From a virus: a stretch of 33,614 bases of DNA. The DNA lies in UHGV virus genome UHGV-1462514; one strand, 5' to 3'. A program made the translations under genes and the position numbers. Below are positions 1 through 33,614 of this stretch, piece after piece. Numbering within the stretch: the first letter of the stretch is position 1; the number at the start of each line of letters is the position of its first letter. The notes beneath the pieces were generated by a model, which saw only the letters and a program-made list of their open reading frames with translations, was not told the origin of the DNA and made no database searches.

Positions 1-44
1 ATGCTTCCTCTAACCACTGATCAAACAATGGTTTTAGCGCTTCT

Positions 45-308
45 TCAAACGTGGTCATCAGTTCCCACCCCTAAACCTTTTCTTTGTAGCGTAAATGCGA
101 CTTCTTTACCAAAAAAAATTTCTATCGCTTCTGCATCTGATAACGGAATCTGTTCTTTAATGCCTTTTGCCTCTTCTATAGAAAAATCTCCACCTTTTTT
201 CATTTTTCTGTAGAAAGTACTTCTGTCTATGCCAATAGAATCAGCTACAGCTTGTTGGGTCGTTCCTCTTTCAACAATTAGGCCTTTTAATTTAGCAACA
301 TTAATCAT
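45..308 (-). CDS. Cro-like HTH regulator (XRE/DUF739-like), transcribed divergently from the CI-like repressor
   Basis: 87-aa ORF; HTH-like motif ...QQAVADSIGIDRSTFYRKMKKGG.FSIEEA...; position and orientation opposite the cI-like gene, with operators in between. Confidence 0.6.
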   Translation of the reverse strand: MINVAKLKGLIVERGTTQQAVADSIGIDRSTFYRKMKKGGDFSIEEAKGIKEQIPLSDAEAIEIFFGKEVAFTLQRKGLGVGTDDHV

Positions 309-329
309 TTATAACACCTCTCTCTAAAA

Positions 330-445
330 TCGCATTTATGCGACTTGGTATTTGTAATATACCACCTTGAATGTCATCAGTCAACAAAAAAGTTGCATTT
401 ATGCAATTATTTTTGTTGCAATTATGCAACCTGCAATATATAATA
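330..445. promoter_or_regulatory. Genetic switch region: three 14-bp palindromic operators (330-343 TCGCATTTATGCGA; 393-406 TTGCATTTATGCAA; 416-429 TTGCAATTATGCAA) with divergent sigma-A-like promoters (P-cI: -35 TTGCAA 416-421, -10 TATAAT 439-444; P-cro on - strand: -35 at 379-384, -10 at 356-361)
   Basis: Perfect 6-2-6 inverted repeats read directly from the sequence; 17-nt promoter spacers; operators overlap the -35 of P-cI and the start region of P-cro. Confidence 0.55.
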
Positions 446-463
446 ATTATTGGAGGTGATAAA

Positions 464-1192
464 ATGAATGTAGGCGAACGCATGAAATTAAGAAGAAAAG
501 AATTGAATATTAGCGCTGATAAAATCGCTAATGAACTGGGTGTATCACGTTCAACAATTTTTAGATATGAAAAAGGCGATATCGAAAAACTACCTACAGA
601 GAGATTGATAACTATTGCTAAAATTCTAAAAACAACTCCCGAAGAATTGATGGGCTGGAACACTTCGAATGATTTTTCTTCGATAGAAGCTATCTATAAT
701 AAGTTAGATACTACGAGAAAGCAGAAAGTATGTAGGTATGCCGAGCATCAATTAGAAGAGCAAAAAAGAAATACATCTAATAATAAAGTTATTGCTTTCA
801 TGCCAACAAATACAACCACTGTAGAACTTTCAGGCAGATTATCAGCTGGTGGAGGTGCATTTAATGACAAAGGTTGTATAGAAAGTGTTGAAGTAGGCTC
901 AGCTCCTTCGCAGTATGATTTAGCATTCCAAGTTTGTGGAGACAGTATGTACCCTACTTTTCAAGATGGTGAAATTGTTTTTGTAAAAGAAACTATGGAT
1001 ATCTATAATGGACAGATTGGGGCAATTGAAATTAATGGCGAAGCATTTATTAAAAAAATGTACCTAGAAGGAACTAGGCTGCGTCTGGTGTCTCTAAATA
1101 CTGAAATAGATGAAGATGGAAATCGATTATATCCTGATTTTTACGCTGACGAATTAGATGATTTATATGTAATCGGACGTGTAATTATATAA
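464..1192 (+). CDS. CI-like phage repressor: N-terminal XRE HTH plus C-terminal LexA/S24 peptidase domain
   Basis: RBS GGAGGTG 7 nt upstream of ATG 464; HTH LRRKELNISADKIANELGVSRSTIFRYEKG; S24 motifs ...AGGGAF... (Ala-Gly cleavage site), CGDSMYPTFQDGEIVFV (catalytic Ser) and ...FIKKM... (Lys). Confidence 0.85.
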   Translation: MNVGERMKLRRKELNISADKIANELGVSRSTIFRYEKGDIEKLPTERLITIAKILKTTPEELMGWNTSNDFSSIEAIYNKLDTTRKQKVCRYAEHQLEEQKRNTSNNKVIAFMPTNTTTVELSGRLSAGGGAFNDKGCIESVEVGSAPSQYDLAFQVCGDSMYPTFQDGEIVFVKETMDIYNGQIGAIEINGEAFIKKMYLEGTRLRLVSLNTEIDEDGNRLYPDFYADELDDLYVIGRVII

Positions 1193-1274
1193 AAAGTCCC
1201 GTGCTCTAACATGGGCATTTCTCTTGTAGAGAGCTATGAGTATAAAAAAATTATATCAGAAAGAGGAGAAAAAA

Positions 1275-1865
1275 ATGGCAAAAAAAGTGATAGGCGAAGA
1301 CGGTAAAACTTATACTATGAAAGAAAAAAAACCTTTTTATAAAAAAATTTGGTTTTGGGTATTGGCTGTTATTGTTTTAATAATTATTGGAGGATCGCTT
1401 GGTGGTAATGATAAAAAAGCTTCTTCTAACGGTGGAGAAAAAGTTAATCAATCATCAACAAGCAAAAATTCAAAATCAAAAGATGAAAAAGAAGAAAATA
1501 AATTTTATAATATCGGCGATACAGTCAAAGTAGGAAATGCAGAATATACTCTAACAGGAGTAGAACTTACAGAAGAACGTAATGAATTTACTGAAAAACA
1601 ACCTGCACAGGTTGTTAAAGTTTCATATATTGTTAAAAACAACGGTGATAAAGATATTCCAGTGGGTATGGATATTGAAGTATACGGCTCTGATAACAAA
1701 AAAGCCGAAACGTATCCGAATGACAACACGATGGGATCGGTAGCTTCTGGAAAAGAAATGGACTGTATTGCCCACTTCGGGTTAAATCAACCTGGAGAAA
1801 TAGAAATTCAATTTAGCCCTATTGTATCATTTGAAAAAGCTGCAAAATTCAAAGCAACAGTATAA
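1275..1865 (+). CDS. Membrane-anchored protein (single N-terminal TM, DUF4352-like beta-rich ectodomain), co-oriented with the repressor; candidate superinfection-exclusion or lysogenic-conversion protein
   Basis: RBS AGAGGAG 7 nt before ATG 1275; hydrophobic segment WFWVLAVIVLIIIGGSL followed by a Ser/Lys-rich linker; located between cI and int. Confidence 0.55.
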   Translation: MAKKVIGEDGKTYTMKEKKPFYKKIWFWVLAVIVLIIIGGSLGGNDKKASSNGGEKVNQSSTSKNSKSKDEKEENKFYNIGDTVKVGNAEYTLTGVELTEERNEFTEKQPAQVVKVSYIVKNNGDKDIPVGMDIEVYGSDNKKAETYPNDNTMGSVASGKEMDCIAHFGLNQPGEIEIQFSPIVSFEKAAKFKATV

Positions 1866-1867
1866 AG

Positions 1868-1892
1868 ATTAGCCTTCGGGCTTTTCTTTTCA
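1868..1892 (+). terminator. Rho-independent terminator after the membrane-protein gene
   Basis: AGCC-TTCG-GGCT hairpin followed by TTTTCTTTTC. Confidence 0.5.
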
Positions 1893-1929
1893 GTCACACA
1901 AGAACATACATTCCCCAAGGAGGATCAAT

Positions 1930-2097
1930 ATGAATAAATATGAAGTAGAAAAACGATTATGCGAAGAATTGCACATTGACTATATACACTTAAACCTTCG
2001 TACTGGTCCAAGTTATAGGTTCACTGAGGAAGAGTATCAAGAGCTAAAATCCGACTATGCCAAATTATTTTTACAACTAAAAGATATTGGAGAGTAA
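1930..2097 (+). CDS. Small acidic hypothetical protein (55 aa) between the membrane-protein gene and int
   Basis: Strong RBS AAGGAGGA 7 nt before ATG 1930; open to TAA 2095-2097; below the ORF-track length cutoff. Confidence 0.4.
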   Translation: MNKYEVEKRLCEELHIDYIHLNLRTGPSYRFTEEEYQELKSDYAKLFLQLKDIGE

Positions 2098-2158
2098 GAT
2101 TAGAAATATTTTTAGATAGTATTTCCACAATGAAATTTGAATAAAGGAGTTGCTAGAT

Positions 2159-3292
2159 ATGGCTTCAATAAAAAAATATACAAAAAAAGATGGATCAACA
2201 GCCTATATGTTCAACGCATATTTAGGCGTTGATCCAGTAACGGGTAAAAGCAGACGCACCACACGTCGTGGTTTTAGAACACAGAAAGAAGCAAAGTTGG
2301 CATTATCTAGGCTAGAACTTGAAGTGGATTCCAAAGGTTTCGTAAAACAGAATTACAGCACGTTTAAAGACGTATACGAGCTTTGGTATGCTCAATATGT
2401 AAATACAGTTAAACCTATCACAGCAGGCCATACAGAGCGTATGTTTAGGCTTCACATCTTGCCAGAGTTTGGCAACATTAAAATTAATAAATTAACAAAA
2501 CTAATGTGTCAAAAAGCGGTCAATAAATGGAGTAAAGAATATTCAGCATTTTATCTGCTAAAATCAATAACCCAAAAAATGTTACACTATGCTGTTGCTC
2601 AGGATATTATAGATATTAACCCCATGCAATATGTTGTAATGCCAAAAAAAGATAAAACAAATGAAACAAAAAAGAAACAGTTTTTAGAACTATCCGAACT
2701 AAAAGATTTTCTGGCGGAAGCGAAAGAAACACTAAACTTTCAAGACTATTTAATATTCCGTGTTTTAGCATTTACAGGAATCAGAAAAGGAGAATTATAC
2801 GCCTTAACATGGGAAGATATTAACATTTCATACAAACAATTAACCGTAAATAAAACACTTACAAGAATAGGCAAAGAATACATTATATCGACACCTAAGA
2901 CAAAAGCTTCTAATAGAACCATAGGCCTTGATGATACCACTGTATCTGAGTTAATTATCTGGAAAAAACATCAAAAGCAAGAATTGTTAAAATATGGTTT
3001 TAAAACTAAAAGTAATGATAAACAGCTTATTTTTCATAGAAAGAATAACACTTTACATTATCCAGAACACATTAATTTTCTTTTGTTATCGGAAATGAAA
3101 ACTTCTCTATCCCCCCACTCATTTAGACATACTCATGCTTCTTTGTTATTCGAATCGGGAGCTACAATTAAAGATGTGCAGAAAAGACTTGGCCACACTA
3201 ACGTTAATACCACGATGGATATTTACACTCATGTAACCAAGTCTTCTGAAAGAAAAGCAATTGATAAGTTATCAAATTATGCTAATTTTTAA
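2159..3292 (+). CDS. int: Tyrosine site-specific integrase (phage integrase family)
   Basis: RBS AAAGGAG; C-terminal catalytic signature ...HSFRHTHASLLFESGATIKDVQKRLGHTNVNTTMDIYTHV (R..H..R..Y); N-terminal SAM-like domain. Confidence 0.9.
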   Translation: MASIKKYTKKDGSTAYMFNAYLGVDPVTGKSRRTTRRGFRTQKEAKLALSRLELEVDSKGFVKQNYSTFKDVYELWYAQYVNTVKPITAGHTERMFRLHILPEFGNIKINKLTKLMCQKAVNKWSKEYSAFYLLKSITQKMLHYAVAQDIIDINPMQYVVMPKKDKTNETKKKQFLELSELKDFLAEAKETLNFQDYLIFRVLAFTGIRKGELYALTWEDINISYKQLTVNKTLTRIGKEYIISTPKTKASNRTIGLDDTTVSELIIWKKHQKQELLKYGFKTKSNDKQLIFHRKNNTLHYPEHINFLLLSEMKTSLSPHSFRHTHASLLFESGATIKDVQKRLGHTNVNTTMDIYTHVTKSSERKAIDKLSNYANF

Positions 3293-3296
3293 AATA

Positions 3297-3502
3297 TGGT
3301 ATTCATTTTGGTATTCAATGTTTTTGAAAACCTTATATACCAAGGATACTCCCTTATATTAGTATTTTAACAAGAAATAAATCACAAGTACAAGTTACTC
3401 ACTAAAACACAAATAAACGTTGATACAAAGCCATTTATGTTTTATTCAACTACAAATATTCCACAACTTTTCACACCATCATGGTATTCAAATGGTAGTC
3501 AA
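3297..3502. repeat. attP-like region: four arm-type direct repeats TGGTA(T/G)TCA(T/A) at 3297-3306, 3309-3318, 3482-3491 and 3493-3502, flanking a ~160-bp AT-rich segment that contains a CCTTATAT x2 repeat
   Basis: Repeats read directly; positioned immediately 3' of int, as integrase arm-binding sites usually are. Confidence 0.4.
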
Positions 3503-3577
3503 ATATTACAGTTTTGTAAAACGATAGACAACACGAACGTACATTCGGTATAATAAGATTAATAGGAGGACGATATC

Positions 3578-3826
3578 ATGAAAACTAATTATGTAGGAGT
3601 AGTTGAAAAGATTAGGATGTTAAGTATGTACCCAAAAATGCTCGTTCGATTCTCATTAGTAACACAGGACGAAACTATAAACTGTATCGTCTCTAAACAC
3701 GAACTGGCAAATATGTTATTAATGCTACCCGAAAAATCTGAATTAGCTGTCTATGGTCATTTAAATAAACGAAATCAACTTGTCATTGAGAAAATGCTTG
3801 TAAGGAAATCTTTGATCAGTGCATAA
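3578..3826 (+). CDS. Hypothetical 82-aa protein (moron between attP-like region and the tRNA)
   Basis: Strong RBS TAGGAGGA 7 nt before ATG; flanked downstream by a terminator. Confidence 0.5.
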   Translation: MKTNYVGVVEKIRMLSMYPKMLVRFSLVTQDETINCIVSKHELANMLLMLPEKSELAVYGHLNKRNQLVIEKMLVRKSLISA

Positions 3827-3834
3827 AAAATAAG

Positions 3835-3865
3835 CCTCACTCTCATCTGGGAGCGAGGTTTTTTA
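3835..3865. terminator. Bidirectional intrinsic terminator between the 82-aa gene (+) and the tRNA (-)
   Basis: Hairpin CCTCACTC...GAGCGAGG followed by TTTTTT on + strand; the reverse complement is followed by TTATTTTTT on - strand directly after the tRNA 3' end. Confidence 0.5.
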
Positions 3866-3939
3866 TGGACCATACAGGACTCGAACCTGTGACCGAACGG
3901 TTATGAGCCGTTTGCTCTAACCAACTGAGCTAATGGTCC
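3866..3939 (-). tRNA. tRNA with CAT anticodon (elongator tRNA-Met or lysidine tRNA-Ile2); 74 nt, no encoded CCA
   Basis: Manual cloverleaf: acceptor GGACCAT/ATGGTCC, D arm GCTC-AGTTGGTTA-GAGC, anticodon arm AACGG-CTCATAA-CCGTT, variable CGGTC, T arm ACAGG-TTCGAGT-CCTGT, discriminator A; G1-C72 pair argues against initiator. Confidence 0.85.
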
Positions 3940-4027
3940 TAAAAAGAGCCACCTTAGAAAGGCGACTCGAAAGAAATTTAATAAGTGTGTTATTATTTTA
4001 CACTACCTATAAATATTTTACTATACT

Positions 4028-4861
4028 TTATTTCACGACTGGAAACATAGCTTCTAAGCGATTGTACCAAGGAGCGTTTTTGTTCCATTTATCTTGTCCG
4101 TAGAAAGGAATATCTTTTCCATTGTTTCTCTTGTATAGGTCCTCAATGACTTTCATTTCATCTGGATGAGACACACGTCTTGTATTCACTCCGTTACAAA
4201 ACATTACCGTCCAAGCATCTCCATTCCATTCTAGTTTACCTGTTTTTGAATTAATTGGTCTTTCGTATAAACATTGCATAGTCGTTTCTCCACCTTTTAT
4301 ATTATTTTGATTGTTATTACTTGAATTGTCATTGCCTTCGTTTGGATTGCCCATATATTTTTTTATTTGGCTAATAAAATAGTCTTTCACGGCATTTGTT
4401 TCTTTTCCATGCAATTCCCACGAACGGTGAGGACATGCCGTAGGAACAAATTCTTTGTGTAATCTTACAGTATCTCTATTGGGATGCATTCCCCAAAACT
4501 TCATATCTTCAGCAACTTGTTTAAATGTCATTTGTTCATTAGCTAAAAAATCGGCATCGCTAGCACCCATTGATTGACATACTTCATAGCCAACATAGTT
4601 CAAATTCCCATCTGGATTCGCTGTGTGCCATGCTGCATTGAATGTATCTTCTACACGTGCAATTGTATTTCGATCAATATAATAATGAGCAAAGCCATTC
4701 GCCAGTTGTGTAGGAGACATTACAGCCAAGGCATTGACATATTGTGCAGCTGTAGCATAAATACTTCCGGCATCATTATGAATGACAACACCTTTTGGCG
4801 TCGCATTGGGACGTCTCCCGGCAATCCCACCGCAAACAGATTGATTAATCACTTGCACCAT
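4028..4861 (-). CDS. Endolysin: N-acetylmuramoyl-L-alanine amidase (Amidase_2/PGRP-like) with a C-terminal cell-wall-binding region
   Basis: Motifs ...GVVIHNDAGS..., ...HYYIDRN..., ...YVGYEVCQSMGASDADF...; ATG 4861 (MVQVINQ) has RBS GGTGGTGA, whereas the track start 4891 has poor spacing; last gene of the late operon. Confidence 0.8.
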   Translation of the reverse strand: MVQVINQSVCGGIAGRRPNATPKGVVIHNDAGSIYATAAQYVNALAVMSPTQLANGFAHYYIDRNTIARVEDTFNAAWHTANPDGNLNYVGYEVCQSMGASDADFLANEQMTFKQVAEDMKFWGMHPNRDTVRLHKEFVPTACPHRSWELHGKETNAVKDYFISQIKKYMGNPNEGNDNSSNNNQNNIKGGETTMQCLYERPINSKTGKLEWNGDAWTVMFCNGVNTRRVSHPDEMKVIEDLYKRNNGKDIPFYGQDKWNKNAPWYNRLEAMFPVVK

Positions 4862-5249
4862 CTTTAGGTTCACCACCTTTATCATTTTCATCTTTTAATT
4901 TACTTAAATGCTCCTTAACCCATGAAGGAAAGGGAACGCCTAACTGCCCTAAGTTTTCAATAATGGAAATGCCATACACTGCTATATAAAATAAGACAAA
5001 TCCAGTAGCGATTGATTCTAGACCCATGATTTTCAAGTATGGATAAGCAACGCTTATTAAGCAGACCACTAATAAATGTTTTACTAATCCTAGCAATCCT
5101 TTTGTGCTATTTCCTTCCTTAATGAAAATACCTTTACATAATCCTGTTAAGATATCCCCTAACACAATCCAGACAAAAACCTGAATAAAACCGTTAGAAA
5201 TCATATTCTTGAATTCTAGTATCAACGCTTGATTATCAATAATCACCAT
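4845..5249 (-). CDS. Holin (multi-TM, charged C-terminus)
   Basis: RBS GGAAGGTGG 6 nt before ATG at 5249 (MVIIDNQ...); three hydrophobic segments; immediately upstream of and overlapping the endolysin. Confidence 0.7.
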   Translation of the reverse strand: MVIIDNQALILEFKNMISNGFIQVFVWIVLGDILTGLCKGIFIKEGNSTKGLLGLVKHLLVVCLISVAYPYLKIMGLESIATGFVLFYIAVYGISIIENLGQLGVPFPSWVKEHLSKLKDENDKGGEPKDGASD

Positions 5250-5254
5250 ATTTT

Positions 5255-5290
5255 CCACCTTCCAATAATAAAAACCGCTTAGCTTTTTGC
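5255..5290 (-). terminator. Intrinsic terminator after the RBP gene
   Basis: - sense AAGCCGTTTAGC-AAAA-GCTAAGCGGTTTTTA. Confidence 0.4.
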
Positions 5291-5318
5291 TAAACGGCTT
5301 CATTTTAAAATTCAATCT

Positions 5319-6758
5319 CTATACTAATTCTGTAATATGCATAGAAGAAAGTTGCGTATAATCAAGTTGCTTATCTGCTGCTAATTCTAAACGAAACGCA
5401 AGATACTCACCTTTTTTTAGTGTAACATTTAAATCAAAGGCTGCGACATTTTGATAATTCAAACCGCCAACAGCCCCGACTGCTGATCCAATACCTAAGT
5501 CTCCTACACCTTCATCAAGACCTTTGTCTATATGAGTATAAGCATATAGAACCCCTTTTGAGCTCCCAACTTGATATTTAACGGTTCCTTGTATATTTAA
5601 TTTACAATCTCTCAAAACAGTAGCTTGCCACCTACCGCTATTCCATTGCAATGGATCGCTTTTCATCGGTAATCCAAGTCGCTGTCCTACGTTGCTAAAT
5701 TCTGGTCCTAAGTTGTATCTTGACTTATTTTTGAATCCAGGATGATTAGTTCCTGATGAATACCAAGCTTCGAAAGGTTGCTCTTTTTCAAAAGCTACTT
5801 TTTTCCAATCCGTCCAAGATGAGGGCACACCACCAAATTGACGAATAACAATTGTTCGTTCCGTTTGAAATAATTGTCTGACTCCCCCTGGGTCTTTACT
5901 AACGAACAAACTTCCAGAGTTCGGTAGCGGCTTGTTTTCAACTCCTGTAGCCGGAATTGAGTATATGCCAGGTTCTTTAGCGTCATTTAAATCCGATAAT
6001 TTAGCTTTTTTTAAAACAAATAACCCATTTTCTGCTGACTTTTGAGGGATGAATTTCTCATCTGATTCTGCCCGTGTATAAAAGTCTGCTGCTCTCAATT
6101 CTTCTAGGGCGGCATTCATAGCATCAGTAACTGTTTTTCCAATTGTTGTAATCTTGGTTTCGCTATCTGTAGCCACCTTTGATATACGACCTTCTGCATC
6201 GCTGACTGTTTTATCAATTTTCGCTTGTAATGCATTCATTTCTTTTTTAATTGATTCAATACGAGCAACTACCGCATCATAATCAGTATCTATTTTTTTT
6301 AAAGCTGCTTGATAGGCCTCGTTTAACGCTGTTACCAATTTGTTGTATTCTGTGATAATCGTTTCTGCTTCCTCTGCGTTAATGTCAGCATTTCCTTTAA
6401 CAATAATTTTAAAGTCTCCGGTAGTATCTCTTTTCCCATCTTTTTGAAACGAGAAATAAGCCCTCTTGTATGTCCCTTCTACGCTAAAAGCTGCACTAGG
6501 AAACGTGTATTCAAATGTTCCTTTTTGCAATCCAGCGTTATTGGAAGAAACGTTTTCAGAATCAAAAACTTTCACTTTTCCGCCTGCGGGTTCTCCCTCA
6601 AAGGTAATAATTCCACCCGATAAATCTGGTATCTCATCTCGCCGAGAAATTTTCACAGTAATTGTTTGCATTTTTTCGTCGCCAACACGACCATAAATAA
6701 TTGGTGGCATTATTGGATCCTTTGAAAAATCGAGATTTAATATCTTATTCGCCATCAA
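5319..6758 (-). CDS. Receptor-binding protein / tail fibre (BppU-like N-terminal domain, coiled-coil shaft, C-terminal head)
   Basis: 479 aa; position between Tal and holin; heptad-like central region; start overlaps Tal stop (ATGA). Confidence 0.55.
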   Translation of the reverse strand: MMANKILNLDFSKDPIMPPIIYGRVGDEKMQTITVKISRRDEIPDLSGGIITFEGEPAGGKVKVFDSENVSSNNAGLQKGTFEYTFPSAAFSVEGTYKRAYFSFQKDGKRDTTGDFKIIVKGNADINAEEAETIITEYNKLVTALNEAYQAALKKIDTDYDAVVARIESIKKEMNALQAKIDKTVSDAEGRISKVATDSETKITTIGKTVTDAMNAALEELRAADFYTRAESDEKFIPQKSAENGLFVLKKAKLSDLNDAKEPGIYSIPATGVENKPLPNSGSLFVSKDPGGVRQLFQTERTIVIRQFGGVPSSWTDWKKVAFEKEQPFEAWYSSGTNHPGFKNKSRYNLGPEFSNVGQRLGLPMKSDPLQWNSGRWQATVLRDCKLNIQGTVKYQVGSSKGVLYAYTHIDKGLDEGVGDLGIGSAVGAVGGLNYQNVAAFDLNVTLKKGEYLAFRLELAADKQLDYTQLSSMHITELV

Positions 6759-8662
6759 ATCACCCCTCTATGATATTTTCTTTTATTCCTGTTCTTTCGA
6801 TTAACCTTGCCCTCTAAATGCTCTATCCGTTCAATCAGCTGTTTATTTGTCAAACTGTTCAACATTATCTGTTTATTCATATCTAACCCTAAATAATGAT
6901 CTTCGGTGTCCTGTGCGCAAAGGAAAGGGGAATACTGAGCGATTAAACCTAGCTCTCGTTTTGCTGATGGCTGCTTTTGTTTATTTCTCGTTTGATAATT
7001 TTGTTTTCTGTTAAACTCAACAAAGTTTAGTTTCTTTGTTTCTTCAATGCCATCTATCGCAGTATTTTCAATGTTTTCTTTCAAACGTATATCTGATTGA
7101 TTAATGATTGAATACCCGTTCATGTTTAAACTAGAGTAAAAATTTACAGGCGCATTATTAGGAACCTTTAACCCAGTAATAAATATATTTCGTAGTGCCT
7201 TATCGTTTCCGTTAACATCCGTTTCAAATATTGTATTGAATAAACTTACATGTCCATTATTTCCATTTACACGGATAGAACCTACATGGGCATCCGAAGA
7301 ACTATCATAACGACCTAGCCATAAATCTGTTCCTGGATAAGCTGAAATATTCAAATATTCACGACCTGTTGGAATGTACAGTGTTCTGTATAATCCACCT
7401 AGAGTATTTATCCCGTTTGATTTATACAAACGGAAAGCTCCACCTGTCATCTCAGAAAAAAGTTTTCCATTCCAAAGATTCTTTATTGTTCCACTACTCA
7501 TAGTTATTTGACTAGCACCGCTTTCTGATGTAATGGTACTACCTGTAATAGCTACCCCTATTATATTAATAGCTCTCAATGTTCCCGTGGTCATTCGATC
7601 TGCAACAATCGCTCCGTTATTCGTCATAGCTAAACCGTAGGTACCGTTATAGCCTGTAGAACTAAATCCCAGACCACCAACATTCCACCGCCAAACTTTC
7701 CTAGCCGTATTTACATCAGTTGTATCCATAATTAATAATTCTTGCGGGTCTGCTATGGATGGATAAATAACCACATGACCTTTTCCAGGGTTTTTGATGA
7801 TATCAGAAGCTTCTTTTTGAGCTTGTTCAAGCCAACCAAGTTTGTCTTTTATATCTTCAGTATCCGTTTTTGAGTCTTCAATTACTTTGGCAAAGTCGGT
7901 TCTTGCTTCACCTAATTCGATTGACTCGTATCGATCTAAAGCAATATTCCACACCGTTTTAACAATTTGCGCGGTTGTATTGATGTTTAATTGATTAAAT
8001 GCCACCGTTACCCAATCACACAGATCGACTATTTCCAAGTTTTTAAGCTGTTCTTTTGAAACAGAACTTGCTAAGTCAACGTAACTAGCTTTTATACTTA
8101 CCCGAGGGATACCTACATTGTTAGACTTGATAAACGATTGCACCATGCCACGCAAAGCCGCTACGTCTTTTGGCTCTTTGTCACTAAAATCGACCATCTG
8201 TATTCTACGTTCCGTGTAATTACCGACATAGTCACTATCTATATACACTTCTGGTAAAGTGATTATTTTTTCATCATCGCCATTACCAATTTTTGCCCAA
8301 CCATATATTGAAGTATACGTATTTTCAATGGATTCCTCTTGATTAATATCTGTTAAATTTTTACCGTAGGCAATGACTACATTCGTATCGGTACCGGCTT
8401 TTGCTAACAAGCGAACTTGATTATTATTAAAAAGATATTCCCCACCGAAATTATCTAAAATTGAACCAGCGACACCGCCTAAAACTTCTTGCGCATTTTT
8501 ATATTTTGCGGGGTCTGTAAAATCAATTGAAGACGTAGTCCCCACATCACTGTAAAAAGTAAAATCACTTTTAGGCTCCATCTGACTTCTTAATTGATTC
8601 AATGCTGTTTGTGCCGAAATATTAGAGTATTTGGAACCTATTTTTACCATTGTGCGCAACAA
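6755..8662 (-). CDS. Tail-associated protein Tal (prophage tail endopeptidase family), C-terminal 635-aa portion; the frame stays open upstream back to an in-frame TAG at 8738-8740
   Basis: Long ORF after Dit; Gly/Asn-rich beta-helix-like C-terminus; the 78-nt gap to the upstream fragment is in frame and stop-free. Confidence 0.7.
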   Translation of the reverse strand: MLRTMVKIGSKYSNISAQTALNQLRSQMEPKSDFTFYSDVGTTSSIDFTDPAKYKNAQEVLGGVAGSILDNFGGEYLFNNNQVRLLAKAGTDTNVVIAYGKNLTDINQEESIENTYTSIYGWAKIGNGDDEKIITLPEVYIDSDYVGNYTERRIQMVDFSDKEPKDVAALRGMVQSFIKSNNVGIPRVSIKASYVDLASSVSKEQLKNLEIVDLCDWVTVAFNQLNINTTAQIVKTVWNIALDRYESIELGEARTDFAKVIEDSKTDTEDIKDKLGWLEQAQKEASDIIKNPGKGHVVIYPSIADPQELLIMDTTDVNTARKVWRWNVGGLGFSSTGYNGTYGLAMTNNGAIVADRMTTGTLRAINIIGVAITGSTITSESGASQITMSSGTIKNLWNGKLFSEMTGGAFRLYKSNGINTLGGLYRTLYIPTGREYLNISAYPGTDLWLGRYDSSSDAHVGSIRVNGNNGHVSLFNTIFETDVNGNDKALRNIFITGLKVPNNAPVNFYSSLNMNGYSIINQSDIRLKENIENTAIDGIEETKKLNFVEFNRKQNYQTRNKQKQPSAKRELGLIAQYSPFLCAQDTEDHYLGLDMNKQIMLNSLTNKQLIERIEHLEGKVNRKNRNKRKYHRGVI

Positions 8663-8737
8663 TTTATAGCGATAATGCTCACAGTAAACAGTGACAATCC
8701 CTTTGATTGGTTTTGTAATTTGTGCGATTTCAAATCG

Positions 8738-8974
8738 CTAACTTTTTGCGACTAATGTCGGTCCAGCATCTGCAACTATCCATCTTCCTACTTTAAGCTC
8801 GTGAAATAGTTTCCCTACCACTGGATACTGGAATGTCATATCATAAATACCATTACGTTCCCTTGTAGAAAGAGGATTTATTGCATCTTGTAAAGGACCT
8901 ATGCCTAGGGAGTTCCAATTGTTATTTTTCTTATCATGTAAAATAATCGTGCTCATACGGCTAAAGTCCTCCAT
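8738..8974 (-). CDS. Tal N-terminal fragment (78 aa), ending at the in-frame amber codon
   Basis: ...IILHDKKNNNWNSLGIGPLQDAINPLSTRERNGIYDMTFQYP... reads like a Tal N-terminus; same frame as the 635-aa ORF. Confidence 0.6.
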   Translation of the reverse strand: MEDFSRMSTIILHDKKNNNWNSLGIGPLQDAINPLSTRERNGIYDMTFQYPVVGKLFHELKVGRWIVADAGPTLVAKS

Positions 8975-9714
8975 TTTGGCTTAATTTTAAAATCAGTGAT
9001 ATAGGTATAATTGATAATGCTTTCGCCTGGGGGCAGAGTGATTGGGTTATAACCATCTGTATTTAAAAAGCAATATTTTGTGATATTAACGCCACCATCT
9101 TTATAAGCAATGCCTTCTTCACAATCTAGCGTAATTTTTCCTGTTCCAGCTTCTTTTGCAATCCTGAATTGTTGGCCATTAATATAAATATTACTATCTT
9201 GTGTACTACTAGTTTTATTGAAAGTTATAATTGGCAGACTAGAAAAAGCTTCTGGATTCCTAATGCCACCTCCACTTTTTATATCTCTTTCATCATCACC
9301 ATCAAGACGAAAAACGAACGGCTGGCACTTAAAAACAAAATCAACATCTAACCAACTTCTTGTTTTGTCTGCTGCATCTACTTTGCTGTAGCCTAGCGCT
9401 TTATAATAGTACTCGCTGTATTCACTAAAAATAAGTGGGGCATAATCTTTCGATAAATAAAGCCACGCAGCGATATCTCTTAACTGCGCAGCAATGGTTG
9501 TATCTGGTTGTTTATAAAGTCTTACCGGAAAGACTTTCTCAATGTCGTTATATTTTCCTTTATCGTATATGACATCGGAATTTCTTCCGTCAATTTCTGT
9601 AAACTGCAGAGCGGCCTCTGGAATAGTAAACGTCATTTCGTTTCTTATTCGCATAGAGAATTCATTCGATTTTTTTCCTCTAAATTGAAAATATGGATAA
9701 TTCGTTAAATCCAT
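8953..9714 (-). CDS. Distal tail protein Dit (siphovirus tail component)
   Basis: 253 aa directly downstream of the tape measure, overlapping it by 1 nt. Confidence 0.7.
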   Translation of the reverse strand: MDLTNYPYFQFRGKKSNEFSMRIRNEMTFTIPEAALQFTEIDGRNSDVIYDKGKYNDIEKVFPVRLYKQPDTTIAAQLRDIAAWLYLSKDYAPLIFSEYSEYYYKALGYSKVDAADKTRSWLDVDFVFKCQPFVFRLDGDDERDIKSGGGIRNPEAFSSLPIITFNKTSSTQDSNIYINGQQFRIAKEAGTGKITLDCEEGIAYKDGGVNITKYCFLNTDGYNPITLPPGESIINYTYITDFKIKPKWRTLAV

Positions 9715-12700
9715 TATAGCCGCCCCCTTGTTTGTCGTTCTGTGAGTGTTGCCAATTGTTGAGAAGTTTCTTCAATTGATTTCTCATTAGAAAGATCTGC
9801 ATGTTCAATGTTTATATTTATTGTAGGATTGTATGTTTTCGCAAAGTTGCTATTATTTACAATTTGGCTACCCAAATTAGCAGCGCCCATCATATTTGTG
9901 TTTAATGCTAGTTCTGGACTAGTAAAGTTAAAATTTGAAAAAGCATTATCAAATGAGAGTGTATCCGCAATTTGATTAGCCATAGGCTTAATTGTTTTTT
10001 GGACAGATTTAAAACTCGCTTGTAAGCTTTCATTTAAACCACCCATAATCGCTTTACCAGCTGGAATTAGAAGTTTTCTATCGTAACTAATAGGACCTTT
10101 ATGTTCTCGTATCCAATCACCAATACCACTGACAAACTCTTTCGTCGCTTCCCATGCATGTGTAAGCCCATCAGTGAAACTTTCCATAATTGCTCTACCA
10201 GCCGCAAATAGATCAAAATCCATAGCAGCTTTTACAGTTTCTTTTACACCTTCCCATATGTCTGATGCAATGCTTTTTGCTGTACTCCAAGCACTTTGCA
10301 TTCCTTTTAATGTAGCATCTGCAAGATTGGCTACTGTTGATTTAGTATTTTCCCATTTTTCTGCAGTGGCTTGTTTTACACCTTCCCAAGTATCGGATGC
10401 CCACTGTTTCGCTCCACTCCATGCGCTTTTAGCCCATTCTAGAGCGTTCTTTGCAGATTCTGATACTGTAGTTTTTATTCCGTCCCATGTTTCGGCAGAA
10501 GTTTGCTTAACACTTTCCCAGGTGTCGGATGCCCACTGTTTCGCTCCGCTCCATGCGTTCTTAGCACCATCAAGCGCACTTTTTGCCAAATTTGAAATTG
10601 TACTAGTAATTGCATCCCACACTGTAGAAGCTATATTGCTAATCCCTTCCCATATATCACTTAAGAAGTTTTTTCCAGTTTCCCAAACTGTTTTTACAAA
10701 ATTGACTACGCCTTCAACATATGAACCAATTATCTGTTGTATGCCGTCCCAGATCATACTACCGGCTTCTTTAATACTTTCCCAAATCATTGATAAGTCT
10801 TCCTTTAATTGTTCCCAATCACCAGTTATCAAATCAATCAAAAGTAGTATAGGGCCCATAATTACAGATTTAATCAATTCCCAAACGCCTTCCGCAGTCG
10901 TTTTAATTCCTTCCCATATACCAGTAATTGTTTCTGTGAAATTATTCCAGAGTTCTACAATGCCATCAACAATAATCATCACTGTTGGCCCTATCGTTTC
11001 CCAAATAGCGTTAAATACATCAACTGCAGACTGCCAAATACCTTTCAAAAATTCAACAGACGTATTAAATGCCGAAATAATTCCATCTAATAAACTTTGG
11101 AAAAATTCTGTTACACCGCTCCACAAATCTTTCACTGTTTCTATACTAGATTTAAAGATAGACGTTATATCTTCCCCTAGTTTTTTGAAAAAATCCATCG
11201 TACCCTTCCAGAGCTCTTTAACCGTTTTAACTGCAGAATCAAAAATATCTGTTATTCCTTCCCAAACTCCTTTGAAGAAATCGACCATACCTTCCCAAGC
11301 CTTTACAAGCCAGTCTGTAAAGGCCTTCCATGCTTTTTGACCAGATTTAGTTTTGGTTATCCAATAAACTAATCCAGCGATTAGCGCTGCTATGGCTCCT
11401 ACTATTAAAAAAATCGGATTAATAGACATAACTGCATTAAACGCCGTTTGTATTCCTGTTCCAATTTTAGTAATTAAGTTCCAAGCTTTCTGTGCTTTAA
11501 CTACTAGATTGATATATGTTTGCCAAGCTTTGTAATACAGAACAACGCCAGATATAGCGACACCTAAGGCTACTATTATCCCTTTAAAAACATCTGATGC
11601 AGTCGAACCGCTATCAATCCATTTTATAAAATCTTTAGCTTTTTCGGTTACTTTTAAAAAAGTATCTACTAGCAATATAACAGTATCTATTAAAGTCTCG
11701 GTAATAGAAGTGCTTGTTTCTCCTAGATTAAAACTACCAAAGAAATTGGCAACTGCTTCAACAGAATCGAACAAAATATCTTTCAAATTATTAAATGCAG
11801 CTCCTAATTTTTCCGGAACATCAACAGAACCCAGAATATCAAAAAAGTATTGAATATTTTCTAATACATCTAACACAACATCTTTCAAGGTAGTAAACAC
11901 ACTTGATAAGATATCAATTAAACTTGAACTTTCACTACTTTTCGATATTTCTCCCCAAAATCGTTGAAGAATATTTATTACATCATATACAATAAATCCT
12001 ATTATTTTGAAAGCTTGATCGAATGTATCAGAAAATATTTTTATTATTGATTGATTATCAGCAAAAGCCTTTTTTATTGAATCAATAACAGGAATTAAGC
12101 CATCCATGGCTTTTGTAATCGCTGAAAACGTATTATTTACAATGCCTTTTAAGCTATTCAAATTAGCCGCAATACTTTTTCCAGAAACTTTCGTTACGAT
12201 CTCATCAAATTTAGTTAACACATTTGCCATTCCGTTAGTTATGGAGTTTTTCAAGTTTGAAAAAGAAGTAGCTATACCTTCTGTAGTTTTTCGAGCGACT
12301 TCTTTTGTTCCGCCTAAGCCATCTTGGATATCAATTAACCCTTGGTTGAACTGTTCAACGGTAACCTGACCACTTTGTAAGGCTTTGTACAAATCTTGTT
12401 GCGCAGATTTGCCTGTAAAGCCAAATTTTTCTGCTAACTTATCTAAGCCAAAACCCATGGTTTCTTGTAAAGTTGTGTATGAATCTAGGTCAACTTTACC
12501 AGTACGTAGAATTTTCATATATTGTTCTGTTCCACGTTGTGCTTTTTCACCAATAGAACCACTAGCAAGTAAAGCATTGTTTAAAGCAAGTGTACTGTCA
12601 GCCGCTAAATCGGCATCTTTAAAAACACTATACATTTGTTGCGTAGTGTCACTCACATCTTGCAATTTCGTTGGTAGCCCATCAATTCCTTCTTTCAACT

Positions 12701-12983
12701 TATTCGTTGCACGGGTAGCATCATCTGTACTAGCTCCCATAGCTGTTAAAACTTTAGGAAACTGGTTCAACTTGTCAAAACGTGTAACTGCTCCTTCAAT
12801 TGAGCCTTTTAAAACATCAAATGCTGCACTGCCCAACTTAACGAGCCCCATCGCTTTGACCATGTCTCCAATGCCTCGACTTGCTTTGGCGGACTTGCCT
12901 TCCAATTGGTCTAATTGATTATTTAGCCCTGTAACGTCCTTCCCATTCACATCGACATCAATTACTACACTTCCATCAGCCAT
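9714..12983 (-). CDS. Tail tape measure protein
   Basis: 1089 aa, alpha-helical and low-complexity, with Trp-containing periodic repeats (..AWSGAKQWASDTWEGVKQ..); position between the chaperones and Dit. Confidence 0.85.
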   Translation of the reverse strand: MADGSVVIDVDVNGKDVTGLNNQLDQLEGKSAKASRGIGDMVKAMGLVKLGSAAFDVLKGSIEGAVTRFDKLNQFPKVLTAMGASTDDATRATNKLKEGIDGLPTKLQDVSDTTQQMYSVFKDADLAADSTLALNNALLASGSIGEKAQRGTEQYMKILRTGKVDLDSYTTLQETMGFGLDKLAEKFGFTGKSAQQDLYKALQSGQVTVEQFNQGLIDIQDGLGGTKEVARKTTEGIATSFSNLKNSITNGMANVLTKFDEIVTKVSGKSIAANLNSLKGIVNNTFSAITKAMDGLIPVIDSIKKAFADNQSIIKIFSDTFDQAFKIIGFIVYDVINILQRFWGEISKSSESSSLIDILSSVFTTLKDVVLDVLENIQYFFDILGSVDVPEKLGAAFNNLKDILFDSVEAVANFFGSFNLGETSTSITETLIDTVILLVDTFLKVTEKAKDFIKWIDSGSTASDVFKGIIVALGVAISGVVLYYKAWQTYINLVVKAQKAWNLITKIGTGIQTAFNAVMSINPIFLIVGAIAALIAGLVYWITKTKSGQKAWKAFTDWLVKAWEGMVDFFKGVWEGITDIFDSAVKTVKELWKGTMDFFKKLGEDITSIFKSSIETVKDLWSGVTEFFQSLLDGIISAFNTSVEFLKGIWQSAVDVFNAIWETIGPTVMIIVDGIVELWNNFTETITGIWEGIKTTAEGVWELIKSVIMGPILLLIDLITGDWEQLKEDLSMIWESIKEAGSMIWDGIQQIIGSYVEGVVNFVKTVWETGKNFLSDIWEGISNIASTVWDAITSTISNLAKSALDGAKNAWSGAKQWASDTWESVKQTSAETWDGIKTTVSESAKNALEWAKSAWSGAKQWASDTWEGVKQATAEKWENTKSTVANLADATLKGMQSAWSTAKSIASDIWEGVKETVKAAMDFDLFAAGRAIMESFTDGLTHAWEATKEFVSGIGDWIREHKGPISYDRKLLIPAGKAIMGGLNESLQASFKSVQKTIKPMANQIADTLSFDNAFSNFNFTSPELALNTNMMGAANLGSQIVNNSNFAKTYNPTININIEHADLSNEKSIEETSQQLATLTERQTRGRL
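10383..10565. repeat. Tandem near-identical ~51-bp segments 132 bp apart inside the tape-measure gene (10383-10433 and 10515-10565), encoding repeated KSAWSGAKQWASDTWE(S/G)VKQ units
   Basis: Direct comparison of the two stretches. Confidence 0.6.
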
Positions 12984-13554
12984 CTTCCTCCTCCTCCCTT
13001 ACGTAATTTGGTAATGCATAACGCCTTTGAAGTTCTCTCATTTGTTCCTTGTGTTCAGTACTTTCTCCTTTTTGCGGTTTCCAGTTACGGATACTTTTAA
13101 TTTTTTGAATAGGCGTGTCATCTGGCAACGTTTCTAGCAATACTTGGAATTCTTCCCAAGACAAACGGCCCTGTTCTTCAAATAAATTGATACCTATTTG
13201 TCGAAAAGAGGCATAAATGTATTTTGCATCTAATACAATGTCCATATCTTTACTGACTGGTTTCATTGGCATAACATTTCCTAATTCATCGGTTACCACT
13301 TCTGATTTTTTACCAAAGACGAGATAGGTATCGTATAGTTCTCTGAACATCACAAACTGAGATATAATATCTAGTCCTACATCACCAACTAAAATCTTTA
13401 TACAAGTCTCTACCTTGTCTGGAAGATTCATCCCGTCATCAGACAGCACATCGAAAACATCCAACACACGATCAAAAGCAAGATTTAGAGGATACTCTTT
13501 CTCTTCAAACTCAAAAAAAGAGGGCAGCGGATCGTTTAACCGCATTGCGCTCAC
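12976..13554 (-). CDS. Tail assembly chaperone, T-like ORF, in the -1 frame relative to the upstream G-like ORF
   Basis: Overlaps the upstream ORF by 4 nt (GTGA); acidic; immediately upstream of the tape measure; internal ATG at 13543-13545 has RBS AAAGGG. Confidence 0.5.
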   Translation of the reverse strand: MSAMRLNDPLPSFFEFEEKEYPLNLAFDRVLDVFDVLSDDGMNLPDKVETCIKILVGDVGLDIISQFVMFRELYDTYLVFGKKSEVVTDELGNVMPMKPVSKDMDIVLDAKYIYASFRQIGINLFEEQGRLSWEEFQVLLETLPDDTPIQKIKSIRNWKPQKGESTEHKEQMRELQRRYALPNYVREEEEDG

Positions 13555-13958
13555 CCTTTCTTGCTAACTTTTTTCAAGTACTTCTGTTTTAAACGTTGTG
13601 AATTTTTAGTTTGTTCCTCTTTGAATTCGTCCAATTGATCGGCAATCCCGTTGTATAAATCAAAGAAAGCGTTTAGCCATGCGTTGATGTCTGGAATATC
13701 CGCATACAACGTATCGAATGTCCCTTCGCCTAACATGACGTCATACCCTTTTGCTAACAACTCTTTGTACGGCTCTAAGTCCAAGCTATCTGCATCGTCT
13801 TCATTGGGTCCTTCAATCGAATCTACTTCTTTTTCAAACGCTTCATAGTTTTTTTGTACCTCGATTAAATGTTCTGGTGAACTATCAAAGAAAAATTCAT
13901 GTCCTGCTATAATAACCGGAAAACCCGTGCGTGCTACGTTAATCTCTAATGCTTTCAT
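13551..13958 (-). CDS. Tail assembly chaperone (G-like), acidic, 135 aa
   Basis: Position between the major tail/Ig-like genes and the tape measure. Confidence 0.5.
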   Translation of the reverse strand: MKALEINVARTGFPVIIAGHEFFFDSSPEHLIEVQKNYEAFEKEVDSIEGPNEDDADSLDLEPYKELLAKGYDVMLGEGTFDTLYADIPDINAWLNAFFDLYNGIADQLDEFKEEQTKNSQRLKQKYLKKVSKKG

Positions 13959-13974
13959 TTAATTACCTCCATAA

Positions 13975-14003
13975 AAAAGGACAGCCAAATAGCTGCCCTT
14001 ATT
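13975..14003 (-). terminator. Probable intrinsic terminator downstream of the Ig-like gene
   Basis: - sense GGGCAGC-TATTT-GGCTGTCC followed by TTTTTT; stem has one mismatch. Confidence 0.35.
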
Positions 14004-14010
14004 TTCGTAT

Positions 14011-14463
14011 TTATGCTTGATTATTAAGTGTTAAGGTATGTTGTGCTGTTTTCTTACCATCCTCTGTTTCGCCTTCGGTAACATAAGTACCAGCTGGTAC
14101 CGTTTCTGTCCAAGTGATATTACCTGTTTCAGAGACAGCAAGGCCTTCTGTTACAGGCGTAATAGAATAGTTTACTTTTTTATTTGTAGCATTTTCAGGC
14201 AAAACAGTTGCTGTGATTTGTCGGCTACCTGCAGTACCCGCATCTGCTGTGGATGTTTTAGGAGAAAACTCTAAACCAGTTACAGCAATTGGAGATGTTT
14301 TAAATGCCGGTACATTTACTTTTTCCCCGCCGTCTGCAAAACCTACTTGGTATGTTCCTGCTGGAACGTCGGTGTTTGGCTCAATTCCTGTAATTTCTAG
14401 AGGGCTTGGACCAGCCGGAACAATGACTTCCTCACCTTTATAAACAATATACTCTCTTGCCAT
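14011..14463 (-). CDS. Bacterial Ig-like (Big_2-type) domain protein, separately initiated directly after the major tail gene
   Basis: RBS AAAGGAGAA 6 nt before ATG; Thr/Gly/Pro-rich beta-sandwich-like sequence ...TYQVGFADGGEKVNVPAFK...ITATVLPENATNKKVNYSI... Confidence 0.65.
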   Translation of the reverse strand: MAREYIVYKGEEVIVPAGPSPLEITGIEPNTDVPAGTYQVGFADGGEKVNVPAFKTSPIAVTGLEFSPKTSTADAGTAGSRQITATVLPENATNKKVNYSITPVTEGLAVSETGNITWTETVPAGTYVTEGETEDGKKTAQHTLTLNNQA

Positions 14464-14465
14464 TC

Positions 14466-14546
14466 TTATTCTCCTTTCTCCATTTCAATGATTACCCCAG
14501 TTTTAGTCGGAGTCATTTTACCGATTACTGGGGTTATGCTTTTGGG
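14466..14546 (-). other. Putative -1 programmed ribosomal frameshift cassette at the 3' end of the major tail gene: heptamer C_CCA_AAA (14540-14546), 6-nt spacer, stem CCCCAGT...ACTGGGG; the -1 frame encodes the 26-aa extension SITPVIGKMTPTKTGVIIEMEKGE, ending at TAA 14466-14468
   Basis: Read directly; the same heptamer, spacing and a homologous extension occur at the capsid gene 3' end (16508-16588). Confidence 0.6.
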
Positions 14547-15012
14547 CTGATTTTTGGTAACGTATCGTATTTGATTGAGCAACCGAATTCTTCGTATGCT
14601 GTTGCATCACCAGAACCTGCCTTAATGCCTGTAACTGTTGCACGTCCCACATAAACATCACCATTGGTTTGTACGACTTTATGCCAAATTTTACGGCCAT
14701 CACCTAATTTGTATTTTTTACTAGCAATTAATTGTTGTGCTGGGTCTTCAGCATCGTACATGCCTTCAGGTGTATACGTACCAGATACTGATACTACAGT
14801 CGTTTCAGGCGTTCCATCACCATCATAAAAGCCCGTATCATCTGTTTCTTCGTCTGAATCATCACCAATGGTTGAAATATATTTTGCTAGTCGCAACCAT
14901 TCTGTATCTTCCGTAGGAGCTGTTTCTTTCCCTGGTGTATATTCAGCGATATAGTGTTCACGTTTCGCATTTTTTTCACGTGCAAACATTTGGATATCCA
15001 TTTTTAATAACA
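14534..15012 (-). CDS. Major tail protein
   Basis: RBS AAGGGGG 8 nt before ATG 15012 (MLLKMDIQMF...); 159 aa; position; ends ...LPKISPKA*. Confidence 0.7.
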
Positions 15013-15411
15013 TTATTTTTCCCCCTTGAATGTGGTTAATTTTGCTTGAAAATCTAATAAAAAAACGAACCAACCTTGTTCATCTGCTTCATTGATGAAA
15101 GGTCTGTTCGTTATTGTTAAATTGTTATACTCAAAAGAGCTATCTTTACTTGGTAGTTCTTCAATATTTTCTAATATATCCGATAGCAGCCATAACGTAT
15201 GCTCTATCTTACCACCGTCTTTTGATTTCATGGCAATTTCATAGTTTAACAACTCGTCTTTGATTCCGTCATAATATTCGGTTTCTACCCTACCGCCCGG
15301 TAATGGGTAAATCACTAAGCTTTCTAGTGCTGAAAGGTATCCTTTCCGAATATTTAACGGCAAATTAGGAATCTGGTTTATCTTTTCATTTAAACAATCA
15401 AGAAAATCCAT
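15013..15411 (-). CDS. Tail completion / neck protein (hypothetical)
   Basis: Position between head-tail joining genes and the major tail. Confidence 0.4.
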   Translation of the reverse strand: MDFLDCLNEKINQIPNLPLNIRKGYLSALESLVIYPLPGGRVETEYYDGIKDELLNYEIAMKSKDGGKIEHTLWLLSDILENIEELPSKDSSFEYNNLTITNRPFINEADEQGWFVFLLDFQAKLTTFKGEK

Positions 15412-15737
15412 TACTTAATACCCGCTCCTTTCAGAAAAGCCCGTTTCCACGAATTTAGATAAGCGCCTTTTGCTTTTAAATCCCATCTTGGCCCAGTACC
15501 TGGTGTGGTATATTTTTTTCCGTTCAAATAAAATTGACGTTTCGCGTATTTCGTGCCGTAAATAATCTTTTCACCATTGTTTGATAAATGAACGCTTTGC
15601 CTTAAAATATTATTCTTTCGTGGTACAAATTGGTTCATATCTGCCATCGCTTGATTACCCAGCGCATATCTGCCTCGTCTCATTGCCTCAGGGCTTACTT
15701 TGGTTCTTACACCGCTTAAATTTACCTTAATCCCCAT
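15411..15737 (-). CDS. Head-tail joining protein (HK97 gp10-like), hypothetical
   Basis: 108 aa; position; abuts the upstream gene. Confidence 0.4.
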   Translation of the reverse strand: MGIKVNLSGVRTKVSPEAMRRGRYALGNQAMADMNQFVPRKNNILRQSVHLSNNGEKIIYGTKYAKRQFYLNGKKYTTPGTGPRWDLKAKGAYLNSWKRAFLKGAGIK

Positions 15738-16081
15738 CAGATTACCTCAATCTCATAAGAATAAATAGTGGCTGCTTGATAGGCTTCTATGACAGTATCA
15801 ATTTTAGTGATTACGTGTTCCTTACCATCATAAATAACCAATGATTGTTCTTTGAATTCAGGAAAGGGCATAGTCAATCCGTGATAACAGAAAATCAATC
15901 CGTTATAGAGCAACTGTTTACCGCTTGATGAAAAGGTATATTGGCTTCCTCTGTCAATCCGGCAATACTCAATAAGAACTGGTTCCTTGTATACTGGCTT
16001 GTTCCAATCGCCCTCCCCTAAGTACTCTTTATACTCAAAGGAATCGACTAAGAACTTTTTGGGTGGCTTTGGCATTAGCAT
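15737..16081 (-). CDS. Head closure / head-tail adaptor protein (hypothetical)
   Basis: 114 aa; position. Confidence 0.4.
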   Translation of the reverse strand: MLMPKPPKKFLVDSFEYKEYLGEGDWNKPVYKEPVLIEYCRIDRGSQYTFSSSGKQLLYNGLIFCYHGLTMPFPEFKEQSLVIYDGKEHVITKIDTVIEAYQAATIYSYEIEVI

Positions 16082-16479
16082 GACGAAACACCTCGATATA
16101 ACAAACCTGTACCTTCCAGATACAAATAAACGTCTTCGGCAGTCAACGACTTACTTTCGTTATTTCCAGAAGGATTGTAGCGACTGGCATTAGAAATACT
16201 CGTACGGCCTGCTGAAAAGCTTTGAGGGGCATTGTTGATACTTTCATACGTATCCGCACCAACATCGACAAAATACATTATTTGCGCACACAGAGCGAGT
16301 TTAAACTGTTTCACTCTAAATTGCCTAGAATCTTTCGTTATATCATTGAACTGATAAAAGTAATTCGTTACATTATCAATCGCTGCGGTGGCTTTTACTA
16401 AATATTTGTCAAAGTTATCTTTATATTCATCTGTGGCGCCTGTAAGCTCTTTAAACTCTTCAAAATCAATATAGGACAT
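16075..16479 (-). CDS. Head-tail connector (gp6-like DNA-packaging / connector protein)
   Basis: RBS TAGGAGGA before ATG; 134 aa; first gene after the major capsid. Confidence 0.5.
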   Translation of the reverse strand: MSYIDFEEFKELTGATDEYKDNFDKYLVKATAAIDNVTNYFYQFNDITKDSRQFRVKQFKLALCAQIMYFVDVGADTYESINNAPQSFSAGRTSISNASRYNPSGNNESKSLTAEDVYLYLEGTGLLYRGVSSC

Positions 16480-16490
16480 CTTAGATTCCT

Positions 16491-16520
16491 CCTAAAAAAG
16501 AAGGAGACTAAGCTCCTTCT
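16491..16520 (-). terminator. Intrinsic terminator (attenuator) directly after the major capsid gene and its -1 extension
   Basis: - sense GAAGGAG-CTTAGT-CTCCTTC (7-bp stem) followed by TTTTTT. Confidence 0.5.
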
Positions 16521-16588
16521 TCCATTTCAATAACTACCCCGCTTGTTGTCGGCGTTAGATTACCAACTTTCGGGGCTACGCTTTTGGG
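16508..16588 (-). other. Putative -1 programmed ribosomal frameshift cassette at the 3' end of the major capsid gene: heptamer C_CCA_AAA (16582-16588), 6-nt spacer, stem CCCCG...CGGGG; the -1 frame encodes [24 protein letters not shown], ending at TAG 16508-16510
   Basis: Read directly; paralogous to the tail-gene cassette (14466-14546). Confidence 0.6.
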
Positions 16589-17436
16589 ACATATGACACA
16601 TAAATAGCTTTTTTCGCATTATCAAATACAATTGCATCATAGTAATCCAAACCTTTAATTGTATCACGGTAACCACTACGGTCTTGCGAAGCTGGCACAG
16701 TATCAACTGTCCCGTATTTGACAATTGGCGCAACTGCAGTTAAAGGAACAATGATAAAGTTTAATTTATCTTCAATGTTCACACCTGAGAAACGGTCTTT
16801 CGCCACTTTTAAGATGGGCACGCCACCGTCAATTTGAGCTACTGTGCGATTAATACCATTGATTGCCATTTGGTTAGTAGAAAATGATTTTGTTACCCCT
16901 TTGGCATTTTTTAGCAAGCGATAGGTTGCTGCCGAAACGAACATTACATATCCGCCAGGAACTTCGTTGTCTGTCATATATTCTTCTGCAGCATCATAAG
17001 CCGCTAAAATATTGTCTTCTGTTAATGTTTCATTCACTTTTTTTTCAGCACTATCAAACATTACTTGTACTGCTACTTTGTCACGATGCGGTACAGTGAC
17101 TAAACGCTTGTGCTCTGTCACAATGTTATTAATCGTTAACGCTGCACTTTCAGACTGATCTAATTGATCGACATCATAACCAAACCAGTCTTCATGCGTT
17201 AATTTGATTGTTTCTTTGGCGATATCAATTTGGTTACGTGCATTTTCCCCATTACGTTTGTATTGCGTTGCTTCCATGAATCCTGACATCTTATTCACTC
17301 GTACTTCGTTCACGCCTACAAAATCGGCTGCAGTGATACTTTTTGCGCCTTGCGTCAAAATATCCCACACTTGGGAATCTGCGCGATATTCTTTATCAAT
17401 TGTTGCTAAATCTTTTGAATCTAATACTACTGCCAT
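16576..17436 (-). CDS. Major capsid protein
   Basis: 286 aa; directly downstream of scaffold; ends ...VSYVPKA*. Confidence 0.8.
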
Positions 17437-17438
17437 AA

Positions 17439-18050
17439 TTATTCACCTAATCTTTCTTGAATTTTTTGTACAATGCTTTTTCCACCTGCTGCATTGCCTG
17501 CAGGATTTCCACCAGCCAATATTTGAGGCGTTGGCGGAGTTTGGGTTGGATCTTTTGCTTCTTGAAACAAGAATGATTTATTTTCTTGAAGTCCCTTTAA
17601 TTGTTCTTCAAAGCCTTGTAACTTACCGTCAACAACTTTAATAGTGTCTTTATCTAAAAGGCCAAGAACAATCGTTTCATCAAGCGCATTCGCTTCTTTT
17701 AAAGCCAACTGAATGGCAAAGTCTTTTTGTTGTTCGGCTAATTGGTTTTCAGAATTGGTTTTCGCCTCATCGAACTTCGCTTGTAAATCGGCCAGATTTT
17801 GAGATAATTCTTCATTGCCTTGTGCCGACTCTTTTAAAGCCGTCAATTCTTCTTGATTCGCTTTTAGTTCTTGTTTAGCGCTGTCACGTTCACTTTCTGC
17901 GGTAGCTACTTGCGCATTCAGTTGTGTAACTGTCTTTCCGTGTAACGCCATAATTGACTTTGCGGTTTCTTCCTCAATGCCTAATGCGATTAAATCCTCT
18001 TTTTTCATAAATCTGTTCCTCCTAAGTGTTTTTTGAGTGGCAACTCCCAC
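17439..18050 (-). CDS. Scaffolding protein (coiled-coil, Ala/Gln/Glu-rich)
   Basis: Composition and position immediately upstream of the major capsid gene. Confidence 0.7.
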
Positions 18051-18113
18051 TGTGAGCCGTCTTTTTGAGACTTCCGAGCAGGTCTAGGTATAAAATAAAA
18101 AGCCTAACTTTTG

Positions 18114-18446
18114 CTAGACTTTAATTGCCTTGTTTTCCCATTTTTTATATGCATCAAAATAAATCTCTTGCTTGTCGCCGTTTAGTGTTAATTCATAATA
18201 CATACCATCAAGCAAAGTAGTACTTAATAGCGCTTTGTTATTTTGCAACGTTTTGCAACTCCAAACCACAAAGACATCTTTTTCGGTAATTTCTTTTTGA
18301 TCTGATTTATCCAAGTGTTTGTTTGCATAATTTGAAACAATTTCTTTACATTTATCAATAAACTTTTGTGAATCCATCTTTTTGCCCTCTTTTCTTAAAT
18401 ATTCTTCATAATCAGCATCTAAGTAATCGTAAGGATCGTCATTCAT
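18114..18446 (-). CDS. Hypothetical protein (110 aa) between the minor head protein and scaffold
   Basis: ORF only. Confidence 0.45.
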   Translation of the reverse strand: MNDDPYDYLDADYEEYLRKEGKKMDSQKFIDKCKEIVSNYANKHLDKSDQKEITEKDVFVVWSCKTLQNNKALLSTTLLDGMYYELTLNGDKQEIYFDAYKKWENKAIKV

Positions 18447-18460
18447 AAAATAACCCCTCT

Positions 18461-19618
18461 CTAAAAATCATCATAGCGAAAATCTTTTAGAAGCGTATTT
18501 ACCGGGGTGTAAACTTTTTCACGGGCATAATTTCTGCCTAAATACTCATTAGAATCTACTAGTTCTCGTAGTTTCGCTTGGTTTGCTCTTACTTTCTGTA
18601 GCCATTGCTTGGCGTTGTCAGTCTGTCCTAATGCTTCAGAAACCATTTGATTCTTTTTGAACTTAACTATTTGGCGCTCTAACTGCCGTTGACGTTTCGT
18701 CAATTCAGCGACTTTTTCATTTTCTTTTGCATCAACTTTCGGTTGATTATTCGTGTTAACGCCAGGAATAAAAGGGATGTGTAAATGATTGCAGTTTACT
18801 CCCCGATGGCCTCCAGCGGTTCCATATTCAGCTTGCCAATAAGGATCGTAGATACTTTTATATTTGCTGCTACTTGGAACTATCCTACGTAAATCAACCA
18901 CATGACCTTGAATCTTTGAACAAGCTTTTCTAGCCCCCATATGGCTAGTAACAAGCACCGTATGAACGCCATATTCACTCATACGGTCTGTTCGCAACTG
19001 GTTAAAGGTATTTCCTAGTGTTGACTTTAAAACAGTTCTAATGTATCTTTCCAAGCTCCATGTATGACCACCTTTATCAATAAAAGTGGACTTAATCCCT
19101 TTTTGCGCCCATTCTTGCAACGTACGTTCTAACGCTTCCTCAAACGTAAATAAGCCGCTGTTAAATGCAGCGACTGTCTTATTAATGATTTCATTGTACA
19201 TTTGAGTGGTAACTGTTCCATAACCAAAGTTAGTGGATAACAACGTTTGATTTACATAGTTGTTAATATCAGACCAAACTTGGTCATGATAGGCTCTCAT
19301 GATATTGTCTAAATCTGTTGGCATAGGCTTTGGGTCATACGGCAATTCTTTATCCAAGTCTTTTACAATCTTTTGCCCGGTGCTTTCAAACATTCGTTCT
19401 ATTTCAGATTCAGCAATTCCCGTTACTTGAGAAATGATTTTTGCTGTTTCTTTGTTAAATAAATGCAGTTCTTGTAACTTTTCTCTTTGCCAATCTAATA
19501 TATCACCGTTGCCATTTTTTAAACGCTTAGCAATGATTCGTATTAATTCACCCTCTAATGATTGATAGAGGTGTGACATGTTAGAGGACCATAAATCTAA
19601 TTGATGAGGTGTAATCAT
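18461..19618 (-). CDS. Minor head / head morphogenesis protein (Mu F-like, SPP1 gp7 family)
   Basis: 385 aa immediately after the portal, stop-start overlap; Cys/His patch ...GGHRGVNCNHLH... Confidence 0.7.
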   Translation of the reverse strand: MITPHQLDLWSSNMSHLYQSLEGELIRIIAKRLKNGNGDILDWQREKLQELHLFNKETAKIISQVTGIAESEIERMFESTGQKIVKDLDKELPYDPKPMPTDLDNIMRAYHDQVWSDINNYVNQTLLSTNFGYGTVTTQMYNEIINKTVAAFNSGLFTFEEALERTLQEWAQKGIKSTFIDKGGHTWSLERYIRTVLKSTLGNTFNQLRTDRMSEYGVHTVLVTSHMGARKACSKIQGHVVDLRRIVPSSSKYKSIYDPYWQAEYGTAGGHRGVNCNHLHIPFIPGVNTNNQPKVDAKENEKVAELTKRQRQLERQIVKFKKNQMVSEALGQTDNAKQWLQKVRANQAKLRELVDSNEYLGRNYAREKVYTPVNTLLKDFRYDDF

Positions 19619-21117
19619 TATTCCTCATCTCCTAGTTCATTTTCCGCCGATATTCTTTCTTGTTCTGGATAGTCCATTTCTAACGTTTCTGCTCTAATCT
19701 CGTAAACTATTTTTTTGGCCTCTTTTTCAGTCACACCAGTTAATTTCTGAATAGCGCTTAGTTTTGATGAAAGACCAGCTGTAACTAATTTAGAGTAATA
19801 ATCAGCTTTGGCATCTTGAGATTGAAAAACACCGTCATCAAAATCTATATTAATGCCTAGTTCTTTTGAATATTTGAATAGATTAAATGCTGCGGCCAAT
19901 TCGAATATAGTTGTAATTAATTCTTTTAATGCTTCTTCCACAATTAAGACATTATCTGAACGGGTAGAAAAAGTCTCAGAATTTTCGCTGATGATTTCCG
20001 TAGCTGTTTTGACTGATTGTCCATCAAAGCTAAATGTTCCACTTGAAAAACCGGTTTGTAATTCAACAATGCGTAAAATAAAATTAATTGTCTCAATAAA
20101 TTCCTGTGACCGTAACGTAGGAACAAATTCACTAATAAAAGGCTCGTCTGATTTCAACCGTTGATATACAGATGTCTTACTGTCAAATCGTTTTATAGGA
20201 TTCCCTTTTTCATCATATCTAACTTTGAAGAAATGATCTGAAGCTAATATTTTTCTTCTCGCTTCTTCAACTTCATTCATAAATTCATCGTATTTTTCGT
20301 TAATATCAATCAATTGGCGCTTCGCATTGTCTATAATACCTAAACTCAATGGACTATCAATATCTATATTGTTTTTTCCAGCAAGTTTAATATAGACAAA
20401 TAATGGTCGAGTAAATCCGACTAAAGCAGACTCTTCTTTTAGTTCCTTGTACTTGTCTAATGTCGGTAATGGTACCCTAACACCTGTTTGAGATTGTTCT
20501 TCTGAACGATACAATTCGTTTCTGATATAGTAAGTGTTATTTTCCCACTCATGAAATTCTAAAAGTGTGTAATAAACATTTTTCTTACCTTCAGTTTGTT
20601 GTGTAATCGTAGCAATAGCTGCTTCTGATATGTCATTAGTGTTGGACTGTAAAGGGTAAAAAGTATCAGCTCGGCAAAAGGATATTTTTATTTTGTTTGT
20701 CTTTGTGTCTACGTAGGGACGTAGGACAAGCCCTCCTATTGCATATCCTGCTTCCAGCTCTTCACCAAAGTTCTTACGAAACTTATTATCGTTAAAAACT
20801 GATTGTAAAAACTGGTCCGCTTCATCATCATCAATGCTTATCGCACACCCGTCATTAAAGACTAGCTTAGCTAATTTGTGAGAAACTACTTTTGATACAT
20901 TTAATGAATGAAAAGCCCTGTGCATACGCATACCATCACTATTAACGTAGCTCACATCAGGAAACTTATTTTTATATATGCGTTTGTTGTCCATTATTCT
21001 ATCGATTTCAGCAGTATTTACTCCGATTTTTGGATGATCTGTAATTCTATTAAGTGTTTCTACCATACCTATTTTTGCACCTCCAATCCTGAACATCGCT
21101 TTTAATTTGTCAAACAT
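19618..21117 (-). CDS. Portal protein (SPP1 gp6-like)
   Basis: 499 aa directly after TerL. Confidence 0.85.
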   Translation of the reverse strand: MFDKLKAMFRIGGAKIGMVETLNRITDHPKIGVNTAEIDRIMDNKRIYKNKFPDVSYVNSDGMRMHRAFHSLNVSKVVSHKLAKLVFNDGCAISIDDDEADQFLQSVFNDNKFRKNFGEELEAGYAIGGLVLRPYVDTKTNKIKISFCRADTFYPLQSNTNDISEAAIATITQQTEGKKNVYYTLLEFHEWENNTYYIRNELYRSEEQSQTGVRVPLPTLDKYKELKEESALVGFTRPLFVYIKLAGKNNIDIDSPLSLGIIDNAKRQLIDINEKYDEFMNEVEEARRKILASDHFFKVRYDEKGNPIKRFDSKTSVYQRLKSDEPFISEFVPTLRSQEFIETINFILRIVELQTGFSSGTFSFDGQSVKTATEIISENSETFSTRSDNVLIVEEALKELITTIFELAAAFNLFKYSKELGINIDFDDGVFQSQDAKADYYSKLVTAGLSSKLSAIQKLTGVTEKEAKKIVYEIRAETLEMDYPEQERISAENELGDEE

Positions 21118-21132
21118 GTAAACACCTCTTTT

Positions 21133-22422
21133 CTAGGCGATATAGGTTTTATAAAAGTAATTATTACCATACCTTGCTTCATCAAGTGCATGATTATATT
21201 TATCTACGGGCAATCCATTATCATTTCTCACATACATAGAGATTTCTTTTTCAAAATTATAGTGGTCAAATTCTTCTCCACATTCTAAAACTATAAATTG
21301 GCCACTTATCATGGTGTTTTGTAGTCGTTCTATTCCAACCTCTATCTTTAAACCATTACTTGAAACTTTATCGGAGCTATTGTTATCAGCTTTATCTGTA
21401 ATAATCCCTATTAAGTCAAGCTCAGAACGTAACGTTTTACAGGCAGGATCGACAAAGAAATAGTTCCAGTGTGGCAAGTGATTCCATTTTGTATAACACC
21501 ACTCAACAAATTGTTTAATCTCTTTTGCATAAATTGACATCGCTTTTGTTTCTCCCGTATCCGTTCCGCTATGATAGTAGTTTGCTAAACGATACAGATA
21601 AAATTTCCCAGCATAGAAGGTGACAACCCAAAATGCACAGGTAGTTGCATCAGCTTGGCCACCATCAGCAGTAAAAAACGTTTCAATGATGTTTCCTTTT
21701 ATTTCGGTTGCCTTGTTGTTCTTACCGAACATCGAGTAAATAACACCTTGTGGTAGCACTCTATGACCATACCAGTCACGTTCTAAAAGATATTCGCTAC
21801 TTGATAACTCATCGTATAACTGCTGCTTTCTTGATTCACTTAAGATTGGATTATCATCTGGTGTCCAATGACGAAATAAAAAACGTCCTGATTTCTCAAA
21901 ACGTTCTAACAATTCTAAATTAGGGTGATTCGGTGCTGGCGGATTCTGTTCGCCTAAATGATAGCGCCATTCTGCAGCAAAAGTACGTCTAAAGCACTCA
22001 TTAATGAAATCTTTATGCAGCAAGTTAAATTCTAAGAAAGTAACTGAGCCTAACGACATACCCGTAATAGCACCAACCGAATTGATTTTGCCGCCGCCTT
22101 TGTAATAAATCTTTTTTTCTCCGTTAGGTGCATATAAAAGCAAATGGTCCCCATGCTCATCATGTCGAATATCTGAAACACCATCAAAGATATGCATTAA
22201 GCCTAAACCGTCACCGTCCATAAACATTCGGAAAGCTTGTTCTTGATTATAAGCAGTCACAAGATGGTTCTGGTCTGGTGAGCGTAAATAGAAGTCTGCC
22301 ATTTTAAATATATCACTGGTGGTTTTTCCGCTACGAGGAGTACCTTCGTTTAATTCAAAGGTCACTTTGCTTGTGTTGAAATTAATATTCGCTGCTTGCT
22401 TATCACTAAAATTAATTGTCAT
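21133..22422 (-). CDS. terL: Terminase large subunit (PBSX/terminase_3-type)
   Basis: Walker A-like GTPRSGKTT near the N-terminus; C-terminal nuclease-like region; overlaps TerS. Confidence 0.85.
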   Translation of the reverse strand: MTINFSDKQAANINFNTSKVTFELNEGTPRSGKTTSDIFKMADFYLRSPDQNHLVTAYNQEQAFRMFMDGDGLGLMHIFDGVSDIRHDEHGDHLLLYAPNGEKKIYYKGGGKINSVGAITGMSLGSVTFLEFNLLHKDFINECFRRTFAAEWRYHLGEQNPPAPNHPNLELLERFEKSGRFLFRHWTPDDNPILSESRKQQLYDELSSSEYLLERDWYGHRVLPQGVIYSMFGKNNKATEIKGNIIETFFTADGGQADATTCAFWVVTFYAGKFYLYRLANYYHSGTDTGETKAMSIYAKEIKQFVEWCYTKWNHLPHWNYFFVDPACKTLRSELDLIGIITDKADNNSSDKVSSNGLKIEVGIERLQNTMISGQFIVLECGEEFDHYNFEKEISMYVRNDNGLPVDKYNHALDEARYGNNYFYKTYIA

Positions 22423-23257
22423 TGTTCACACCTCGTGATTTAACGTTGAGCAAAGCTTCTAACAATTCGTTCGCTTTGCCTCCAGCAGTTAACTTATCGG
22501 CCTGATTCGTAAGTATTTTCGCTTCTGCTTGAGCTTTTTCAGTTTGCGCTTGTTTTAATTCATCAGTAGCAATATACTTCATCAACTCACTCATAGCCTT
22601 TTGCTTATCGTAAAGCTTAACTGATACACCGTCTTTACCTTTTTTAACTTCCTGAATCAATGTACCGTCAACCTCGTTCGAATCTTTAAGAGAGACATTT
22701 GAAACTTTGTATGTTTTTACTTCGCCTGTTTCTTCGTCTATAACCTCTTCACCATTAATATCTTTAAACGGATATTCATCATAACCAAATTCTGTAAAAT
22801 CGGTAATATCGGCAAATGCTTGCTTAACATACTCTTGTATCAAGTCTTTAATATCCACAAACACATCTTGTTGCAACTCTGCTTTTAAACGGTGCAACTC
22901 TTTTTTTATGCTATCTTTTGCTATCAACCTAATGCTATTGGCTCTAGCTGAATTATAGTCACATCCGTATGCTTGTTGATATGCCTTAGTGGCGTTAAAA
23001 TGCTGTAAATAAAATAAACAGAACATTTTCTGTTGCTCTGTTAAAGCATCATTCTCTATAACGGGTTGCGACTCTTTTTTGTATGCAACCTTTTTCTTTT
23101 TGGTTGCAACCTCTTTAGGAGGCGCGTTCCATTTGCGAGATTTCCAAGACTTCACGGTGTTAATAGATACATCGTATTTATCTGCTATATCTTTATACTT
23201 CATACCATTTTTATAATCCTCATATGCTAAGTCCCATTTCTGCACATCCAACGCCAC
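22412..23257 (-). CDS. terS: Terminase small subunit with N-terminal HTH; start ambiguous (GTG 23257 versus TTG 23251 versus GTG 23245) because AGGAGG abuts the first candidate
   Basis: ...YKDIADKYDVSINTVKSWKSRKW... HTH; position upstream of and overlapping terL. Confidence 0.6.
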   Translation of the reverse strand: MALDVQKWDLAYEDYKNGMKYKDIADKYDVSINTVKSWKSRKWNAPPKEVATKKKKVAYKKESQPVIENDALTEQQKMFCLFYLQHFNATKAYQQAYGCDYNSARANSIRLIAKDSIKKELHRLKAELQQDVFVDIKDLIQEYVKQAFADITDFTEFGYDEYPFKDINGEEVIDEETGEVKTYKVSNVSLKDSNEVDGTLIQEVKKGKDGVSVKLYDKQKAMSELMKYIATDELKQAQTEKAQAEAKILTNQADKLTAGGKANELLEALLNVKSRGVNNDN

Positions 23258-23397
23258 CTCCTAATTAATTTTATGTAAATGTGCGACAGATACATTAATA
23301 CCTGTTATACTCTTTATATGGTAGTACTCCTTTTTTAAAAGCTTAAGTTCAGAGATTACAATCTATCTTAATTTTGACACTAACGCTACCTAGCCAC

Positions 23398-23450
23398 TAG
23401 ACCCATAATCTAGTGGTTTTTTTACGTACAAAAAAAGACCACTCATTTTT
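23398..23450. terminator. Back-to-back intrinsic terminators (one per strand) inside the ORF-free leader upstream of terS
   Basis: + strand CCACTAG-ACCCATAAT-CTAGTGG followed by TTTTTTT; - strand GACTACTC-AATAAAAAT-GAGTGGTC followed by TTTTTTTG. Confidence 0.45.
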
Positions 23451-23633
23451 ATTGAGTAGTCTAAAGATTTATATTAGACTGCCTAGCCAATCTAACACTT
23501 ATTTAACAATACTAGGTTGCTAGCCACTTTATCCTGTTTCCGCAGGCTGGCTAATTCTGAAAGGAGGTGAACCGATCGTTAAAGTAAGAAACATTTATTG
23601 ACGATTTTTTTATTTAAGTAGCTATGCTACCTA

Positions 23634-23706
23634 TTGGCGTGACAGGATTCGAACCCGCATCTTATCTCACACGAAGTAAGTTGCATTACCACAATGCTAC
23701 ACGCCA
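23634..23706 (-). ncRNA. tRNA-like element or tRNA pseudogene (73 nt): canonical acceptor, D and T arms but a 4-bp anticodon stem with a 12-nt loop
   Basis: Acceptor TGGCGTG/CACGCCA (7 bp) with discriminator A; D arm GCAT-TGTGGTA-ATGC; T arm GCGGG-TTCGAAT-CCTGT; anticodon region CTTA-CTTCGTGTGAGA-TAAG. Confidence 0.35.
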
Positions 23707-24266
23707 AACCAGAAGGAGCGACCTTCTAGCAATTGCTAATAAATCAAATTAACCTTTACACACTCTCGTCAGAATGTTTTCCCTTCAGGACGTAGCTTTC
23801 GCAGACTTTCACGGCTAAAATGATTATGTCACTGGCAAGGATTTGCACCTTGTATGGTCTATATTCCACCACAGTGACCAATCAATCAAACACCAGCAAA
23901 AACAATTGATTAAGTTTATCCTAAACGTACCTAGCTGCTACTCTATGAGTTTAGGAATTGCTCTCGTGCGTAAGCAGCTGCCGCAGAGATCTGGTTAATG
24001 TTCTTATCGTCATATGCTGGGATAGAGCAATATACCTAACCTCGACTAGTATGAATCAGGTAGTTACTACTGCATTCCTAGCAACTATTTGTGTCACTTG
24101 CAAACCTGTAGAAAAAAGAGGAGGTTATTCACCTCACTTCATTTTATTGAGAACGTAAGTCTGCAAGTGACCATCGAAAGTCAAATCAAACGGTGACTAA
24201 ACCAGAAAGCGTTGTGTAATGTGTCCATTTCTTTGACTTTCGATATTACTATATTAGCACTCAAAT

Positions 24267-24304
24267 TCGTATAAAAACCGCCAACTTTCCGCCAAAAAAC
24301 CGCC
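24267..24304. repeat. Three direct repeats of CCGCCAA (TTGGCGG on the - strand) spaced 12-13 bp apart, immediately downstream of the arpU stop and upstream of a TAATAT -10-like hexamer on the - strand. This is a candidate late-activator binding array or late promoter.
   Basis: Read directly. Confidence 0.35.
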
Positions 24305-24308
24305 AAAA

Positions 24309-24725
24309 TTATTTATATGCAATTATTTTGCCGTTTCGGTAAGCTTCCGCGAATTCAATCAAAGCTTCTGATTTCATTCTTTGAATACTTCTTTCGGAAT
24401 AGCCAACTTCTCTAGCAATCTTGTAATTAGAGTAATGGTCCTGCACACAGAAACTATAATGCAAAATTTGTCTGCTAGTTAGGCTTAATGCCATAAGCCC
24501 AGATAATATTGCATCTCTTTCTGCTTCTGCATCTGCTAATTGTACTAGCGCATCTTCTGCTTTGTTCCCATGACTTTGGCTTTTAGGCATATCTGTAATA
24601 ATTGGTGATTTTAAATCTATCAAAGAGCGCCCAGCTATTCGCTCTAAACGTCTAAAATTCTTCAACACATTTCTGGCATTCGCTTTTGTTTGTCGAAAAT
24701 CTACTTCTTTTAGCAATTGAATCAA
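24309..24725 (-). CDS. ArpU-family phage transcriptional regulator (late-gene activator, sigma-70 region-4-like)
   Basis: 138 aa; TTG start with RBS AAGGAG; ...SERSIQRMKSEALIEFAEAY... C-terminal HTH; position immediately before the packaging module. Confidence 0.75.
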   Translation of the reverse strand: MIQLLKEVDFRQTKANARNVLKNFRRLERIAGRSLIDLKSPIITDMPKSQSHGNKAEDALVQLADAEAERDAILSGLMALSLTSRQILHYSFCVQDHYSNYKIAREVGYSERSIQRMKSEALIEFAEAYRNGKIIAYK

Positions 24726-24881
24726 GTGGAATCGCTCCTTTTGTGGTATAATAACTATGTCGAAAATATTACTTACAGCCGGAGCAATCTGGCTTTTTTT
24801 ATTTTCTACTAAATAAACTTTTTACAATACGTACTATGAGATAGTATTTTCAAATACATTTACTCATGATATAATCATATT

Positions 24882-25074
24882 AACTTTCTTGGGGATTTTA
24901 TTTCTGAAATAAATTTCTCCTTTTCTATGATAACTGGCGGAAAACAGTTATCGATAGTTCCTGTCTCCACCAGAGACACAATGTCAACCTTATTTGTTGG
25001 CACTATTAGCACTTTACTTGGGAAAAGTGCTAACTACCACATTAGTCAGCCATTGGTCGGCTGGCTTTTTGTTT
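24882..25074 (+). ncRNA. Candidate small antisense RNA: extended -10 promoter TG-n-TATAAT (24867-24875), 9-bp inverted repeat TTAGCACTT/AAGTGCTAA, intrinsic terminator CAGCC-ATTGGTC-GGCTG followed by a T run (25047-25074)
   Basis: Promoter, hairpins and terminator all face the + strand, antisense to the - strand operon, inside a 420-nt gap between arpU and the small - strand ORFs; the overlapping 63-aa + ORF is probably not coding. Confidence 0.25.
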
Positions 25075-25147
25075 GCAAAAAATCAGCTAGTTATTGTAAA
25101 AAAGTTGCAATAAGTTAAAACTCCAATGTAATTGGCCTCCCGTATTT

Positions 25148-25318
25148 TTAAATTTTCCATTCGCCATCTTTCATATTGGTTTTATTCATATAATTTCTTT
25201 CATCACGAGCAATTGTATAATCGAAAAATAAATCAGCTTGCTCTGATCCATGCAGGTACTCAACATAAACGCCGTCTACTTGACGTTCCAGTATATATAA
25301 TTCTGGATAACTTAGCAT
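25148..25318 (-). CDS. Small hypothetical protein (56 aa)
   Basis: RBS GGAGGA 7 nt before ATG; start overlaps the upstream ORF stop (TAATG). Confidence 0.4.
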   Translation of the reverse strand: MLSYPELYILERQVDGVYVEYLHGSEQADLFFDYTIARDERNYMNKTNMKDGEWKI

Positions 25319-25479
25319 TACTTATCCTCCACTTCAATTAAATCCCTTTTCATAAACCAAAATACTTCACCGTTACCAAACTTGATTAATAAAGCTAATA
25401 TTTCACCATCTACTTTGTCGATACACTCACCTATTTGTCCTTTCGGAACAATGCTGCTATATCTAGTTTTATATTTCAA
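25318..25479 (-). CDS. Small hypothetical protein (53 aa, TTG start)
   Basis: RBS CAGGAGGA 8 nt before TTG. Confidence 0.35.
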   Translation of the reverse strand: MKYKTRYSSIVPKGQIGECIDKVDGEILALLIKFGNGEVFWFMKRDLIEVEDK

Positions 25480-25740
25480 TTATTCGTCCTCCTGTATAAA
25501 TAATTCTCCTAACTCTCTAGAGGCTTTTTTAGCTTTTTTAATCACAGCGTTGGCGCTAGAATACATCTCTAAATGGCTGTTAGTAACTTTAAACAACTGC
25601 AAGCCTAGATGGTGAATCAAACTTATAAGCTCATCTAAGTTTTCACCGCGCTCTTCATCTACTCTTGAATCAGCTATAGGATTAACTGGTCCTACTAATT
25701 GATCAACTATTTCATTCAGTGTGTATTTTTTATCTTCCAT
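25480..25740 (-). CDS. Hypothetical early protein (86 aa)
   Basis: ORF. Confidence 0.45.
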   Translation of the reverse strand: MEDKKYTLNEIVDQLVGPVNPIADSRVDEERGENLDELISLIHHLGLQLFKVTNSHLEMYSSANAVIKKAKKASRELGELFIQEDE

Positions 25741-25885
25741 TTTTCTTCCTCCTATTTAATTCTTCCGCATTTTTTACATTCATAGTAAGAGGGCATACCA
25801 TAGCTTTTAGGAAAAACTGTTTTGTAATCATGTAGACAAAAACATTGTTTCCACACTCTTATTAACAATAAAATAGAATCTCCTA

Positions 25886-26230
25886 TCATTCCGCTTCCTC
25901 CTGTTCCAAAGTCCACTGGCTAAACGCTTCTAAGACTTGTGCTTGTTGCTTTGGATTCAAACTACAATAAGATATATCTACGCTCCTAAGTTCTTTTGAG
26001 CCTATCCTTGTCTGCCATTCTCCAAGGAGAAAGACAGCGCACATTGGACTTGCGTTATCTTTTTCAACATTTGCTTTCAACCAATCAAGCACAATCTGCT
26101 GATTTGGATTGAGTTCTGGTTCATCAGATAAATCATATATCTGTTTTCCGTAAGAAAATTGTTTGGCTGGTTCCATATATTCATGCACTAGATCAAATGC
26201 CAAATCATTTATTTTGCTTAATCTACTCAT
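25886..26230 (-). CDS. Hypothetical early protein (114 aa)
   Basis: ORF; overlaps the upstream gene by 4 nt. Confidence 0.45.
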   Translation of the reverse strand: MSRLSKINDLAFDLVHEYMEPAKQFSYGKQIYDLSDEPELNPNQQIVLDWLKANVEKDNASPMCAVFLLGEWQTRIGSKELRSVDISYCSLNPKQQAQVLEAFSQWTLEQEEAE

Positions 26231-26412
26231 TTTGTTCCCTCCTTAACTCTAAATGAACGCCCTTCAGCAGAGAACTCATGCGGACTACCAAATTCATCTA
26301 CTATAACAAACGAATTTTCTAGATAATCAATTGAATCTACTTCAAACCACACAGGATAGCCAACGGACATATCATGCATCCATACTTCTATTTTTGGAAT
26401 CATCTTCTTCAC
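26227..26412 (-). CDS. Hypothetical early protein (61 aa)
   Basis: ORF. Confidence 0.4.
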   Translation of the reverse strand: MKKMIPKIEVWMHDMSVGYPVWFEVDSIDYLENSFVIVDEFGSPHEFSAEGRSFRVKEGTK

Positions 26413-26523
26413 TCACTTTCTAATCGGATAATAAATTTATTACAAAAATGTTAGTTATTTCGATTAACTTATTAGTTTGATTCATGTAAATTAAATATAT
26501 TAAATACTTTAGGAGGTTTTCAC

Positions 26524-26910
26524 ATGAAAAAAATCATAAGCTTAATTTTTGTTGCGTTACTTATATTTATTGGATGGAAAGGTTGGGATTACTATCAATC
26601 TACTTACGTAGGAGAAGACTATTATGCTAAAATACAGGCTCCTCTACCTGAACAAACTGACTTAAAAGATGACAGTGGTAAATTTTTCGGGAAAGGTTAT
26701 AAATATAAAGTAGTTGGATTTAACACTAAAGGTAACAGTCGTAATTTTGATTTTGAAGTTGTAACGTCTGGGGATTATGCTGATGGATCAAAATTAGATG
26801 AAGGAACTATTCTACTTTTAAATGCAAGTGAAAAAAGAATTATAAAACGGCAAATCATCAGTGATGACAAAGTCCCTTCTACCCTGAAATCTAAACTTAA
26901 CATTCCTTAA
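26524..26910 (+). CDS. YxeA-family (DUF1093) small secreted or membrane-anchored protein: a moron on the opposite strand with its own promoter and terminator
   Basis: RBS AGGAGG; N-terminal TM/signal segment IISLIFVALLIFIGW; sigma-A-like promoter upstream (TTGATT...TATATTAAAT); terminator downstream. Confidence 0.65.
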   Translation: MKKIISLIFVALLIFIGWKGWDYYQSTYVGEDYYAKIQAPLPEQTDLKDDSGKFFGKGYKYKVVGFNTKGNSRNFDFEVVTSGDYADGSKLDEGTILLLNASEKRIIKRQIISDDKVPSTLKSKLNIP

Positions 26911-26936
26911 ACCAGCTTTTGCTGGTTTTTCATTTA
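26911..26936 (+). terminator. Rho-independent terminator after the YxeA-like gene
   Basis: CCAGC-TTTT-GCTGG followed by TTTTTCATTT. Confidence 0.6.
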
Positions 26937-27006
26937 AAAAAACTGTATCCTTACCCCAAAACAAATTAAAAATTCTTTGTGGTCGACCAAAACCTCCACT
27001 CCCTTC

Positions 27007-27213
27007 TTATAAATTCACTGGCTCTTTTTTATAACCAGCATCAATCAAAATTCCCTCAATCACATAAAGGTCCGTTTTCTGCTTTAAACTAGCCTTAAAT
27101 TTCTTCGCAATATTTCTAGCTGTTTCTAAAGAAACGACTTCATATGTTTTAGCCAATGTATCCGCAATTATTGCGGATGTTGGCGTGTAATAAATCTCCA
27201 ACAAAATGAACAC
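27007..27213 (-). CDS. Hypothetical protein (68 aa)
   Basis: ORF. Confidence 0.4.
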   Translation of the reverse strand: MFILLEIYYTPTSAIIADTLAKTYEVVSLETARNIAKKFKASLKQKTDLYVIEGILIDAGYKKEPVNL

Positions 27214-27232
27214 TCGCTTTCATTTCATAAAT

Positions 27233-27562
27233 CTAATTTAAATGTTCAGCTTTATATTCCCAAAATTTACTTCTAGGAACTCCTAACGCTTCTATGATTG
27301 CATTCACTGAATAACCAATCCACTGCAAATACAAATATTCTTGAATGGTGAACTTGTCTTTATCAATTGAGTTGATTGGTTTAGATTTATCCATTGTTTG
27401 CTCACCAATATCCTTACCAAGCATTTTAATTTGTCGATAGACCATGCTTTTTGGATTTCTATACCAATCTGGGTTTTCATTCATTAACTTAAGCATTTCT
27501 TTTCGTTTTTGCTTTTTTTCAGCTTGAATACGTGCTATATCTTCAAAAATTACACTGTTCAT
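27233..27562 (-). CDS. Hypothetical protein (109 aa) with a possible C-terminal HTH
   Basis: ...YSVNAIIEALGVPRSKFWEYK... Confidence 0.45.
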   Translation of the reverse strand: MNSVIFEDIARIQAEKKQKRKEMLKLMNENPDWYRNPKSMVYRQIKMLGKDIGEQTMDKSKPINSIDKDKFTIQEYLYLQWIGYSVNAIIEALGVPRSKFWEYKAEHLN

Positions 27563-27573
27563 TTTTTAACCTC

Positions 27574-28101
27574 CTAAAAAGGCAGATCATCATCGCTAAT
27601 GTCGATTGAATTACCTGCGCCTGCGAACGGATCTACATCTCCACCAAACGACATTTGTTGGCTGTTATTTTGCTGATTTAAGCCTTTGTTTTGATTCGTG
27701 GCATAATTACTCTCGAAATTATTTTGAACGTCTGTAACGCTATTCTGCGAACTCTGAACGCTATTTCTATTCTCATTGGTGCTTTTTGACTCTAATAATT
27801 GGAAGCTTTCGCAAACAACTTCAGTCACATACACACGTTGGCCTTGTTGGTTGTCATAATTACGAGTTTGAATTCTTCCAACAACTCCTAATAATGTTCC
27901 TTTGCGAGCATAATTAGCCATTGTTTTAGCAGGCTTACGCCAAATTACACAGTTGATAAAATCCGCTTCTCGTTCGCCGTTTTGGTTTGTAAAGTTACGG
28001 TTCACAGCAAGAGTAAAGCTTCCAACTGCAGAACCACTTGCGGTGTAGCGTAAATCAAGATCTTTTGTCAATCTTCCGACTAATACCACATTATTTATCA
28101 T
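27574..28101 (-). CDS. ssb: Single-stranded DNA-binding protein
   Basis: OB-fold N-terminus MINNVVLVGRLTKDLDLRYT...; Gln/Asn-rich linker; C-terminal acidic tail DISDDDLPF. Confidence 0.9.
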   Translation of the reverse strand: MINNVVLVGRLTKDLDLRYTASGSAVGSFTLAVNRNFTNQNGEREADFINCVIWRKPAKTMANYARKGTLLGVVGRIQTRNYDNQQGQRVYVTEVVCESFQLLESKSTNENRNSVQSSQNSVTDVQNNFESNYATNQNKGLNQQNNSQQMSFGGDVDPFAGAGNSIDISDDDLPF

Positions 28102-28402
28102 TCAAATCACTCTCCTTAACGAACACACCATTGACATTTTTTCCCTTACGATCTTTAATCTCGTTATACGCTTGGTTCAGACATTCGTATAAATCCATAT
28201 CATTTTGCATAGCAAGAATAACTAGTGTCACAACAACATCACCGATACCATCCCTTAAATCATTTTTATTATTTCTTGCTAATGCTGCTGCGACTTCTCC
28301 GACTTCTTCAACCACTTTTAGCATTTGTTTCTCAGGCTCTGCGATATCTAGATTTTTTTCTCTTGCCCATTTCTCAATTAATTTAACTAATTCATTCATC
28401 AT
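28091..28402 (-). CDS. MazG-like nucleotide pyrophosphohydrolase (small all-alpha NTP-PPase)
   Basis: ...EEVGEVAAALARNNKNDLRDGIGDVVVTLVILA... EExxE-type motif typical of MazG/HisE-like proteins. Confidence 0.7.
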   Translation of the reverse strand: MMNELVKLIEKWAREKNLDIAEPEKQMLKVVEEVGEVAAALARNNKNDLRDGIGDVVVTLVILAMQNDMDLYECLNQAYNEIKDRKGKNVNGVFVKESDLNDK

Positions 28403-29265
28403 TTACCCTCCAAGTATTCTTTTATTTGTCTATCAAGCTCAGCTTGTTCCTCTGACGAAAGTTTCTCTTCTTCTTGCTTCTGATTGTTAGCCCATTCAGG
28501 TAACTTTTCTTGTCTCATTGGCACCTTAGAATAGGCTGGCAGTTTATTTGTTTGAGATAAATCATATTCATCGTTATAACGATCATCACGGATCCAACGA
28601 AACAATTCTTGTGGATGATACCAATCGTTTAATTGAATATACGCAAGATAGTCTTTATATCCTTTTTTAAACGACTCTAAATCTTCTTCCGTCTTGAACT
28701 TCTTTAAAAATTGTTCTCTAGCTTTTTTCTTGTTGGTTTTCTTTGGATAAGTTTTCCAAACTTTTTCGAATAGTTCAGGCATAGTTGAGCTTGGCTCAAC
28801 ACTATTCTTTTTTTTATCCTTACCTAACCTATCCTTACCTAACCTAACCTGTGTATCCATTTGGTATCCCATACGGTTGTCATCTGGTATACCAAGATGG
28901 TTTTCACTCTCTATAACCTCTGTTTTAAAGGTATATGCCTTACTATTTTTCTCAGCTAATTCAGCCTTTTCTTCTTGATATAGAGTTGGTTTATATCGAT
29001 CATTTCGAATATAGTTATGAATTTTCCAATGTTTGATAACAATAACTCCGCTATCAAAAACTAAAATAAATCTTTTGGCCATTAATAGCTTTAAATCATC
29101 ATCTCCACATCCAACCATTCGTTGAATTTTCTTAGGATTATTAATAAATCCATCATCATCCGCTCGCATTGACAGATGAAAATAAAGAGATTGAGTTGAC
29201 AGCGGCATGTCTAAAAATGCATCGCTATCAATGATGGTCTTTGCAAACATTCTTCTTTCAGCCAA
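28399..29265 (-). CDS. Phage replisome organizer / replication initiation protein (DnaD-like)
   Basis: N-terminus MAERRMFAKTIIDSDAFLDMPLSTQSLYFHL... characteristic of the phage replisome-organizer N-terminal domain; internal iterons. Confidence 0.7.
   Translation of the reverse strand: MAERRMFAKTIIDSDAFLDMPLSTQSLYFHLSMRADDDGFINNPKKIQRMVGCGDDDLKLLMAKRFILVFDSGVIVIKHWKIHNYIRNDRYKPTLYQEEKAELAEKNSKAYTFKTEVIESENHLGIPDDNRMGYQMDTQVRLGKDRLGKDKKKNSVEPSSTMPELFEKVWKTYPKKTNKKKAREQFLKKFKTEEDLESFKKGYKDYLAYIQLNDWYHPQELFRWIRDDRYNDEYDLSQTNKLPAYSKVPMRQEKLPEWANNQKQEEEKLSSEEQAELDRQIKEYLEGK
28807..28841. repeat. Iteron-like tandem repeats (ATCCTTACCTAACCT x2 plus a partial copy, preceded by an A/T tract) inside the replisome-organizer gene; candidate phage origin of replication
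   Basis: Read directly; encodes RLGKDRLGKD in the protein. Confidence 0.45.
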
Positions 29266-29269
29266 TTAT

Positions 29270-29755
29270 CTAACCTCCTATAGTTGAAAACGGCACTTCC
29301 CAAAAATAGTCATCGTATTTTTTCACAATATTTTTAGTTGTTTCCCCTTCTATAATTTCAACTTCTTGTGTGAACTCCATCCCTTGTTCAAAAACAAAAA
29401 TTTTAATATCGATATTATATTTTTTTGAAATACCTTCAAAATCTTCTTCGATAACACCCCAAGCCTGTTTAAAATCTAATATCTCTGCTAACGCTTCATC
29501 ACGTTCTTCGTGCCATACTTCTATCTCTTTTCTATCTATGAAAGCACGTCTGGTATTATTGATGTAGAATTCGTTCTCACTGTACAATGTGGTTGAATAA
29601 TCATCTTCAGAAATTTCAACCTTTTGCGGGACTGTGACTGGTCCATCTTCAGTCATTTTAAAATTAGGTGAAGCAATTATCCCCTCTTTCAAAAATCTGA
29701 TTACATTCTCTTTTTTTCCTCTAATTTTAAGTGTTCCCTCTGCCCAGTTTGGCAT
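29270..29755 (-). CDS. Hypothetical replication-module protein (161 aa)
   Basis: ORF; acidic. Confidence 0.45.
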   Translation of the reverse strand: MPNWAEGTLKIRGKKENVIRFLKEGIIASPNFKMTEDGPVTVPQKVEISEDDYSTTLYSENEFYINNTRRAFIDRKEIEVWHEERDEALAEILDFKQAWGVIEEDFEGISKKYNIDIKIFVFEQGMEFTQEVEIIEGETTKNIVKKYDDYFWEVPFSTIGG

Positions 29756-29760
29756 TTAAA

Positions 29761-30402
29761 TCATCCTCCTATGTTCAGTTTCTTACGTTCTTCGATGTTC
29801 AATTTCACTGGTTTAATTTGATACTTATTCAAGAAGTTCTTAGTGCCTATTTGGTGTTCCTCTTGATGGTGCTGACGACATCCTGCATAAAATGTGAATG
29901 TCTCATGATTAATTTTTTTGCGGTTTCGCCCCATGCCAACAACTTCTATATGGCAAATATCAGCATGTTTACCACAAATACAGCACTTACGATATTTCAG
30001 GCAGTAATAAAACCATTTGTTATTTTCAAGCAAGTATTGGTATCTTTTTTCCAGTGGTATATCGTTTTTCAAAATGAACTCAATCAAGAAACCGATCCAC
30101 TCAGTCGCTTCATTCTTGGTAGCTCTACTATGTTCAAAATAAACACCACTCTTAGCCTCGTAGTAGTATTTCAAGACACTTTCAATCCATTTAGGTTCGT
30201 CATAGCTCCAACGTGCCACATCGGCTATTAGAACGTGAGAAAGTGCATTCTGTTTTTGAGACATCTGTCGATTATCTAAGAATTCAACTTTCGCTAAATT
30301 ATCATCGTTATTAGCCAGAAGTTCGAGAAAATTTGAATTTATTTCATCCTCAAATTCGATGGCCAACATATTCCCTTTATGTTTTATGATTTTCCCAATC
30401 AT
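29761..30402 (-). CDS. Zn-finger / HNH-like (DUF968-like) protein
   Basis: C-terminal ...CCICGKHADICHIEVVGMGRNRKKINHETFTFYAGCRQHHQEEH... Cys/His cluster. Confidence 0.45.
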   Translation of the reverse strand: MIGKIIKHKGNMLAIEFEDEINSNFLELLANNDDNLAKVEFLDNRQMSQKQNALSHVLIADVARWSYDEPKWIESVLKYYYEAKSGVYFEHSRATKNEATEWIGFLIEFILKNDIPLEKRYQYLLENNKWFYYCLKYRKCCICGKHADICHIEVVGMGRNRKKINHETFTFYAGCRQHHQEEHQIGTKNFLNKYQIKPVKLNIEERKKLNIGG

Positions 30403-30406
30403 TCAA

Positions 30407-31423
30407 TCACTTCTTTTCAAAATCATTTGCAATAGGAGGATTTGCCTCGTCAAATAATTCTGTTTGTTCTTCATCGAGTTCGTTTTCACTTTGTTGTTCC
30501 ACAGTAGGAACTTCAATCTTTTCTAACATTTCTTTCATACGCTCAAGAACTTTAGTTTTTACGTTTTTTAAAGGTACGTTGTTAATCTTGCTGTGCAACT
30601 CTTTAAACATATTTTCATGATTTTCAGATTGTGTAGCAAGTTCTGTAATACTACTAATTAATTCATCTTTTAATTTTTCTAAATCTATTCCTTCGCTACT
30701 CCATTCATATATTTTTTCGCCTACTTCTTTTGTTATTTTAAAAGGCATATTAAACATATTTGAGTTATCTTTTGTAGCTTCCGCTATGTGGTCCTGATCA
30801 ATACGTAAAGCGATAGCAAATTCATATTCCAAACTATCTTTTTGATCAGGTTTCAACCCTAGTTTTACTACTTGTGTTTTACCTTGTTCATTTTTTTCCA
30901 TGTCGTAGGCTTGCTTACTTCTAGACGTTCCAATCACATACATTGAATTTCCTGTTACTAACTTAAGAAATTCTTTCTCTAATGGTTTTACTTTATTCCA
31001 AGCCAACATTTGATTTTTAGAGTTGCCTCTCTGATGGTTTTCTACTTGTTCTAAAATGCCACCTTCACCACTCCAAGCATGCGTTAGAGAATCGACTATA
31101 ACCACTTCAACCCCAGCTTGTTTGAATAAATTAAAAGCCTGTATATATCGCTGTACAGTAAATGGTGCTTCAAAATCAATATGCAAAAATTCCCCTATGT
31201 CGACATTCCCAATAGTTGAATCAGCATATAACAACGATCGTTTGTGCTCAGTGTCAATGACACCTATTTTTTCCCATTGTTCTTGTTCTGATAAGTCTGA
31301 ATGCATTTTTTCAATAATTCCTTTAGCAATAAACAACGCACTTACTGTTTTTCCACTACCACTTGCGCCAGTTATCATGATAGGAACTTTTATTTTTTCG
31401 CGTTTAGCCTTTTTTATTTCCAT
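30407..31423 (-). CDS. AAA/RecA-like ATPase (Sak4-like recombination protein)
   Basis: Walker A ITGASGSGKT; Walker B-like VVIVDSLTHAW; position beside Gp157 and SSB. Confidence 0.7.
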   Translation of the reverse strand: MEIKKAKREKIKVPIMITGASGSGKTVSALFIAKGIIEKMHSDLSEQEQWEKIGVIDTEHKRSLLYADSTIGNVDIGEFLHIDFEAPFTVQRYIQAFNLFKQAGVEVVIVDSLTHAWSGEGGILEQVENHQRGNSKNQMLAWNKVKPLEKEFLKLVTGNSMYVIGTSRSKQAYDMEKNEQGKTQVVKLGLKPDQKDSLEYEFAIALRIDQDHIAEATKDNSNMFNMPFKITKEVGEKIYEWSSEGIDLEKLKDELISSITELATQSENHENMFKELHSKINNVPLKNVKTKVLERMKEMLEKIEVPTVEQQSENELDEEQTELFDEANPPIANDFEKK

Positions 31424-31434
31424 ATTGAAACCTC

Positions 31435-31935
31435 CTATCTAATTCTCAAACTCTTAGTTTGAACTAATTCTGCACCTTTGATTTCCCCATGTTTCAGTTC
31501 TTCTTTCAAAGCTGTTTTATCAACTTTGGGAGGTTGAGGAATTAAAAAGCCAATAGGAATTAATTTTTCGTCTATAATATTCACAGAAACTGGATTGTTT
31601 TGAATTCCTACATTGAATAATTCGCCCTTGATTTTCGTTTTGCCGACCTTTTCCATTTCATCTTGCAGATATCCTTTTAGGTTCTTTACATTGTTAGAAA
31701 GCGTTGTTTTTCGTGACTGTAGCCGTTTGATTTCTTTTTCAACAATAGATATGTTGCTCTCAAGTTCTTTAACTACTTTTGCTGTGTTTTCTACTTTTAA
31801 ATCGATTGAATCGCTAATACTATCTAACGTATCTTTTAATGTTCCATCATCAAGCTCTTCAGCTAATGACAAAACTTTTAAATAATCGTTGCTAAGTTCA
31901 TAAAGTGTTGCCACGGCTATCTTCCTCCTCGTCAT
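31435..31935 (-). CDS. Siphovirus Gp157-family protein
   Basis: 166 aa, coiled-coil N-terminal half; typical partner of Sak4 in the early region. Confidence 0.6.
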   Translation of the reverse strand: MTRRKIAVATLYELSNDYLKVLSLAEELDDGTLKDTLDSISDSIDLKVENTAKVVKELESNISIVEKEIKRLQSRKTTLSNNVKNLKGYLQDEMEKVGKTKIKGELFNVGIQNNPVSVNIIDEKLIPIGFLIPQPPKVDKTALKEELKHGEIKGAELVQTKSLRIR

Positions 31936-32226
31936 ATTCCCATTCTGGTTCGATTTTCTGTAATTCTTCTGACGGCTCTGTTAAAAATTGATCTAGCGCA
32001 TCTGCTTCACTACGATTCATTCACAAGACCTCGTTTCTGTGATATAATTTTCTTAGTATATTTTTGTATGCGACTTATTGCTTGCCGGCTTAAGTCGCTT
32101 TTTTGTCGTCATACAACACCTCTGCGCTCTTTTTGTTGTGCAATGTATATTTTATTTTTTTGTTGCTGGTACCATAAATCAGCAAGTTTTTTCGTTTGCT
32201 GTAGTTTTTCTTTCCTTGTCATTTAT

Positions 32227-32400
32227 TTACCTCTCTATCTTCAAGTGCCAGATCATAAAACAGTGTCCAAATGATGAATAAGCCGATATATACATTTTGG
32301 ATAATCGGATTAAAATCTCCGCCTACTAGCAGTCCTAGTCCGAATACGATTAGCAATACTGCAATTCTTCTTAAGTTATAAATTTTTCTCATTTCATTTC
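32227..32400 (-). CDS. Small membrane protein (57 aa)
   Basis: RBS AGGAG 8 nt before ATG 32400; MRKIYNLRRIAVLLIVFGLGLLVGG...; below the ORF-track cutoff. Confidence 0.35.
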
Positions 32401-32403
32401 TCC

Positions 32404-32589
32404 TTAAATATGCATTCTATTTTGAATCTCTAAGTATCTTAAAAATTCGAGTTCTTTTTCAATTTGATATGCTTTTCCTTCGGTCAGTTGTTCTGATTGT
32501 CTAAGCGCTGCTCTATCATCTTGTAGCTGTTTCCGCTCTTTTTTGATTTGGTTGAGTATCCAAGCCTCTTGTTCAGTTGTATAAGCCAT
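32404..32589 (-). CDS. Hypothetical early protein (61 aa)
   Basis: ORF. Confidence 0.4.
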   Translation of the reverse strand: MAYTTEQEAWILNQIKKERKQLQDDRAALRQSEQLTEGKAYQIEKELEFLRYLEIQNRMHI

Positions 32590-32599
32590 AATGTTCTCC

Positions 32600-33328
32600 C
32601 TACGCTATGTCGTTTAAGTCAAAACTCATTTGTCTTACAACTGTTTTTGTGGCTGTGGACGGCTCCCAGTCATTGATATATTCAATTACCATTGGATAAT
32701 GTTTTTCTCTTAATTGTGATCGGGTCCCCACGCCTGTGATTTGCTTAATACCTGAATTAATATCTTTGTATAGCTTGCCACGCTGTTCCTTTGTGATTTT
32801 TCCAAATCCTCTTGCTACTTCTGCTACTCGTTGATGAACTCGACGTGATAAGTAGCCATAATCATCTGCACCGATTTTTTGATTGTCTTTTAAGTCGGCT
32901 ACTTCTTTTTCAATTACATCTACACGCTCATTTGTTTCTTCATTTGCTGATAAAGCAAGTATTGCTAGCTCTCTTTGGGAAGTTGGTAGTTTGGGTTGTT
33001 TGTTAAAATAATTTTCTTCTAGCTCATCAAACATATCCCACGCACGATCCGTACCTAACATTTTTGAATGACGACCAGCACCTTGTTTAGTCCACAAAAT
33101 TAGAGAGTTGGCATTTCTCCCAACAAGGTCGAAATTTTCGACTCTGTTCTTAAAGTCTTTTAACTCTTGACCTTCCAATCTATAGAAATGTTTTCCTTCA
33201 GCAAATCTGCCCTTATTGTTATTAAAATTCTGTTTAATTTGTTTTTCACTTGCTCCATAAAACTCAGCAAGTTGTTCAGTTGTTAATAACCGTTGATTGT
33301 TCATTTCAATAATTCGTGGTGTATTCAT
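32600..33328 (-). CDS. Phage antirepressor (ORF6N / KilA-C-type domains)
   Basis: N-terminus ...LTTEQLAEFYGASEKQIKQNFNNNKGRFAEGKHFYRLEG...; C-terminal KilAC-like region; position downstream of cro. Confidence 0.75.
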   Translation of the reverse strand: MNTPRIIEMNNQRLLTTEQLAEFYGASEKQIKQNFNNNKGRFAEGKHFYRLEGQELKDFKNRVENFDLVGRNANSLILWTKQGAGRHSKMLGTDRAWDMFDELEENYFNKQPKLPTSQRELAILALSANEETNERVDVIEKEVADLKDNQKIGADDYGYLSRRVHQRVAEVARGFGKITKEQRGKLYKDINSGIKQITGVGTRSQLREKHYPMVIEYINDWEPSTATKTVVRQMSFDLNDIA

Positions 33329-33375
33329 TTTTTGTTCCTCCTCTTATTTCCTTTTATCCCATCGCCTTTACTTAG

Positions 33376-33614
33376 TTAAAGTTCTTTCTTAGCAGCATTA
33401 TCTTTTCGCCATTTATTAACTTTATTTAAATCAAATAACAATTTACCAGTGGGATTAGGTTCTGCTTGCAACCCAGCTTTTCGCCATTTTCTAAATGTTT
33501 CTACAGAAACACCTTGTCGTTTCGCCATTTCTGTTTGATTGAATAATGTTTGTTGGTTTTTTGCCTCTAGTTCCGATTCAATCTCCTGTCTAAACCTACA
33601 CCCTATTTCTGGCA
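33376..33614 (-). CDS. Partial (5'-truncated by window edge) HTH DNA-binding protein, excisionase/MerR-like family
   Basis: The frame is open from the window edge to TAA 33376-33378; ...LFNQTEMAKRQGVSVETFRKWRKAGLQ... HTH. Confidence 0.5.
   Translation of the reverse strand, partial: PEIGCRFRQEIESELEAKNQQTLFNQTEMAKRQGVSVETFRKWRKAGLQAEPNPTGKLLFDLNKVNKWRKDNAAKKEL

Follow-up and report, generated by a model that had tools for sequence, protein, structure and literature searches.

Candidate twin -1 frameshift cassettes behind the capsid and tail genes of an Enterococcus prophage and a possible split FN3-like docking tag

Gene ends and cassettes at the capsid and tail loci

We analyzed the 33,614-nucleotide stretch of virus genome UHGV-1462514 (called the window hereafter), a prophage assigned to Enterococcus. 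The major capsid gene (cps), the major tail, or tail shaft, gene (tsh) and the features behind them are listed in Table 1. The Cps protein is 92% identical to the capsid protein of Enterococcus phage 4995_2 and 61-63% identical to those of Lactobacillus phages LL-H, mv4 and phiJB g34. The Tsh protein shares 40% identity with Tsh of Listeria phages A118 and A500 and 73% with the tail genes of Enterococcus prophages.

Table 1. Positions in the window of the genes, candidate recoding sites and RNA structures.
Feature	Position	Strand	Evidence
cps, major capsid gene, 0 frame, 286 aa, C-terminus VPKA*	16576..17436	-	PHROG 422 major head protein, E = 5.9e-74
Slippery heptamer C_CCA_AAA of cps, one codon 5' of TAG	16582..16588	-	Sequence; kept in 15/20 capsid relatives
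Two-tier putative stimulatory hairpin of cps (outer GCCCCG/CGGGGU, inner GUUGGU/GCCGAC)	16536..16576	-	RNAfold -17.4 kcal/mol, z = -2.5
-1 extension ORF of cps (capsid tag)	16508..16588 (stop 16510..16508)	-	Tag HMM score 50.0; frame-specific conservation vs tail copy
Terminator-like hairpin and U-run after the capsid tag, tag stop in loop	16491..16523	-	RNAfold -13.1 kcal/mol, z = -1.3; U6
tsh, major tail (tail shaft) gene, 0 frame, 159 aa from ATG at 15013, C-terminus SPKA*	14534..15013	-	PHROG 820 major tail protein, E = 1.1e-60
Slippery heptamer C_CCA_AAA of tsh, one codon 5' of TAA	14540..14546	-	Sequence; kept in diverged tail genes
Two-tier putative stimulatory hairpin of tsh (outer ACCCCAGU/ACUGGGGU, inner UCGG/CCGA)	14494..14534	-	RNAfold -16.9 kcal/mol, z = -3.9
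-1 extension ORF of tsh (tail tag), PKSITPVIGKMTPTKTGVIIEMEKGE*	14466..14546 (stop 14468..14466)	-	Tag HMM score 43.8
Partner gene, 150 aa, own RBS and ATG: N-terminal half-domain of ~57 aa (proposed FN3 strands C to G), then Big_2 Ig-like domain	14011..14463	-	PHROG 341, E = 4.3e-45
Strong intrinsic terminator 3' of the partner gene, 10-bp stem	13977..14000	-	Terminator scan; RNAfold -16.1 kcal/mol, z = -4.1

The original prediction, made from the letters of the window, was that cps and tsh both end in CCA AAA GCN and a stop codon. This is how they read: the 3' end of cps is GTC CCA AAA GCG TAG and that of tsh is AGC CCA AAA GCA TAA. The coordinates of the heptamer, its distance of one codon to the stop and its X_XXY_YYZ register, with CCA and AAA as 0-frame codons, were likewise found as claimed in both genes. 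The bare heptamer CCCAAAA, with 12 occurrences in the window vs 6.8 expected, is unremarkable alone. The 13-mer CCCAAAAGNNTAR occurred twice in the window (0.01 expected), only at the cps and tsh sites. A further CCCAAAA, at 16057..16063 within the Minor_capsid_1 gene, was rejected as a shift site because it is in the wrong register (CCC_AAA_A).

The -1 ORFs of cps and tsh are 81 nt each and encode homologous peptides of 24 residues, hereafter the tags, so that the open frames and the homology postulated for them are real. The two cassettes align without gaps, with 59 of 81 nt identical, and their differences are distributed over the codon positions of the tag frame as 7:4:11. The paired translations had a BLOSUM62 score of 91 in the tag frame vs 56 and 47 in the other frames. 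Of 20,000 trials in which substitutions were placed at random at equal density, 0.09% left the frame open and reached a score of 91 or more. This frame-specific pattern backs the proposed selection on the -1 frame. A -1 shift would lengthen each protein by a net 23 residues and make Cps 2,298 Da and Tsh 2,471 Da heavier, less than the ~2.7 kDa originally given. The predicted masses are 33,979 Da for the long capsid form (Cps-L) and 20,036 Da for the long tail form (Tsh-L), and the predicted tag peptides include VGNLTPTTSGVVIEMEEGA and TGVIIEMEK. As had also been noticed, 2 nt separate the stop of the tail extension from the start codon of the Ig-like gene (ATG at 14463), whose RBS (AAAGGAG) lies within the last codons of the tag.

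The RNA behind each heptamer was examined by folding 52 nt with RNAfold, and z values were taken against dinucleotide shuffles. The stem that had been predicted was present at both sites. Its spacing was not as predicted: both hairpins begin 5 nt 3' of the heptamer, and 6 nt is obtained only by counting from CCCC. The stem arms contain the rare codons GCC, ACC, CCG and GGG (12-14% each). Since the register of the outer stem differs by 1 nt between cassette types, we dropped covariation counts on one fixed register and compared each hairpin with synonymous recodings of the same peptide. The cps hairpin was more stable than the recodings (z = -2.43, p = 0.010), and the result for tsh was marginal (z = -1.77, p = 0.057). 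Across the tag family, 25 of 34 -1 cassettes were more stable than their recodings at p <= 0.05, with a median z of -2.2. The capsid extension had been said to stop at an intrinsic terminator. A hairpin with a U6 run does lie there, but its strength is low for that role (z = -1.3), and it was missed by the terminator consensus scan; it is at best a weak or partial terminator.

Recoding at related gene ends

An alignment of homologues had been suggested as a check on the heptamer, the stem and the extension. C_CCA_AAA, GCG and a stop end the capsid gene in 15 of the 20 prophage relatives and in Enterococcus phage 4995_2; the -1 frame of these 16 capsid genes encodes a full Big_2 domain. The heptamer is also kept in diverged tail genes, as ACC CCA AAA GTA TAA in the L037 group and likewise in L045 and L082. 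Homologous tags follow 82 distinct recoding junctions, and a recognisable shifty motif was found at all of them. The -1 motifs were C_CCA_AAA, G_GGA_AAG/C, A_AAA_AAA, CG_GGG_GAG and TCA_AAA_TAA. The +1 motifs were CCC_TAA/TAG, used by the Staphylococcus members, and CCC_AGC/TCG/TCA_TAA. In some phiEf11-type phages, a 1-nt insertion fuses the tag to the tail gene in frame, and an in-frame fusion also occurs in L074. The tag family spans Enterococcus, Staphylococcus, Mammaliicoccus, Latilactobacillus and Bacillales-type phages, with varied capsid and tail families and shift sites. Together with the hairpins significant in 25 of 34 cassettes, these comparisons show that site, frame and hairpin are conserved.

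The recoding site itself has close precedents. CCCAAAA is named in the literature as the slippery sequence of Lactobacillus (Lacticaseibacillus) phage A2. For this phage, -1 frameshifting has been published for the major head (gp5A/gp5B) and major tail (gp10A/gp10B) genes, with the -1 products described as virion proteins. The A2 genome sequence has, as here, C_CCA_AAA, GCG and a stop at the ends of ORF5 and ORF10. The geometry in the window is the classical -1 type and is duplicated, as proposed; it is not new, because phage A2 uses the same heptamer in both its head and tail genes. The two phages differ in the families of their capsid and tail proteins and in what is added: a whole Big_2 Ig-like domain (about 85-95 residues) on either protein in A2, and here the same 24-residue tag on both genes, with the rest of the proposed domain encoded separately.

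The Listeria phages A118, A500 and PSA resemble the window in a related structural module (Phage_Gp15, Minor_capsid_1/2) and in having both cps and tsh ends recoded. In A118 and A500, the cps genes shift -1 at G_GGA_AAC, which, like the heptamers in the window, lies one codon 5' of the stop. The statement that the only precedent was a +1 event in a Listeria phage was thus mistaken on two counts, these capsid genes and the phage A2 heptamers. Other parts of the Listeria arrangement are different: the cps extension is the HeH/LEM-type ORF7, and tsh is joined to a contiguous Ig-like ORF through a +1 shift at CCC_UGA. A +1 recoding of the A118/PSA type was rejected for the window tsh, which ends CCA AAA GCA TAA with no CCC-stop and whose +1 frame closes after 5 codons (NPSNR).

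All the computational tests made supported twin -1 programmed frameshift sites at the cps and tsh ends, and from the sequence evidence we consider it very probable that ribosomes slip -1 there to give Cps-L and Tsh-L. A minority of the ribosomes on cps and tsh would pause at the hairpin 5 nt past C_CCA_AAA, slip one base back and translate 24 more codons. The products, Cps-L (+2.30 kDa) and Tsh-L (+2.47 kDa), would share homologous last 24 residues. The recoding site is of a known kind, and what looks new is its cargo, the tag peptide.

Published virion data from relatives bear on this. In MALDI spectra of Staphylococcus Triavirus virions, the tail protein was reported at 23,295 Da and the partner at 15,857 Da, and a peak at 25,208 Da was left unassigned. 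For the Triavirus tail protein with its +1 tag, 25,205 Da is predicted; we made this assignment from the shared-peak list. The 30,373 Da peak fits either the mature capsid protein or its long form by choice of cleavage site. In virions of Enterococcus phage phiEf11, two capsid bands from ORF10 were reported, and mass spectrometry did not detect the extension peptides.

The partner gene and a candidate split FN3-like domain

The protein encoded directly behind the tail tag is 73-75% identical to phiEf11 ORF16. Its Big_2 domain is sub-threshold in Pfam, and its PDB relatives cover the Big_2 part only. In all loci that bear this partner (PHROG 341) and have enough flank, cps and the tail gene each carry a tag, which is reached by -1, +1 or in frame. 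The partner N-domain was found in none of 25 loci without tags. Many of these loci are closely related, and the co-occurrence represents perhaps 6-8 independent lineages. The two tags within one genome are 60% identical vs 31% between genomes (permutation p < 1e-4); this concerted evolution, like the co-occurrence, is indirect evidence for a binding of the tag to the partner in trans. A contiguous tag and domain was seen in none of the 120 matches listed among 202 database relatives.

The original prediction had not recognized that the peptide is probably a piece of a split FN3-like domain, namely its first two strands. In stand-alone partner homologues, one of which NCBI labels an FN3 domain protein, the alignment to FN3 and Ig models begins with residue ~3 at profile position ~33. 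The FN3 evidence at the sequence level is all below threshold. The stand-alone homologues matched fn3 and fn3_2 from profile position ~33 on with E = 0.006-0.12, and a profile of the tag and N-domain matched only FN3 domains in PDB, collinear across the junction and weakly (E = 0.004-1). A Pfam fn3 search with the tag-partner concatenation gave no match. An hhalign comparison of the tag and N-domain profile with the contiguous FN3 extension of L007 yielded 12 collinear columns and was not significant.

Structure prediction was carried out with the tag and partner as one chain. AlphaFold2 gave a mean pLDDT of 95.3 and placed the tail tag as the first two strands (residues 6-12 and 15-20, pLDDT 88-97) of the first domain of the partner. 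The strands that followed were 29-33, 36-42, 46-48 and 63-66, together with short C-terminal strands. The input alignment had no rows over the tag, and a single-sequence prediction of the same concatenation had a pLDDT of 32. Because the tag and the partner were joined in a single chain, the result speaks for compatibility and not for binding in trans. A Foldseek search with the model matched tandem Ig/FN3 proteins over about 190-200 alignment columns. The tag and the partner N-terminus are thus predicted to make up a seven-stranded beta-sandwich. The profile offsets and the predicted strand count indicate that strands A and B are probably absent from the partner.

We propose, with a probability of roughly 0.55, that the tag is a split-domain docking tag that completes the FN3-like fold of the partner. 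The tag would not be an Ig-like domain itself but would supply beta-strands A and B of the sandwich. The remaining five strands would be the first ~57 residues of the protein encoded at 14011..14463, followed by Big_2. The half-domain of the partner is probably unable to fold alone, and its fold would be completed on a tag. One gene might in this way decorate head and tail non-covalently, with a density set by the frameshift efficiency. A covalent (isopeptide) bond between tag and partner does not seem to form, since the partner was found at its free mass in the virions of a Triavirus relative (15,857 Da vs 15,855 predicted). We would give even odds to a wider reading of the same predictions, in which a tag of ~20-24 residues, added by -1 or +1 to a fraction of the capsid and tail subunits, provides strands A and B for a separately encoded partner, in which Big_2 domains usually follow the other five strands, as a widespread and previously undescribed attachment system of siphophages of Firmicutes. 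Literature searches for a split FN3 domain or for a decoration protein common to head and tail returned nothing relevant.

Alternative readings and comparison with known systems

The frameshifting may be real and the tag may act alone, for example as a flexible peptide that modulates capsid or tail assembly or stability, while the Ig-like protein attaches by another surface. Short frameshift extensions of structural proteins without known partners do exist (a review contrasts T7 with T3), and the partner of Latilactobacillus phage TMW 1.706 P2, which has 73 aa and no cargo domain, is also in line with this; a pure "anchor for an Ig domain" rationale leaves that partner unexplained. We nevertheless regard this reading as unlikely, because it gives no reason why two tags strictly accompany the partner gene and why tags and partner are missing together elsewhere. 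Nor would it account for the start of the first ~57 partner residues at about 30 positions into the Ig/FN3 profiles, or for the position in that domain, strands A and B, that AlphaFold2 confidently assigns to the tag. A second recoding event, at TAA-GA-ATG, might instead fuse tag and partner into a Tsh-FN3-Big_2 protein of ~35.6 kDa, like A118 Tsh-L. Tag and partner do line up with a single FN3 domain, with only 2 nt between them, and the Ig-like ORF13 of A118 is reached from tsh by frameshifting. We rejected such a frameshift: the partner frame is closed by a TGA 8 codons 5' of the ATG, there is no shifty motif in the 19 nt between, and the partner in phage 3A virions (15,857 Da) matches the mass predicted for the separate ORF product lacking Met (15,855). 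All lineages also retain the stop, the RBS and the ATG, the spacers being 2-35 nt long, and capsid tags end without a partner behind them. Fusion by a second event accordingly has very little chance of being correct.

It is also conceivable that the cassettes descend from full Ig-like extensions and are in decay, with residual frameshifting and a functionless peptide. The close capsid relatives have a full Big_2 at the same site, and the extension in the window has only 24 residues. Against this, the short tag is open and frame-constrained, and it stands on two unrelated genes per genome across several phage groups, families and shift sites, so that we give decay a slimmer chance still. The least probable reading, close to negligible, confines the cassettes to a role at the RNA level, as a terminator, an attenuator or a stabilising hairpin after highly expressed genes, with the open -1 frames being incidental. 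The hairpins do follow the stop codons directly, and a terminator-like hairpin lies behind the capsid cassette. The first hairpins, however, have no U-run, the peptide conservation is confined to one frame, in-frame tag fusions exist, and a Triavirus virion mass fits the tagged tail protein. The docking tag remains the reading that we prefer.

The proposed docking tag was compared with other systems. The reviewed class of frameshift-added Ig-like domains consists of complete Big_2, FN3 or I-set domains, and the window extensions, with only 24 residues, fall outside it. In Bacillus phage SPP1, a fraction of the tail-tube subunits (3:1; gp17.1/gp17.1*) receives a dispensable FN3 domain through a frameshift at the gene end. 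Part of the tail-tube subunits would be extended by frameshifting here as well. The closest tail relatives of the window, L007 and L009 (73% identical), add an FN3 domain as SPP1 does, by -1 at CCA_AAA_AAA. The difference is that the FN3 domain of SPP1 is contiguous, whereas in the window apparently only the first two strands of such a domain are attached, and the capsid protein would carry this tag as well. The phage phiEf11 shares the tag family and the partner (ORF16, 73% identical) with the window, and its capsid tag is reached by -1 at A_AAA_AAA. Unlike the window, it has other capsid and tail families (PF06199 tail protein), and its tail tag is fused in frame. Its authors, who dealt with ORF10 only, proposed a 21-residue frameshift extension, which they termed speculative, and drew no link to ORF15/ORF16.

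Ig-like sandwiches that lack strands and are completed by a short foreign peptide would be an analogy to the proposed pair. In the donor-strand complementation of chaperone-usher pili and in engineered split Ig-like domains (SpyTag/SpyCatcher), a strand-deficient sandwich is completed by a peptide of another chain, and a tight and specific attachment results. The proposed pair would differ from these in having no chaperone or usher, in the donation of two strands (A and B) instead of one, in being apparently non-covalent and in a donor made only by recoding.

If only the frameshift is real, the window adds one more phage with an A2-type site, which helps annotation and is unsurprising. If docking is true, it would explain the "intergenic gaps" of ~70-90 nt after the capsid and tail genes in hundreds of Staphylococcus, Enterococcus and related phage genomes, and the small Ig-like protein annotated as "major tail protein" beside the true tail gene. 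The varied solutions at these gene ends (-1, +1 and in frame) would all serve one function, and it would become clear how a separately made decoration protein gets onto two unrelated lattices. The tag and its partner would then be a natural non-covalent split-FN3 tag/receptor pair for the display of cargo on heads or tails, with a density tunable via the frameshift signal. As a separate observation on the partner family, some partners bear a C-terminal tag of their own, and these could polymerise head to tail.

Probable recoding sites at the ends of the capsid and tail genes

The phage, whose structural module is A118-like (Phage_Gp15, Minor_capsid_1/2), has Enterococcus faecalis as its host; this species is the annotated source of a 98% identical protein. 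Capsid (Cps) and tail (Tsh) genes both end with C_CCA_AAA in the X_XXY_YYZ register one codon ahead of the stop, as the original prediction had stated.

Genes of the structural module
Feature	Coordinates	Strand	Family	3' end
Capsid gene	16576..17436	-	PHROG 422 major head protein	GTC CCA AAA GCG TAG
Tail gene	14534..15013	-	PHROG 820 major tail protein	AGC CCA AAA GCA TAA
Partner, downstream 150-aa ORF	14011..14463	-	PHROG 341, bears Big_2 domain	
First gene between partner and tape measure	13551..13958	-	DUF6673/PHROG 1061	
Second gene between partner and tape measure	12976..13554	-	Phage_Gp15	

Counting from the heptamer, the -1 frame stops after 26 codons in both genes. The claim that these open frames encode homologous peptides was upheld: the two cassettes (the 81-nt stretches encoding a 24-residue tag) align without gaps with 59 identical nucleotides, and the differences are concentrated at the third positions of tag-frame codons. 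With random substitutions at matched density, an open frame whose BLOSUM score was at least as good was found in just 0.09% of trials. The tail extension reads PKSITPVIGKMTPTKTGVIIEMEKGE, and the predicted C-terminal peptides are VGNLTPTTSGVVIEMEEGA (capsid) and TGVIIEMEK/GE (tail); SVAPK and SITPVIGK are the predicted junction peptides. Calculated with initiator Met, the intact proteins would have masses of 31,681 (Cps), 33,979 (the extended form Cps-L), 17,565 (Tsh), 20,036 (the extended form Tsh-L) and 15,658 Da (partner; 15,527 Da once Met is removed). The 13-mer CCCAAAAGNNTAR occurs in the window only at the two recoding sites, against 0.01 occurrences expected in 33.6 kb. Also as predicted, the tail extension ends 2 nt ahead of the ATG of the Ig-like partner gene and contains its RBS. 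The twin-site observation is confirmed in the window, and the frameshift reading of both sites in this phage is supported.

A two-tier hairpin was found in each cassette, with a folding energy of -17.4 kcal/mol (z-score -2.5) for the capsid and -16.9 kcal/mol (z-score -3.9) for the tail. The downstream stems of the original prediction are thus present, starting 5 nt past the heptamer instead of 6 nt. Among distinct -1 cassettes, 25 of 34 fold significantly better than peptide-preserving synonymous recodings (median z -2.2); the values for the window are p = 0.010 (capsid) and p = 0.057 (tail). Rare codons lie in the stem arms. Furthermore, the register of the outer stem differs by one base between cassette types, which fits selection for the stem and not for particular base pairs. 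RNA and peptide are both under constraint. The intrinsic terminator proposed at the end of the capsid extension corresponds to a weak terminator-like hairpin with the stop in its loop, for which the terminator scan gave no call.

The recoding site of the window is an A2-type site. In Lactobacillus phage A2, ORF5 ends ACC CCA AAA GCG TAA and ORF10 ends GCC CCA AAA GCG TAG, and both -1 frames lead into Big_2 domains; -1 frameshifting is published for both A2 genes, and CCCAAAA is named in the literature as a slippery sequence. Conservation of the heptamer had been suggested as a check, and gtC CCA AAA GCG TAG/TAA is kept by 15 of 20 prophage capsid relatives (79-90% identical) and by phage 4995_2, in all of which the -1 frame leads into a Big_2 domain (about 85-95 codons). 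The tail gene, too, is arranged in this way in six Lacticaseibacillus prophages. A classical -1 site duplicated across head and tail genes is already known. In phages A118 and A500, cps is shifted -1 at G_GGA_AAC and tsh +1 at CCC_UGA. The +1 precedent cited in the original prediction was incomplete, since A2 and cps of A118/A500 use -1.

A non-canonical -1 site, (T/G)CG GGG GAG plus stop, was seen in the tail genes of comparison loci L006 and L008, in L048-type capsid genes and in L108-L117. It recurs in at least 13 distinct junctions, ahead of full Big_2 extensions as well as tags, and would require a single-tRNA slip on G_GGG. The two genes between partner and tape measure share 4 nt (GTGA), the second gene lying in the -1 frame, at the location of the tail assembly chaperone pair; no canonical heptamer was seen in the short open -1 stretch of this overlap.

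Distribution of tags and partner among phages

The loci holding a PHROG 341 homologue with enough flank were searched with a small tag-derived HMM. Every such locus gave exactly two matches, of which one closes the capsid gene and the other the tail gene. No fewer than three capsid and two tail families share this pattern, which was seen in Enterococcus, Staphylococcus (Triavirus, phage 187, IMEP5), Latilactobacillus and Bacillales-type phages. We counted 82 distinct recoding junctions. The tag is reached by -1 in 42 (C_CCA_AAA; G_GGA_AAG/C; A_AAA_AAA; CG_GGG_GAG; TCA_AAA_TAA) and by +1 in 40 (CCC_TAA/TAG; CCC_AGC_TAA; CCC_TCG_TAA; CCC_TCA_TAA), and is in frame or unresolved in 6 further cases. 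Tag identity is 60% within one genome versus 31% between genomes. In Enterococcus phages and phage 3A the partner gene lies 3' of the tail gene; in phage 187, L108-L117 and TMW 1.706 P2 it lies 3' of the capsid gene. The N-domain of the partner (its first ~57 residues) was absent from 25 of 25 loci without tags.

The tail tags of phiEf11 and L074 are in frame through two different, independent 1-nt insertions relative to CCG GGA AAG TAG AT, which is direct evidence that translation of the tail protein ends with the tag as its C-terminus. The in-frame forms are CCA GAA AAA GTA GAT and CAC GGG AAA GTA GAT (L064, L068, L069, L085, which is phiEf11, and L074), and every tail subunit of these phages would carry the tag.

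Several loci vary this arrangement. Latilactobacillus phage TMW 1.706 P2 (L001, 1536-1757) has a 73-aa partner 3' of the capsid gene, annotated 'tail tip protein', which is a half-domain without the Big_2 cargo. Its cps and tsh both end GCG TCA AAA TAA CAGCCCC with -1 tags, an arrangement resembling a single-tRNA slip on A_AAA beside the stop. A tag-like peptide occurs at the C-terminus of the partner itself in P0238 (S. gallinarum, 89 aa), P0036 and L131/L132/L159 (around 3888-4025), ending …PAEPTNVTTETTDSSADVNAE or …EEPDNVEVEANENDADVSAE; by analogy with pilins, such a half-domain could complement itself or polymerise head to tail. In Staphylococcus phage IMEP5 (L088, 1656-2592 and 3316-4762), tail gene, +1 tag and partner start are duplicated in tandem, and the first partner copy breaks off at 83 aa. 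Either the assembly is at fault here or the cassette was duplicated recently.

Predicted FN3-like domain of tag and partner

The tail tag was joined to the partner in one chain and modelled by AlphaFold2 with 106 homologues, which covered the partner part alone. The mean pLDDT was 95.3. Within the tag, residues 6-12 and 15-20 are modelled as strands (pLDDT 88-97), and five further strands come between these and Big_2; a single-sequence run of the same chain gave no usable model. Foldseek matched the model to tandem Ig/FN3 proteins across nearly its full length. In the PDB, a profile of tag plus N-domain hit fibronectin FN3 domains and nothing else, weakly (E = 0.004-1) and collinearly, and one of these alignments spans the junction of tag and partner. 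PDB relatives of the partner covered its Big_2 part only. In stand-alone homologues, residue ~3 aligns with position ~33 of the fn3, fn3_2, Big_3_5 and FlgD_ig profiles (E = 0.006-0.12), indicating that these proteins lack roughly the first 30 positions of an Ig-like domain. The modelling suggests that the tag probably forms two strands of an FN3-like domain.

The tag-plus-domain profile found 202 database relatives, and all 120 listed cover the domain part only, always at the protein N-terminus, so the split is old and stable. In the lineage of the window the tag has 3 extra residues (…EKGE), and the partner has 3 fewer in the presumed FG loop. The BC and FG loops are adjacent in the FN3 fold. 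The paired difference is suggestive but represents one evolutionary event only.

Proposed decoration and published virion data

The signals, their conservation, the coding constraint and the co-occurrence of tags with the partner are shown by the sequences. We propose that the hairpin stalls ribosomes with CCA in the P site and AAA in the A site, and that a slip to CCC and AAA would give the tag to some of the Cps and Tsh copies. Translated from its own RBS, the partner would provide an N-terminal five-strand half-sandwich, which the tag would complete, fixing Big_2 on head and tail non-covalently. Literature on relatives provides -1 frameshifting at CCCAAAA and a free partner in virions; frameshifting in this phage and its efficiency are inferred. 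The weakest part of the proposal is tag-partner binding in trans, for which the basis is a single-chain prediction together with comparative genomics. In line with suggestions for other Ig-like domains of phages, the decoration would probably allow reversible adhesion to glycans of the cell wall or the environment. In SPP1, a contiguous FN3 domain is carried by a quarter of the tail subunits via frameshifting. As far as the literature searched shows, a short tag common to head and tail with a partner in trans is an undescribed variant of frameshift-mediated Ig-like decoration.

Intact Triavirus virions have been analysed by MALDI (PMC5923470). The tail protein was assigned at 23,295 Da, the 'Ig-like domain' protein of phage 3A was observed at 15,857, and common peaks at m/z 25,208 and 12,598 were left without assignment by the authors (Table 3 and text). 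For the tail protein most common in Triavirus, the mass without Met comes to 23,295 Da by our calculation, and that of the +1 tagged form to 25,205 Da (L143, L155); the tagged protein is predicted at 25,245 Da in phage 3A and 25,205 Da in phages 42E and 47. The phage 3A partner is calculated at 15,855 Da without Met. The agreement of 15,857 with 15,855 Da and of 25,208 with 25,205 Da indicates that, in a relative, the partner is free and separately initiated in virions, which also contain a tail species with the mass predicted for the tagged form. In phiEf11 virions there are two ORF10 capsid bands, for which the authors proposed a 21-residue -1 extension; they did not find its peptides. ORF15 of phiEf11 runs at 28-30 kDa on the published gel versus 21.5 kDa predicted.

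Other explanations were weighed as well. That the tag acts alone is unlikely. A second recoding event joining tag and partner is considerably less plausible, given that the stop-RBS-ATG arrangement is conserved and the partner is seen at its free mass. The constraint across lineages makes it very improbable that the tags are a decaying remnant, and we give hardly any credence to elements acting at the RNA level only. Completion of the partner by the tag is the reading we prefer.

Partner homologues (phiEf11 ORF16, phage 3A ORF023, phage 187 gp07) are widely annotated 'major tail protein' or 'phage tail protein'. The true tail-tube gene is their neighbour or lies away from them, and the 'major tail protein' label appears to have spread by homology.
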